Assembly (NCBI GenBank): GCA_903813345.2
Contig: CAIIXF020000001.1
Span: 8,866,001-8,930,000 of the forward strand
Reading direction: 5' to 3'
DNA from: Owenia fusiformis
Taxonomy: Eukaryota
DNA: 64,000 nucleotides
Shown: in pieces, positions 1 to 64,000 of the stretch
How positions within the stretch are numbered: the stretch's first letter is position 1
Layout: every line of letters starts with the position of its first letter
The notes under the pieces: generated by a model
Told to the model about the DNA's origin: nothing
Databases searched by the model: none
What the model saw: the letters and a program-made list of their open reading frames with translations, nothing else
Made by a program: the position numbers and the translations under genes

Positions 1-72
1 TATTTATTCAAAGTCTAATCAAGACTCAGTTCTTAATGTTCTACTGTATTGTATTTGTAATGTTAATTTCAG

Positions 73-3000
73 CTTTTACCAGAGAAGACACGAGTGATTC
101 GTGTAATGCCAAACACACCAGCTTTGGTCCAGTCAGCTGCCTCTGTATTTGCCATGGGATCTTATGCACAGAATGGTGATGGTGATCTTGTTGCGGAACT
201 ACTCAGTAGTATTGGTAAGTGCCATCATTGCACAGTAAAACCTGTCTTAGTGAACACCTCTCTCAAGTGAACACCTGTCTTTAGTGGACACCCTTCATCG
301 ACACATACTCTACAGATTTTCATTTCTCTGTAGAGAACACCTACCAACAATGAACATTTTTTCTTCAAAATAATGTTCAATATACACATGTCTTACTGTA
401 CATGTACTTGTAAATCCCCAAATCCCTTTAACTTAAAAGCAATGATTTTATCATGAATGAGGCACCAGGAATAGGTGGGACAGTTAACTCAAACTATCAT
501 AGCTAGCAAGATTTTTTGTTTAGATTCATAGTTTAAATCAGGATGTTGCAGTATGAGAATTATAGACAAATGGTAATATAGGCATGCAGTAGTCATCTGT
601 TCTGATGTGACTGTATGTTCTTATGCTATTCTAGGTATATGTGAGGAGGGTAAAGAATCTCTACTAGATGCTGTCACAGGCCTGAGTGGCAGTGGTCCAG
701 CATATGTAAGTACGTTATAAGGCTAAAGTATTCTGAGATTCATGTAAAATCAATTAATTATCTTCCAAAGGAGCTGAACCTTTGTCAATGGCCTAAAGAC
801 TCCACAAAAATGATGTTGTAGCAACCTGCAATTTTACAGGGTGTCTGTGGATAAAAATGCTGTTTCACATACTTTTAGTCCCAGTACATGTTCATGGGAA
901 AAGATGAACTCAATTGATACAGAATTAACAAAGTGCCAACACCAATCTTGTTAGTTTTAGGACACTCTGTGTCTACATTTAATCATTTATACTGTATTTT
1001 GGGAATTACAGGCATTTGCCGCGATTGAGTCAATGGCAGATGGAGGAGTAAAAATGGGACTACCAAGAGACTTGGCACAAAAGCTTGCAGCGCAGACCAT
1101 GCTTGTGAGTTTGGACACATATTGTTTATAAAAAATGTGAAATGGTTTATGCATCAATTAGTTTAAACTATTAATTGAAAAGTTGAAAAAGAGATGGTAT
1201 GAAATAATATCACTACTTCTTTATGTATCAAGCATATAAAAAACAGGTGGTCCATATTGTGAAAATCAGCTCAAAATTTCAGAAAAGGAAGTTGATTATT
1301 TGATTGCCAGTACTTGTCTAAGGTTCTGAAAGACTTCATTATAATAGACCAATCCAGTAAATCATGCCATCTATTGGTTATGATGTCATTCTTACAATTT
1401 CAGTGCAGAAATAGGATTATTAAAATATTAGTTAGTGAGGTAGCACCGAAAAATGTACCCGCTTCTGAACAAATTGAAATTACTTGTTTCTTATGTATTT
1501 TTATGTGATACTTCAGAAAATTTTTGTCTGATGCGCCGTATCCGGGGCGAAAGTTGTCAAAATTGGGTTTTTGACCCTAAAAAGGAAAATTACAGGGGGT
1601 ACATTATCATCATTGAATAATTCATTCAGTTGGTCTTCAATCATCATAATAATTTTATCGAGAGTTGATGAGATCATTTTTAGGTAGTATGCAAAGTTTC
1701 AATGGTCTGTCACTCGTGGTTGCCATGGAAACCACAATTTTTGCTGAGAAAATCCTTAATTTTGGTAAAACCTGTACCTGTACATAATATAGAATGTGGA
1801 TTATTTTTCAAATCAACAGATATCAGAACATTTTAGCATTTTCAAAATTACAAGGGCAGTCCAAACATTTATCTAAATATAAAGGATATTGCAATTAACT
1901 TAACTGGGGAGTGTCAAAGACCATACAATTACATAAGTGATCAAAAGTGGGCGTCGCCCTTATCATAGTAGATGATTGCCATTCTCTTAAAATACAGAGT
2001 TTTACTTGACTTTTGAGATATATTTATAATGATGTTCTTCGGTTATATTAAATATGAAGCATTTTTGGTAAATAATGTACATGTAAGTGTTATACTTATT
2101 GCATTGGGGAGGGGGTAGATGGGGGGGGGTGTAACAGAATTGGAAGAGGGCAAAGCTAATCACCCTTAAGTATAAATCTCATCTACATAGTTCTGGATTT
2201 CATAGGGTTCATCTTCTGGGTCTTCTTCACATTCATCTGAATATATAGGATATTATAATTCTGCATCATTGGTAAGTATAAAGACCATAGAATTACTCAA
2301 GTGATCAAAAGTGGGCGTCGCCCTTATAGATTCATTCTCTATAAATACAGAGTCTAAGTTGACTTTTGAGATACATTTACATTACAACTTCTTTGATTAA
2401 ACTTAATTTCAAGCATTTCTGGTTAGTAATGCACATCTAATTGTAATAGTTCTTGCCTGGGGGAGGATGGGGGAGAGTAGTAACAGAATTGGGAGGGGGC
2501 AGAGGTAATCAGCCTTAAGTATAAATCTCATCTGCATAGTTCTGGATTTCATGGGGTACATCGTCTGGGTCTTCTTCATATTCATCTCAATATATGGGAT
2601 ATGACAATTTACAGGATTTGTCAAACACCATACAATTACATATTTATAAACGATCAAAAGGAGTGTCACCCTAACAATAGTAGATGATTGGTTCTTTGTA
2701 TAAATACAAAATTGAACTTGACTTTTGAGATACATTCATAGTTATACTGAACTCCTGTTATTATAATTTATGTCAAGCATTTCTGGTAAATACATCTGTG
2801 TAAGTATTATAGTTTTTACATTTGGGCAGGGGTGAGTAGTAACAGAATTAGAATGTGTAGATCTAATCTGCCTTTAAGTATAAATCTCATCTTTTTAATT
2901 CTGGATTTCATAGGGTACATTTTCTGGGGTTTTCTGATTCATCTCCTGGTGTTGCTATATCACCAATCTCTTGTATGAGAATATCAGTCAATACCCACTG

Positions 3001-6000
3001 GAAAGATATGGAGCCATTTAGTTTCCATTCAAGTCCATCTGGTGGTTCACTACGAGGATTTGCAATATGGGCCATACAGACAATAAGTGCTTTATATGGA
3101 TGAGATGGTTACAACAATCAGACAGTCATTCATTAGACCAACTTAGGAAAATTATCTAGAGATGAGATGAGTGTGACACCCATAATGACCTTGGAAAGGC
3201 ACAAATAGCAAGTATAGACGAAGACATAAAGATGACAAAAACCGCAATCAAAGACTTTCTTGATCCATTTACCATTGACGATGAAGGTCATCTCTACGGT
3301 GTATCATAAGGAGAATCTGTGCCAAATGATGTCGCTGCAGATCTCATCTAATTTTAGTCAAAAGGGGAAATTGCATGAAGAGATGCCATCTGAGATTAGT
3401 TGAAAAAAAGATTTTATGATCTAATAAAACATATGAAATTGAAAACTATAGCAGCAAACTACAGCAGCAACAGTGACAGTGACAGTAAAAAAGTACTCAG
3501 AACAAGCTTATACAAATACATTCTGAATGAAACATCTTTGAACAGCTTCGTTCTGCTTAAGAACATAAAATTAGCCTAGAATGTCTCCTGCAGTTCCTAT
3601 TGAGCCCTGTGCCTTGGGCTCTAGGAACACTGACTGGACTTCTTGCAAGAACAGAGAAACGCATCCCTATGCATGAACATGTACCCACAAGTGCCAAAGG
3701 GAAAGGACCAAAATTTGTAATAGAACCCAGCAAGAAAAAGAAAACTTCTAAATGTATACAAGTCATAAGGAAAACAAACCCCAACTATCCCAAACCATAA
3801 TTCAACTTGAAAGGTAGTTTTGTTTCTGGATCTGGCGGAGACTGTTTCAAGATTCTACAATTGCAGATTGATTCGTTTTTGTATGTGATAATTACATCAA
3901 AAATTCTATAAAGGAACCTGAAAGAGGGGAGGGACACCTTGCCCTATTTAAGGTAGAAAAACACGAGTCCCTAAAGATTGGAATTAGTTCTTGTATGATG
4001 ATGAAAACAAAAAGCAAATACAGCAAAGTGTGCTGCTGGATATTTGAGTTGGAAACAAATGAAGACTGATGTCAGTGGTATTTCCTCCAATATAGACCCT
4101 GACATATATGGGCACCCATATATGCAGCCTTCCTAGCACTCCACACATTCACAGATGAAGTGCCATGCAGAAGGGGCAATAGCACCTTTTTAAAAGGCAA
4201 AGGTGGAGCGCCATATAGATACACTCAACTGAATGACTCTCAAATCTGAAAGTGTAGTGGTATATTCTCCCACATGATATTGTTAATATATTAACATCGG
4301 GAGGTTTATGAAAATGATCAGCCTATGATATTAATACTTAAGACTGACTGGCCATTGGCTCTGCCCCCTCCCATTTCTGCTACTACCCCCCTTGCCCCCC
4401 ACAGGGAATAAATATTACAATACTAAATGTAATCAAAGAAGTTTTAATATAAAAAATAAATCTTGAAGTCAAGTTAAACTCCATATTCATAGAGAATGAA
4501 TTATCTACTATTGTTAGAGCAACACCCACTTTTGATCACTTATGTAATTGTATGGTCTTTGACACTTACCAATCATGTAAATTGAAATATCCCATATATT
4601 GAGATGAAGAAGACCCAGAAGTGAAGAAGACCCACAAGATGCACCCCTTGAAATCCAGAACTAAATAAATGAGATTTACATTTAAGGCTTATTAGCTCTG
4701 CCCATTTCCAATTCTGTTACTCCCCCCCCCCTCCTCCACCCCCAGACAATAACTATTACAATTAGATGTACATATATAACTTACCAGAAATGCTTGACAT
4801 TAAGTATAAATCAAAGGTGTTTTTAAGTAAATGTACTTCAAAAGTCAAGTTAAACTCTGTATTTATAGAGAATGAACCATATACTATGATTAGGGCGACG
4901 CCCACTTTTGATCACATGTGTAATTCTATGGTCTTTGACACTTACCAACCATGTAAATTTATATCTTATATATTGAGATGAATATTATAAGACCCAGAAG
5001 CTGTACCCTATGAAATCTAGAACCATGTAGATGAGATTTACACTTAAGGCTGATAAGCTCTGCCCCCTCCCAATTCTGTTACTACCCCCCCCCCCTCCCC
5101 CCTGTATCCCCATGCAATAACTATAACACTTAGATGTAAAAATGCTTGATATTAAGTATAACCAAAGAAATTCAATATAAATGTATCTCAAAAGTCAAGT
5201 AAAACTCTGTATTTATAGAGAATGGCAATCAACTACTATTATGAGGGCGACGTCCACTTTTGACCACTTATGTAATTGTATGGTCTTTGACACTTACCAG
5301 TCATATAAATTGCAATATTCTTTCTCTTTAAACAAATGTTTGGACAGCCCTAGTGATTTTTAGAGTGCTAAAATGTTCTGATATCTGTTGATTTGAAAAA
5401 TAATCTACATTCTATATTATGTACAGGTACAGGTTTTACCAAAATTAAGGATTTTCTCAGCAAAAATTGTGGTTTCCATGGCAACCACGAGTGACAGACC
5501 ATTGAAAGTTTGCATACTACCTTAAAATGATCTCATCAACTCTCAATAAAATCATTATGATGATTGAAGACTAACTGAATGAATTATTCAATGATGTTAA
5601 TGTACCCCCTGTAATTTTCCTTTTTAGGGTCAAAAACCCAATTTTGACAACTTTCGCCCCGGATATGGCGCGTCAGACAAAAAATTTCTGAAGTATCACA
5701 TAAAAATACATAAGAAACAAGTGATTTCAATTTGTTCAGAAGCGGGTACATTTTTCGGTGCTACCTCACTACCTATATTGCTTATTTTCAAAAACTTCTT
5801 TCAATTTTGTTTACAAACATTGCTGCTTATAAAGTATGACATCATAAATCTAGCCAATATACCCTAGTTTGGTTCACAAATAGGGGTCAGGATTTATTGG
5901 AAAGGTCTATTGTAGAAAGGTGATAGCATCAATGGACTGGGGGAATCAGCCCATATATGAATTTGAATATATGAATAAAAAAACCAATTTGTTTGTACTT

Positions 6001-6247
6001 TATACACACATGTAATTCTGGGGATTTGGTGGATTGTATTTAAAAAATATTTTTATATATGTTACAGGGTGCTGCTAAGATGGTCCTTGAATCAGGAAAA
6101 CACCCAGGAGAATTAAAAGATGGCGTATGTAGTCCAGCAGGAACAACAATTGCTGCTATGCACAAATTAGAAAAGGCAGGATTCCGGGGTGCTCTAATAG
6201 ATGCTGTCGAGGCTGCCACACTCCGAGCCCGAGAACTGGGAAGTTAA
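73..6247 (+). CDS. PYCR: Pyrroline-5-carboxylate reductase, last four coding exons (73-214, 635-705, 1012-1104, 6068-6247); 5' part lies upstream of the window
   Basis: GT-AG exons splice in frame to [19 protein letters not shown]...[117 protein letters not shown] and SPAGTT are P5CR signature motifs. Confidence 0.96.
1433..5771. mobile_element. Degenerate Academ-like DNA transposon with long inverted arms, in the last PYCR intron
   Basis: Termini TAGTGAGGTAGCACCG...CGGTGCTACCTCACTA; inverted arms over 1 kb including mirrored ~310-350 bp subterminal repeats. Interior (+, ~3000-4100) has broken coding remnants ([50 protein letters not shown]) resembling the XPG/PIN-like region I associate with Academ proteins. 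No clean TSD; superfamily is tentative. Confidence 0.7.
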
Positions 6248-6796
6248 ATGTGAGGACCATTGATAATGAACTATAAAACAGATACAGTTTCATACATGGT
6301 ACCAAAGTTGTGATGAATATCATATTGTTTTTTGTTGTATGACATGAATAGTATGTTTCATCTATCTGTTGGATCAAACGTAAAAATTCATTGAAAAAGG
6401 TACATGGTGAAACAGTATCATGTAAGTTCATTTTAATTATGGACTAACACAGTTGACAGTTTATTGCATGAGTTCAGTTACATATATAGATATGCAGTTA
6501 CTAACCTAATCCTGAAATACTATGGGACCATATTGAGCAAGAATATTACAGTTGCACCATGAACATTAGAAAAAAAACAATTTAGGAGAACTTATATGAA
6601 GCCAATGCTTTGTGCAATAGGCAGGGAAACATCTATAACTCCAATAGATGTAATATGTGATATATGTGTCATTCAGAAATTTTGTTATGTAGTAAAACTA
6701 CAACAAAAATGTGGATGATTTCCATCTATTGTCAGAGACTTTAAACACATGTTTTATCTGTTCACAAGAACTAAGAATACTTTTAAACAACTGAAT

Positions 6797-7302
6797 CACA
6801 CCAGAATAGCCTGACAATGGTAAGGTCAGATACTCTTGTCACAAATGGCGGACATAACCGTCGCTTCAACTCTTTAATCACTTGGTCCTAATTTCATGGG
6901 ATTTTATCGTCGCTAATTCTGTGCATGTAAGCTCTTGTGGTGATGTATCATATGAAATCCCAATTTCAATCAAATTTGGTCATGAATCGCCAGAATATAG
7001 CCTCTTCGATATCGTCAATGACAACAGAATCTGAATTTGATATAATTTACAAAGATGGCATATGGTAATACAGTGTCCGTTGTCCCGTATCTCATTTTGA
7101 TCTGTGGTATTTCGATTGGTAGAACATTATTAACTGTACAATGAGTATAAAGACACTTAAATTGATTGTTGTTCCAAAGGAATTCAGTCTAGGTGCTCTA
7201 TTAAACATACAGTTCATGAAAATCTAATTGAAGCGACAGTTATGTCTGCCATTTGTAACAACGGTATTTGACTTTACCGTTGTCAGGCTATTCCGGGGTG
7301 TG
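6797..7302. mobile_element. MITE with CACAC...GTGTG termini and 3-bp TSD (AAT); CMC/EnSpm-like
   Basis: About 70-bp inverted termini; AAT on both flanks; a partial second copy lies at 58665-58905. Confidence 0.75.
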
Positions 7303-9161
7303 AATAATACTTTGGTTTTATTCAGATTCAACTGCGTGTATAGTTCATTTAATGTATGTTAATTAGTGGTGCTACTTCCATGAACTATACATAATCAACA
7401 AAAAATTATATTTTTTTTTAGTATTAGTTATCATTAATTTATTTGCTTCAAACAGTAAAAATGTATATGCTGACATAGAAGATTGAGAGATAACTTCAAA
7501 TGAAAGTATAAAAATTCAACAATATGCAACTATGTAAGCATGTTCGCCACCTTAAAGATTTCTTTTAATTTGTTGTAGAATATTTTATGTACAATCTGAT
7601 TTCTGATGTTAAACTTAATAAATTATATGTGAATTATTTTAACAAATTGTTCAGAGAATTGAATATTAATTGTTTGAAAGAAATAAACTTATTGCGAATG
7701 GGTTAAAACATCTAAAAGGAAATAAAAGACATGAAGATAGTTCTTCAGTTTGCACTTATGAATCAGTTGATAAAATGGTAAAGGTTTGGAACATATTTAT
7801 AATTGCATCCTCAACCGACTAAAAGGAAAAATCAGCCTAATGTTTGGGAAGACATTATTTACAGATTCTAACATAGAATGATTTTAAAGTGTCTATATAT
7901 TATGCATGTAAGTGCAAAATGGGTAGCCTATCGAACCAATGATTATTTTCAATTTTCCTTTTGTCACTGATTGTTCATGTAATATACAATCTTGTAAGGC
8001 AAGATTATTTGAAGTATATCCAATAAAATTCAAGAACACATTTACTGCAAAAGAGGCCAAGATATTTACACAATGCGGCAAACTACTATTGAAGCTATCC
8101 TAATTACTCCCCAGTGCTTTTGTCAAAATATTCTGATCCTCTCCCATTCTCTTACCCACTTGGCTACACATACCTTTTATTTCTTAACTACAAAAATTGA
8201 ACATTTGGGCACTTTGCACAGCTCATTTACTGCAAAAAGTATTGCATCTTAATCTTGAGGAATGAAAATATGTAGCCTGTGTTTTGAGAATTCACCAGCA
8301 TATCCTTCAAAGTTTCTTTCACAATAAAGGCATTTGCAAATATCATTTACCAATATCATACCACTGTATGTATTATTTAGAAATATAATCACCTTGTCTG
8401 CATTTTTTCCAAATTTTATATCAGCTCAGAAAAGCTTTGAAAGATTCCTGTAACAGTCTTTTTAAAAAAATTTTGGAGAGAATTCATGTTTGTACCACTA
8501 AATGTATCTACAGATGAATCAGATTAAATAATACTTACAGTGTTTTATCGGTTGTCCTTTCAATAAGTACATTATGCATATGGTATTTCAAATATTTTAT
8601 AATACTCTCAATGATCAGAATATTTTGTGGGAAAGTCAATCCTATATGTCCATTTTTGCTAGGCCTACTAATATACACAATGTACAGTAATTTACAATAT
8701 TTTAAGGAAATGAGCATTTAAATTATATACAGCCATATGCCTGCGCAAACATGTAGTTATAAATGGTTAAAACTTGGAATGAGTAAGCAATTTACACAAA
8801 TCTGAATAAGAAAATTGAAATGAAAGTATGCTAGGAGTTAAAGCTATAGTACAACCACCAAAATTAACAATGTACAATTACACGAATACTTGTCATTCAA
8901 AGTAAAAAGTTTTGACATTTTCCCGCCATAAATTGAGTTTAAACTCAAAGGGCCTCTGATTGTCACCCTTGATCTCATACTGCAGATGTGGCGCATTTAG
9001 CCCATTGCATCTTGCTTTGCTCGGCGGGTGCCACACTACAACATCAATGCATTGCTGTATATAGCATATGTATGAAGCATTTGACCTTAAACCACCAATA
9101 TTGTTGTTTAATCAATTGTGGTAAGTATAGTAATTGCTATCCAAGTAGTTTGGGCTTAAAA

Positions 9162-12100
9162 TCATACTATGAAGTCAGATCCTTTGTTGAGATTATTAAG
9201 GCTATCTACACCACTGTCCAACCCATTGTCTGATGGTGTCGTGGTTGTGTCACTGGCAGCCTCTCTGGTACCATTCTCTATTAAAACCACTACAAGGTCA
9301 CTAAGACCTTTTTTGGGTGTACCTGCTGGGGTACCTAAATCATATTTATACTTTCTCCAGAACTTCTGGATCTTCTTTGCAGCATTGATCTCAACCTGTC
9401 GGTTCAACGTAGTGCTTATCTGCTCATACCCTTCTACATCAGGGACTATTACAGGAACATCTTCTATGTTATCTAGCTCAATCTCCCCTGTGCCAAGATA
9501 GTCCTTTGTTAATGCATCTAGGATGTCCTTGCAGTACACTCTATCCTCTGTACATATTGGAATATTCAGTGTTACCACTTTATAAAAGTTTGGAATGGGT
9601 TTGCGTAAAGGTTCATCTAAAGCATCTACAAAGTCACAGAGCTGATCTAAATGTATAAAGTGAGTGGCTTCTGGGTCAAACTTTTCCCATGTCTCATAGT
9701 AAAGATCAAAATCCTCGCCAGTTAATCCTTTCTGAACATCCTCAGTTGCTTGGCTGAAATTCTCCAGAATAACAGCAATGTACATATTCACAATTACAAG
9801 AAAGTTCAAAATAAGATAGCTGAGGAGATAAGCTACAGCCATTCCACGATTTCCACAATTAGGTGGTACACCATCAATTTCCTCTGTTGTACAGTCCTCT
9901 TCGTTTCCGATCCCTTCTAGGATTGAATTCCAACCTGCTGAAGTGGAAATTTGGAATAGAATTACCATCCCATTCCCCATTGTCTGGAAGTTGAATATTT
10001 CATCAATTCCCGCATGATACTTGACGTGCATGAAAAAGTTCATACCAAATATGGAATATATGAACATAACTAAGAAAAGTAGTAATCCAATGTTGATTAA
10101 AGCAGGTAAGGATACAAGTAGCGAGAATAATAAAGTCCTTATTCCTTTAGCTCCCTTTACTAGACGCAGGACACGACCTACACGGGCTATACGCACTACT
10201 CTTAATAATGTTGGGGAGACGAAGTACTTGGCGATTATATCAGCAAGAAACAAAGCTGAAATACAGAAATAAATAATTAAAATGATGTTATGTATAACAT
10301 ATCTTAGAGTGTGCAATTTTAGAATTTATACCATTTCATAATAATTAATAATGATTCTCTTTAACAAGATATACACATTGTCTTGTCAATGGATTTTTTC
10401 TTGGATTTAAAAATCATAAGTAGCTAATGCTATGCCTACCTAAAATTGACACAATAACAATGATGAAGTCAAATACATTCCAAGGGCTTTTAAAATAGTG
10501 CTGCCTTAGTCCAAACAATTTCAGCACACACTCCATGGTAAATACCACGATGAAGACTGCGTTGATCCAGTAGAGAATGTTGGAGTAAGAATCTGGCTGG
10601 TCATAGTATTCGCATGCCATCAGAACCATGTTTAACATGATGATGGCCATAATTGCGATGTCAAATTTCTGATCCATTACAAAGTCAAATATAGCAGCTT
10701 GGGGTCTCCACTGAAATGAACAATAAAGTGTTTATAATACATTATTGTTGATTGAAAATAAGGTGCTTAGATACTTTAAAACAACCCATTTGCTAATATT
10801 ATGATTAATTTTGTTGTATCTTTGAATTTATAATGATTTATTAATTGTTATTTGACTTATTTTCACTTCAAAATATGCTTTCCATGGTAGCTAATTAGGA
10901 AAATATCAGATATTACACCATGAACAAAATGCAAGTAGTATGCATTCTAAAGGTGAAATGTATGTGTTATCTTCAGATGCAGAGTGTAAAAATATGTACC
11001 TTAGGTCTTGGAACAGGTTTCTGTGGTTTTTGGGAGCCCATCTTTTTCATGGCCTGGTAATACCTCCTTTGCTCCTCTGTCATGAAGATCTCCATTCCTC
11101 CTTCGTACAAAAACAAAAGCAACAGTAAGGATCTAACCAACATAAAATGCAGCAGCATGGTTGGTTGATTGATAGAACATGTATTTAGGCTACATCAAAA
11201 CATGCTTGTTTTTTGTGAGAGTGTTTTAATAGTCTATGAGTTGATAGAATTAATGTCATCATATAATATATTGATATTATGATATTACCTCATATTACAG
11301 TGTACAAGGTTTACCGTTTAGCAGTTTAACATTGGTAAACTTTTAATTTATTAATTTCATGAGAGCAAAATGATATCTAATTATATTTAGTCTTTAGAAA
11401 AATAACCAACATGCTTTTAATGGTGTCATAAAAATGTTAATATAATGCAGCAAAATGTCTAGGTTATTTTCTACGCTATGAAAGTATTTCAATCTTAAAT
11501 TTTAAAAAATGCTTAACTTCTTTGAAAACTGATTTGTTTGAATTATTTAAAGGAAGAAAATAATTGTTCATTGGTGCGTTCTACCTGGTTGTCACTCTAA
11601 GATCTTGTTTGAATGGGATATGAATGAAATCAATCCATCTGTACAGGACAACTATTCAGAATAAAGGAGGATAACGTTTTTTATTCTCAATTGTCGATAC
11701 CTGACACAATGGCTTCTGAGGCAATCATAATGTTTATGTAGAAGGTGTTGCTTTTATATTTTGTCATTTCTTGGTCAGTGGGGTAATGTATGATGATCTC
11801 ATATCCTGATTGTTTCAATCTTTTTTATTAATCATTTTGGTCTCCTTAAGTTATGATTGATAGAATACAATTTTCAGAATTAACAAAAAAACACTTGCTT
11901 CGGTTTCAGCAACTTTAACATTTTGGAATCACTTTGGAAGTTTACCTTCATTTTATAATTATGTGCAAAATAATTTGATTAGTAGAAATAAAATCATAGT
12001 ATAGCGCTACCCTAATGCAAGCAAACTTAACTTGCTTTCAGATCCATACTGTATTTTCATTTTAAGCATGAAGGGGTTTCCCTGGAATACTAGGAATAAA

Positions 12101-15100
12101 TGTGATAAAAATGTGGGAAGTTCTGGTCTCAAGTATATATTGAAATAGTATTGAAAATAGTGCTAGTTATTTAGTTTAAACATCACATGGCATTTGCAAG
12201 CGTATCGATCGGAAAATATTTTGATCAATTGCAATCGTGCAATTATTAATTGAAAGCAGAAAATATTGTGCAGAAAACCAGCCATGCATGTCATACCTTA
12301 CAAAATAAAACATTTACAGAATTAGCATCTCCACTGAAAATAAATCAACATATAGTACAAACAGTACATTTAGTTATGTCCTCTGAGGAACCAAGTCTGA
12401 TTAGATAGAAGGAAGAATGGATAGTGTGAAATAGAGAAGAAGAATGAATACTGTATTCTCTGTAATTAGCACCCAGGGCGCTTAGGAAATTGAAAAAAAT
12501 ATTCTTCAGACCATTCTCATAAGCGCCCATATACACTGTATGAAAGAAGTCAAAAATCCCCAATAACTTCATGAATGGCAATTTTTCTTGACAAGAATCC
12601 CGGGGGGTTCACTGTATGCAAACCTTGACAGGGATCCTTGGCACACATGGAGTACCTTTTTAGCTCATTTGACATTTGGTATGGCAATGGGCCAAAATTT
12701 TAGGATCTAGCCCCCAAATTATACTTTTAAGGCATGGCAATGGTCAGATTGTAAAACATCAGAAACATCAGTGCTGGAAATTACAATTAATAAGTCATTA
12801 AACATCATAAATAAATTGATAATCTCTGATGTTATTTTCAAACTTTATAAGTCTCTTCAAAATTGGGAGTCAAATTGTGATGATATTTTGTATTTATCAG
12901 CTTATTATTAAAGGGGCATTACATTGTCAAAATTATTTGAATTTTGTCAGGAATGAATGAGTATGTTCAATTATTCAATTATTGAGTTTGTATATTTTAC
13001 CATCTTTCGTGGATTACAATATGGCGACCAACGTCGACATGTCATCACACTTCCTTGATGCAAAATGGCTCCATCAACTACTCAGTGGGTCAATTGATAT
13101 TATTCTTTTCAATATAATGACTTGACCTAATTATTTTTTTAAAAAGTTTTAGTTTTATTTCCTCAATTACACATAAATCTACTTATAAATTGAACAGAGA
13201 GCCAGCCATTAGTTTTGCACCTGGTCATTCCTCAATTTCTTGAACTTTTGTGAAGCGGGGTAGAAGCTTATTAGGGAATGGGCGCTAATTTCAGAGAAAA
13301 CGGTAACTTTCATTTATTTCCTTAAGCAATTTCCCGAAGTAATTAGATCATAATGTGAGACTTTTGCAAATTTAAGATAAGCCGAAAGGCTAGACTGTCA
13401 TTTTTGCTTTTCCATGATTAACAATCACAAACTACTCAAGTACTAGCATGGGTTCAAGCATAATGATTTCCAATATAAATTGGACATTTCAAGTAAAGAA
13501 ATAAACAAATTAACCACTCATAATCTACCCTGATCACTCCCTGTAAACTATATCTACCTTTTTTCCAACTGTCTACATTTACCACCCCTATTCACCCTGA
13601 CCACATCCTTTCTACCCTAATCATTTCACACATATTCAGACTACTCCCCTGTCTACCCTGACCATCCCTGTCTACTTTCACCACACCCTGTCTACCCTGA
13701 CCCTCCCCTGTATACTCTAATCACTCCATTTCTATCCTGACCACTCCCTATGCCCCCTGACCATTCCCTCACCTGCAAATGTTAAGCAACATCAACAATT
13801 GTTCTGAACCTATAGCAGAATGTTCACACCGAAAATGAAGTCAAACAATGACATCGAATTATAATATTACTAAAGGATACTGAGATGGATATCAACATGG
13901 AATACTGATTCTTACAGTAATATACATCATCTACAGAGAGAACAACAGTGCACTATAGGTCAAATAGAAACAGTAAGTAAATAAATACTTATCTTTGATT
14001 TCTGGGCATTGAAGTTATCAATGACAACACCAATGAACAAGTTCAGAGTGAAGAAAGAGCCGAAGATGATGAATATGACAAAGTAGAGGTACATAAAAAC
14101 CCTCTCCTCTCTTTTTGGTTGCAACTCAAGGGCTGGATCCTAAAAAATACGATGACACATATTTGACATTGTTTGTGTAACAAAATAGTGGTGTTTAAAA
14201 TTGGTAACTCATAATTATAAATTCTTGAAATCTGTTCAGATTAAAATGATGTAATTATGCTGCAATATACTTTCAGAATTCCTAAAAGAAGCATTACATT
14301 GCAGTGATGCATGACAATCACCAGACAATTACTGAATGTTATTGGAATTGAAAAGGCATGCATGCTTCATTTGCAGTAAGTATCGTACAATGTACTTACA
14401 CCTCTGCTGTCTATTGCATCATTCATCACCTCTATCCACCCTTTAAATGTAGCCTGAAATTGAAAGCACATGATATACTTCTTAGCCTCAGTGAACATAC
14501 ATAATTCCAAAGCAATCAAGTATACATTTAGAGTGTCACTATCGTTGCATATATGCCCCAGGTTTTCAGTGATATATGGCCCGACCTTGGGAGGGACATT
14601 GATCACTGAGAACCGAGGGCATATGTGCAACGATATTGAAGCGAATACCAACCGATCTACTGGAGATAAAACTAACCGATCAACTGAAGATAACCTAATT
14701 GAGCAATTTTTCTTAACACACAACTTTACCAAATTTGGACACAAATTTATCAATAAACACGATTCGCCAATAAAGGATGGGTATCGATATGGCGAACTTT
14801 TTGAACACACGTTTCTCTTAAACCAGTCATCAAAAAATTCTGAAAATTTTACACAGTGTCAATTTAATGGTCATCTTTTGAATGGAAGCAACATAATTTG
14901 AAATAGATATATATACTTTTCTTTATATTGTTTTAGAAAACACATTTGTTCTTGGTATCATATGTTCGGTATGAAATGAAACATCTATCCGAATCTCATT
15001 GGAACAAATTGACATAAACACAACATGATTATGTCTCTCAATATTGTAATTATACAAAGGAAAGTTTGGTTGATCTAAAAAAAGTATCTTGTTAATGAAA

Positions 15101-18100
15101 TAAAAGGTTTATCTTAGTTTTTTTATTTCGGGGGTTTTTGTTTTAATTTTTTGAATACTTTTTGTTCAATCAACCAAAATTTCCTTTGTACAACTATAAT
15201 ACATGTATTGGGAAGTCTAAAAAAATGTTGTTAATGCTATTTTGTTCAAACAAGCTTCGGAAAGATATTTTATTTCATTCTCAAGAAATGGTAAAAAGGA
15301 ACAAAAACAAAAAAACAATTGCACTAAATTTCAAAAAATGTTAACAAAAACAGTTATATCGCATTAAATTGTTGTCAATTAGTCAACATTACATAAAGGA
15401 TCCTTTATATGAAATTATTTGTGATTAAAATAATTGTCGAAACCTCTGGCGAAATCCATTTTTGTTTGTTTTTGAATTCGGCAGGAATAAAAGTACCCGG
15501 ATGTTGGGAAAGTAGTCCCAGCACTTTACCAATCAGAGAGTTACTGGGTGCGGACTTTTCAAACGTTATATTGGCCCTCTGTCTAGTGTACAGTTTACAC
15601 TATACATCATCATAGGTATGTTATAATACTTTATATGTAATATCTCTTATGTGTTTTTTTTAATATTTGCCAATTTATTCAAGGGTAGAATAAATGATTA
15701 ATATTACATGTGACATATACAGATTCATGAATATAGTGTTCATTTGGGATTTTCTACTCTGTGGAGTTGTGGTCTGTTTGACATGTATAAACTCTATGTA
15801 TAAAGTCCCCCATACTCCCCTTCAGTTATCCCTATAATTATTATGTAATATTAAATGCTTTGAATCTTGAATAAAAACACATACCACTTGAAACAGGGAG
15901 AGATATGCATTGAAAACATGGTCAAAGTTGACCTTTGAGTTCACCCAGGTATAGTTGAGCTCTTTGTTGGTTGCATTGTCACATTCTGTTCTGTTTGCAA
16001 CAATATCAGTCGTGAGTTTGTTGCCCTCTGCATCCACGCACTTGTAGAATTGGCCTAAAGAAAAGCACAATATAAATCACTCAAGAGTAATAATACATGT
16101 AATCACAAATATTATGCTATCTTTAAAATAATTAAAACAATATTTTGAATAGATATACAAATTATGACTAGTATTTTAACATTTCTGAATGCATGGTGAA
16201 GTGAAACATAATCAGAGTTATCAACCCCCATGCAGTGTAGCAGCACTTTCCTTTAAAAAGATAACATACTAAAGGATGTAGTGAAGTATCAACATATCAC
16301 ATACAGAATAAATAAAGTTTAGAGTTCTACAGAAACTAGATCTTAGCAAATAGCACTATATTGTGTTTACTTTAGCATAATTTATTTAATATGATAAAAC
16401 ATATGGTTACCATTATGATGTCATTTTATCTAGATGAAATATATATTCTTGAACTAAGATAGAAATTATGATTTCATGCGGTGATATGAGTTAATACGTT
16501 GAAGGCAATTAAGTTCATATCTTCTAGTCTACTGCTTAATACTATTTTTCTTATAAAGCCAAAACAAGATTTAGTCCTCATAAGTCATAGGTCTTCATTA
16601 TTATAATGAACTACAGCTACTATACTGTGCATTACAACTACACTAAACTATACAGTATATTTAAAGCCATACTAATATACTATCATGAATTCTATGTGTG
16701 TGTTTTGAACTGATAACTAAGATCTTTGGAAACAAATAAACACTCTGTAATATCTATTTTCATTGAGTGGAGAAAAGTTGTTAATTTGTTCTACATAATT
16801 CATGGAATTATAGAAAAATGTGTGTCCATAATAATTCAGGTTTAATAAATACTCTTCTAACTTTTATTCATTTTTCCATATAGATAGTATTATTAAATTA
16901 TTTATACTTTGCTATTCGTTTATGTCAATTCTAATCATTAGAATTATACCTCCAAACAGTTGACAGCCCATTATGGCTCCTATTAGCCACATTACTAGGA
17001 TGACAAAGCCCACATTGCAAATGGCTGGGATTGCACGGAATAAGGCATTAACAATAATCTGCAAGCAAAGCATGCCAGGCAAAACATAAAAAGCAAACCT
17101 TTAAACTTGAACAAGCACATATGGGTCCATGAAATAAATCCAAATAGAGAACCTGGGTAGATCTCTGTGGAATTCATGATGGCTCTGTCATTTGTTCAAA
17201 AACAAACATATACACTGGACAGTAGACACTGTATTTAACAACCAATCCCTCTGTTTTAGTGTAAAACCTAAAGACATTACTAAGACAACAAGGCACACAA
17301 ATTATGATTTTAAGCTGCAAATTATAACACATTGTATACCTAAAATAACCAAAGCTAAAATATTAAATATTAATATAAAATGAGGATTAATATATAAATG
17401 AGGATTATGACAAAGTACTATATAATTACATGTAAGTATAAACATTTTTTTGAATACCCCTAGTCCGTGTATGAGAATATGAATCTTCAATTTAGTTTAT
17501 TAAAAATTTCTCAGAGAGTGTTAATGGGTCCATCAATGTTTTCAGATTAGTCAAAAAGGATTGTAAGCTAAATACTATACTCATCGAACCAGGCTGTGTA
17601 TTGAATTATAATTGTACAAGAAATGCATTATGTAACAGAGGATGTTTCACCATGAATTGTTTCACATTTGTTTGAAGATTCATATTTTTCCTGTGTTTTG
17701 TGCAGACTATAGGTGACTAGAATAACATACTAGCAGTTGTGCCTTGTTTAAACTGCATCTGTAGATTCTAACAAACAAAAACATGTCTACACACATCAAG
17801 TAAATTGTAATACCCTTCAGTAGCATAACACCAATTATCGCCATAACTAACCAAAACATCAGAATAATGCCACCAACATTAGCGATAGCAGGTACAGCTT
17901 TCACAAGCGAAGTCACTACTCTCTAAAATTGCATCATTTAAAAATAATATTCAACAAAATGCAACAACATGCTTTTGTTAATGTATAGCCTTTTGCCAAT
18001 CTTGCAATATATCTATCCATATCCATTGGATTTCATGTTGGTCATGGTTGTTTCACTCAGTAATATCTTAATGAAATAGCTGCCCTTGCCAGTACAATTT

Positions 18101-21100
18101 TTCCAATGACCACTCTCGGTTGACTACTCAAATTCTATGACTCTGTAGTTAGAATACTTTTGTATTTGACCAAGGGAAAAATCAATACCCGGTGATTCCA
18201 GCGGGAACTGGCGTTTCGTTCAGTGGATGACCTGCGCGCGCACACATTGATGTGATTATCCAATATTATTTTGGGATGGATATTCAAGCTTATTTTCGTC
18301 ACAGGCGTGACCCGGGGCTGTCAACTTAAGGACATTTCGTTGAAAATGAGCCATTCGGCTGATAATTGGTAAGAGTTTGTGATCTTATAATGTATAACTG
18401 TCACTCAGATACATATTTTGACACTCTTCTGTTGGAAACAAGCTTTGAACCGAGCGAGAGATATTCACGATTGATATGCACATTTTTGATTGTGCCATTG
18501 CTTTTCCATTGCACAATCCATGTATTGATAGAAGAAACAATAATGAAGATTTTTTACTTTCAATACATGGCGGATTCACTACCTATCGGTCTATTAAATA
18601 CTATTTTGTGCCCTAAATAGTTTTATATTTCCATCCACGGCCTGGAGCCTGGGTGTGTTTGTCTCTTATGTGTATGCTTGTGGATTGGTGGGGCTGGTAA
18701 GGCCACCCCTGGCCCCGTCCATCCTTTATTATCCCATCGAACGAAGTTCGGAGGGATATAGGGAACGCCTCCGTCCGTCCGGGCAATAACTCAAATACCG
18801 TTGGCCCGATTTTATTCATATTTTGTACACATATACTCTATGGGGATAGAAGTTCTTTTTGGCCTTTACTCGTTATTTTACGATTTTTGCTGTAACTCGA
18901 AAAGTAGTGGAGCGATTTTGTTCATATTTGGTATGTGAATACTATAGGCATGGCGCACTGTCTAATGACACTTTTGGTAGAAGGCGGACATTTAGAAAAA
19001 TGGCGGACATTTTGAAAAATGGCGGACATTTTGAAAAATGGCCGCCATTTTAACTTATTTTACTATAACTTGAAAAGTAGTGGAGCGATTTTGTTCATAT
19101 TTGGTATGTGAATACTGTAAGCATGGCACACTGTCTAATGACACTTTTGGTAGAAGGCGGCCATTTTTCAAAATGGCCGCCATTTTAACGTTTTTTACTA
19201 TAACTCGAAAAGTAGTGGAGCGATTTTGTTCATATTTGGTATGTGAATATTATAAGCATGGCACACTGTCTAATGACACTTTTGGTAGAAGGTGCCCGTT
19301 TCGAAAAATGTTCGATGGGATTCGCTATGCTTTGGCGTTGCCGTTGTTCTGGTTCTACTTCCCACTTACTCAAGTCTCTAGCCAATTACCGGAATTTCCA
19401 GAGGGCTTGGAAGAAGATAACTTTCCCACCCTCAAACCTCAACCTCCATCAAAATCAGGTTATAACATTATATGATATACAGCAAGAAGTCTGGTAGAAA
19501 TATAAAATATTTAAACATCAAAGCTGAAAGTTAAGAAGTTTCTGTCTGCAAAAGAACGTTTACAATTGACACAATAAAAGACTGGGGCTTTGAAACCCAG
19601 GAAAATATGACGTCATACTAATTAACATAAGGAATTCCCCATCGGCTTGGGTCGAACATCATGCGAAAACACAAACCGATAAATAGTGCTAATATCTCAA
19701 GAGATAGGAAGTGTATAACAGATTTATCGATTTTATTTGAAGATTTAATCAATTATCAAGTTAATTAAATGGATAAAGTGGTCACACTTGCTTCAATTCA
19801 TAGCGTAATCAACGGAAAGAAACTGCACCCAAATTCCATATCCCACCCCTTATTACTACAGCCTAATAAGCGCAGTGGCCTGCAGAGGGTACGATCACAA
19901 ACATGTACTGCATGAACCCATTAAATCCCGGGTATTGTAACGCCCTTGATTTGACTAACCAATTTCTTTCTTTAAGATGTAGAAACATGACCAACATGAC
20001 ATTTATGAGAATAACATTTTTCTATATTGGGGGCTGCTGTTTAACACTCTGCCTTACACCTGTACTAACATTCAACACCAGGTTGACAATATACAACCAC
20101 ACTATGATGCTTACATGTCAGAAAGTTGCCTTTTATAGCTCTGAAATAAAATATTGAAAAATATAATCGAAATATAAAAAAGGTTTAAAATATGGATCAA
20201 AAAACATGTAATCTTCGCACCACAAAACAATGCTGTATACGAAAGCCATAACCATGCTATGTGTAAATAGTAACGCCACTTATCCAATAATGTAATGTTG
20301 GGACAACACACCATGCAGACAGGGGGTTGTGTAGCATATATACCCACCTTGGAAGAGGTTCACACCCATTATAGCTATGATGAGCCAGAACACTAAGATG
20401 ACTAACATTACATTACTGATAGCCGGGATGGCCCCAATCAAAGCATTCACTACTACCTACAGAAAAACAAACCAAAACATCTACAAAATGTGACATATGA
20501 CATCATCTCCTCCAAGCTGTGAATGTGTTAATTATTGTGATCTTTGAGGAAACTATTGGAGATTATTTTTTCTTGATTTAGTGTCATAAATGATTTTCAT
20601 GGATAAATTGATTTTATACAATTTGATTCTAATGTTAGTGAACTATTTAATAGCTGAAAATATCAAAGTGATGATTAATTCATGTGATGCTGATCTGTGG
20701 TCATGCCTCGATCCCATGTGACTAGGTGACAGGTGTCAAATGTGGCCTATAGATGTCCTACCAGCAAACAGCTGAACCCCCATGATGGACAAGATAAGCC
20801 AAAACATAGTTATCACTGCAACTACATTCAATATAGGGGGCGTACTTCTAACTAGTCCTAACACAACCACCTGTAACAGGGTACATACATCATACACATA
20901 GCTAGCTACAGTCAGTCCTAAAATAAAGAGATTGGGGGGGGGGGTATCCATGTCCATGGAAGAGTTGGATCTACCTAGAGGACGTAGGGCTCAACCTGAA
21001 ATAATAATTATTACAATGTGATGCATTAGACTATGTCTATGTTGGTGATGTAACTTTTGAGGCATTAATGTAAAATGAATGGTAAATGATTTAAGGTAAG

Positions 21101-24100
21101 ATTAAATCCATATTTGAAAGGCAACATACCTTCATTCCCTCCCATCTTGATACTGCCCTAAGAGGCCTTAATGCACGTAAGGTTCTAAGTGCCTTGAATG
21201 CACCTATCTTTCCTGCTCCTATCATCTCTGCTACTAAGCCAACTATGGATATCTGAAAAACATTGATTTGCATTAACAGAAATATACTCCTCAAAAATAT
21301 TTAAGGACCAGTCTTTTTCCTCATGTCTGTTTGACCTCTTATTTTCAAAGCCTGAAACAAAAGAAAAACTGATAATGTAAATGGATATGTACCTTGACTC
21401 TATTCTCTGTATTTCAGAAAATTTGGGTTGGGTTGCCAAAAGTCATATAAGAAAATATCAATCAATTTCAATTGCTCTCAAAAATGGAATGTAAATAGAC
21501 AATTGAATTTGCTAACTGTCTACAACAAAAATTGATTTGTTTCTCCAGGTTTTACAAAGTTATGAGTCTCAAAAGTCAATATCATTTCTCATAAAACCTC
21601 TCATTGAAATAACACAGGGTGTCAAAATGAGTTGTCAAAAATATGTTGATGCTCTATATCGGTAATTCTCACAAAGTAAGCTTAACAAAAAGCATGCTCA
21701 AAGTAAAACAATTCAATTGTCTACTCAGAAATTAGTTTTGATAAATGTTTTTACCGAATACATATCCAAAAATCTGATTTGCCCCTAACCCACCATTTCC
21801 CATTGGTTAACATGGGTTCTGCAATTTTTTTGAAATTCCTCAACTTTGACATCAATTGTTGACCGGACCTATTGTAATAGAGAGATTAAATTGAAAAATC
21901 CCTGAAATATAGAGAATAGGGTCAAGGTACATATCCATTTACATTATCAGTTTTTCTTTGGTTTCAGGCTTAGAAAATAAAGTTTAAAGATACATAAGGT
22001 TTAACATGTAAACCTTAACTTTTTTTAAGGAGTATATTGTTGCGTTTCTTTAAAGTTTTTAGTCATCCTTCCCTTTTGGCATTTGTGCTTATATATTCAT
22101 TGATATTGTACTACTTGATTTTTTTAGTTCGCTAAAATGTTCTTTTTTCTTTGTTAATTTTTTACCCTCTGTGTTTCTGAATGTAATGTTGAAGTATTTC
22201 AAATCAAATGTTTTCAATATATATATTTAGTACATACTGCTACAATAACAAAGTCCAACCAGCACCAGGCATCAGTGAAGTACTTCTTGTAGCCATAAGC
22301 GACCCACTTGAGTAACATCTCAAGAATGAATATGATAGTGAAAATTTTGTCCATTATATAAAGAGTGGTTTGTAGCCAGGGCCTATTAACTAGATGTATA
22401 TCTTCAATTGCCTGGAATAAAGATATTTATTATGCAATTAATGCATACTGTACATTTAATAACATTTAATGCTATAACATAAAATATAGAGCAAGGATGT
22501 CCATTTGAAAATTAATATTGCTTGCAAGAGTAAAATTCTTTTAGATTTTGAAGGGGTTATCTTATATGAACAAGTGGTTATGTGCATGCACTATTGAGTC
22601 AAATCTTTTCTAGGTGTTGTAATATGTTGAATTCTTTATGCTTTGAATCCAAATTTATACAGGTTTTACACAAACACATCAAGAATACTCACCAAAGCTA
22701 GACTGGATAGTAAAATCATAACAATGATAAATGTTTCAAAGTAATTGTTTTCAACCAGCCAGTAAGAGAACACACGTGCCTTCCAGTATTTCTGACCGAT
22801 TGGAGTTGATGTGCATGTTTGACAAAATATAAATTTGTCATAACAACCAGGACACCAGCAATCAAATGGGTCTTTGTCCTCTTCTATCTCTGTTTCTTCC
22901 TTGTTAGTGCCATCAGCCTCATCATCTGTCTTAAGTTTAGTATCCTCATTAACCGACAGATCATTAGAAGTATTATCTCCATCATGTTTAGAATCAGAAC
23001 CATCTTCAATTTCAATTTTTGTTGACTTCTCAGATACTCTATCTATATCATTTTGCATAGCCTCATTGTTTTCATCATCTATTGCTATTGCATGTTTGTT
23101 TTGCATAATGATTCCATTTACATCATTCAAGCTTTTCTGTGAAGAGCTTTTGTCTCTGCTCTGTGGAAGCAGTGTTTTTGTGTCTTCATTTCCATCTGTT
23201 TCAATTTCACTAGATTTTAAAGACTTTGTCGGACTTTTATGTCCATTTGTTCCATTCTCAATACACTCATTATCACTAGCACCATCTGGGTCACCCCTCT
23301 CTAATCCATTCATCTCAATAGTTTCACTTCTCAATGCCTTCACATTGTTTGGTTCTCTTTTCAATATTAACACACATATACTATACATAATACCATATTT
23401 TATTTTTGAGCCAACCCATTTAAACCTGTCGATGGCTTCAGCTATTTTATTTGGTTCATCATCATCATCATCTTGTTTTTGCAAACTGTCTGCTCCGAAT
23501 GAGCTCAGTAACAAAGCCAGAAACAGATTCAGCACCTAAAATAAAATGATAAGGTTGTTCTAAAGCTCCAATTACAAAAAGGCCAATGTTTCACATAGGA
23601 ATTTTGAAATATCCCAAGATTCAGTTTTAACATGGTCTGTGATTAAGAAAATGTTGATGTGTTCTTTTATATTACTACTTTTTATCTAGTTTGTGTAGTA
23701 ATGTGAATGTAACTCTTTTATAGAGGCAAATGAATTATACGTACATCCTACATAAACATTCAAATAGTTTGTCTATCAATTAACTTATTTTATTATTTGT
23801 TTGGTACTCATCTTATAATTAGATGCAATGTCTTACCACTAGATTTCCTAATATGACTGTCAGCATAAAGAATGGCACACACATTGCACCAGCTACGATC
23901 ATGCAATCCCACATTGATTCTATCCATTCCCCACACAAAACACGGAACACAATCATAAATGAGTGGAAGAAGTCATGCATATGCCAACGGGGCTTTTGAT
24001 CTAAGCCTAGGCGATGGTAGTTCAGTTCGTAATATTGTCCAAACAACTGCATTCCCATGACAGCAAATATGAAGATAAGAATTCCAACAACAAAGGTCAA

Positions 24101-27100
24101 GTTCCCAAGGGCACCCAATGTCCTTCCAATTATTCCAAGCAGTAAATTCAATGTTGGCCAGGACTTAGCCAGCTTCAACACCCTCATCTGAAAATTTACA
24201 TTATCATATTACAATAATTAAGCCCTGAGTAAACAAGTGCATTATAAATGTTGATTTTTGAACATTGTCAAGGAAATGCTCAGAAGTATGCACTCATTTT
24301 TGCCAAGTATACATTAATATTCCACTTGTACATTATCATTTGAAGACTAATGTGATTTACATTCAATTGCTGTTAATTGACATCTGATGATGCTGAAAAC
24401 TCGCTGAAAACTCGTACTGAACATCAAATAATTAATTAGGAAATATATTTACCAGACGAAATGACCTGAGTATAGACAATCCTTTTACATTTGCTAATCC
24501 CAACTCCACTAATGACAGAGTAACTATAGTAAAGTCAAATTTATTCCAGGTATCCTTGAAGTAAAGTTTGGGGCCTAACGCAACCAACTTAATCACAGCC
24601 TCAGCAGTAAACACAGTGGTGAAGAACTGAAAATTCAAATTAGGAACTTATAATGCTGAAAAACTGTTTACTACCAGTGTATCAATAGTAAATGCTCTAT
24701 GCTTGTTCAATGATGCTAAAACACAATGAGCAACAGTGGAACAATACTTACATAGTTGCCAATTTGAAGTGTGTAAGCAAACTGTTCTGTCATACCATGA
24801 TGATCTGCAGCCATAAACGCTGTATTGGCAATGATACAAAGCAATACAAACAAGTCAACCCAGCAGTCAAATATGAAGATGTGGCATATCTCTGATAACT
24901 TATACCAGCATGGGCAGCAGGTCCATGCACAGAATGTATCATTTAGCTTCTTCACTATGTATTCACCTCTAGTTAGTTCATCTTCCTCTTCGTCTGGCTC
25001 CTGTGGCAAACCTGATAAATAGAAAGTAAGGATCATTACTGAAAGCAGGTAGTGACACATTATATAGAACTGATCTATCAGTATTGTGTTTTTCAAAGTT
25101 TATTGTTTAAACACTCTTAATGAAGCTTACAGCATTTTCAATGTGATCAATGCATGAGTTAGGTTAGTAATCAAGTCAGTAGCTCACATAAATAAATAAA
25201 AGGGAATAAAAGAGAGGCATGCATTACAAAGAAATGGCCATTGCTTACTTGTATGTTTGGCTTTAAAGAGAAAGTCTAGGTTTTCAGTTTTTGTACGACC
25301 TTGCTGAGCATCAACCAACAGTGCAACAGTGCAGCTTCCTGTGAGAGTGCAGGTGCATACATGCATTACATGTGTTACCTAGCAACCTTTCCCAAAACAA
25401 CCATGGTGATCACCATTAGCACCACTCTTCTTACATACTATAATGCTATATATCTTTTACATTGTGAAACAGAAAGCTGGCTTGTTGGATTTATTGGTTG
25501 ATATGTTGTTTCCTCCAATATAATACCATTTTAAACCTATTGTGCTTCGCATGATCACCATGACCTCTTTTGTTAAGGGTATGTGTTAGTAATTTGATTT
25601 ATTCTGCTTTTGTTATTATTTCTACATACAATTAAGTAAGTTTGTTAGTCATTCCTATGTAGCAAGAATAGATCTGGTATTAGTAAGGGCAATTATGAAG
25701 TAAAGGCAGAAGAGAAAGCAATACGAGAGAAGCAGGCTGTGTCATGCAGGAAATTCATGTTACTTACTTCGCATGGATGCAGCGGTTAATGATTCCATCT
25801 CCATTGCATCAGGTTGAGCAAGCATAGCATCAAATGTATTGCTGTTCGATATATTTGAACTGGGCAACTTAAATTTCTTCTTCCAAGATTGGCGTTTCTT
25901 GACTGAGTTTGAGCGTGGTGGGTACATTTCCTGTACTTCTGGTGTGACTGCATTGGAGTCATCAGCAAATGGAAATGATAAAGTTGAAAGTCTCATATTC
26001 TCTTGTAGATTCTTAGGCCTCAAGTTTGGTGAAGCAGGAAGACTGTTGACCTGGAATAAAATTTCAAAATCTAACGACAATGCAGAAGGATTTTAATTGT
26101 TCACAAAAACAATGCTAACCCTGATACAAAAAAAGAATAATTGTATTATTTACCAGCTATAGACTATAGCTATAGCTTATTTACCAGCTATAGGTATGGT
26201 CCAAATACATGTAGTGTCACAACAGAACAACAATAGCATTATAAAACATAATTGTAATAATGATAGTAAAAGTCATGATTATTGATGTTAATAATATAAA
26301 TGGTATATGATATAAATATTCAACTATACATATAATTGAAGAACTGTATGTTTACAATTATCCTACTAGCTAGACAAATACTATATTTTGCTGGCTAAAA
26401 TCTTTACAATACATCCTCTGGTGTGAAAATTGTACAGGTGTATCTTTAATGTCTGGCTCTCATGCTGATTAGCTGTCCTCATAGGTACCTTATTTGGTGT
26501 TAAGTGCTTTCTTTGTTTAAGTCCCATTCCTGGACTTGATTTAGTACTTGGTGGCTGAGTGACGCTTAGTCTATCATCATCAGCTTCACATGCCTCACCA
26601 GTATCTGGATCCTTGGCTTTCTCTAACTCTTCTTCAGCTTCAAGTTTCGCATCAGCAAGGTCTTGCTTACGAGCTGCCTCTTCCTAAAATACATTTGTGT
26701 TGTCATTGCCTGCTATGTTAGTATAAAGTTATTACAACATATTGGGGTACAACACAGTTATAAAATTAGTGACTTCGTATTTGAAACAGTATTTCATTCA
26801 TACACTGTTTCTAGTAAATTGTCCATAATCATTGTTGTTATTAAGCCTTTATCAGATACCCCAAAATATGATTTGTAAATACAACATCAATAAAATTACA
26901 AATACAACATTTTTGATACTATGTCCTAAAGTATAGATGAGATATGTAAAAATCTCTAAAGGGTATGTAACTAGAAAAGATTTATTAAATTAATAATTAC
27001 ATTCGATACTAATCTACTACTGAACATATTACACTTAAACAACTATCGAAATGTGTCATTAATTGACCCAAAAAGCAGTGCAATAGGAAAGACTTATGGC

Positions 27101-30100
27101 TGTAAATCTGTGCAATTGGTTAATTGCAAAACTAGGAAATATAAAAATTGAAAAAGGTCAGAACTATATTGTCTATTATTCATGAACCTTTTTGCGTTGG
27201 CAACATGCATAGCAAAGTGGCTAATGAAATCATTTTTAATTTTCATTATCAAATTGATAGTATAAATAGTTGACCTGCAATCTCTTTTTAGATTTTAGTA
27301 TCTGTAGGTACCATAATGTATTAGTTTAGTAGTAAAGTAATCTAAAAGGGTCCTCTAAAGTGTAACAACTCTTAAGTGATTCTATGGGGTATGATGCTAA
27401 CACGTCTACCACACATGTGCAATAAAAGGTAGATTAATCTGTAGTTATATTTGTAGTATATGATTTAGGGCATAAGTTCTGGTGATTGTTGGTTTTGGTA
27501 TTAGCTTGCCTGTAGAATGTGACAAGGTATCATGCATGAATATGTCTACTGAATGTTTCACTCTACAAATTTCACCTCTCTTTCACGTTTTTTTCTGTCA
27601 TGACGCAACTGAATGTCAAAGAGCTAAAGAAGAAATGTTAAAATAAAAATAATATTGAACAAAAATGGATGATTTACTTCACCAACATTTTATAGTTAAT
27701 GAGTATGGTGGCAAATTGTGCAATTTCAGCTGAAAAAATATAATCTAAATTTTGTATGTTATGGATGCTGTAAAACCAAATACAAAAAATGAAAAAAAAA
27801 AAATGGCTCAATAATCAATGTTGCATCCTCGGTCACGTTGAACAATCACCCTTGAACAAGATTTCGAGTTAAGGAATAGAAGAGCCCTCCACCTGTTTCT
27901 GATCTACATAAGATCTTTAAGGTAAGTAGGAGTATAAAGCAGCTGTAAGCTAATATAGCAGATGTCACTATGGTATAACCTATCAGCTAGGTGCAGCTGT
28001 TTATATTCAGCTCTCTGGCCAGTATGTGGCCCCACCTATATGCCCCTTACCCTCTCTTTCTTTTCCACTTGGTCCTACATTGAACGCATCTGTTATCACC
28101 TTTATATACAGCTTAACTAATTTTATGTCTAATCCTGGACTAATAATTTATTTTAAAACAATCGAATTACATTAGATTTGAAAGATTTGCTTTTGAAAAG
28201 GTTGACTGTTAACTTTTACAATGTATATTTTGCAATATCTTTATATTTTAGGTTTTGTTTTTATTACTTGTTAGATGTCTTGTACACAGTGATGGCCCAT
28301 ACCTTTCTTTCTGCCTCTGCCTCCTCAATGTCAGCCTGTGTCTGTTTTTGCTGCTCATCATACGCCATGGCAACTATAGCCAGAATCAAGTTCAACAGGT
28401 AGTAGGAGCCAAGGAATAGCACCATGATGAAGAATAACATGTGCCAGGGACCCATTGATCTTATCACCTTAGATAATGATTGTATGATTTATTGAGAATA
28501 TTAAAGATGTAGTTAATTCAATCATGCTAGTCAAATCTACTGTTGAGGAAAATTATAAAAGCATATTTATTTAATAGTTTACCATCAGAGTGAATTGATT
28601 ATTGTACCATTTGATATACCTCTTTGTATAAATGTCCATTCTAGATGAGTGAAAAGAAGTTTGAAATAGTTACCAATTGATAAAGATTCTCCCAGAAGTC
28701 CTGTGTCATGAGGCGGAAAGAGGATAGGATTGCCCAGCCAAAGTTATCAAAACTTGTGAAACCATAATTAGGATTTTCACCAATATTGGAGACGCATGTG
28801 TAGTTTTCTGGGCAGAGACTGAAAAAAGGTATAGTGCATAGATGTACATATGCATTATATTGTGAATCCATTGTTTGCCATTGTTGATATTTTGGATTGG
28901 TTTCACTATCACAGCAGCAGGCCTGTCAACTTGGGAACACCTAACATGAGTGACTTGGAAATGTTGAACACCTCCCCTCAAAATGTGGACACCTTGGTCC
29001 AAATCTGAACACCTTGATCCAAATTTTGAACACCTTGGTTTCAATTTTATTACATCTTGCCAAATTTTGAACACCTCGCTACGCTCGCGTTTCAAACATC
29101 CATCAACGGGGGGGGGGGGGGGGGGGGGTTGGTACAATACGTTCGTATTTTTGCTGTGTAGACGATCTTTTTTAGAAAATTTTCTACAGAAATCTTTTTG
29201 CTTGACAATTACCAGGTAAAATGCGTATTTGCGTGACATTTTCTGTCACGCAAAAATAACTGGCGTGACTTCAAATTCTTCAGCAAATGCGTGACAAATA
29301 CGCAAATTGCGGGACAGTTGACAGGCCTGCAGCAGGCTAATTTTACAGTATATATAGGGAAACAACTCGCTAACTGGTCTGTTTATAATTCAATGACCCA
29401 GTCCTTGAATGATGCACCCTGTAGCCCTAACTTTTTTGTGTTTCTTTTCTTTGTGTTTCTTTTATAATTTTTCTTCGATGTTTATATTGCTAATAACTAA
29501 AGGCTCTAAATATCTGAGATAAGCGTCCTTGACTTACATGTTAGATTTGATATATCATAAAATTGTGTATGGTGACTGGTAGCTCAAATATGAAATTGTT
29601 CATGCTGCCACTTACTTTGATCCTGTGCTGTTGCCACAAAGGTAATATTTACCATTTGCAGTACCTGGAAGCCAGTTTGCTAAAAGGAAAAATACTTAAA
29701 ATTACAATTATGGTAAATTCCACCCTTCTATTTGTCTTCCTGGCCAGCAATATTTATGCAGTCTTGTTAATATGTTAAAAGAGGTGGTCGCATTTTCTTA
29801 ATGATATTCAATATTCTGTTATTTAGTAAGTGATAATAACCATGCATTCATTGATGGTTTTTGCAACTTTAATAAGGATCATGTTGCCTTCATGACTTTG
29901 ACTTCATCATACACTTTTTTAAAGATAAGATCTTTTATTTTAAAGTACTACGATTCATTCATGAAATGCAGCTATAATCTTGTTTTCAATGTTATTTATA
30001 TAATTCATTAAGTGCAGAAAAGGGACTGAATGTCATTGCTTAGATATAACTTATTTGTAAACTGCAACTTAAGTTTTTTATACATATTAGTAGTTTGTGA

Positions 30101-33100
30101 AGCAAATACACTTACAGTCATTGCTTAGATATGATTTGTTAAGTTCAGCTATTTCTACAGTGTAGTTCAAGCCGAAGCTCCAATCTGGATGTTTTACACA
30201 TTTACGAGTAAGACATCCCATGTAGACCTACAAAATAAATAAAAAATACCTGTATGAAATCATTATGTGCATACATAGCCAATCTAGTGACGAATTTTGT
30301 TACTCTAATATATTCAAATGACTTTATTTGATGGTCTTTGTTTTGTTATTTCCTAGGTTATTGTCTTCTCTAAACATAAATTATCCAATGTATTTTTGAT
30401 TTATTTTGAAATTATCATACTTAGATTTTATTTTTAACCATAGTGGATGCAGAAATGACAGGACAATCATGTGCAGATAACTAACCTGTAGACCAACTAA
30501 AGCAAAGATATAGAGGAAAAAGCAGGTGAGGATCATGACATCACGGAGACGTTGGACAGAGATGATTACAGCTTGGACAATAGTCTTCAGACCTGCAAAG
30601 TAAAGTAATTTTTATTATAACTATTAGTTACCTACAATATATAATATATAAGCACAAATGCCAAAAGGGAAGGGTGACTAAAAACTTTAAAGAAACCCAA
30701 CAAGAAAAGCAAACTGTAAGTGTAAATCTGTCCTAAGAAAAGTAGACCCTATATATCCCAAAACCATGATCTATATGAAAAGAAACAATGTCTTAAACAT
30801 CCCCCTCCCCCCTCCAATCGAGAACCAATATCACAATCCAGGACCAGAACACCAAGGGACATTTCATTCATAATGAAGTCATTACAATACATGTTGAAGA
30901 AAAATTGAAAAAATGATTGCCAATACTCATAACATCAAAAATAGTTGTAGATACTAGTACTCATAAAAGATAGAGTATTCAGTCTCAAATGATGTGGGAT
31001 AGATAAAATTCTGTCTCGAAGTCCATGGTCAGTTCAAAGGGTCAACATCCATTCACAAAGCCGTCATCATTATCCATAAAACACAACAATTCACAATGGT
31101 CATCAGGAGAAAACTATGGCTGGTTTCGATCCCTATTTCTCAACCATTAATGCCATAGCCATCTGTAAGATGCTTATTCAATATGTGATTGCAAATGGGC
31201 TGGCATTAGTCCCAGGATTGGAACTGGATCTTCTAACAATAGCTAGTTTCTTTGTATTAAGGTTATAAAGTTGATTCAGTAGTGCTTTCATGAGCACATG
31301 TTTTCAGTGTTTTCAGAATTTTCATCAAATGAATTCAACATGACATTTAACCTCAAATGACCTACCAGAGTGGCTTGACAATGCATTGAAAACAAAATCC
31401 CAGTAATTCCAGAAAAGTCTAATTGGCATACCGGTATTTGTTTAAAATGTCATTTTGCAGTATTTCACACAAAAAAACTTAACCCTACCAAATGAGTAAC
31501 AAGGAACTGGGTGTCACAGGTCAAATTGAGGTATAATGAGTTACCTGGTACTACTGCTACAGTCTTGAGGGCTCTCAAAACACGGAAGGTTCTCAGAGCA
31601 GATACATTTCCAAGGTCAACAAATTCTGTTAGATACCTGAAAGTGTTGAAAGAGACCTTTATTATGCGCTACCAATATTTTTGTGGATATAACCATTGGA
31701 CTTGGTGCATACCATTACAGCATCCACCTGTTTTGTAAGATCAAAGCACCATATGTTTTAAGCTAGACAATACTATTAATACCTAATATACAGGATGATG
31801 TATCTGGTTGATGCATAAGTTAGTAGTTAAAAGTACATGGTAGTGTGATGTAAACTGTACATGCTTTGCTAGGTTATAATAAAATAGAAATAAACCTGCA
31901 TTTTATTACAGTATGTTATACAAATATTGCATGTTTGTTTCCACCAACAGTACAAATCTTGATTTATGATTTTGATGGGTAACACCTATATACTTGTACA
32001 TTTGTAAGTACATTTGTTACCCCAACCATATTATATATTCAATTCTGATGTAGCATGTAGGATATATAATATAAAATGATGATAAATAACCCCACATTGC
32101 ATTTTTATAGATAAAAGTTTTATTAATATTTGGATCACCAGATTTTTGTCTTTCCAAAAATGGGCACATTGATATGTTTATATACTTTAGGAGTATATAT
32201 GGTATGTTTTTTGTAACATGTTTTAATTAACCACCAGCTTGGTTCTCTGAAAAGGTTCTGCAATACAATATACGGTAATCAAAATCATATTCCCTTTCTA
32301 GATTTAAGAATTGTCCAGTAAATGCCCATTCCCATACTTACGCAAGGGAAACAACACAGAAATCCAACCAATTCCAGGCATCCCTGAGATATGTGAATGG
32401 CCGGAGGATGAATCCCCTTGATAACATCTTCACTAATGCTTCACAGGTATAGATGGCAGTAAATACATACCTAGAAAGTGTAAAAAAAGTTCAATGAATT
32501 TGAAAGTAAATTAAGGAAAACTTCAATGATGTAGGATTGTAACTTGCTTTTATCTAAAAAATTGCGATTATAAAATTGTGGATATCATATTATAACATGC
32601 CAATGTTGTTGCTAATCATGCTAATAGTAGGCTTTAATTACACAGATTCATTTGGCAGGAGGCAGTCATTGTGAGTACAATGCAATCGGTAAATTCAATG
32701 CGTAAACCACATTTGAGTTATCTAGAGAGTTTTGAATCACTGAGGACAGTATTTTCCTCTATCTGATGTAATGTTGAATTTTGTTAAAATTCCCAATAGT
32801 ATTTTTGTTATAACCCAATTGGATTGGTTGATCAATGAACTCATGAATGCACATTATATTGGTACACGGTATTGGTAGTGCTATGTTTTACTTATTTTGA
32901 TGACTTTGGCAGTTATATTGTCTTTGAGTGTTATGAATGTATATTTCTAGTTACCAAACACAGAGTATTACCAACTAATGCTTTTGGTTGGTACATTGAG
33001 TGTTATCATTAATGTATCTTTGCAGGTCCCCTCCTGTGTATTACTCACTGTGTTATTAATGTATATTTATGGGTACCCTCCTTAATGTATATCTATGGGT

Positions 33101-33798
33101 CCCCTCATGTGTATTACTCACTCTGATGGCTTCGGTGGGTACAGGTACATTGAGTGTTGTTAATGTATATATATATGGGTACCCTTATGCATATAACTTA
33201 CTTTGATGCCTTTGGTGGATCATTGTGAGATACCCAATGCTACTTACTCAGATTCCTTTGGTGGGTTACTGAGAGCCATGAATATGCAGTTCGCCAAAAT
33301 TGTCACCATCACAGCCATACTGAACAATGTGCCTTAGTTAAGAAAAATTTAAAGTATACCCCAAAAATATGAATGCTACTTTGTAGACTGTTACGGTATA
33401 ATATATTTTCAGATTGAGCTATATTAAGTTTACAATATGTTTTTGTTTAAAATTATCACTAGTGAATTAGCAAAAGCATCTTGAGTTCTTATTTTCGATT
33501 AGACATGAAACAAGATCAAATGAGAAATTAAAGATGTATAAATCAAACAGTGAGTTATTACCAAATCTAAAATAATGGCAAACTCAAAAAAGAAATAGTC
33601 CCCTTGGGGGTATAACTTTGTCTGAAAAACATGATGCATTATACAGAAAAGACTGCATATTTATCATTTTAAAGGATATGGATGAGTGAGTATTCGCATG
33701 GCACCTCGCCTCACTGGATTCAGAGGACCCATTAACCAAAATGCCTTATGAGCACTAAATCTGTAGATCAGTGAGTCTTTCCCAACCACCACATATGT
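9162..33798 (-). CDS. Nav1: Voltage-gated sodium channel alpha subunit (Nav1/para-like, DEKA filter); 24 exons per transcript in the window, about 1788 aa, first coding exon not found
   Basis: Exons in transcript order: 33798-33680, 33328-33248, 32470-32342, 31636-31545, 30592-30486, 30227-30116, 29679-29616, 28818-28674, 28467-28303, 26683-26489, 26050-25768, 25011-24752, 24626-24453, 24187-23837, 23535-22693, 22411-22238, 21252-21130, one 109-nt alternative exon, 16054-15885, 14453-14400, 14139-13993, 11104-11000, 10710-10440, 10255-9162. Phases are consistent and the total is 5367 nt. Four S4 segments; filters TQDFWE / CGEWIE / TFKGWIE / [10 protein letters not shown] gate (MEIFMTEEQ); IQ motif (IQKFWR). 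Confidence 0.97.
12451..13303. mobile_element. Tc1/mariner-type non-autonomous element, TA TSD
   Basis: ta|ctgtattctctgtaattagcaccc ... gggcgctaatttcagagaaaacgg|ta (imperfect TIRs). Confidence 0.55.
13525..13775. repeat. Degenerate ~20-bp minisatellite (ccctgtctaccctgacca-like)
   Basis: Repeated ctaccctgacca / ccctgtctac units seen directly. Confidence 0.8.
16950..17058 (-). CDS. Nav1: Nav1 DIII S4-S5 linker/S5 alternative exon D (109 nt)
   Basis: gcttgcag|[37 protein letters not shown]|gtataa; phase 0 to 1; open frame. Confidence 0.88.
17814..17922 (-). CDS. Nav1: Nav1 DIII S4-S5 linker/S5 alternative exon C (109 nt)
   Basis: aattttag|[37 protein letters not shown]|gtatta; phase 0 to 1; open frame. 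Confidence 0.85.
18731..19350 (+). mobile_element. Helentron-associated (HINE/DINE-1-like) element between Nav exons B and C
   Basis: Subterminal inverted repeat atcccatcgaac...gttcgatgggat, (CCGT)n microsatellite near the 5' end, three internal ~135-175 bp tandem repeats. Confidence 0.7.
20348..20456 (-). CDS. Nav1: Nav1 DIII S4-S5 linker/S5 alternative exon B (109 nt, closest to the canonical sequence)
   Basis: ttctgtag|[37 protein letters not shown]|gtgggt; phase 0 to 1; open frame. Confidence 0.92.
20762..20870 (-). CDS. Nav1: Nav1 DIII S4-S5 linker/S5 alternative exon A (109 nt)
   Basis: gttacag|[37 protein letters not shown]|gtagga; phase 0 to 1; open frame. Confidence 0.88.
25249..25338 (-). 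CDS. Possible cassette exon in the Nav1 DI-DII loop
   Basis: ctctcacag|...[29 protein letters not shown]|gtaagc; 90 nt, phase 1-1 matching the host intron, no stop codon. No recognisable homology. Confidence 0.4.
28918..29329. mobile_element. hAT-like MITE with 14-bp TIR and 6-bp direct repeat
   Basis: cagcag|CAGGCCTGTCAACT ... AGTTGACAGGCCTG|cagcag. Confidence 0.7.
33329..33679 (-). other. U12-type (minor spliceosome) AT-AC intron of Nav1
   Basis: 5' site ATATCCTTT directly after ...ILTH-CC; branch point TTCTTAAC just upstream of a terminal AC; the join restores [16 protein letters not shown]. Confidence 0.93.
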
Positions 33799-34597
33799 CT
33801 ATAATAAACATGGAAAACATGGTATTGAACTTAAAAATACAATCTACTTTACATCATTATACATCAAGATAAGCTTACATATTGTGTGACTTAATTGATT
33901 GATTGTGTATCTGAAAATTGATAGATATTATGTTGATATGATGCAGTGCTGTGTATATTATACATGTATATGAAATCATGGAGTAATGTTTGCTAGATAT
34001 TATCATGCATTAGTTCCCAGCTATTATTACAGGTAGCCATAATTATCCCCTAGGGATGTTGTCATTGTTCAACATTGTTCCACAAAGGTAGTTGAGCTCT
34101 CTCACAGATAAAGAATTAATGACTTGATGGTGTGATCATTCTTAATCAAATTATTTTGTTATTACACAGTCATTATTATTAATTGTGATGATCTATTGGG
34201 GAGGCAATGGTCTAATATAATAGGTAAGGTCATATTTCTGGTTATTTTCCTTATATAGACTTAATAGACAATATTAGTGTTTAAACATGAAGAGTCATAT
34301 GCTTTCAGTAGACTCACGAAATGCATTCACCACGCAGTCAAACTTCAAAATAATTTTGTTTCCATAAATGACTTCTTACTGGCAAAGAATCTTAATTTAA
34401 TTATACAGTTCTTACTCAGGCTAAATAAGGAATATGATTTTTGTTATTTGATTAATCAATGATATATATTATACGTTTGTATATCACCCATTATATCTGA
34501 ACACCTTGGGTTGAATACATGACTTTTTGGTTTTACATCAAAACAGTTTCAGTAATATAAGATGCTGTTCATACATATGATTTATAAGGGCTTATGC

Positions 34598-35097
34598 NNN
34601 NNNNNNNNNNNNNNNNNNNNNNNNNNNNNNNNNNNNNNNNNNNNNNNNNNNNNNNNNNNNNNNNNNNNNNNNNNNNNNNNNNNNNNNNNNNNNNNNNNNN
34701 NNNNNNNNNNNNNNNNNNNNNNNNNNNNNNNNNNNNNNNNNNNNNNNNNNNNNNNNNNNNNNNNNNNNNNNNNNNNNNNNNNNNNNNNNNNNNNNNNNNN
34801 NNNNNNNNNNNNNNNNNNNNNNNNNNNNNNNNNNNNNNNNNNNNNNNNNNNNNNNNNNNNNNNNNNNNNNNNNNNNNNNNNNNNNNNNNNNNNNNNNNNN
34901 NNNNNNNNNNNNNNNNNNNNNNNNNNNNNNNNNNNNNNNNNNNNNNNNNNNNNNNNNNNNNNNNNNNNNNNNNNNNNNNNNNNNNNNNNNNNNNNNNNNN
35001 NNNNNNNNNNNNNNNNNNNNNNNNNNNNNNNNNNNNNNNNNNNNNNNNNNNNNNNNNNNNNNNNNNNNNNNNNNNNNNNNNNNNNNNNNNNNNNNNN
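34598..35097. other. Assembly gap (500 N); further 500-N gaps at 37098-37597 and 62598-63097
   Basis: Runs of N seen directly. Confidence 1.
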
Positions 35098-37597
35098 TGT
35101 TACATAATATTGTTTTCTATTTGACCTTAAGATGTATTTTGTAATTTATCTATGTACATGCGATCTCATAATTTATGAAAAATGAATACAAACAAATTGA
35201 GCCAGCAACTGCATTGTTACATATTGTTTTTTCTAGGGTAAAGATGTATTTTCAAATGACTGCGACGTGATGTATAAAGTGAATAGAATATAAAACGAAA
35301 AGCTGTCATTTATCCTAAGAAACTTAAGTAGTAATATAAATTCGAACATGGCTGTATTCACACCTTCTATAAACGGTGAACAAAGTCAATATTTCTCCCG
35401 GAGTATATTCGCGAACAATACCCCCGGTGATACGAGTAATGTGTGATGTCATAACGGCGGCCCGTAGTAAAGGTGGACCATAAATGATTATTCGAAACAT
35501 TTTGGTGAGTTTTCATGTTCGAATCGTAATATAGACCTCAGTCTCTTTATTAAACCCATATTCGAATCTTTGCCAGGAACTATGTCAAAGATGATCTATT
35601 CAAAAATAATACACTGCAAATTTATATTTTCATGAATCTTTAATTAATAACGATGATGATTAATATCAATATTTATATAAAACTCATTACTATTATTTGA
35701 GTTTACGGTAGTTTTTAAGAATCGTTTTTGGAAAAACGAAAAATATAAGAAAATAAAAACCTAAGAAAAATAATTCCATCGCGGGAAAAATACAAGAAAC
35801 CTTTTGAAAAGGTAACTGAACACTTTTGAAAATGAACATTTAAAAACAATTCTAAATAAACTATTTGAAAAAGAAGGAGTAAGAGAATCACCAGGTGAAT
35901 ATTGCTGTATTCCAATACGGGGACGACCGGGTGAATAAGATTTCAATACACCGACTACCAGGTAAAAACGATTTTAGGGAGGGATTTTAAGTAATAGTAG
36001 CACTGTGTAATATTAGTTTATTTGCTTGGAGGGATTCAGTATCATGGGTGACAATATGATATTTCTCCTAAAAATCAGGGCCTTTGGAATAAACCTACAT
36101 TTAATCCCGATAGGTAAATAACCTTTTTATCCCATGCTATGCATGACTCTCTCCGTGAAATCATTAATTAAAAATTTATTTCTGATATTTGTATAAAACA
36201 AAACCAGACTATTATTTGGTCTGCAAAATGTAACATAACTTTATTACATTTTGAAATATAAAAATGTTGTTGTAAACATTAACACGTCAACAACAAACAT
36301 AACAATACGTCGCATGCATGTCCATCATGATTGTACATTCTACATTGCTCAGATTGCTATGACGTTGACTGTCCGTGTCAGGGCACGATGATGTATTAAA
36401 GTTTGCCTAAGTTCAATAGGCTTACAATCTATACTTTTTACGTTTCACAATCTCTTTTTTTTAATTGCGTTTTGAAAATATCGTTTCTCGCATAAGAACA
36501 TCATTTTAGCAAGCTATTTAGAGCCAACTGAACGTAAGCTTTGTTTCGCAAAAATAATAAGGAGATGAAAACCATTTCGTGAGCGGGATTGGGAGGTGAA
36601 TACGAATTTCGTGAGCGGGACATGACGGAACAATACGATTTTTTCAATATCAAAATTATTCCCGAGTGTTATTCACCGGGATGTAGAAGTATCATGAATT
36701 AAAAATATAATTTTGATAAGACAGTAATATTTGGAAATCTAATAAAAATAGAAAGGTGCAACTTTTTAAGACTCATCACTTTTTATATTTTGAGTAGATG
36801 GGGAAATATTTTTATAACAATTTAAACTTCAATGATTCCAGTCAATATCACGAAATTTGCGCCGCTATATTTGAAAGTAATTAAAATTAACTCATTTTTC
36901 CATTAGCTGCATTATACAAATTGAATTTTTAAATATAATATTTAAAATTCTACGAGGAAAATTGTATATTTGATAGCTAGTCAAAACAGAAAACCACAAA
37001 TAAAGGAAGAAATATATTGCCATACGAAGTTAGCTTAGTATTTTCTTTCATAAATAAGTAAATAATGTTCAAACATAATAAGATTTTAAATATTCACNNN
37101 NNNNNNNNNNNNNNNNNNNNNNNNNNNNNNNNNNNNNNNNNNNNNNNNNNNNNNNNNNNNNNNNNNNNNNNNNNNNNNNNNNNNNNNNNNNNNNNNNNNN
37201 NNNNNNNNNNNNNNNNNNNNNNNNNNNNNNNNNNNNNNNNNNNNNNNNNNNNNNNNNNNNNNNNNNNNNNNNNNNNNNNNNNNNNNNNNNNNNNNNNNNN
37301 NNNNNNNNNNNNNNNNNNNNNNNNNNNNNNNNNNNNNNNNNNNNNNNNNNNNNNNNNNNNNNNNNNNNNNNNNNNNNNNNNNNNNNNNNNNNNNNNNNNN
37401 NNNNNNNNNNNNNNNNNNNNNNNNNNNNNNNNNNNNNNNNNNNNNNNNNNNNNNNNNNNNNNNNNNNNNNNNNNNNNNNNNNNNNNNNNNNNNNNNNNNN
37501 NNNNNNNNNNNNNNNNNNNNNNNNNNNNNNNNNNNNNNNNNNNNNNNNNNNNNNNNNNNNNNNNNNNNNNNNNNNNNNNNNNNNNNNNNNNNNNNNN

Positions 37598-40500
37598 CAC
37601 TTCCCATCATAAGTTTGGCAACTCAAACCCCTTTGAATCACTTATTAAAGCCTGTTTATTTTTGGCATGTGAAATCGAAATATCTGAAATATGGTAATAA
37701 GGAATATAATCAAGGTTTAAACATTGACAGACTTTGATATGCTATCATATAATAACTTCCAGTTGCCAAACTTATGGAGGAGGTGCACATGCTTTATAGT
37801 ATAGGGTCCATGTAAACTGCAACAAGACTCCTATTGTTGCTGCAAATAATTAGCTATATAATAACAAATTGTAACACCAAATGATTAAGAGTCAGAGTTT
37901 CTCAGAGCCTGGTTGCAGTTTGCACACTTCGTATTGTATATATGTCATATATTGTTTAGTTGTAGTCTGTAGAACATAACAAGATGTGAATGTTTTGTTT
38001 ATGTAAAAATAATACATCTTGTCCATAGGCTTAGCAAGGGGGTGCAATGGGATCGCATCCCCACCCCCTCCCCCCCATAACCAATAAAAATATAACCATG
38101 AGATAGAAGAAGAGTTTTAAAATGCTTTTTATTTTAAGCTTCTAGCCCTGTTTTGAAGGAAGTTGAATCAAGATTTGTAAAATTCAAGATAGATCTTAAT
38201 TTTTCGCTTTTTTATGCCACAGTTGCATCCCCCTGACTGTAAACCGAAAAATTTTGGCGATCAAACCCCCACTGAACCAAAGCTAGCTACGTCCCTATTG
38301 TTCCTAAGGAATTGGAGATAATGTTTCACTGCTAGTCTAGCACCCGATACTTCACATAGTATCAAGGGAATTGATTGTACTTTGTACAGGAAACAATTGT
38401 ATCCCTGGCTGACCAAAACAGAGAAATAGATTTTTGAAATCTCAATATTGGAATCAATTTCACTTTCACGTTATCTTTTAGCATCTCTTTCAACCAGTCA
38501 AGTTTTCTTTATATTTATGATAAACTCTTTCTGATGTCATAAGTCATCACCTCCATAGTAAGTATTTAATGGAGCTTATTATCATCTTCGACTTCCATGT
38601 TATTATACAGTTGGAGCAATTGAAACCTTGAGAATCAAGATGGCTAATTATCAGAATTTTCAATCTAAATGGGTTCTAATTTGCTTCTACCACCTTGATT
38701 ATGCTTTGTGCAGATGACTTATTATTCCTGGAGCAGCATGATCGACAGTAAGTGTTACGCTGTATATGGCATACATTCATGGTTGCGCATGCAGTATTTG
38801 TGATACAGGTGAATATGCCATACTCAGCTGCGGTGTATGGCATATTCTGCAGGTGAGTATGCGATATTCCGCAGTGAATATGCGATACATTGATTTCAGG
38901 GAATACCCCATACTCACCTGCGGAATATGTCATACTCACTTGCGGAATATGCCATATACCGCAGGTGAATATGACATATACCGCAGGTGAAAACGTGATA
39001 CAGAAAGCCTTGATTTGATTGCTTGCGGGAATCTATTATAAATGTAAAACTACACTGGATTACCAATATAGTTAGTGCGTCTAGTACTAATGTATCAATC
39101 CAGGATTGATTGAGTAAGTTTATTGCACAAGATTGGTGACTGATACTTCTGGTAAGTTAATATATTTGATACACAGTGCTGTTGATTCAGTTATCATTAT
39201 AATAATTTATAATGTTTGACTTGCTCGTTCAATCTGAGCAATTGGCAATTGCGTACTTCAATATCACATTCTCATTGGTTAGTGTGTATGCCATATACCG
39301 CAGGTGAATCTGCCATACACCGCAAGTGAATATGCCATATTCAATGCAGAATATGACATAATTTTGTATCGTGATTACCTGTAACAGTAAGTTCCAGTTT
39401 TTGTTCCCTGCTAAATGTTAAAGTACGTAATAAGCTACTGACTGATAATATCTTGGGATCAACCAATCCACACTCAGTTATTAAGCTTACTTACGTTTTG
39501 TCACTCCCATTGACTTTTGGAATCTGTTTCTTCAAGACCGTATATTATCATGGAAACCCCTTCATAATAAACCTATTCACCAGTTAAAGACATTCAATCT
39601 AAGACCAAGTGACCATGGATCCTATGGATTGTGGAGTAACATGTTATCATGAATTGAATGCAGGAGAAAAAGTTTATTTGAAGATATTATGAATGGCACT
39701 GGCCAGCTCAGTTTGTGTAAAACTAAAATATCCGTAGCAGACAAGTTAGTGAAATCGATCCAAGTAATCATGCTCTTACAAAGTTTTGACAACTTTTCCT
39801 TTTTAACAATTTGATGAATGTAAACAAAGGAAGTTACTTCGCTAAAGCCTAACATACACCAATACGGCATGGTGGGACCTCCATTGATTTAACATTGGGT
39901 GGGACCTCATGGAAATCCGTTGGAATTCATTGAGCTTTGCCCAATGGAACTCCTCGGGATTCCTTGGGATTTACCCAATGAAGCCCCATTGAGTCCAATG
40001 AGATTTGATCGGGTATCATTTGGCGAAGTCCCACTGAGAATGAACATATTCATTCTTTCCATTGGGCATCGCGGGACTTTTGATCATGGGATGTGTCAGC
40101 TAACTTAAAATCAAAATGACCTAGACATTACCTTCTAAACTAAATTACATCATTTCCGTGGGACTTTGTGGGATATGGAGGGACTCGATGAGACTCTATG
40201 GGGCAAAGTTAACAAGGTCTCTTGGGACATTATGGGACTCGATATGGCATGGTGGGACTTGATGGGGCGACTGGGATTCTGCACCATTGGAATATGTTGG
40301 CCTATGGACCAAACTCGCGTAATGTCACATATAATATAAGTAATGTCAACAAACCCAGTGCCACGGAATTGATCACTGTCTTTGAGAGAATGTAAAGCAC
40401 TATTATATCCTTTGGCTTCAGGTTTCTACAACTAAACAATTTATGACACATATACACCCCCTCCATAAGGTTGGCAACTGCACGTTTTCATATGATCACA

Positions 40501-40656
40501 TATTAAGGTCTGTCAATGTTTGAACCTTGATTTTGTTCCTTATTGCTTAATTCCAAAAGCTTGATGTCTTGTTTAAAATTGCCAAACAGCATGACAAGCT
40601 TTAATAAGTGATTTAAATGGGGACTTCCAGTTACAAAACTTATGATGGGGAGTGTA
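37598..40656. repeat. Two inverted copies (~37598-37790 and ~40455-40656) of a ~190-bp MITE-like repeat
   Basis: cacttcccatcataagtttggcaact...aaacttatggaggaggtg versus caccccctccataaggttggcaact...aaacttatgatggggagtg. Confidence 0.6.
38760..39000. repeat. ~22-bp minisatellite (gcaggtgaatatgccatatacc), in both orientations; more copies at 39285-39360
   Basis: Units seen directly. Confidence 0.75.
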
Positions 40657-41571
40657 ATATAACATATTATCATCATAATTTATTCTTAACATACCATAAC
40701 TACATGGACAACATTAGGATAAAATGGCATCTGAAATACAATTTTGAAAAATGTTATAAGTACACATACATGTATTTCCTATTGCTGACCACACATACCC
40801 TAAACGGTTTTATGGGGTATGGCAATCATAAGCTGTAAAAATATAAAATGGTAGATAAGGAATATGTTTAGCATATCATGATGTCACATATAGTGCTAAG
40901 GTTTAATTAGAATAACACTTTTTGCTATAATGATACACATTTTCTATTTGACCCTAGCAACAAGTTCAACGACTGAAGTGTTATGTGCCAAGCCCCTTTT
41001 CTTGAATTTTTAGGGGAAGGTAAAGAGAAAAATCAGAAAAATAGATACTTGTACTTTTTATTGAAACTTATTCAAGAAATATTTGCTAACATCATCAGTG
41101 AAGTTTTTAATCAGGTTTTTTACACCATAGGCCCTTACTGTTTTTTAAACGACTGATTCACTATCGACTGATTAAGAAATCTTGAAGAGAAATTATGTAC
41201 TTTTAGGGACAAATTATCCCATATCTCGACCAAATATTGTTGGTTAAGACCCAAACTTTCAGGAATTTTTCATACATGCCTTACTGATATATTGACAATG
41301 TTTCATTATAATTGCAACATCCTGAAATGAGATATTAAATAGTTTCAAGCATATGGTCAAATTCCGACTCAAAAATAATAAAATTTGCTGACTCAGCACT
41401 TTTGAGCCTGCTTTGCAAGGGTTCACAAACTCGGATCTAGACAATATAGTGCCACGTGACCTGGGTATAGTTTAAAGTCGAATCGGTTTCGAAGATCTCT
41501 ACGATGGTCGCCATTGCATTCATAGCACTTAAAGATTTGCTGAATATATTCTGGCAGAAAGTTTAAAGCTA

Positions 41572-42810
41572 ATCGTTTTCTTCGGATTACAATGTTTTTT
41601 CACTTTTCGGCATGAATGTAGGGCTGGGACCTCAAAATCACGGAATGCCGGAGCGGCACCCTTGGGCAACTCTCTACAGGCCAGGCCATTTCGTATACCC
41701 TCCAAATAAAATCTCTTGGGGAGTAATATAAGACACCTTTATATATCAGACACTAATAAAGATATAAAAACTTACATATAGAACTTACTCATTCATGAAA
41801 AACCAATGGTTGTAAAAATTAAACATTATGCCAATGTCTAGACCATGCCAACTCTCTACTGTAAGATAACATTAGAGATTTCATTATGATGCATGTAGTA
41901 GACATGAAACTTAAATATAAATAAAATGTGCAGTCTCCTATATACTAGATTATAGTAATGAATGAATTACAATGGATATGTTTTGAATCCATTGATCTTT
42001 TGTCTAATGATACATGTTTCTAATGAATGCTGAAAAATGATAAAATTAACCATAACCATCTTGTAACATTTTATGGGCTAGTGTTCTAAATTATAAATTT
42101 ATTCGAGTGTCAATTAATTAAAATCTTCATATTGTTATATCAGACAACGTCAGTAGATGTTTTTGGATACTAATTGATGTTGAATCCCAATGCATTATTA
42201 ATTCGGACCTAGGAATTGAATGTTTTTGCCTGTTTTCCCCAAATTATCAAACTTTGGGGGCTGTGTCGAGGGAGTTAGATAAAAATGGAAAAAAATTTAA
42301 CAAACTCATGTGACTATTTACTTCAGAAGAAACATGGTTTCATCTTTTGAGGAGCATAATATTTATTTGGACCACCTTTTTAGTGAAATGTAAAAACCTA
42401 ATTATGAAGTGATGTTGCCATAGCAACTGAAATGTCAGACATATTACATAAATGATATGATGAATTATTTTAACTTCACTTCTAATCATGTTATGTGCTT
42501 CAGATGGTTTGAGAATCAAGACGATGAAGACAATTATGAAACCACACAAAATAATGCATTTCTAAGGTAAGAGGTAGTGTTCTATCACTGTTGCTACAGA
42601 ATACGGATCAAATATCATACGAAGAATACTCGCTGAAAATCTCAAGTCAAAATCATTGTTAGTGTATGATATATAAAGGTGTCTTATATTGCCCCTGTAA
42701 ATTTTATTAGGGGGTATGAGAAATGCTCTGTAGAGAGTTGCCCAAGGGTGCCGCTCTGGCTCTATATTCATGCTGAAAAGTTAAAAACATTGTAATCCGA
42801 AGAAAACGAC
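41572..42810. mobile_element. Probable non-autonomous DNA transposon with ~150-200 bp inverted arms
   Basis: cgttttcttcggattacaatgttttt...gagcggcacccttgggcaactctctacag is mirrored at ~42655-42810; TSD not resolved. Confidence 0.5.
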
Positions 42811-44559
42811 TGATCCTCAAAATGCCCCATATTCCTTCCGGACTAATATAAGCGGGGCATTATTTTCGAGAAATCTTGTACATGAGATTAGAACGGTTGT
42901 GTGAGCGTCTTGTGTCAAGCGGTAGCCAGTTTAGACAGTGCAGTACTTGAGAATTGTTTGAACCTTATATAGATTCCGCAACGATAATGCCTGCTTTATA
43001 ATGTAAATATTCAAGAAGACTGAGCTTGGTCACATTGCCACATCCATAAACAATATCATAAACGTCAAGGTGTGGCTGAATAAAAGATTTAAACAGTGTG
43101 TGAACACTCGAGACTTTAGTTTAAGTGCTTTGAGTGGGTTTAAGTTTATCAACGTGCGACATTTAGTTTATGTAGGTGTGTATGAATAATTTATTAGAAT
43201 GTTACATATTGTTAGGTTATAAACAGTATTGTGAAGTATAGTATGAAGTATACATAAAGAATATTTTCAAGTGTGATGCATGTTTGCAAACTAAACACAA
43301 CATATGGAGATATTGGGATACAAACTCTATACAAACATGTTGAGTTTGAATTTAATACCAATACCAATATCAACTCACATTATTACCACCTTGCCGGGCC
43401 AGTTCTAGGGGTTTTAGTGCTAGTTCAGAAGGTATTCATTTTACTTTATCGACCTGAGCAATTTGTGACATCATAGTGGTGGTCAAGAATGCATTTAACG
43501 ACCGGTCGAGAATGCATTTAACGACCGGCAATTTTCCCCGGGATATCGTTCAGTGAGTAAGATTTTCTTACTGTTTCAGTCCTGGTCGTTAACGGTGGTA
43601 GTAATACTAATAATAACGTCATTTCTGCGGGCCTTTGGCCCTCGGTCCAATATTTCACTATATTGCTCTTCGAAATGACGTTATTGTACTATTGATTTTC
43701 AAATTCAGTTTGAAGCCAAATTGAATGCCGATATGGATATTGGATCTTCATTTCACTGCAAGGCATGTTTTTGAATCTCGGTATCAAATCAAATATGGTC
43801 TCATGGCTGTTTTTAAAATACATGCGTTCTTTTATCACCATATGGTTGAGTAAACGAGGAACATATGATAATGCTATTTGTTCCGGGGTTTGCGTATACC
43901 ATTGGAAAAGTATGATTTATATTATAAGATCACAAAAGTCTGCAGTTGTTTAACTAGTCTCATCGGGGGCATTTTATGAAGTCCAAATAATCGTTTTATA
44001 TTCAAATTACATACCACAAAAACGATATAACTAGCTTACAGTCGCACGTGTACAGTCTTCGAAAAACAATGTATACGACGTGCAACATAGTACTTTAGGA
44101 TATTAAATAAATCAGTTCGTCAAGACAACAAGAATTTTCTAAAAATAAGAGAGAGATGTAAAAAATAAATTCCGAACGATAGTGATGAAAGAACGTACAA
44201 ATTGTTTTTGAGACTTTTTATTGATCTTACGCCTCGTGAATGTAAAATTGAAACACGAGTGCAAAAGAACGTGAAAAAGAACGTGAAAAACCAAAAGTGC
44301 AAGTACCAATGTAACTGTCGAGAAAATAGCGGCGTATGCAACGCAAAACAATTTAAACAATCCACGTTCCATTACAAGCATGAAATTGCAATCAAAGACT
44401 TTTGTCGAACCTTTAGATTAACGTCCATACTGAGGATTTGAAAGTGTTATGTACTTTAATGAAATATATATTTCTCAATATATCATATAACAAACAAACA
44501 AACATATATCAAAATGGTCTTTTCGACATCATAAATCTTGGGAAAATCTCACCCTGAAA

Positions 44560-45006
44560 ATGTTACAAGATCTGGGCTTTACTCAGCTTATCAACAATGA
44601 TACTATATCTCGAGTTAAATGCCATCTTAACGAGGTCAAAGAAGCTTGTATCAGAGCAGATCACGTCGAATGGCGCAACAGTCTTTGGGACGACAGTCGT
44701 AACCCTAATGGCAACAAATTACGGACATATAGATTGTTTAAAACACATTCCATGCAGCCCGCCCATTATACTTGTATCAACATGTCAAGGAGTGAACGCA
44801 GAGCTATTGCCCAACTTAGAAGTGGAACACTCCCATTGAAGATCGAAACTGGACGATATAACAATACCCAACTCCAGGATCGCCGATGTCACTGTGATAA
44901 TTTAACTGTTGAGGACGAGTTTCATTTTCTTTTACAGTGCAATAGTTATGAAGAACTGAGAACTCCATTGTTTTTAGATTGTCTTAAAGTGAGCGCCAAA
45001 GTTTAA
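44560..45006 (+). mobile_element. LINE (L2/Crack/Daphne-like) ORF2 C-terminal fragment
   Basis: KLRTYRLFK...IAQLRSGTLPLKIETGRY...RRCHC...EDEFHFLLQC: the zinc-knuckle region downstream of reverse transcriptase. Confidence 0.85.
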
Positions 45007-46240
45007 AACTGCGCAGGCGCACCGCTCTCGCTAAACTATATAAAGAGATTACCAGGTACACGATTCAGAGGTAAGCCAGGAAGGCGAACGATCTTCGTCT
45101 CGAGATGATTTCCCATATAATCGTAACCAGGGAAGTTTCACCATTGAAATTGAAAATTACTATTAGATATACTTTGTAGATGTTATTTATGAAGTTATTT
45201 AGTGTTTGCATCAATCAAATGGCTCATTTTGAACATATAAAAAGTATTTGAGTTTTGTTTCCCAGGGAATTGTATTGTATGTAGTACACACATAAATAGT
45301 TTACATTATACATTACTTGAATAGCCTGGTTTACATAATATTGAAGGGCATGCTGATTACATGCACACGAGTACATGAATGAAGGCCTAATATTGATATA
45401 CGTAGCTTGCATACCTAAATAAAAAATAAACTCTTCTAATCCCCTAATGTAAACACGGCGGTATACGTAGCCCGATTTATCGGAGACTTTAAGGAAATTC
45501 CTGACTTTCACCAGCTTAACCATATTCAACAATTGTGCAATATTATGCCAACACAGAGCCTACAAAGGACACTATCCAAAACACTTATAAAAATGATTTT
45601 AAAAAGACGTACTCTACTGTGATAATTTAACCTTTTATATAGTCATACTGAATCTAGTCTCTCATAGGTCGACACCGGCCGGGTCAGACGATTTTAATAT
45701 TATTGTTTTATAATTGTATGTATTTCAAATGGCGTGAGACATAAATAAAATATAACATAACAATAGAGAGATTTCGCACATAAGTGAAACTGCAACTTAT
45801 ACGTATACGTATAGTTTAAAGGGTCATGTCGAACTATTATATTTACTAAAATCAATTTTAAATTGTACTTAATGGAACATAACTATTCCCGTTATAGAAA
45901 AGCTCCATTCTGATTTATCAGAGTCCCTCTTTACTAACGCTTTTGAGAGAACTATTCCAAAAGGATAGTAAAGGCTGTGGATCCCACAATGGAAAAGCTC
46001 CATCAACTAGAGACTGTGAATGCACTGTCATCTGCACGTGTAGATTATGCACATTATAATTAAATGCTTTCTTCCGTGTCCTTTTAGTTGTAGTATATTA
46101 TAAACACGGTCCTTTAAAGTGAGTCATGATTCTTTAAAGTGAGTCATTACATAAACAAGTTGATTATTTCAATGTTTTCATGATCAGTATAAGTTCAATG
46201 AACTTACAAAACGGTATATTTACGTAGATGATAACGTATA

Positions 46241-47290
46241 CAGGGTGTTCCAAAAGTAACAGGACTGGTGCTGGGATTTTGTCAATTCTGCACCGAGTGT
46301 GTTCAAATTTTCACAAATTGTACTTTGACGTAGTGCAACTAAAATTGTAAAGTCTCAGAAAAAATGATAAGATGTGGGTAAAGTTATGGTTACTATAGTA
46401 ACGTAACATTACAATACCCGGGGCAACTTTTTCATGAAATGTAGTTTCTAACATTTTTATATAACTGAAGAAAGTATCTAATTAACCTATTACAATATAA
46501 CATTTCTTGTTTGTTTTATTAGTTGCTTTATAGTTATGGTGTTGCTATAAAACTCAGATTCAAGTATGATTTCATAATAATAATATTCATTCAATTTCCT
46601 GAAATATCATTATGTATAACAGTCTTCACAATTCACTGTTGAGTTTTTGAAAAGACTTATTTGAAGCAAGTCATCCACTTTGATAAGGCGCCTGCCTGCA
46701 AGTCAGCATTAAAGACCACTGCACTATAGCGGAGCTAGGTCTTGAAGTCTAAGACCATGCACCATAATCTTCTGATCATGCAATATCTAATTTTTACTTT
46801 TATATGGAGAATGGAATGCTAATCAGCGCGGTAAGATAGTTGAAGATGAGAATGACCTTCTCCAAGTTGTCCTATCGACCCTGCGTGACATGTCATCAAA
46901 TGGGTTCACTCATGTGTTTGAGTCATGGATACAGAGTGCTACTCTTGTACTGACCCTAGAGGACCCTACTTTTTCAAAGTAGAGGATACATAGGAATATC
47001 AAATGATGTATTTAGCAAATGTAATTTCCACCAGTTGTTCGATTCTAACTTTTATATGGGATGTACAAAATGCTTAAATTCTCTGTAACTTTCTGCGTGG
47101 AATGTTGCCCCGGGTATTGTGATGTCATGTTACCATAGCAACCAAAACTCTACCCAAGTTTCATAAATTTTATCGAAACTTTGCAATTTTAGTAACAATA
47201 CATGAAAGTATATTATGTACAATTTTGAAGACAATTGGTGCATGTTCAACAAAATGCCAGCACCAGTCCTGTTACTTTTGGAACACCCTG
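46241..47290. mobile_element. Tc1/mariner non-autonomous element, TA TSD
   Basis: ta|CAGGGTGTTCCAAAAGTAACAGGACTGGTGCTGG ... CCAGCACCAGTCCTGTTACTTTTGGAACACCCTG|ta. Confidence 0.88.
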
Positions 47291-47502
47291 TACAGTTGGA
47301 TCTCCGTATAAAGATTTGCCTACATGTGTGTGGAACAATTGACCGCAAGCATTTTTTGAAATTAATTGGCTGAGTGGGAACAATATCCAATCAAATACTT
47401 TAACCATCAATTTGAAACACCAATCAAACCAGTAGGTTCTAGCAATTCCTGGAAACGACCCATTCAGTAGCTCAACAAATGACATACAGGGTTTTCATAA
47501 CG

Positions 47503-49442
47503 CACTGTGGCTAGTCGATCTATGTGGATGCAGTCAGGCACATGTAATGTTTCGTGAGTACCCGCCTCTGTACTTTTCAATGGAAGAATTTTGCACTTCT
47601 GTTTAAATAATCTATATTTACTCATCCGTGTATATCATACTTCATTGATTTACAAAACCAAAGCTACGCTATAAACACACATTCTCTGATATTTTTACGG
47701 AGAATAGATAACTCAAACGAGTTCACTCGACCAGTTTTATCATCTCGCTCACAGCTGTGAGAAGGCTGTATAATTTGCTATAGGTTTACCTTGTAATGGG
47801 GAATAAAAAATTCAAGTAATATAATTATTTCACATACACAAATATGTCTGTGTGAAGTAAAATACAAATACGGTGCGTTCTATAATATTTTTGGGGTTAT
47901 GGTATGAAATATCCGCTTTAAAAAGCAATTTAATTATGATGTATCATGTGGATTAGTAGACGTTCTGATTGGATTCATTGAACAGACTGGCTAGGTTTCA
48001 ATTGAATCATTTTGAATGTGTGTATTTTTAATATTTTAATCCACAGTGTCAAAAAACAATAATAATGCTATATTGGTAATTGGAAAGATTCCACTTACCA
48101 CGATTTCAAAAAATTGTAAATAGATAATATTATTCTTGAATTGTGGTCATTTGTTTCAAGGAATCTGGAGGCTAGTTCAGCTGAGCTGACAAAATCATCA
48201 AGATTTACAGATGGTCCATCTGTTGGCTGCTCATTGTCACTTTCAAGGAATGTTAATGGCTCTGAAAATTGTAGCCTTGCCCAAGTCGGTATTTATTTAC
48301 TTATCTGATCTTGAATTATTACAACCTTAAACAATCCAATGCATCATCGCTGATATTATGCTAAGTTATTCAGCAGTTCCAAGATTCCCATAATACCTAG
48401 GCTACCTAACGGTATCGCAAAACCATATTGATTGACAATATGGACATGGACACAACGTGTGACATCGATTGATTGACCAAACAAAACGTTATCAGGTTGA
48501 CCTGCATAAAAAAAGCAAACTACCCGTCTAGGACTTGAAATTCAATGATCTGATCGAGTGATTCTTGAGAGTTACAATATATTATGTTATTAATTAATTG
48601 GAATGTAAGCAGTCATTAATACTCGTCTAAATGAAATCATGCAATTCAATGTTGATTCAAAATCAAAACTAAATTCTCGATGGAAATGCACGAAGACCTA
48701 GTCCGGCAATGTCGGCTCGTCGTTGATTTGTCAAATTTTACTGACAAAAACATTGGGTCGGTAAAGCACGTGGCTTCCTCTTGGGTACAAGGCGGTCATT
48801 ATAGAAATCAAGATAAGTAAAAGAGACCGACTTGGGCAAGGCAATGAAACTTGATTTGTGGGTATTCCAGTGGGTCGATGGGTCTTTTGCTCTGAATTCA
48901 CTTCATTGGCGTACCTAATTTCAACATTTTAGTTGTCATCATTACATGTTATGGACCCGTTTTTCAATTTAACAGTATTAGCAATAAAACCATAGTTTTT
49001 GGCTCACACAGCCTATGGGATCGACCAGGCGTCCGTCCGTCCGTCCGTTGGTCCGTCCGTCTGTCAACATTTGCTGCACAAATTAAAACTGCTATTCGGA
49101 TTGAGTCATTTCCACATTCGTTTTATGCAAATCCATAATGTCTATTTGACCTATCATCGCCATTTCCCAAGTTCGCCCGGTTTCCGAGAAATTGCTGATT
49201 TTTAAATTTCGAGAAAAATCGATCTGATGATAGCCTTATAGAAAGTCAAGAGAAGTGAAGAAAAGATTGAAAAAATACCAGTCCAGTCCATTTCCAGGTC
49301 CAAGTCCAGGTCCAAGTCAAGGTCCAGTTCAGGTCCAAGTCCAGATCTAGGTCTAATCAGGTTTAATCTAGGTCAAAGGTCAAGCACCCACGATACATTA
49401 CATGTAAATGACTGCATCCACATAGATCGACTAGCAACAGTG
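47503..49442. mobile_element. Non-autonomous Transib-like element (CACTGT termini, 5-bp TSD)
   Basis: taacg|CACTGTGGCTAGTCGATCTATGTGGATGCAGTCA ... TGACTGCATCCACATAGATCGACTAGCAACAGTG|taacg; TIRs 33/34 identical. Contains a (CCGT)n HINE-like insert near 49000. Confidence 0.75.
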
Positions 49443-49512
49443 TAACGAGCATCTCCAAAAAGTCAATTTGAGAAGAGATGGGTCTATAACATATGTATTA
49501 TATATGAGCCTA

Positions 49513-52500
49513 TAGACTGCGGACTATTCTGTAGAAGTGCTCTAGAAATGGATCTCGCTTTTCATGGAAGGTCACAAATTCCAACATATTTCAAACAATT
49601 TGTATGATTATAATAGACACTTTCTGGGTAGTTGGACTTTATGTAGGGGTGGCAGAAGGCCCTCAGGCCAATTTATACCCCTACCCCAACAAAACCTTGG
49701 GGGTACTTTAATACCACCCAATAAAAATAATACTAATGCATATCAGATATTCATCGTTTTATAGTGGGTAGGGCATGCCATGGTTAGTCAGTGCCAGAAA
49801 TTTCCAATCTCTGACTTATATGGTTACCATGAAAACAGTATTTATATCTCACAATCTTCTCAATTTGACCCCGTCCCAAATGTGTCCTTAAGTTCTCAAA
49901 GTGAAATATTTGCAAATCTGTTTGGATTTTGTGGCTGCAACTTTGTCAAAAGTTGAATTAATATGTATGTATTCACACTAAAGCACTAAAAACTTGATAT
50001 AATGATCTCATAAATTAATAATATTTATCAAATGTAGTCACACACAACTGCTTTTAGGGAAAAGTGGGCGTGGCACTTTTTGGTACTTGTGTAATTGTTG
50101 CAGCATTAAATGAAAAATACTTATTACACTAACAACAATTGACATTTAATTAGCATCTACTAACATTGTGTAACATTGTAGTATGTTCATTATCATTATA
50201 AGATACTTTAAATATTTTATATAAGTGTTATCATGACCCTTCCCTATCATAGGTCATTAATGGTCAAATTAACTTTTAAGTCCTAGAGGTCCTTAGTCTT
50301 TTTAGCTTGTCAAAGTCGTATTCATTGACTTGAAGCTAGAATATAAATAGTCTCATTGATCAAGAGCTATGAGTTAAAATTGATTAATACATTTGTCAGG
50401 GTTAGAGCCATTTTATGCAATTGAAAAGTAATGGACCGACACTGATCAGTACCAAGTGAAGGTAACGGCCGTAACCTTCGCATCTAAGATGGCGGACAGT
50501 AATTGTCGATTTTGATATTTTTAATTTTCATTGAATTAAACTACTTTAGAGTTGATGTTATGCTTTGACATTTGCACCAAATCAGGCTTAAATGACATTG
50601 GAACCATAGATGTAGTAAACATGAATAAACGATATGTGAAATGTTATGCCCTGCCTTAATACATAACTAAGATTTTCTCGGATAAATGGTGTCTTACAAT
50701 TGACTAACTGATTCTATTATCAACATCAGGTAATGCATGATCTATCCAATGGATTAACGAAAATACTTGATTCCAATATGGCAAAATAAATTATTCCATG
50801 TATGAATTGCATAGTGCATCATTTTGCAGATATTCCATAATGCATTCATTGACTCATGGTCAACAAGGTACGGGTAAAACTCCTTTTAGTATTTCACAAA
50901 ATAATGAAATATAAACAATTTACACATTTCTGAAATGCTGTACCTTTAGTGATTCCTTCGACCTGGAAAGTGGTTTGTTATGTTAAAACTTAAAATAATA
51001 TCTAAACAAATCTGTTTAGTGTATAAAAACAATAAAAGTTAATATGTTTAATATCAACTATTATTAGACATATGAATATAACCTAAAATAAGAAATCTTG
51101 TTCTCGTATTCCATTTTAAAATTGGTTCAATGATTTTGGCACAGTAGAAATGATGGTCATGATTAAATATTATATGTAATATGCCCTGATGCTGTAACAT
51201 CAATGGTCCTTTATAATCAGGTATGACTGAAATACTGGACAAGATCTTATAAGGTTACAGTTTCCATATAACGTATGTTCCATATTACTACCCCAAATCT
51301 CCATTGTGTAAGTTTATGAGTCATTATCCCTCATAGTTTATTATGGCAAATGCCTATCCTTGTCTAGAATATGTCATTTTATCAATTTTATAAACAAGTA
51401 TACAATTACACGCCCCCCCCCCCTCCCACACCAAAACTCCATTTTCTTTATCAAATCTTTCTACCTCTATCTGTTATGATTCTCTGTCAGACTTCCCCAA
51501 TTTTCCATACTGTCAAGTAAACATCTAAATAGGATAGTTCTAGCTATTGCTGTTGTTTTGAAATGTTGACTTTTCTTGGGGAAATATTGTTTCAATTCTG
51601 ACAGAAGTTTTTAGCCAATATCATTCAATTTATCAATATCCAAACGCAGGGTTTCAGAAAGTATGCATTTTGTTTGTGCCTGTATTTTCATCATGTGTAC
51701 TTATTAAGACAGCTATATTTAAACGTAAATACATTAAAACATGATACATATAATCTTTTGACAATTTCTTCAGTAAAGTGGCCATTTTGAGAAATGATAT
51801 ATAGCTTGTACCTTTGTTTGATGCTCAACAAGATGTTCGACTGGATTTGCCTTTGTCTAATTCATATATATACCAAATACGAGAATCAGAATCTTATTCT
51901 ACAAAACGGGTGTTTATGGAAGTAGCACTAATTATTGCATCATTGCTATAAATCGTGTGATTTGATTGGCTAATTCAGAACCATGTGACTAAAAATACCA
52001 GCGTATTTCACAGCTCACTGAATTATTTCCATATTTAAAAGACGTATTGTCCAGCGTATTGCCCGCCTGGGGATTCTGACAACTGCACTTTCAATGATTT
52101 TTGCAACATGTATTACCATCGCCCTACGGGCTGCGGGCAATACATATTATATATTGCAAAAATCATTGAAAGATGAACAGGTATTGCCCTCCATAGAATG
52201 AAATATTTGCTTAACATTTCTTACTGTTTCGGGCTTAATATCAATTTTGTTATAAACTGAACAAAGCGGCACCTTTAACATGCAGCTAATTCTCCCATCT
52301 AACCAAGAGAGCCTCTTTTAAAATATCGAAATTTAAAAATTGCCTCTGATTCAATTTGTTCAATCAAATCTAAAATGGTAATACCTTTTTACTGCTTCGA
52401 ACTTCCTTATATTTTATACCATTGGGGTAGGATGTTTGTCTCTTTCAATTAATGCTTTCACCAGAAACATGGATATCACTAATTTTGATTCATATTTAAA

Positions 52501-54011
52501 ATGGTGTGCATGAATAGACCTGTGTATTTTATACCAAATAGAGACACTTCCCTGAAGAGTTCTAAATCTCTATATGTTAACAACCTCGTTGACTTTGCTT
52601 CCATATTTCCTGTGAAGCCGTGGAACAGTTCTCTTGTTCTTCACAATTTTCCATTTTAATGTAACTCAATGAATAAGGCCAATTCATATCACTGGCTTCC
52701 CTAGGTCATTTGAATTCCTTGCAATTTTTAAATCAGCAATAAAGAATAATGGGTTAAATTATCAAATAATGAAAAAGTTGCAAATTATGAGATTTGTTAT
52801 ATAGCTTCGAAATCTTGCTGAAGTGTAGTTTAACTATAGGTTACCAGGCTAAATTCTCATTGAGATAATTTTAAAGAATCTTAAACATTGACTTATTGTT
52901 TCAGTGGTCCTATTAAAGTTCATGTGTACACAATCTGAACAACATCCAGTTTCAAACACTTCTGATTATCATCAAGTTTCAAACACAATCTGAACATCAT
53001 CAAATTCAATGCAAATGCAGTTTTACTTTAATCCAACAGAACGAATATGGTAAATCAATAGACTAAGTGACACATGTCAAGTCAATGGTAAATACTTGTA
53101 TCTAGCCCAACTAGCACAAGTGCTGCCATCTACCGACTAGTATCAATCCATCTATCCATATACATAGCACCTAATGAGGTCACGACTTCAAGTAAAGCTT
53201 TTTCCCTTGTCTATGGTAAAAAATAAGTTAAACAGAAAAGTTAGTTTGACACCATTGGTGATGCCCACCTTGTATGGTATAGGGATAAAAGGAAAGTTCA
53301 TGATAACACTTACATAAAATAATTTAATTATCTAATAATGATAATGAACATATTACAATGTTACACAATGTTAGTAAATGATAATTAAATGTCAATTATT
53401 GTTAGTGTAATATGTATTTTTTGCTTAATGCTGCAACAATTACACAAGTTCCAAAAAGTGCCACGCCCACTTTTCCCTAAAAGTAGTTGTGTGTGACTAT
53501 ATTTGATAGATATTATTGATTTATTGGAGCATTATATCAACTTTTTAGTGCTTTAGTGTGAATATATACATATTTATACAACTTTTGACAAAGTTGCAGC
53601 CACAAAATCCAAACAAATTTGCAAATATTTCACTTTGAGGGCTAAGGGACATATTTTGGAGGAGGTCAAATTGAGAAGATTTTGAGATATAAATACTGTT
53701 TCCATGGTAACCATATAAGTTAGAGATTGGACATTTCTGGCACTGACTAACCATGGTATGCTCTGCCTACTATAAAACTATGAATATATGACATGCATTA
53801 GTATTCTTTTTATAAGGTGGTATTAAAGTACCCCCAAGGTTTTCTTAGGGTGGGGGTATGAATTGGCCTGAGGGCCGTCTGCCACCCCTACATGAAGTCC
53901 AACTACCCAGAAAGTGCCTAGCATAATCATACAGACTGTTTGAAATATGTTGGAATGTGTGACCTTCCATGAAAAATGGAAGTTGCAATTATCAGAGTAG
54001 TCCACAGTCTA
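49513..54011. mobile_element. Academ-like non-autonomous element with ~730-bp TIRs and 3-bp TSD (CTA)
   Basis: cta|TAGACTGCGGACTA ... TAGTCCACAGTCTA|cta; ~49513-50250 is mirrored by ~53290-54011. Confidence 0.75.
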
Positions 54012-54989
54012 CTATTTAATTCTAGACAAACACATTTCGATCAACTAAACATGCTACTATTCAAGAAAGTACAAATGGCATCTTTTTGACTTGTATTTAT
54101 TACAGTCCGAGATCCAGAAGATCTTTCCTGACGAAAAGCCCACATTATGAAACACCTTGTACGTTTACCTATAAGTATAAATATACGTTATAACACTGTG
54201 TTATAAGTTGTACTTTCACTAGGTGCGAAATCTCTCTAATATAACATAACATATATCTTTTTGTCGATAAACTGGAAGTAATGTTTTTGAGTCGAGAGAT
54301 GAGTGATAATGCTTAGTTACAATGTTTTCACCCAGAGACTAAATGACTTCATATTTATTCATGATACCATATTGATAACATGCCGCTGTATTGTGTCATT
54401 GCGAATTCTCTTGAAGATCTATACACCTTCAGAAGAAAATAAACTTAAGAATGTGTTAACATCAATGATACATCTTGAGTTATCAATTTCATTCAAACAC
54501 GAGAATACATAGTTGTCGATTTTGGAGGTCGACACTTTTCAGATTGATTTATATAAATGTAACAAATATTTGTTCAAACAGTTCTTCACCATATACTAAA
54601 AATAAATCCGAAAAGTTAATCTTTAAACCTTGAAACACTGATTTAAGATTTTTATTATCTATTAAGTAGCTTCTAGAGCTCTGTACCTGAATTAATCAGT
54701 TATTCCACAATTTGACATGGATTAAAAAAATATGCGAATGACGCTATATTGTATCTGTACTATAAAGCAAAAAGAAGTCAGTTTTCAAAACTGATATTCA
54801 GCAAAGCACGATACATGTAGATGTCGATATATACAACTTGTATATGTCTAAGTGCCACGTAGTTTGTCGGACTATCAATATTAGCGAAATATAGAGGTAC
54901 AGTTCCAAAGAGGAAAAAATATTAGGCGAGGTATCGTACTTCCGTTACATTGAACTTCCAATTTGAATTTGCAAGATCCTGATATAACC

Positions 54990-57900
54990 ATGGCTTCAGA
55001 TCAAAAGGGACTTGAACGAGATATAAAAGATGTGTTAAAAAGATGCGATGGAAGTGAATTGAAAAGATTCCTTCATAATTCATCAACCCAACCAAAGTGT
55101 CCAAAGGACATCATAGTATGGGCATTTAGGAACAATGTCAGGTTGACCAGAAAAATCATTCAAATCTTAGTGGAATATGGAACAGATGTCAACGCCAAAT
55201 ACGAAAGGTCTGATATGTTCTCACCAGATGATGGAAAGACTTCATTGATGTATGCTGTAGAGAAGAAGAATGTGGAATGTTGTCGCGCTTTAATAGATCA
55301 TGGTGCTGACGTTAATGCCAGTGACGAGGATGGGAAGACTTCATTGATGTATGCTGTAGAGAAGGAGAATGTGGAATGTTGTCGTGCATTGATAGATCAT
55401 GGTGCTGACGTTAATGCCAGTGACGAGGATGGGAAGACTTCATTGATGTTTGCTGTAGAGAAGGAGAATGTGGAATGTTGTCGCGCTCTGATAGATCATG
55501 ATGCGGACGTTAATGCCAGTTACAGATATGGGAAGACTGCATTGGTGCATGCTGGAGAGAAGGAGAATGTGGAATGTTGTCGCGCTCTGATAGATCATGG
55601 TGCTGACGTTAATGCCAGTGACATGTATGAGAAGACTGCATTGATGTATGCTGTAGAGAAGGAGAATGTGGAATGTTGTCGGGCTCTGATAGATCATGGC
55701 GCTGACGTTAATGCCTGTGACAGATATGGGAAGACTGCATTGATGTATGCTGTGGAGAAGGAGAATGTGGAATGTTGTCGCGCTCTGATAGATCATGGTG
55801 CTGGCGTTAATGCCAGTGATATGTATGAGAAGACTGCATTAATGTATGCTGTAGAGAAGGAGAATGTGGAATGTTGTCGGGCTCTGATAGATCATGGTGC
55901 TGACGTTAATGCCAGTGACAGATATGGGAAAACTGCATTGATGTATGCTGTTGAGAGAGAGAATGTGGAATGTTGTCGCGCTCTGATGGATCATGGTGCT
56001 GACGTTAATGCCAGTGACATGTATAAGAATACTGCATTGATATATGCTGTAGAGAAGGAGAATGTGGAATGTTGCCGCACTCTGGTGGATCATGGTGCTG
56101 ACGTTAATGTCAGTGACATTTATGGGAAGACTGCATTGATGCATGCTGTACAGAAGGAGAATGTGGAATGTTGTCGGGTTCTGATAGATCATGGTGCAGA
56201 CGTTAATGCCAATTACATGTATGGGATGACTGCATTGCTGCATGCTGTAGAGAAGGAGAATGTGGAGTGTTGTCGGGCTCTGATAGATCATGGTGCGGAC
56301 GTTAATGCCAGTTACATGTATGGGGAGACTGCATTGATGCATGCTGTAGCGAACGAGAATGTGGAATGTTGTCGGGCTCTGATAGATCATGGTGCTGACG
56401 TTAATGCCAGTGACAGATATGGGAAAACTGCATTGATGCATGCTGTAGAGAACGAGAATGTGGAATGTTGTCAAGCTCTTATAGATCATGGTGCGAAGGT
56501 TAATACCAGTGACAAGGATGGGATGACTGCATTGATATATGCTGTAGAGAATGAGAATGTGGAGTGTTGTCGGGCTCTGCTGAGTCATGATGCGGACGTT
56601 AATGCCAGTTACAGATATGGGAAGACTGCATTGATGTATGCTGTAGAGAAGGAGAATGTGGAATGTTGTCGCGCTCTGATGGATCATGGTACTGACGTTA
56701 ATGCCAGTGACATGTATGAGGAGACTGCATTGATGTATGCTGTAGAGAAGGAGAATGTGGAATGTTGTCGCGCCCTGATAGATCATGGTGCTAGCGTGAA
56801 TTCCAGTGATATGTATACGAAGACTGCATTGATGTTAGCTGTAGAGAAGGAGAATGTGGAATGTTGTCGTACTCTGATGGATCATGGTGATGACGTTAAT
56901 GCCAGTGACAAATATGGGAATACTGCATTGGTGCATGCTGTAGAGAAGGAGAATGTGGAATGTTGTCGCGCTCTGATGGATCATGGTGCGGACGTTAATG
57001 CCAGTGACATATATGGGAATACTGCATTGGTGCATGCTGTAGAGAAGGAGAATGTGGAATGTTGTCGCGCTCTGATGGATCATGGTGCGGACATTAATGC
57101 CAGTTACAGCTATGGAAAGACTGCATTGATGTATGCTGTAGAGAAGGAGAATGTGGCATGTTGTCGTGCTCTGATAGATCATGGTTCGGACGTTAATGTC
57201 AGTGACGAGAATAGGAAGACTGCATTGATGTATGCTGTAGAGAAGGAGAATGTGGAATGTTGTCGCGTTCTGATGGATCATGGTGCGAACGTTAATGACA
57301 GTGACATGTATGGGATGACTGCATTGATGCAAGCTGTAGAGAAGGAGAATGTGGAGTGTTGTCGTGCTCTGATAGATCATGGTGCGGACGTCAATGCCAG
57401 TGACAAGAATGGAAAGACTTCATTGATGTATGCCATAGAAAATGACTGTGTGGAATGTTGGCGGTTTTTGATAGATCATAATGCTGATCAAGGTGGTAAT
57501 CTACTGCTTTATCCAATAGCAAACACAACTGGAAATTACATAGAACTTTACTACAGCCTAACCATATTAGCTGGCATGGTTGACAAAAGTTACAAAACTC
57601 TGTTTCAGATAAATCAAAATGCAAATATAGATCAACAATACGCAGCTAGAAAGCAATTGGATAATTTCTATAAGAATTCAAAACTCTCTCTACGTCGAAG
57701 AGCAAGGCATTCTGTCAAACTTATTCGAAATAAATACGGTTACAAAAATATTATCGACGATTTAGTTGACAGTGGGTACCTACCATCAAAGATGAAACCC
57801 TTTATGCTATTTGAGGAAGACATCAAGGAGATAAAGACCATTCTTACAGAGCTACATAACTGTCATATCAAGGAATCCGAAGCCATTACTGCTTCAGGTA

Positions 57901-60900
57901 TGTTGCTCCATATATTATTATGTGCTTTATTATACTTGTACCCCACATTTGGGCAAAGTGTACAGCTTAAACAGAAAAAATGAAAAAGCTTAACTAATTA
58001 TCTATATATTATATTAACTAATCAAAGGGTGCTTGATCATTGCAAGATTTTATTGGATGTATTTCGTGTTTTTTTTTCTCTCGATAAAAATATTAAATAG
58101 AAACATTAATTTATGTTTCACGTTATTCATGTTTTCTAAATTTTGACAGTGTTTTTTTTTATTTTATCCATGTAACTTGACCGAACATCTTTAACTTATT
58201 GCATTCTAATAGGAAATGGCATTCTGAACCGGTTTTCTTGTTACACATTAAACATTTTCTTTCTTCAATAGGGGTAATTGGTTTTGTGTAACGACCTGTT
58301 TCGATTTCTAATTTATGTGCGCTAATTCTTAGCTTTGTCAAGTTATTTCTGTCTATTTCATTTTTGATTAAATCCGAGTAGGGTTCCTTGTTCCATTTTG
58401 CTTTTATTATCTTATAAAACCTCAATTTACCATTATTTGATTTTATTTCAAATTGTATGTATCTATTTTCCAGTAATTTCTTAATTTCTCTTGGTTTTAA
58501 GTTTAAATAGTTTGGTGAAGTACCATTGTAAATATATTTAAGTACATCATTGATGTGCGAGAGCCATGATTGTTTATTCATATCTGTCAGATGTTTATTT
58601 ACCTTCATAAGAACATTTTATTTACCTTTATAAGAACATTTCGTCAAAAAGGAAATCACATAAGCACACCGGAATAGCCTGACAACGGTAAAGTCAGATA
58701 CCGTTGTCACAAATGGCGGACATAACTGTCGCTTTAACTCTCCAATCACTTGGTCCTCGTTTCATGGGACTTTATTGTCGCTAATTCTGTGCATGTATTA
58801 AGCTCTTGTGATATGAAATCCCAACTTCGATCAAATTGTGGAGTGAATCGCCACAATATAGCGTCTTCGATATCGTCAATGACAACGGAATCTGAATTTA
58901 CCATATGCTGTTGTCTTGTAAAATTTCTCAAATTTAGATTGCGATATACCAAATTTCCTGAAAAATCAAAACCTTTATTTTACTGATATTCATTGATCTT
59001 TCATGTAATATCACTTTCGGAAAATCGCTTTAAATTAATATCTGATAGTGAAAGATGACACTGGATAATCTGCATTATTCACTCGTACATTCAGAGCTAT
59101 ATTTTCTGTGGCACACAATAAGCTTACGTAAATTGGTTTATGCAATGATAAACTCCTTAGTGCTAATATATAGGCTAACCAAATGCCTGCAGGGGGAGGG
59201 GTCAAACAAACTAGAGTAAAATTCTGACATACAAAAAATGATTTATGGAACATCTCTTAAATTGTTGACCTACTTCTTTCAAAACAATACTTTTTTGATA
59301 CTACCACATTAATATGTATTAAAGATGTAATATAAAGTTTGTAAAATCCTGACATATTCTACTTTAAACCATTCATTTTACCAATGATGATCGTTAGATA
59401 TTTGGATGAACGCCATAATTTCAAACATATTGGGACCTTTCAGTTTTGAGTTAACAGCAATATATTGTTTTCATATTTAGAACGTGAGACACGAGAAATG
59501 CAAGAGAAAAGTATCAAAAATAGTGAACCAAAACAAAGAAGTGAGCATCATACAAAAATGGAGGCTTTTGAAATTCAAACAAATGATACTCCGAGCGAGG
59601 AACGTACAAGAGCAAACAAGAAGCTGACAAATGAGGGTATTGGATCTGCAACCAAAAGAGATGAATGTCAAGCAGATGAGGACGGGAAATTAACAAAACT
59701 GAGAAAAACAGAAACTGATGGCCACATGATTTCTCAAACCACCGACAAATCTACAAAAGATCTACGAAAAGAGATGGTTGATTTGCCAGTTGATTCCTCT
59801 CCTCGTCAAGGAAATCCTACGGATAAGAAACCTTATGACGAACTACTTCCGTGTGCAGAAAAATTACTGAGGAAGTATGTTTAATATGCTTTTTCCTCCA
59901 ATAATTTTAGCATTTGTAATTTTCAGAACTATTTCAAACTCCATCAAGTAGGATAATAAAATCAAACATTCTTAGAATAACAAAAATTTTAATACCGCAT
60001 GTTGCTATTAACATACGGGTGAAACATATGGATACAAATCGACCTCATTCTTTATGTAAATAATGAAAATAACAGTTTCCTCCGATGAAAGTTCATCGAT
60101 TTTGCTATAAAGACACAACGTCAAGGGTTTAGATAATATATGATTGAAACTTTTACGAATCAAAATAAAAATTGGGAAGTATATATAATTATCCAGAGAA
60201 GGGTGGAAATAATTATTCCACCCTTATGTTATTGTGATTAATTTATAGATAAAATGAATTTTTATAGGATTCCAGTGGTGAAGGGCTATGGAATGCGGGA
60301 AGATGGCTACTTCACAATTCACATCGTTGATGGTTATGTGAAGAAAACATCACGCTACATCAAAAAGCATATACCTGGGTACAAATTCAATTTTGTGCCA
60401 TGGATGAAAGGGGAGCGTATTCACTTGCTCGGATGTACTGGGGCATCACTCAAAAGTAGGGTGATAGATAGAGCGGAGTTCGATTCGATTGGAACTCTCG
60501 GTGGACTTGTTGCAACTAATACAGTAAATGGTGTCGAACATGTGTATGCTGCAACAGCCAATCACGTTGTAGACATTAATATTCTTGAAGAGGATCAAAA
60601 CCAAAATACCAAAACCGAACAAAACAAAATAGAATTCATGACTTGGTCGAAAGATGATGAGTCTGATATACGTTCAATAGGTACTGAAGTTCCATACAAT
60701 ATACCACTAAAGTTGGAGGAGCGTGAAAGTGAGGACGAATGGGTTATTTTCAAAGACAGTACTGACGATGACAACGACGCCGTATCTGAAGACAGTCTTG
60801 AAGATGGCTTTACCGACGATAGTGATACTACTGATGATGAAAATGCGAAAGATTGTGTATCAGCACAATATGATATTGCACTTGTATTAATAGATGAAAA

Positions 60901-62224
60901 GCACAAAGACTTGGTAGATCAATGCAAACCATGTCATGAATGTTGTTCGACCATCTCATCGACCAACAAAGATATTCTTACAAAAGGAAAAGTTGTAAAA
61001 CTGGGATTTTCAAAAAGTCTGAACAAAGGGAAAATAAAGTGTTTAAAATATGCAGGAGAAATCGAAATCAATAACAAAACAGCATGGTGCTCTAATTTAG
61101 TTATTATCGGTTCTGTGCTGTCGAGCGAATACTTCAGTGAAGAAGGAGATAGTGGCACAATAGTAGAGATTCAGTATGATTCCACCATTGGAGATCACAG
61201 CCCGGATTGCTTCATGATTTTTGCGGGATGGGAAAAGGAATGCAGTTGGAATACCTGGAAATGTCCCGTGTCTGTAGCTTTTAATCTCAAGCCTGCTCTG
61301 GAGAAATTGAGTGAACAATTAAATAACGACGGTGAGACTGAAAAGATGTTTAGATTGTCATGTTGTAAACATGTCACATCAGCCTCTATTTCAATACAAG
61401 CAGATAACGAGCCTGGCGAGGTGGTAAACAAAAGCAACTCATCATCTCAGTCGTCAATAAATGAAATAGAAACGGATCTGGACTGCGCATCGGGAACAAT
61501 TTGCAAAAATAATGAAGCCTCACTTCATACAAAAGCTGAGCAGTGTACTGACAAGCGTCGACAGAAACTGTCACCAAGCATGATTCATGTGTCTCGAGAT
61601 GATGTGACGGAGATTAATTTCTGTGGCGATCGCTCAGCCGACACAACTAAAGGCGGTATGTACGAGTAGCCATAACTAATGCCTTGGTCACATTTGCTCC
61701 TATCCATCGGCCGGCGCCCGGCCGATTGAGTGTTTTGCTCAATATTGTATTCTATTTTGAACAAAATACTCAATCGGCCGGGCGCCGTCGTGAAAATCGG
61801 AGCAAATGTGACCAAGGCATTAGTGTATTCTATTCTAAGAAGGCTATGTTTAAACATAAGCTATTTACAGGTAATTTTAATTGATACTTCATTTCTGCTG
61901 GTTTTGCCCCCAACCTTTTTATCCTTGTTGATTTAAAATCTAACCTTGCTAATTTGTCATCAGTGTAACCATGCATAAACAAACGCAAATAATATTTAAC
62001 TACCTTAGTTAATAACTCCAATCTCTTAACCCTATATATTTATCCATTCACACTTAGGGGTGGAAAAAGCAGACATCAATGCTGAAGATGTTCTGGCTGG
62101 AAATGAAACATCAACTGAGGAACTTCCTGTACCAACGAAAGAATGTGATAGTTTGACGATCCTGGCTGGCATTTTTATATTTATATCGGTTTTCCTCATC
62201 TTGCCTTGTTGGTTTTGCTTGTAG
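54990..62224 (+). CDS. Ankyrin repeat / SOCS-box-like / trypsin-fold serine protease / C-terminal transmembrane protein; exons 54990-57897, 59481-59874, 60268-61655, 62058-62224 (1618 aa)
   Basis: accATGG start; three GT-AG introns with matching phases (1, 2, 1) join three ORF-track ORFs and a short terminal exon into one 4857-nt frame. 23 ankyrin units; SLRRRAR...LPSKMKPFML; GTLGGLV, ATANHVV, YDIALV, GDSGT; ends LTILAGIFIFISVFLILPCWFCL*. Confidence 0.82.
55229..57490 (+). repeat. Coding tandem array of 23 x 99-bp ankyrin repeats
   Basis: 33-aa unit GKTALMYAVEKENVECCRALIDHGADVNASDxY with high nucleotide identity between units, all within one exon. Confidence 0.97.
58159..58608 (-). mobile_element. 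LINE ORF2 C-terminal fragment in intron 1 of the ankyrin-protease gene
   Basis: KLRFYKIIK...LTKLRISAHKLEIETGRY...ERKCLMC...SECHFLLEC. Confidence 0.85.
58665..58905. mobile_element. Partial copy of the MITE at 6797-7302
   Basis: cacaccggaatagcctgacaacggtaaagtcagataccgttgtcacaaatggcggacataac... aligns with 6797-7040. Confidence 0.8.
61676..61824. mobile_element. ~150-bp palindromic MITE (Harbinger-like)
   Basis: actaatgccttggtcacatttgctcc...ggagcaaatgtgaccaaggcattagt, with an inner cgcccggccgattgagt / actcaatcggccgggcg stem. Confidence 0.75.
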
Positions 62225-64000
62225 TTGAGAAAATCAGGTACAACTACTTTGTATTTAGACTTCAAATTCACTAAACATTTTTTATCTGGGGGCATTTGGA
62301 ACTTAGTCACAGATCGTTTTATTATTTTGTTGAAAATGTAGAACTTGTATTTTGCTTGTAATTATGAAAACATAATGTCACGTTATTATATTCTTCATCA
62401 TTTCTTGCCATGGAGTCAACACACTGTGAAGAATTGAATCCCGACTTTGAGAAAAATATTTAATTTTGAGGATACCTAATGGACAGGTATTGTATTGTAT
62501 TGTATTGTATTGTATATTCTTTATTTCCTCCATTAAATGAAGATTACAATTTAACATTTTAACTTAACTCAAAATTAAGGACAAATAAAATAATAATNNN
62601 NNNNNNNNNNNNNNNNNNNNNNNNNNNNNNNNNNNNNNNNNNNNNNNNNNNNNNNNNNNNNNNNNNNNNNNNNNNNNNNNNNNNNNNNNNNNNNNNNNNN
62701 NNNNNNNNNNNNNNNNNNNNNNNNNNNNNNNNNNNNNNNNNNNNNNNNNNNNNNNNNNNNNNNNNNNNNNNNNNNNNNNNNNNNNNNNNNNNNNNNNNNN
62801 NNNNNNNNNNNNNNNNNNNNNNNNNNNNNNNNNNNNNNNNNNNNNNNNNNNNNNNNNNNNNNNNNNNNNNNNNNNNNNNNNNNNNNNNNNNNNNNNNNNN
62901 NNNNNNNNNNNNNNNNNNNNNNNNNNNNNNNNNNNNNNNNNNNNNNNNNNNNNNNNNNNNNNNNNNNNNNNNNNNNNNNNNNNNNNNNNNNNNNNNNNNN
63001 NNNNNNNNNNNNNNNNNNNNNNNNNNNNNNNNNNNNNNNNNNNNNNNNNNNNNNNNNNNNNNNNNNNNNNNNNNNNNNNNNNNNNNNNNNNNNNNNNAAT
63101 GCAATTATGTGGATGAAGAAGTTCATATAGTGGGCAACATTGAAAATTACTCCTGGAACACTTCTGAAACAACCCATTTCACTATTTAAGTCTCATATTC
63201 CCATTGTGTTCACTAGGGCTCAAATTTAGAAACTCTCAGAAGTCGGCTTTGTAAAAATCACATAGACTACTTTCACGGATGATGAGAATTGGTTTGATAT
63301 TTGAAGCGAGGTTAATTTGGGTTGGCAGAAACATTTGATCTTACTCTGTGTCTGATTCCCAAGGCAAACGTTAACGTAAGCAATGTGTAAAAAATTATAT
63401 CTAAGAAAACTGTTGTAAAAATGGTGCTCAATGATACGGTTGAAGATACAACAACCCAACCATTCATGATTGCTACTTTAAAAACAACTCAAATGACGTT
63501 AGTGCTCATGGGGATGAAGTAGATGACCCCAAGGGCGTTAGTGTACATGTCTCTAAAGCTGGCCCTATTTATGAACATGCTAAACTAGGAGTAGTCCTGG
63601 GTACCCCAATTGTCGGAGCCTAGTACGTGTAAACGAAGCTCTCTCGAAGCAAAATGAAATTATTGAAATGGCAAGTTCTGGATGTAAGACGATTAAAAAA
63701 ATTCAATTGTAGGTGATCTCATCATGTGATATCTTACTTAAAGTCTACAAGTAAATTACAGGATATCCGTCCATACAGATAGCTATTCTAGATTAGAAGC
63801 CCTGGTGTAAATATACATCTTAGAAACCCATCAATATTTCAGGATGAAGCACGAAAAAGTTGCATTATGTGTCTTAGGATTGATATTGGGCGTCTGGGGA
63901 AATACAAGGTGACATTTTTCTTAACTCAGCATCTCAATTACAAATGTTTACGGGGAATGGGTTTTGCTGAATTCAATAAGGTGTCACGAGAGAGACGCTT

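Follow-up and report, generated by a model that had tools for sequence, protein, structure and literature searches.

Alternative exons of the insect para sodium channel include the k/l and c/d types, of which c/d lies in domain II (DII). The k/l-type exons belong to the IIIS3-S4 region, and at this same site the booklouse Liposcelis bostrychophila has four alternative sodium channel exons, 27A, 27B, 27C, and 27D; exons G1, G2, and G3 of paraCSMA are also cited for it in the accessible part of that paper (PMC3805903). In vertebrates, the 5N/5A (or 6N/6A) exons of SCN genes and the 18N/18A exons of SCN8A encode S3-S4 regions of DI and DIII, respectively, and Rbfox and Nova are named as their regulators in the part of PMC13011093 available to us. 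A mechanism in which the reading frame enforces mutually exclusive use (NMD-type) was proposed for clusters of exactly two exons (PMC12772994, a 2026 preprint available in part).

Here, we describe an array of four paralogous 109-nt exons, A to D, in the Nav1-type sodium channel gene of the annelid Owenia fusiformis. The array is located on the minus strand of a 64,000-nt stretch of genomic DNA (the window), between the exon encoding DIII S4 and the DIII pore exon. Like the vertebrate and insect Nav sets, which are used singly and tune gating, it consists of tandem-duplicated exons of equal length; those sets are mostly pairs, however, and as far as the accessible parts of these sources go, none is located at the DIII S4-S5 linker/S5. 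In Owenia, the S3-S4/S4 segment is encoded by a single upstream exon (21252-21130), and the array position therefore differs from the known DI and DIII S3-S4 sites. The booklouse set is similar in that an invertebrate Nav1 (para-type) gene has four alternative exons for domain III, with one exon per sequenced clone. It differs, according to the available text of PMC3805903, in encoding the IIIS3-S4 voltage sensor rather than the S4-S5 linker and S5, in that 27C is a part of 27B produced by an alternative 3' splice site, and in that a single residue separates 27B from 27D, whereas protein-level differences among the Owenia copies amount to 33-53%. Use of the Liposcelis exons is known from cDNA clones, while Owenia exons A-C are known from genome sequence. 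The first-pass annotation of the locus had listed known Nav mutually exclusive exons as pairs only; the Liposcelis and paraCSMA examples, as given in the part of PMC3805903 at hand, make that statement incomplete.

The host gene matches a named O. fusiformis protein record, and its 1788-aa gene model, P0009, maps to positions 33798-9165 of the window on the minus strand. Three exon translations contain the Pfam domain Ion_trans, and the exon for the DII-DIII linker contains Na_trans_assoc. The translations contain the motifs TQDFWE (D), CGEWIE (E), TFKGWI (K), and TSAGWN (A), which we take to occupy the selectivity filter positions and which together spell DEKA; the IFM motif can be read, within an 11-residue stretch, in the translation of the DIII-DIV linker. 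The DEKA and IFM motifs and the Pfam domains uphold the Nav identity originally proposed for the gene.

The DIII S4-S5 linker and S5 provide the coupling between the DIII voltage sensor and the pore, and they form part of the pocket that receives the IFM particle. The array exons align to exactly this segment in Nav structures from the PDB (best with Nav1.8, Nav1.5, and Nav1.3, among others), which confirms the initial assignment. The matched span corresponds to residues 1322-1359 of Nav1.5 (1315-1353 of Nav1.6), with column 4 of the alignment equivalent to N1325; the DIII stretch scored 55-59 bits, versus 3-11.5 bits for its DI, DII, and DIV counterparts in those chains. In the accessible part of PMC5339511, linker substitutions N1325S and A1330P are reported to shift activation of both the channel and the DIII voltage sensor and to speed recovery from inactivation, N1325S is cited as raising late current, and three Brugada-syndrome and seven long-QT-3 mutations are counted by Hsu et al. 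in the 19-residue Nav1.5 linker.

Upstream of the array lies a constitutive exon at 21130..21252 (minus strand, 123 nt, phase 0-0), which codes for the final part of DIII S3, for S4, and for the first part of the S4-S5 linker; its 41-residue translation is a 100% match to residues 1100-1140 of P0009. The donor at 21130 faces four candidate acceptors. Those belong to exon A at 20762..20870 (ttacag/GTG...CTG/gtagga, intron in lower case), exon B at 20348..20456 (ctgtag/GTA...AAG/gtgggt), exon C at 17814..17922 (ttttag/AGA...AGG/gtatta), and exon D at 16950..17058 (ttgcag/ATT...GAG/gtataa), all on the minus strand and each encoding 36 residues. Comparison of the acceptors revealed that the polypyrimidine tract of exon C is the weakest of the four. 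Each exon is AG/GT-bounded and open in frame 0, with stops in both other frames. The constitutive exon downstream of the array (15885..16054, minus strand, 170 nt, entered in phase 1) encodes the DIII S5-pore turret, starting with a split Gly codon and running to LSLFQV; the terminal G of any variable exon and the first two bases of this exon make up the Gly codon. The exon that follows carries the selectivity filter Lys (ATFKGW). The four exons are thus adjacent and homologous, of equal length and phase, and each has its own splice sites, as expected for tandem duplicates. The coordinates, lengths, splice borders, open frames, and translations all agree with those of the first-pass annotation.

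A profile built from A-D and run against 2791 six-frame peptides of at least 15 aa from the window produced exactly four matches to the array, with scores of 70.6 (A), 70.8 (B), 71.7 (C), and 78.6 (D) bits. The next-best match, DII S5, scored only 7.5 bits. We therefore conclude that the window contains no fifth copy, and that the resemblance of the four is far above chance.

All 16 inclusion combinations of the four exons were checked for an open frame. Four were open, and these were the single inclusions; a premature stop was met in 12 of 12 other combinations (none, any two, any three, or all four), and with multiple inclusion it always fell inside the second included exon. The frame rule stated earlier for zero, two, or three copies holds and is slightly stronger than claimed; inclusion of all four also results in a premature stop. 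With the upstream S4 exon ending in phase 0, the pore exon is one base short of its frame, and any one of the 109-nt exons would supply that base; other combinations would yield non-productive transcripts, presumably cleared by nonsense-mediated decay. The mechanism predicted to forbid multiple inclusion is this frame rule. Steric hindrance was ruled out as the exclusion mechanism by the lengths of the introns within the array (305, 2425, and 755 nt), and U2/U12 incompatibility was ruled out because every splice site is GT-AG. As in NMD-type pairs, the exon length is not divisible by three and both double inclusion and skipping lead to a premature stop. The available text of PMC12772994 proposes this for exactly two exons, whereas in Owenia the same arithmetic works for four.

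Four of 21 listed sequencing runs were used. Runs X1 and X2, which come from two independent studies, carried a doubtful RNA label but are DNA, as their contigs run through the introns. These contigs match the window colinearly through all four exons, at an even, single-copy depth (13-24 in X1 and 5-13 in X2). Exons A, B, and C do not differ from the window in either run; exon D shows no difference in X2 and at most one, unlisted, in X1. The array is real DNA and not an artefact of assembly. The window contains three gaps of 500 N each (1500 N in all), at approximately 34.6-35.1, 37.1-37.6, and 62.6-63.1 kb.

Transcript support was sought in raw RNA runs X19 and X20, about 6% of each run being covered. 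Read depth was 0 on every exon of the Nav gene, on both flanking constitutive exons just as on all four variable exons, and reads were observed on repeats only. There are two public protein models of the gene, P0009 and P0308, whose sole difference is an 8-aa insert in the DI-DII linker and both of which contain exon D alone. When the upstream S4 exon was used as a query, none of the other proteins of 73-2000 aa among 215 matches was 100% identical. Use is so far documented for D, through the gene models; A, B, and C are predicted from their sequence to be spliced into mRNA as well.

The four copies have diverged strongly. Pairwise nucleotide identity among them is 47-62%, and amino acid identity is 47-67%. 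Identity at codon position 2 is 67-89%, while at position 3 it is only 17-33%, i.e., saturated; A and C, with 67-81% at position 2 versus 17-33% at position 3, behave like B and D. Correspondingly, pS among copies is 0.75-0.98 (saturated) and pN is 0.23-0.39. Not a single indel or stop is found in any copy, and twelve columns, including P11, N15, W24, and G31, are invariant across A-D. When neutral drift of B to a position-3 identity of about 0.35 was simulated, an open frame with at least 47% amino acid identity was retained in 0 of 20,000 simulations. This pattern is a signature of purifying selection on all four copies, as seen within one genome, and it bears out the selection for which the dN/dS-type comparison had been suggested.

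Compared with the consensus of 69 other unique sequences, A is identical at 22, B at 27, C at 16, and D at 22 of 36 positions. B is the copy nearest to the canonical form, with 30 of 36 positions shared with its best match among the other sequences. Since it has stayed near the animal consensus although D is the exon of the gene models, we take at least these two copies to be maintained. C is the most divergent and has Thr at the N1325 equivalent; A has Leu at this position and Ser at the A1330 equivalent. The Asn of VVVNAL that is replaced in A and C is otherwise nearly invariant, and A and C each carry 8 residues that are unseen at the corresponding columns of the 69 sequences. In line with the expectation that A and C should deviate most, both lack this Asn, and C is the most deviant copy overall. 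All four copies, B included, have substituted a Cys with 97% and a Phe with 100% conservation among the 69 sequences, which may point to a remodelling of the entire S5/linker interface in the Owenia lineage. A tree of 73 36-aa segments gave no clear sign for or against a clade of A-D; it showed only that their terminal branches are long (0.19-0.83, versus a median of 0.03).

No multi-copy array was found in 46 other spiralian and flatworm Nav proteins, multi-isoform sets included; each has one canonical copy. A metagenome scan with open reading frames of the canonical exon gave one copy at 79 of 80 loci, a modest negative at a median total flank of only 2.9 kb, and at the remaining locus the second, weak match was a DI segment. 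A scan with the Owenia profile gave 28 pattern matches, none of them confirmed. A search with exon A against 1.84 billion representatives returned 71 matches, and the seven examined were all of the canonical type, with no A-type relative among them; the best short matches were 59-65% identical. For exon C, the protein search produced no candidate with three common 5-residue words. A profile search of longer proteins ranked mostly birds and molluscs. In these searches, A-like and C-like exons were not found in other organisms, and a recent loss of A or C use is compatible with the data from one genome. In the literature searched, no description of such an array at the DIII S4-S5 linker/S5 was found, in agreement with the first-pass annotation.

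The 2.4-kb intron between B and C harbors a high-copy interspersed repeat (18165..19950), which includes 135-nt and 19-nt tandem units. DNA word depth over the repeat reaches about 5 x 10^5, versus about 15 in its flanks, and RNA depth reaches about 800. The long B-C spacing is due to this repeat, which is not part of the exon array. An Rbfox-type hexamer, UGCAUG, is present on the minus strand at 20312..20317, 31 nt downstream of B. Further GCAUG elements lie near each exon: A has one starting at 20706 (56 nt downstream), B another at 20257 (91 nt downstream), C one at 17972 (50 nt upstream), and D one at 17075 (17 nt upstream). The GCAUG density of the gene itself would predict 1.04 sites in the 800 nt flanking A-D, where five are present (Poisson P of about 0.004, post hoc and uncorrected). 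We infer, as a lead only, that exon choice may be regulated, possibly by these Rbfox-type GCAUG, which follow exons A and B and precede C and D. No Rfam families were detected in 15700-21400. With more than two alternative exons, and in an invertebrate, the array resembles Dscam-type clusters, which rely on a docking site and selectors. In Owenia, no single intronic site paired convincingly with elements beside each variable exon. An ungapped helix scan, a weak test on one genome, revealed no common docking/selector site, and the best helices were 10-15 nt long, AU/GU-rich, and scattered. Whole-intron duplex folding was rejected, as only meaningless full-length duplexes were obtained.

We read A-D as a tandem-duplicated, four-way mutually exclusive cluster, from which one exon would enter each mature mRNA, and put the probability of this reading at roughly 0.6. 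A two- or three-way system with relics, where D works, B is a conserved alternative, and A and/or C recently went out of use without visible decay, is rather unlikely in our estimate, though the likeliest of the alternatives. The occurrence of D alone in public models, the loss of the Asn of VVVNAL and the eight unseen residues in both A and C, the weak acceptor tract of C, and the failure to find relatives of either exon all fit it. Yet the codon-position pattern of A and C is that of B and D, their frames are free of indels and stops, their AG/GT borders and terminal G are intact, and they keep a hydrophobic S5 together with invariant P11, N15, W24, and G31.

The same public models, and the lack of any other isoform in the protein collection searched, would also be expected if only D were ever used and A, B, and C were silent duplicates with a resemblance left over from duplication. 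Saturation of synonymous sites for every pair at 47-67% amino acid identity, the open frames, and the outcome of the neutral simulation make this very improbable, as does the fact that B is nearer than D to the pan-animal consensus (27 versus 22 of 36), which silent drift cannot yield. Hardly any weight is given to an assembly or haplotype-collapse artefact, or to exons of separate, overlapping genes. The 500-N gaps lie elsewhere in the window and we found no support for an artefact; each exon with its flanks is spanned by contigs of both DNA runs at uniform depth, and the copies are not haplotypes because they are only 47-62% identical. Separate genes are at odds with the location of all four exons inside one intron interval of one gene model.

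If the four-way mutually exclusive reading is correct, each copy would supply an alternative DIII S4-S5 linker and S5 helix, and up to four channels could be made from one gene. The isoforms would probably differ in gating, with activation, late current, and the recovery from inactivation as the properties expected to vary. A bolder proposal, which we find conceivable but would not bet on, is that a single-copy annelid Nav1 has diversified its fast-inactivation receptor through the four-exon cassette, using splicing in place of the gene duplication of vertebrates. B would then be a conventional fast-inactivating form, while A and C, which lack the N1325-equivalent Asn (and, in the case of A, the A1330-equivalent Ala), would pass a large late or persistent current or recover differently; cell-type choice among the exons would be set via Rbfox-type GCAUG, on the background of a remodelled S5/linker interface.

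Mutations are dense in the DIII S4-S5 linker of sodium channels, which links a voltage sensor to the pore and the inactivation gate. Nav mutually exclusive exons at S3-S4 and a four-way set in the booklouse were already known, and what appears to be new, within the accessible parts of the sources cited, is the position at the DIII S4-S5 linker/S5. If our reading is right, the array would be a four-exon example of a frame rule that the available text of PMC12772994 proposes for exactly two exons, and mutually exclusive splicing, placed so far at the S3-S4 sensors of four-domain channels, would extend to their S4-S5/S5 coupling region. The four exons would also constitute a natural series of selected alternatives for one segment in an otherwise constant channel, a set suited to structure-function work, and they would provide a route to electrical diversity in an animal with possibly a single Nav1 gene.

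On the minus strand, stop-to-stop frames that begin near 33.8 kb and extend to about 9.2 kb spell out a channel with four domains, whose translations contain the Pfam domains Ion_trans and Na_trans_assoc, the filter residues D/E/K/A, and MEIFMTEEQ in the DIII-DIV linker. From the filter and the linker we conclude that the channel is of the Nav1 type. A database protein, P0009 ("unnamed protein product, partial [Owenia fusiformis]", 1788 aa), maps onto the window in ca. 25 exon pieces, with identities that reach 100%. One further model, P0308, shares its 90% cluster and is distinguished from it solely by eight residues inserted into the DI-DII linker. The insert, DQVEKKER, is encoded by a 24-nt minus-strand micro-exon at 28051-28074 (GACCAAGTGGAAAAGAAAGAGAGG, preceded by tag and followed by gtaagg). 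Present in P0308 and missing from P0009, the micro-exon is thus an annotated optional exon of the Nav1 gene.

Minus-strand reading and translation of 16800-21300 revealed four 109-nt exons, A (20870-20762), B (20456-20348), C (17922-17814), and D (17058-16950), each with AG before and GT after it. In each, frame 0 is open and the other two are closed by stops; the final G begins a Gly codon whose other two bases open the exon at 16054-15885. The array lies between the minus-strand exon 21252-21130, which encodes DIII S4 and ends in ...AVSRWEGMK, and the minus-strand exon 16054-15885, which encodes the DIII turret and is followed by the exon with the filter lysine (ATFKGW). The first-pass annotation had described four such stop-free exons, at these coordinates, between the DIII S3-S4 and pore exons, and both points held. 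A four-copy profile, run against 2791 six-frame window peptides of at least 15 aa, matched A-D at 70.6-78.6 bits and all others at 7.5 bits or less; there is no fifth copy in the window, so the array consists of these four exons alone.

Four of the 21 listed read runs were examined; two of them, X1 and X2, are DNA, and the other two RNA. Contigs from X1 and X2 are colinear with the window, run through the introns at even depth, and confirm the array. Exons A, B, and C are identical to both runs, and D agrees fully with X2 and has no more than one difference, unlisted, from X1; the introns carry several SNPs and indels. These data do not suffice to gauge constraint. A very high-copy repeat with 135-nt and 19-nt tandem units (GGCGGACATTTTGAAAAAT) occupies 18165-19950 in the B-C intron (DNA word depth up to ca. 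5x10^5 versus ca. 15 in the flanks) and has no match in Rfam. RNA depth over it reaches ca. 800, with the first mate mostly on the minus strand; the repeat is transcribed somewhere in the genome. The stretches 15700-15890 and 21239-21400, which flank the array (DNA word depth ca. 100-550 versus ca. 15, few RNA reads), are probably further dispersed repeats. Elsewhere, the plus strand carries one unbroken 1009-aa frame at 54954-57983, nearly all of which is ankyrin repeat. Pfam reports Ank_2 at E 5e-195 together with 22 Ank stretches, a 33-aa unit recurs strongly, and the GC skew in this region is unusually high (0.2-0.3). A 475-aa plus-strand frame without a Pfam match (60242-61669) lies beside the ankyrin frame.

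Compared with all PDB chains, the profile best matched domain III of Nav1.8, 1.5, 1.3, 1.2, 1.1, 1.7, and 1.4 (Nav1.5 residues 1322-1359, 55-59 bits, versus 3-11.5 bits for the DI, DII, and DIV equivalents in the same chains), in agreement with the earlier assignment to DIII S4-S5/S5. Columns 4 and 9 of the encoded 36-aa segment thus correspond to N1325 and A1330. At column 4, Asn is kept in B and D and replaced, as the annotation had stated, by Leu in A and Thr in C; at column 9, exon A carries Ser. Hsu et al. (PMC5339511) report that N1325S and A1330P cause shifts in the activation of both the channel and the DIII voltage sensor, with faster recovery from inactivation, and cite earlier work in which N1325S increased late current.

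Pairwise identity among A-D is 47-62% for nucleotides and 47-67% for amino acids. It is 67-89% at codon position 2 and 17-33%, i.e., random level, at position 3. In the dN/dS-type comparison proposed in the first-pass annotation, pN (0.23-0.39) was well under pS (0.75-0.98). When neutral drift was simulated from exon B with intron base composition, none of 20,000 runs that drifted to a position-3 identity of ca. 0.35 retained an open frame and at least 47% amino-acid identity; with much shallower drift (ca. 0.52), 0.035% did. The simulation, the lack of indels in the four-copy alignment, and its twelve invariant columns argue that no copy has been free to drift for the greater part of its history after duplication. 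Recent loss of use of a copy may be compatible with these one-genome data.

Both RNA runs had zero depth on every Nav exon, including constitutive ones, and are uninformative on splicing. P0009 and P0308 both carry exon D, and neither A, B, nor C. The optional-exon difference between them suggests transcript-based annotation; since the two models carry D and not the more canonical B, a D-containing mRNA was likely observed. We consider mutually exclusive use of all four exons the best explanation of the sequence, with a probability of about 0.6, and mutually exclusive use of at least B and D as more probable still.

As for the mechanism, the introns between A-B, B-C, and C-D are 305, 2425, and 755 nt long, which rules out steric hindrance, and every splice site is GT-AG, which rules out spliceosome incompatibility. 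A scan for ungapped helices found no convincing docking/selector RNA pairing in the introns. The frame rule alone would be sufficient for exclusivity: only four of the 16 inclusion patterns are open, all of them single inclusions. Multiple inclusion always brings a stop within the second included exon, and skipping A-D altogether brings one in the pore exon, so the expectation that zero, two, or three exons would be disruptive is borne out by 12 early stops among the 16 combinations. In the 800 nt flanking A-D, a post hoc count gave five GCAUG sites, where the density across the gene itself would predict 1.04. The sites follow exons A and B and precede exons C and D, and one of them, 31 nt after B, is a UGCAUG. 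This layout would fit position-dependent Rbfox control and is offered as a lead only. A 2026 review (PMC13011093) names Rbfox among the regulators of the SCN8A exon pair 18A/18N.

The segment was found in 240 of 307 proteins compared, in none of them twice, and in 69 unique non-Owenia versions. Identity to the consensus of these 69 has a median of 31/36 (range 21-35) for the other sequences, and is 27/36 for B, 22/36 for both A and D, and 16/36 for C. Column 20 is Ile in all four copies versus Cys in 97% of the others, which is consistent with either a duplication that took place in the Owenia lineage or gene conversion; column 27, Phe in 100% of the others, is Leu, Ile, Met, and Gly in the four copies. 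Forty-six spiralian and flatworm proteins chosen from the 307 (three Helobdella models, Capitella, Lamellibrachia, Hirudo, and Lineus; many molluscs, with multi-isoform sets of Crassostrea/Magallana, Octopus, and Haliotis; and Macrostomum) each have one canonical segment, with no isoform variation there. Among 80 metagenome loci bearing the orthologous exon (median total flank 2.9 kb; 1 kb or more to either side in 35), no second copy was present in the flanks. The acceptor AG is at the identical position in all 80; a donor GT follows nt 109 in 21 and is lacking there in 59, and the downstream intron is therefore not universal. The S4-S5/S5 exon appears to be fused to the turret exon in many animals, and a discrete 109-nt exon appears in only some of these loci. 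Protein searches with exons A and C singly found no A-type or C-type relatives.

Known Nav exclusive exons had been taken to be pairs. This stands for vertebrates, with pairs at DI S3-S4 and DIII S3-S4 (PMC13011093), but not for the booklouse Liposcelis, for which PMC3805903 gives four alternative exons, 27A-D, at IIIS3-S4, where G1/G2/G3 of para^CSMA^ and k/l of para also lie. The Owenia array thus resembles 27A-D in number and differs from both them and the vertebrate pairs in its location at DIII S4-S5/S5. Among proteins P0190-P0197, several arthropod models (Halocaridina, Spodoptera, Timema, Operophtera, and Cotesia) and one 202-aa ORF outscore the exact Owenia match to the S4 exon; two tandem IIIS3-S4 copies, both exclusive copies being annotated serially, would fit these scores. 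For oyster Nav1, PMC5295241 reports that size screening of cDNA fragments gave variants in cytoplasmic linkers only. Searches of article full texts, supplementary files aside, turned up neither alternative exons at DIII S4-S5/S5 nor an account of the Owenia channel; the annotation had likewise known of no description of the array. Judged by their sequences, the copies in the array are unusually divergent. If its exons are indeed used one at a time, the array represents an already familiar way of diversifying Nav channels, at a site that is new and mechanistically interesting.

Follow-up and report, generated by a model that had tools for sequence, protein, structure and literature searches.

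A constrained ankyrin framework with a variable face in a putative protease-linked protein of Owenia fusiformis

Is an ankyrin array with a fixed framework and changeable tips the signature of a recognition surface under selection, or the expected product of scaffold constraint and drift? The question is raised by a locus in a 64,000-nucleotide stretch of DNA from the annelid Owenia fusiformis (contig CAIIXF020000001.1; hereafter the window, to which all coordinates refer). An initial interpretation made from the letters alone, here called the sequence-only reading, described a homogenised ankyrin array whose variation is focused on the ligand-binding face and proposed that unequal exchange could generate new specificities.

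The array occupies 55230..57506 on the plus strand and consists of 23 in-frame tandem units of 99 bp (33 aa). The single array reported by Tandem Repeats Finder has a period of 99 at 55231-57487 (22.8 copies, 88% matches, 0% indels, score 3259), and all 23 units lie in one open frame that begins with the ATG at 54990 and closes with the stop at 57983. Pfam identifies 22 Ank stretches (Ank E=1.7e-180, Ank_2 E=3.3e-210), with bit scores that place the units in the ankyrin-repeat families PF00023 and PF12796: 574.6 for Ank, against a cut-off of 21.1, and 681.9 for Ank_2. Alignment of the units to DARPin and ankyrin-1 chains in the PDB is gap-free. The 23 x 99-bp ankyrin array of the sequence-only reading is therefore confirmed by repeat finder, frame and Pfam alike; its start at 55229 was one base out of frame, a trivial offset. 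A degenerate cap unit (55131-55229) lies directly before the array, and unit 23 (57408-57506), at the other end, is divergent, with 62-70% nucleotide identity to the others. The minus-strand ORFs within the array (118, 315 and 181 aa) are regarded as by-products of a repeat without stops in that frame rather than as genes. No Rfam family reaches its gathering score in 54000-62597.

The units are similar, and each is distinct: no identical pair occurs among the 23. Pairwise nucleotide identity is 86% for units 1-23 and 88% for units 1-22 (range 77-97%). Seven positions carry the same residue in 23/23 units (T4, L6, A9, V15, C17, L21 and H24) and several more do so in 21-22/23, which makes "nearly invariant" a fair, if inexact, description of the framework. 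All of the variable motifs listed previously are present: the 11 hairpin triplets (DED, YRY, DMY, DRY, DIY, YMY, DKD, DKY, YSY, DEN, DKN), the nine pairs that follow them (GK, EK, KN, GM, GE, EE, TK, GN, RK) and the eight helix-1 pairs (MY, MF, VH, IY, MH, LH, ML, MQ). Such internal conservation invites comparison with the HIC repeats of fungal NLRs, for which the available part of Dyrka et al. 2014 (PMC4986451) gives a similarity to consensus of at least 0.85 over at least 100 aa, and a frequency of 0.8% among metazoan ANK, TPR and WD repeat proteins, making them rare in animals. Units 1-22 exceed the HIC threshold, with a mean amino acid identity to consensus of 0.866 over 726 aa and a pairwise amino acid identity of 78%.

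The distribution of substitutions was determined from change counts obtained by Fitch parsimony over a tree of units 1-22. Half of the non-synonymous changes (38.5/77, versus 17.9 expected by site number) fall on seven of the 33 codons: 32, 33, 1, 2, 3, 7 and 8. As this set was picked after the data had been seen, the fairer test is an a-priori set (codons 33, 1, 3, 11, 12 and 31) aligned, in gap-free register, to the positions at which DARPin modules differ from one another; it collects 27.5/77 changes versus 15.6 expected (p=8e-4). The focus of variation on the presumed binding face is thus upheld. The correspondence to DARPin sites is partial: some of the variation lies there, but codons 20, 22, 27 and 30, in helix 2 and the loop, also vary, mostly through conservative changes. 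Like the DARPins 6mol_A and 5lel_A, the array has 33-residue units that align without gaps (E down to 1.8e-90), a near-constant scaffold, and variation at the codons equivalent to the three hairpin positions. Unlike in DARPins, codons 11 and 12 at the helix-1 end, together with the final loop codon 31, are rather conserved; variation falls instead on codons 7 and 8, whose residues stand in for the H and L of the TPLH motif; paired cysteines take the place of core hydrophobic residues of helix 2; and the protein is natural, with 23 units.

Focused variation is distinct from an excess of amino acid change. At the seven surface codons of the sequence-only reading, the 38.5 non-synonymous changes compare with 34.3 expected, a ratio of 1.12 to the array-wide synonymous rate (p=0.29). 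The framework codons also carry 38.5, versus 113.7 expected (ratio 0.34). The highest single codon is 33, with 9.5 non-synonymous changes versus 5.0 expected (1.89, uncorrected p=0.07), and no codon is significant after multiple-test correction. In maximum-likelihood site models, M0 gives an omega of 0.49, and M1a improves on it greatly (2ΔlnL = 35) with 54% of codons at omega 0.12 and 46% at omega 1. Going from M1a to M2a adds a class of 5% of codons at omega 2.5 and gains little (2ΔlnL = 1.1, p=0.57), in a low-powered test of 22 sequences of 33 codons from a single allele, on a poorly resolved tree and with recombination ignored. Posteriors for omega>1 are 0.76 at codon 33 and 0.57 at codon 30. 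The site-wise dN/dS check that had been proposed for the array therefore returns no non-synonymous excess at the surface, by counting or by models. Together with the focused variation, this is consistent with a scaffold under constraint whose surface drifts freely. Adaptive diversification of the array surface is unproven.

The description of the array as homogenised also divides. High identity stands; synonymous divergence between units is nevertheless about 0.2 dS, and the framework has been kept despite this turnover, as at codon 19, with nine synonymous changes versus one non-synonymous. Much of the likeness between units is therefore attributable to purifying selection. Moreover, since scaffold constraint and drift would yield a fixed framework and a variable face in any young ankyrin array, the pattern by itself does not identify a natural binder library.

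The history of the array can be approached through the relationships between units. The 14 units of paralogue P0001 share 41% identity (range 30-52%) with those of the window and are 78% alike among themselves, with one identical pair. Outside proteins are 25-41% identical to the array among the 120 listed of 6498 scoring. Both comparisons speak for amplification of the array in place. Within the window, the closest pairs include the neighbours 1/2 and 18/19, along with a two-unit period across units 4-8. The PHI recombination test gives p=0.002, 0.14 and 0.03 for windows 3, 5 and 8, respectively, and identity between units is flat along the array, at 0.87-0.89 at every spacing. This combination of mixed PHI results and flat identity leaves ongoing exchange not established, and a single old amplification burst followed by drift is possible. 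Unequal exchange is accordingly plausible, as the near-neighbour pairs and PHI window 3 indicate, but weakly indicated given PHI window 5.

The array forms part of a larger gene. A spliced plus-strand model, 54990-57897 / 59481-59874 / 60268-61669, gives one open frame of 1567 aa across two GT-AG introns, with the layout: N-cap, 23 ANK units, conserved helical tail, probably disordered linker and, last, a predicted serine protease of Nal1-like trypsin fold. It is colinear with paralogue P0002 at residues 812-1018 (E 7e-33) and 1042-1320 (E 9e-63), and with P0007 at residues 1173-1467 (E 3e-37). Coding exon 1 (54990..57897) holds the start codon, N-cap, array, C-cap and tail, and its final G is followed by the donor GTATGT. 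The ATG is preceded, 13 codons upstream, by an in-frame stop, and the N-terminus is alignable from residue 1 of P0007 (E=2e-14). The N-terminal 80 aa (54990..55229), which include the degenerate capping ankyrin unit, have no separate Pfam family; at the other end, homologue alignments define a degenerate C-cap and then a conserved tail domain of ~100 aa (57507..57897). Intron 1 spans 57898..59480 (GT..AG); inside it lie a 149-aa minus-strand ORF (58159-58608) and, near 58656-58896, a repeat of very high copy number.

Coding exon 2 (59481..59874), colinear with P0002 and without a Pfam family, encodes a charged, probably disordered linker with the C-terminal end ...ELLPCAEKLLRK. Beyond intron 2 (59875..60267, GTATGT..AG), coding exon 3 (60268..61669) encodes a small conserved pre-domain, the putative Nal1-like peptidase domain and a low-complexity C-terminus, ending in a TAG stop at 61667-61669. 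Three presumed RNA runs cover exon 3 at a depth of 0-6 only, in pieces 90-95% alike, and have zero depth over 59379-59860; among the 15 contig joints listed of 67, none crosses intron 1 or intron 2. To judge from its hydrophilic N-terminus, the protein is probably cytosolic.

At motif level, exon 3 has the features of a PA-clan protease: His, Asp and Ser follow one another as in chymotrypsin, and the Ser sits in a GDSG sequence. The putative catalytic His (TANHVV, 60563..60565, plus strand) is conserved in all three paralogues covering the position (P0001, P0002 and P0007), as is the DIA around the putative Asp (YDIAL, 60872..60874, plus strand). At the putative Ser (GDSG, 61151..61153, plus strand), P0001 has GDSG and P0007 has GDGG. 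Foldseek ranks 1-34 are all chains of rice NARROW LEAF 1 (NAL1), with E values from 8.7e-7 to 2.9e-3 (33 at E<=0.001) and a best probability of 1.00, followed by bacterial chymotrypsin-type proteases; the TM-scores for NAL1 are low (0.23-0.32, on an AlphaFold model of mean pLDDT 43), and the match owes something to sequence-like 3Di signals. The nearest Atlas clusters (0.94-0.96) have members with Peptidase_S64 (15%), Nal1_C (16-19%) and Trypsin (13-14%). The exon itself yields no significant Pfam match and no phmmer match against the PDB, and P0007 matches Nal1_C below the cut-off (E=0.14). A search with the protease for longer proteins found none among 7235 candidates, a weak negative since the longer relative P0001 was missed. 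The H-D-S order, the GDSG and the presumed intracellular setting, along with the best fold matches and nearest Atlas clusters, suggest a likeness to NAL1 and yeast Ssy5 (peptidase S64). Unlike these, the predicted Owenia protease lacks an above-threshold Pfam match, carries a long acidic insert between His and Asp, and shares its chain with a 24-repeat ankyrin array and a tail private to the family.

This tail defines a family. A search over 1.84 billion representatives returned seven homologues (E 9.6e-27 to 8.9e-5), all from Owenia fusiformis and on contigs of five different lengths; a word-index search at 548-1745 aa gave no match. Records of the paralogues are CAH1800198, CAH1792470, CAH1801484, CAH1801994/5, CAH1784784 and CAH1789620. 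The motif region reads K-L-S-L-x-x-x-A-R ... L-I-D-x-G-x-L-P ... F-M-L-F, and six alignment columns are invariant, corresponding to query residues L45, R52, Y64, L71, G75 and P78. The paralogues keep the tail and differ in their ankyrin arrays. One has its own, different array, likewise amplified internally, and in P0003 a Death domain (E=3.4e-4; 21.1 bits, just under the Pfam cut-off of 22.6 bits) takes the place of the protease. In Pfam scans that covered the three exons and the tail, ankyrin families alone rise above their cut-offs, the tail itself being unmatched; its AlphaFold model has a mean pLDDT of 55, and Foldseek finds nothing for it below E = 2.5. Searched with the full alignment (A1), the PDB yields ankyrin chains only. 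The same Pfam scans find no NOD domain (NACHT or NB-ARC) in any exon, in the tail or in the seven paralogues. The gene is therefore not an NLR: the analogy to NLR repeats, sound for the HIC threshold, fails on architecture. A literature search, at the level of listed results, found no paper on the tail family, and none on selection in a HIC ankyrin array of an animal.

Several explanations of the locus must be weighed. The least probable, and very improbable on these data, is an assembly artefact with the wrong number or order of units, or a recent functionless expansion in a dying gene. The array is beyond the reach of short-read contigs, none of which spans it; alternative joins occur inside (e.g. 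55459 -> 55867 and 55751 -> 57106), and no RNA run is on record. Contigs map to many units, which inflates the depth seen within the array. On the other side, the 23 units are all distinct, with a maximum of 97% identity, and can therefore be ordered by long reads; DNA contigs of run X1, which covers the flanks and parts of the array, are identical to the window at 55011-55260 and 56076-56275, a third, over the 3' end of the array (57404-57659), having 9 differences; and the alternative joins are mostly out of 99-bp register, as graph artefacts or paralogues would be. The frame is open for 2.9 kb across the array and both flanks, stops appear in every unit at the one offset translated, and the framework holds an omega of 0.34-0.4 through synonymous turnover. 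An adaptive sensor of non-self or pathogens, in the style of fungal NLRs, would require positive selection on the hairpin and groove and continual reshuffling of units by unequal crossing-over and gene conversion, giving new specificities. We consider this unlikely. The HIC level of conservation, the enrichment at a-priori binding positions, the tendencies at codons 33 and 30 and the independently amplified array of a second paralogue, varying at the hairpin and positions 12-14, all speak for it, as do the Death and protease effectors, which match expansions of marine-invertebrate immune and apoptosis proteins with ankyrin sensors in the available part of PMC8195603. However, surface dN is close to dS, neither the M2a comparison nor any corrected codon reveals positive selection, a dS of ~0.2 gives no sign of rapid recent homogenisation, and the NOD domain is absent from the Pfam scans of all three exons.

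A different function would follow if the gene encoded an ASB-type ubiquitin-ligase receptor: the tail would be a divergent SOCS box, the array would pick substrates for a cullin-RING ligase, and the protease would be an added or regulated module. This proposal is tentative and, on balance, rather doubtful. The two Atlas clusters nearest to the tail (0.86 and 0.84; 125 and 152 aa; mostly mollusc) carry SOCS_box on 81-82% of their members, and lower rows are named ASB17 and ASB1, but scores under 0.9 are leads only, with 131 shared features. In A3, a tail-only profile of eight tails, the pattern S-L-x-x-x-A-x-x-x-(V/L/I) is followed ~32 residues later by L-P-x-x-hydrophobic-x-x-F, motifs that we take to resemble the BC-box and Cul5-box consensus. 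Nevertheless, Pfam SOCS_box is absent from the window's tail at E<=10 and from the seven paralogues at E<=1; A3 gives seven chance-level matches in the PDB (E >= 0.16), with no SOCS-box chain at E<=10; and Foldseek, with a low-confidence tail model, finds no SOCS box. The gene is thus like those of ASB proteins in placing a short helical domain with such motifs directly after an ankyrin array. It is unlike them in that the SOCS box is unconfirmed and a protease or Death module lies downstream in the Owenia family. ASB proteins also have far fewer repeats than the Owenia array.

The explanation that we favour, and consider probable, makes the array the target-binding part of a multidomain protein, cytosolic and restricted to its lineage; the array would have a constrained scaffold and a surface that evolves approximately neutrally. 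By this account, tandem duplication of a 99-bp unit within the gene would have formed the array, and units would later have been duplicated or exchanged to some extent. Purifying selection would hold the scaffold, and the hairpin tip and groove-facing helix-1 residues would change at a nearly neutral rate, so that the repeats may each present a surface patch of their own along one long groove. Most likely the array would recruit a substrate or partner for the protease, or else sense a ligand by which the protease is controlled. This arrangement would fit a role of immune or cell-death type.

Known systems share parts of this architecture. As far as the available text of PMC4986451 extends, the array is like the fungal HIC ANK, TPR and WD repeats of the Podospora het-e/het-d/nwd family in being a long single-type array with a variable hairpin or loop and inner helix, in a family whose paralogues have independently amplified arrays and an attached effector domain. 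Unlike the fungal HIC NLRs of that text, the Owenia gene is animal, has no NACHT or NB-ARC and places its effector C-terminal to the repeats; its units are ~0.2 dS apart, recent concerted evolution is not evident, and positive selection was tested and not found. The marine-invertebrate Death/TRADD-N expansions (Kaur, Iyer, Burroughs, Aravind 2021, PMC8195603), as presented in the part of that paper available, are likewise species-restricted mixes of ankyrin with Death or peptidase domains, and their proposed logic couples a repeat sensor to an effector. In contrast to these, TRADD-N and STAND modules were not found here, the tail is seen only in O. fusiformis, and the family is not described in that part of the paper.

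Taken in aggregate, the differences between units at likely binding tips and the predicted protease fusion suggest a recognition protein. Internally amplified arrays with variable binding faces are a known fungal route to fast receptor evolution, and here such arrays are joined, in an undescribed, species-restricted family, to a putative intracellular protease of plant or yeast type or to a Death domain. A bolder and quite unlikely proposal is that the family comprises NOD-less, annelid-restricted intracellular receptors, with private arrays built by tandem amplification and exchange, hairpin and groove residues specific for foreign or altered-self proteins, and a SOCS-box-like tail that relays to the Nal1/Ssy5-type protease or the Death domain. 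If the array proved polymorphic and its surface selected, the locus would make repeat-based receptor diversification in the absence of a NOD module tractable in an animal; and if the NOD-less receptor proposal were true, the family would be an animal counterpart of the fungal HIC-repeat receptors, built on a different chassis.

The array described by the sequence-only reading, 23 ankyrin units of 99 bp, is confirmed by Tandem Repeats Finder, Pfam and in-frame reading. Tandem Repeats Finder returns one array at 55231-57487 (period 99, 22.8 copies, 88% matches, 0 indels, score 3259). Read in frame from 55230, this gives 23 units of 33 residues (55230-57506) inside a single open frame running from ATG 54990 to a stop at 57983, and Pfam detects 22 ankyrin stretches (Ank, E=1.7e-180). 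Among units 1-22, identity is 88% for DNA (range 77-97%) and 78% for protein; it is 0.866 to the consensus, and no pair is identical. Unit 23 is a divergent terminal unit, and a degenerate capping unit (55131-55229) lies 5' of the array. The window consists of animal DNA, ~35% G+C, and its three N gaps all fall outside the gene. Codons 17 and 18 encode a Cys-Cys pair in nearly all units (47 cysteines in the 759 residues of 55230-57506); this occupies the site of the DARPin core Ile-Val in helix 2 and is unusual among ankyrin repeats. Three antisense ORFs of 118, 315 and 181 aa (55440-57380, minus strand) are probably by-products of a unit without a stop codon in that frame.

The predicted gene extends past the open frame of the array, which is one part of a larger whole. 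With a canonical first donor (G/GTATGT) at 57897/57898, an acceptor ahead of 59481, a second donor past 59874 and an acceptor ahead of 60268, joining 54990-57897, 59481-59874 and 60268-61669 yields an uninterrupted frame of 1567 codons. This model is colinear with two O. fusiformis paralogues, P0002 (residues 812-1018 and 1042-1320, E 7e-33 and 9e-63) and P0007 (residues 1173-1467, E 3e-37). Because an in-frame stop codon lies 13 codons upstream of ATG 54990, and the alignment of the N-terminus with P0007 begins at residue 1 (E=2e-14), 54990 is probably the true translation start. Exon 2 encodes a charged linker, and exon 3 a small conserved pre-domain followed by a probable serine peptidase.

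Comparison with reads was limited to short-read contigs. Those of the DNA sequencing run X1 match 55011-55260 and 56076-56275 exactly and show 0-9 differences per contig over the tail and exons 2-3; none spans the whole array, within which alternative joins occur, and none of the joints listed among these short-read contigs crosses an intron. Across tail-coding 57531-57626, the sole X1 contig carries nine single-base differences in 96 bp, with zero in adjoining contigs such as that at 59219-60272; this cluster may represent a divergent allele. Several repeats accompany the gene. A 150-bp hairpin element (61675-61824; 71-nt arms, 85% complementary, 8-nt spacer) begins 6 bp past the stop codon, resembles a MITE-type or foldback repeat, and has words that are hugely abundant in all four runs (summed depth about 1e5-7e5). 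Intron 1 holds another very high-copy repeat (58656-58896; summed contig depth 7e4-5e5, all four runs) and a 149-aa ORF (58159-58608, minus strand; contig depth about 1e4) without a Pfam match, in which a RISAHKLEIETGRY segment precedes a Cys-rich motif in a style that we take to be like the C-terminal part of retrotransposon ORFs. Elsewhere in the window, a gene of the voltage-gated sodium-channel type has large exons at 9162-10325 and 22666-23535 (minus strand; Pfam Ion_trans, E=3.4e-36; GPHH/IQ; Na_trans_assoc, E=7.3e-14).

The exon 3 domain is, with moderate confidence, a putative Nal1/Ssy5-like trypsin-fold protease. It contains a candidate triad in chymotrypsin order, His (TANHVV), Asp (YDIAL) and Ser (GDSG), whose motifs are kept in the paralogues covering those positions. 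In Foldseek, ranks 1-34 are rice NAL1 chains throughout (best E = 8.7e-7), with bacterial chymotrypsin-type enzymes next, although the TM-scores are low (0.23-0.32) and the query model has a pLDDT of 43. The nearest clusters in a protein cluster atlas (0.94-0.96) carry Peptidase_S64, Nal1_C or Trypsin on 13-19% of members. NAL1 itself is described in PMC12012508 as a protease that forms cages.

The tail (57507-57897) comprises a degenerate C-cap and then a conserved segment of ~100 residues. Seven relatives emerged from 1.84 billion representative proteins (E 9.6e-27 to 8.9e-5); since all seven are O. fusiformis records, located on contigs with five distinct lengths, the family is detectable, among these representatives, solely in that species. 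The alignment has six invariant columns. Its two nearest atlas clusters are small and mostly molluscan (scores 0.86 and 0.84), with a SOCS box on 81-82% of members, and the tail contains motifs that we take to be similar to a BC box and a Cul5 box. No match was found in Pfam, by PDB profile or by fold, the last using a poor model (pLDDT 55). The SOCS box is thus a lead, unconfirmed in these three direct tests.

The paralogues vary in architecture. In P0003, a Death domain comes after the tail (E=3.4e-4; 21.1 bits, slightly below the 22.6-bit cut-off). P0001 combines 15 ankyrin units of a different, 34-residue type with two tails, separated by two ankyrin repeats, and the protease; its units 9 and 11 are an identical pair, which points to a likely recent multi-unit duplication. 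The units of P0001 are as alike among themselves as those of the array (78%). Array units are only 41% (30-52%) like those of P0001, have 14-20 of 31 residues in common (units 1-22) with the one unit visible in P0002, the closest paralogue, and are 25-41% identical to outside proteins (120 listed of 6498 scoring). Because the units resemble each other so much more closely, their amplification is predicted to have happened inside their own gene.

The units have had time to diverge, as is shown by synonymous turnover within the invariant framework. Codon 19 encodes Arg in 22 of 23 units (CGC in 11, CGG in 7, CGT in 4), and codon 26 is GCT in 11 units and GCG in 8; the protein framework is, judged from sequence, maintained by selection. 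Identity is flat with distance along the array (0.87-0.89). There are modest signs that later duplication or exchange may have occurred among units: close neighbours (1/2 at 95%, 18/19 at 96%), a two-unit period across units 4-8 (4/6 94%, 5/7 97%, 6/8 93%) and remote best partners (e.g. 4/18 and 11/22). Incompatible pairs make up 36% of informative site pairs, and PHI gives p=0.002, 0.14 and 0.03 at windows 3, 5 and 8.

The hairpin triplets, following pairs and helix-1 pairs listed by the sequence-only reading are all present in the translated units. With the register set by gap-free alignment to DARPin chains, codons 33, 1 and 3 correspond to the three hairpin sites that vary from one DARPin module to the next, and codons 11, 12 and 31 to the remaining three. 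The former are variable, most strongly 33; the latter far less so. The most variable codons are 33, 8, 2, 3, 30, 20 and 22. Codons 7 and 8 stand in for the H and L of the TPLH motif and, from helix geometry, we infer their place on helix 1 to be one turn below codons 11 and 12; codons 20 and 22, in helix 2, show conservative hydrophobic swaps. Parsimony on a tree of units 1-22 counts 77 non-synonymous and 38 synonymous changes. The seven codons singled out post hoc (32, 33, 1, 2, 3, 7 and 8) take 38.5 of the 77 non-synonymous changes, with 17.9 expected by site number (p 5e-7), and an a-priori DARPin-equivalent set takes 27.5, with 15.6 expected (p 8e-4). As observed exceeds expected in both sets, the concentration of variation is real.

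The claim that the binding face is being diversified is supported as to the focus of variation, but a non-synonymous excess is not shown. Scaled to the synonymous rate of the whole array, 34.3 non-synonymous changes are expected in the surface class and 38.5 observed (ratio 1.12, p=0.29), and in the framework 113.7 are expected and 38.5 observed (ratio 0.34); the top codon, 33, reaches a ratio of 1.89 at an uncorrected p=0.07. Nei-Gojobori pairwise omega is ~0.6 overall, 0.8 at the seven codons and 0.4 at the remainder, with dS ~0.2. In our own implementation of site models, which have low power, a weak tree and recombination ignored, M0 gives an omega of 0.49 and M1a is far better (2ΔlnL = 35; omega 0.12 for 54% of codons, 1 for 46%). 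Adding a positive-selection class in M2a (5% of codons, omega 2.5) gains just 1.1 (p=0.57), with posteriors of 0.76 at codon 33 and 0.57 at codon 30. This evidence does not show selection for surface diversity, which may nonetheless be acting. Given the surface and framework ratios and the M2a result, the data fit purifying selection on the scaffold with drift of the surface at about the neutral rate.

The proposed likeness to fungal NLRs extends to the repeats only. Going by Dyrka et al., the array falls within the numerical definition of high internal conservation and its variable sites are in comparable places. However, a NOD domain is part of the NLR definition, and Pfam finds no non-ankyrin family above cut-off in any exon, NACHT and NB-ARC included, which places the gene outside it; neither positive selection nor repeat-number polymorphism is shown for the array. 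PMC8195603 describes lineage-specific expansions in marine invertebrates that pair ankyrin sensing with Death or peptidase modules, and the architecture of the Owenia family fits this general sensor-effector logic. No description of a tail/ankyrin/protease family from Owenia was found in the literature searched. The most fitting description of the feature is an animal ankyrin recognition array, amplified internally and fused to a putative Nal1-like protease, and its gene family appears, among 1.84 billion representatives, in one annelid only. Its fixed scaffold and variable surface are the pattern expected of any young ankyrin array.

Follow-up and report, generated by a model that had tools for sequence, protein, structure and literature searches.

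In animals, proteases of the chymotrypsin fold are seldom cytosolic, and NAL1- and Ssy5-like enzymes are known from studies of plants and fungi. Rice NAL1 (PDB 8hau, 8has, 7y77, 8pmg, 8pn2) is an intracellular chymotrypsin-fold serine protease that needs assembly for an active triad. Its catalytic residues are given as H234, D291 and S385, and it is described as degrading transcription regulators within an oligomeric cage (PMC12012508). Yeast Ssy5 (MEROPS S64), a PA-clan protease of the cytosol whose N-terminal region is large and non-catalytic, is described as being kept inactive by an N-terminal prodomain, which the proteasome removes (PMC3145550, PMC6761765). FAM111A is presented as a vertebrate intracellular trypsin-like protease acting in antiviral restriction (PMC9798293, PMC10469034). 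Among bacterial and fungal immune proteins, repeat sensors are combined with protease effectors, for example the trypsin-like effectors of STAND/EAD conflict systems, and marine invertebrates are described as having lineage-specific expansions with ankyrin repeats as the variable parts (Kaur et al. 2021, PMC8195603). The passages of that paper bearing on these systems name neither an annelid nor HELZ2 (0 occurrences each). No animal study of NAL1- or Ssy5/S64-like proteases was found among the literature matches listed.

The window (the whole 64,000-nucleotide stretch analysed) comes from the annelid Owenia fusiformis. On its plus strand four ORFs (54954-57983, 59450-59884, 60242-61669, 62030-62224) join in silico through three introns into one frame of 4857 nt, 1618 codons, with a sole, terminal stop. 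The joined exon pieces are 54990-57897, 59481-59874, 60268-61655 and 62058-62224. All three donors read GTATGT, each acceptor is an AG preceded by a T-rich tract, and GC is 0.39-0.43 in the exons vs 0.27-0.31 in the introns. With moderate confidence, the locus is read as one protein-coding gene for a cytosolic protein of ankyrin repeats, tail, linker and protease, belonging to a recognition-plus-protease family; the modelled splicing presumably takes place in vivo. Four sequencing runs that were examined consist of short DNA-like contigs, none of which bridges an intron, and the stretch was not found in any run recorded as RNA. Exon 1 (54990..57897) contains the start ATG, an N-terminal cap, the ankyrin array and a post-ankyrin helical tail, and ends in CAG before its GTATGT donor. 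Its N-terminus resembles that of a complete, M-initiated paralog (P0007) and is hydrophilic (hydropathy of the first 30 residues averages -0.99). Exon 2 (59481..59874) encodes a linker with 20% K+R and 21% D+E that is probably coiled or disordered, and its last ~25 codons encode a conserved stretch that extends the protease module at its N-terminus. Junctions 1 and 2 have indirect support: across them the model is collinear with the uninterrupted chains of two O. fusiformis paralogs, P0006 and P0011, and the P0001 chain covers junction 2. The first-pass annotation had proposed phase-matched GT-AG introns joining the ORFs into a 1618-residue protein, a charged linker and no evident signal peptide, and all of these hold in the model; its single gene with a large ankyrin array and a trypsin-fold protease is supported by the collinear paralogs.

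Sequence resembling mobile elements is found in introns 1 and 3. Intron 1 (57898..59480, plus strand, 1583 nt, GC 0.31) holds a minus-strand retroelement-derived ORF and a high-copy repeat. In intron 3, outside the protein, lies a palindromic MITE-like element (61675..61824, arms of 71 nt that are 85% complementary), which had very high depth in all four sequencing runs examined.

Three parts make up exon 3 (60268..61655, plus strand, 462 residues): a small alpha/beta N-subdomain, a protease core containing an acidic insert, and a tail rich in Ser, Thr and Asn. Judged from its modelled structure, this exon is a PA-clan (chymotrypsin-fold) protease with the predicted active-site order His-Asp-Ser. 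The model (AF2, 13 sequences) has a pTM of 0.50 and a mean pLDDT of 51.8, with 67 of the 462 residues at 70 or above. In a Foldseek-independent structure search of 48,161 chains, the best 50 matches were all PA-clan proteases (Z 8.8-12.4), covering model residues 55-362. The core is placed at exon-3 residues 56-365 (60434..61363; VIA-align range 55-365), and alignment and codon reading place the catalytic residues at His99 (60563-60565), Asp202 (60872-60874) and Ser295 (61151-61153). With His, Asp and the GDSG serine in order, the trypsin-fold domain had been correctly named. H99 (in TANHVV), D202 (in YDIA), G293 and G296 are invariant in nine of nine aligned members. Residue 295 is Ser in seven of the nine, being replaced by Cys in P0005 (GDCG) and by Gly in P0007, and in P0003 the Asp preceding the nucleophile is replaced by His; some paralog copies may therefore be inactive. 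Between its His and Asp the module has the acidic insert, of ~50 residues; it also has conserved Cys/His positions (C222, C225, C226, H310, C314, C365, C366) and a DegP-like His-motif match (E 0.043). Its neighbours in the Atlas search bear Nal1_C, Peptidase_S64 or Trypsin.

The closest solved relative of the modelled protease is probably plant NAL1, of the Ssy5/S64-like branch, although many other PA-clan proteases score no more than ~1 Z away from it. Foldseek against the PDB puts NAL1 on top (8hau_C, E 7.9e-4, probability 1.0) and at all of ranks 1-11, and VIA-align likewise ranks NAL1 first, at Z 12.6 over 209 residues. In the search of 48,161 chains NAL1 takes ranks 6-7 (Z 11.2-11.3), within ~1 Z of DegS, Deg1 and L5 protease; among the matches listed its alignments are the longest (207-211 residues vs 190 for HAV 3C). 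Asp and Ser are 93 residues apart here vs 94 in NAL1. The C-half of the exon matches Nal1_C (PF25819) at 21.2 bits (E 1.8e-4) and P0005 at 16.3 bits, both under the gathering cut-off of 26.1 bits; a Pfam search with the whole exon gave no Nal1_C match. Nal1_C is the sole Pfam family matched by more than one member (three of nine at E<=1). Unlike NAL1, the window protein is from an animal and its protease is fused to ankyrin repeats and carries the acidic insert and Cys/His positions; sequence identity is 13-18%. The structural alignments begin at NAL1 residue 200, and NAL1_N (PF25608) was matched neither in the window protein nor in the paralogs searched with Pfam. Like Ssy5, the protease follows a large non-catalytic N-terminal region, and its Atlas neighbours include a Peptidase_S64-bearing cluster; unlike it, Ssy5 has no ankyrin repeats, and Pfam Peptidase_S64 was not matched in the window protein or the family members searched. 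Ssy5 as described in PMC3145550 would also show how an N-terminal part could gate such a protease. FAM111A is likewise an animal, non-secreted PA-clan protease (Z 10.4-10.6), but it has no detectable sequence relation, has another N-terminal region and is not the top structural match. This NAL1/Ssy5-like character had no place in the first-pass annotation.

Sequence searches found 12 relatives, all of them unnamed O. fusiformis proteins: 11 were recovered from 1.84 billion representatives searched, and P0012 is the twelfth. Six of the 12 are partial records (P0004, P0006, P0008, P0009, P0010, P0011). Ankyrin sequence, tail, linker and protease stand in one chain in the partial P0006 and P0011, and ankyrin, tail and protease sequence in P0007; in P0011 a partial ankyrin repeat is visible in the sequence and the alignment, with no Pfam family listed. 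P0003 joins OB_HELZ2, RNB and two helicase cores to the protease, and P0009 joins the C-end of the protease to Roc. The tree places the HELZ2-linked cassette as sister group (97/95) of the clade containing the window protein. The closest relative, P0001, is 92% identical over 357 columns and is annotated as 529 residues that start inside exon 2, without the ankyrin part. Since the protease exon reaches no Pfam model at threshold and its relatives are these 12 unnamed proteins, the architecture can be placed outside any named family, as had been proposed. The first-pass annotation also missed that the architecture is already present, unnamed, in the public O. fusiformis proteome, where P0006 and P0011 have it. 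The paralogs and the window protein look like an undescribed sensor-plus-protease gene family, and a cassette attached to HELZ2-like, Roc and ankyrin modules and detectable in one species fits a lineage-specific, fast-evolving one.

The recognition part would be the array of 23 tandem ankyrin repeats of 33 residues (99-bp units) at 55224..57500 on the plus strand. The count agrees with the earlier one: Pfam Ank covers 23 stretches (E 1.4e-180), and TRF reports a 99-bp unit in 22.8 copies at 55231-57487, with 88% matches and zero indels. Mean pairwise DNA identity between repeats is 86%. At repeat positions 2, 3, 5, 13, 14 and 33, codons off the consensus comprise 39 nonsynonymous vs 3 synonymous differences, and at the remaining positions 73 vs 43 (Fisher p = 1.3e-4). 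The array was recently amplified and is variable at its binding face, and since the differences cluster at binding-face positions it is proposed as the recognition surface. Such an excess of amino-acid-changing differences fits the repeat-sensor idea.

Whether the protein is anchored depends on putative exon 4 (62058..62224, plus strand), which is in phase with the donor at 61655 and ends in a stop at 62222-62224. It encodes a hydrophobic tail of 23 residues (62153-62221), and the protein may on this evidence end in a C-terminal membrane anchor. The last ~23 residues are the sole TM-like segment of the model; KD19>1.6 windows start only at residues 1592-1600. Exon 4 has a GC of 0.41 vs 0.27-0.30 in its flanks and a codon-position GC pattern matching that of exon 3, and ATTAAA and AATAAA occur at 62532 and 62584. 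The tail is absent from every complete paralog, and none of the relatives offers a homolog of junction 3 or the TM exon. The 23-residue hydrophobic C-terminus noted earlier thus stands as the only TM-like segment, although junction 3 and exon 4 rest on composition and have no homolog. The membrane tethering drawn from it is possible but not supported, as it depends on one putative 167-nt exon that the complete paralogs lack.

The fusion would be an artefact if the locus held two transcription units or main isoforms, an ankyrin protein running to the read-through stop of the exon 1 ORF (57981-57983) and a protease-only protein from exon 2. This is unlikely: ankyrin, tail and protease sequence share a single chain in P0006, P0007 and P0011, the spliced model runs collinear with P0006 and P0011 across junctions 1 and 2, and the read-through peptide past 57897 has no counterpart in the aligned paralogs. 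It could appeal to the annotation of P0001, which starts at an internal Met of exon 2, to P0002, P0005 and P0012, annotated as protease-only, to the search for relatives of 810-2310 residues, which found none, and to the 1.6-kb intron 1, which could hold a promoter; proteins of 532-1696 residues sharing the post-ankyrin tail were not found either. Short models may, however, be truncated, as P0001 sits on an 18-kb contig and half of the relatives are fragments, and the protease-only P0002 is sister to the ankyrin-linked P0006 on short branches. A single gene could also be an ASB-type substrate receptor of a Cullin-RING ligase, with a true SOCS box recruiting Elongin B/C and Cullin 5 and a protease added. 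ASB proteins have far fewer ankyrin repeats than are seen here; the likeness lies in a short helical motif at model residues 897-941 of 1618 (57678..57812, plus strand), which comes directly 3' of the array and is conserved in all four ankyrin-linked members (the window protein, P0006, P0007, P0011). There the stretch S-L-x3-A-x3-V, with L-P-x5-F-M-L-F ~25 residues on, resembles by eye a BC box and a Cul5 box. Ala occupies the BC-box cysteine position, though, and the motif is internal, with ~680 residues including the protease following it, whereas in ASB proteins it is terminal. Neither SOCS_box nor any other Pfam family was found in the 142-residue tail (57471-57896) at E<=10, nor SOCS_box in P0006, P0007 or P0011 at E<=0.01; a PDB sequence search with the tail gave nothing relevant (one unrelated match, E 0.19), and the Atlas search found no SOCS cluster. 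A ligase receptor is accordingly highly improbable, the SOCS-box-like label lacks statistical support, and the Elongin/Cullin recruitment suggested earlier is not supported, the motif being conserved but failing every statistical test applied.

The origin and the use of the cassette may also be read otherwise. Iflavirus and picorna-like polyprotein models match it in Foldseek about as well as NAL1 does (E 4.5e-4 to 1e-3) and HAV 3C matches at Z 10.9-11.1, which, with the 3C-like GDCG cysteine nucleophile of P0005, would suit a 3C-like protease domesticated from a picorna-like virus in place of an inherited NAL1-like cellular gene. Its probability is very slight, since the viral models give low TM-scores (TMq 0.17-0.28, rmsd 11-29 A), Nal1_C is the one family signal at the sequence level, NAL1 aligns over more residues than HAV 3C, and the majority nucleophile is Ser. 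A cellular enzyme might instead serve in signalling or development, cleaving a transcription regulator that the ankyrin array recruits, with the N-terminal half as an inhibitory pro-region. The cage of NAL1, in which transcription regulators are degraded (PMC12012508), and the proteasomal release of Ssy5 (PMC3145550, PMC6761765), as those sources describe them, are its precedents, and the window cassette likewise lies downstream of a large N-terminal region. Yet the cassette is detectable in one species among 1.84 billion representatives, exists in at least 12 diverged copies shuffled onto HELZ2-like and Roc modules, and is joined here to a recently amplified array that varies at its binding face. 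Developmental regulators are usually conserved, and this role too is improbable. By analogy, the most plausible use of the family is in defence or genetic conflict.

In the recognition-plus-protease reading, the ankyrin array would bind a protein or a second copy of itself and bring the bound partner to the protease in cis, which would then cut the bound target or its own linker. The N-terminal half, or else oligomerisation, would probably control activity, by analogy with NAL1, which needs assembly, and Ssy5, which needs removal of its inhibitory N-terminal part. The earlier idea of a repeat sensor coupled to a protease effector fits a cassette shared by ankyrin arrays, a HELZ2-like helicase/RNase and a Roc GTPase; protease activity, a target and an immune role are presumed in it. 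A bolder version, possible but doubtful, would make these proteins intracellular immune receptors of Owenia-type annelids, an animal equivalent of the sensor-protease proteins of bacteria and fungi, with a NAL1-like executioner or signalling cassette and interchangeable sensors. Those sensors would be hypervariable ankyrin arrays for proteins, the HELZ2-like helicase/RNase for foreign RNA, and the Roc GTPase as a switch. The protease would fire on ligand-driven assembly, as in NAL1 oligomerisation, and some members would be tail-anchored to membranes. Pfam found no Death-like, TRADD-N or STAND module in the window protein.

The protease is fused here to a large ankyrin array and, in paralogs, to a Roc GTPase and a homolog of HELZ2, an interferon-induced RNA helicase/exonuclease. 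Should the family serve in defence, invertebrate innate immunity would gain a class of protease effector and a link in design to the sensor-protease systems of bacteria and fungi. Otherwise, NAL1-type proteases would still gain an animal branch that carries its own substrate-recruiting domain, which would help in learning how such proteases are targeted and gated.

With a GC content of 0.23-0.42 the window is AT-rich. It is animal DNA, as confirmed by a minus-strand gene of the voltage-gated sodium-channel type, whose exons at 9162-10325 and 22666-23535 match Ion_trans in Pfam (E 3.4e-36, along with a GPHH/IQ region) and Na_trans_assoc (E 7.3e-14). Three scaffold gaps of 500 N each are present, at 34598-35097, 37098-37597, and 62598-63097. 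An ORF scan of the plus strand returned the stop-to-stop frames 54954-57983, 59450-59884, 60242-61669, and 62030-62224. Joining 54990-57897, 59481-59874, 60268-61655, and 62058-62224 produces 4857 nt, or 1618 codons with a single terminal stop; the coordinates and the 1618-residue length in the first-pass annotation were exact. Each of the three introns opens with GTATGT and closes with an AG preceded by a T-rich tract. The exons have a GC content of 0.39-0.43, against 0.27-0.31 in the introns and flanks. The last scaffold gap begins 373 nt past the predicted stop, which places the gene's 3' end close to that gap.

The first exon encodes the ankyrin array. The 23 repeats claimed earlier agree with Pfam, which finds 23 Ank stretches (E 1.4e-180), and with TRF, whose 99-bp unit recurs 22.8 times without indels at 88% matches. 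The 23 units occupy residues 79-837 in a 33-residue register. Their pairwise DNA identity is high (mean 86%, maximum 98%), which points to recent amplification or homogenisation of the array. Repeat positions 2, 3, 5, 13, 14, and 33, which we take to be those randomised in designed ankyrin binders, depart from the consensus codon by 39 nonsynonymous and 3 synonymous differences, compared with 73 and 43 at the remaining positions (Fisher p = 1.3e-4). A wider set picked post hoc (1-5, 10, 13, 14, 33) gave 61/8 versus 51/38 elsewhere. We read this pattern of substitutions as a binding face that has apparently diversified while the scaffold stays fixed.

The protease exon was searched as the 462-residue translation of 60269-61654. 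At full length it matched no Pfam family, and on its own it found 0 PDB sequences at E<=10. A search of 1.84 billion representatives returned 11 related proteins and a 90%-cluster search added a twelfth, P0012; all 12 are unnamed Owenia fusiformis records. In the nine-member cassette alignment A2 (exon-3 numbering), H99 (in TANHVV), D202 (in YDIA), G293, and G296 do not vary. Position 295, the nucleophile, carries Ser in 7/9 members, Cys in P0005, and Gly in P0007, and P0003 has His at D294 (GHSG in place of GDSG). Also invariant are C222, C225, C226, H310, C314, C365, and C366, which are suspected to be a metal site. Between His and Asp lies an insert of about 50 residues that is 42% Asp+Glu; its length among paralogs varies between about 30 and about 170 residues. 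Relative to the window at 60700-60860, tandem Asp/Ser-rich repeats have lengthened this acidic insert in P0001.

The sole recurrent Pfam signal among cassette members was Nal1_C (PF25819), which stayed below its 26.1-bit cut-off: it reached 21.2 bits (E 1.8e-4) on the C-half of the protease exon and was matched by 3/9 members at E<=1. A first profile, A1, was swamped in PDB by ankyrin/DARPin matches from its ankyrin-bearing rows and was rebuilt as A2, which detected just three DegP-like chains (E 0.043-0.13), the E 0.043 match covering the His motif. Among the protease's Atlas neighbours are clusters, some of them molluscan, that bear Nal1_C, Peptidase_S64, or Trypsin; these serve as leads only.

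A single-sequence AF2 model of the protease exon was not usable (pLDDT 32.3); a model built from 13 sequences was mostly beta, with a mean pLDDT of 51.8 and a pTM of 0.50. In a Foldseek search of PDB with this model, ranks 1 to 11 were all chains of the rice serine protease NAL1 (NARROW LEAF 1), the best of them (E 7.9e-4, probability 1.0) being the sole match at E<=0.001. VIA-align superposed the model on NAL1 with a Z of 12.6 and an rmsd of 4.0 over 209 aligned residues; in the same search, hundreds of other PA-clan chains reached Z 10-12. In a scan of 48,161 representatives run independently of Foldseek, the best 50 listed were all PA-clan proteases (Z 8.8-12.4); NAL1 scored 11.2-11.3 with the longest alignments among the top ten. 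The predicted PA-clan protease fold is a firm call because these searches, although made with a modest AF2 model, agree. The trypsin-fold domain proposed in the first-pass annotation is thus upheld, with PA-clan structures leading these model searches and the His, Asp, and GDSG motifs in place. NAL1-like is the best available label, short of family membership. Passages of PMC12012508 give the NAL1 triad as H234/D291/S385, with an Asp-to-Ser spacing of 94 versus 93 in the window protease. The His-Asp interval is shorter in NAL1, whereas in the window protease it is longer by the acidic insert of about 50 residues.

The relatives of the cassette differ in what accompanies it. In P0003 (2685 residues) a C-terminal protease at 2255-2656 accompanies OB_HELZ2, RNB, and two SF1 helicase cores. 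In P0009 the C-end of the protease is followed by a Roc GTPase, and its accession neighbour on the same chromosome-size contig, P0010, carries the N-subdomain; we infer that each is one half of a single gene. A Cys/Glu-rich repeat tail is found in P0012. A ten-row cassette tree was computed without P0009, P0010, and P0011 (fewer than 180 aligned residues each) and midpoint-rooted for drawing only. By this tree the cassette changed partners within one lineage, because the clade of the window, P0001, P0002, and P0006 has the HELZ2-linked cassette as its sister (97/95), and the ankyrin-linked P0007 falls in the other half.

The segment following the ankyrin array, residues 838-969, is kept in the three ankyrin-linked paralogs P0006, P0007, and P0011. 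It takes in 897-941, which had been labelled SOCS-box-like; by eye this motif resembles a BC box in which Ala replaces the Cys and after which comes an LP...F.LF segment. For a SOCS box, Pfam gave no family at E<=10 on the 142-residue tail and none at E<=0.01 on the three paralogs. A sequence search of PDB with the tail gave a single, unrelated match (E 0.19), a region-restricted homolog search found no protein of 532-1696 residues sharing the tail among 229 candidates, and the Atlas returned nothing, with a recognition value under the usual level. The motif is also internal, away from the C-terminus. The SOCS-box label found no backing in any of these searches; the motif is a conserved element specific to the family, and its SOCS-box identity is putative.

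Indirect evidence on whether the locus holds a single gene comes from the relatives. The spliced model is collinear with P0006 and P0011, in both of which tail, linker, and protease follow in this order. The residues of P0006 that align on the two sides of junction 1 are continuous, and the conserved segment around junction 2 is found in P0001, P0002, P0003, P0004, P0006, P0010, and P0011. The 28-codon read-through past 57897 has no counterpart. A protease-only isoform starting from intron 1 is possible. Against the fusion, P0001, the sister of the window protein (100/100 support, 92% identity over 357 columns), is annotated from a Met within exon 2, albeit on an 18-kb contig, and no relatives of 810-2310 residues were found among 5361 candidates, which is weak evidence. 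However, 6/12 relatives are marked partial and the protease-only P0002 is a close sister of the ankyrin-linked P0006, so some of the short gene models are suspected to be truncated.

Ten sequencing runs had word shares of 0.06-0.11, none of them on record as RNA. Four (X1, X3, X8, X9) gave short contigs with low depth on exons and very high depth on intron repeats; these contigs show no joint over the three introns and are uninformative on splicing either way. One such repeat is a MITE-like palindrome at 61675-61824; it starts 20 nt past the exon-3 donor and has arms of 71 nt with 85% complementarity. Its depth was thousands to hundreds of thousands in 4/4 runs versus single digits on exons. 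A second very high-copy repeat lies within intron 1 at 58548-59039 (depth up to about 2e5). The ORFs 58159-58617 (minus strand) and 44491-45006 (plus strand) share 35% identity over 82 residues (E 3e-11) and end alike (ETGRY...C..C...HFLL.C). A single retroelement family probably left both as C-terminal remnants; the former copy lies within intron 1.

Predicted exon 4 has roughly even odds of being real. It is in phase with a strong donor, its GC (0.41) and codon-position GC (0.48/0.37/0.35) almost equal those of exon 3, and ATTAAA and AATAAA follow about 310 and 360 nt downstream. The hydrophobic C-terminus described earlier is predicted as the sole TM-like segment of the gene model, at the end of this exon, but all complete paralogs (P0002, P0003, P0005, P0007, P0012) lack such an end; the region past the protease core is poorly conserved among cassette members. 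An X3 contig (record 16, 220 letters over 62010-62160) has two insertions, of 4 and 5 letters, at 62127-62129. Their total of 9 letters preserves the frame, which hints weakly at a related copy in which the exon-4 frame stays open. The heptapeptide SLTILAG occurs both in the post-ankyrin tail (57555-57575) and at the start of the exon-4 hydrophobic tail (62150-62170), a match whose probability by chance is ~1e-3 by rough estimate. Exon 4 as a recent DNA duplicate of the post-ankyrin tail was rejected, since 5/7 codons differ and there is no wider DNA similarity.

Neither an animal NAL1-like protease nor this architecture is described in the papers that the literature searches listed, and the relatives are unnamed, consistent with the earlier statement that the architecture lies outside named families; deposited paralogs of the window protein are already public. 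The odds lean slightly towards a cytosolic recognition-plus-protease protein whose target is bound by the ankyrin face and cut in cis. The variable ankyrin face would bind the target, and the NAL1-like protease in cis would then cut the target or its own linker. By analogy with NAL1 and the yeast S64 protease Ssy5, assembly or the N-terminal half may control when the protease is active. The main functional rival is a signalling role of the NAL1 or Ssy5 kind. A defence or conflict role is tentatively favoured because the family is detectable in a single species, has many diverged copies, swaps partners, and carries a diversified binding face. Passages of Kaur et al. (PMC8195603) describe lineage-specific expansions with ankyrin repeats as variable parts in marine invertebrates and, for bacterial conflict systems, effectors that are trypsin-like peptidases. 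In portions of PMC9798293 and PMC10469034, FAM111A is an intracellular trypsin-like protease able to act in antiviral restriction, and in portions of PMC10516660 and PMC9839780 human HELZ2 is an interferon-regulated exoribonuclease. P0003, the HELZ2-like protein with the protease cassette, merits a study of its own.
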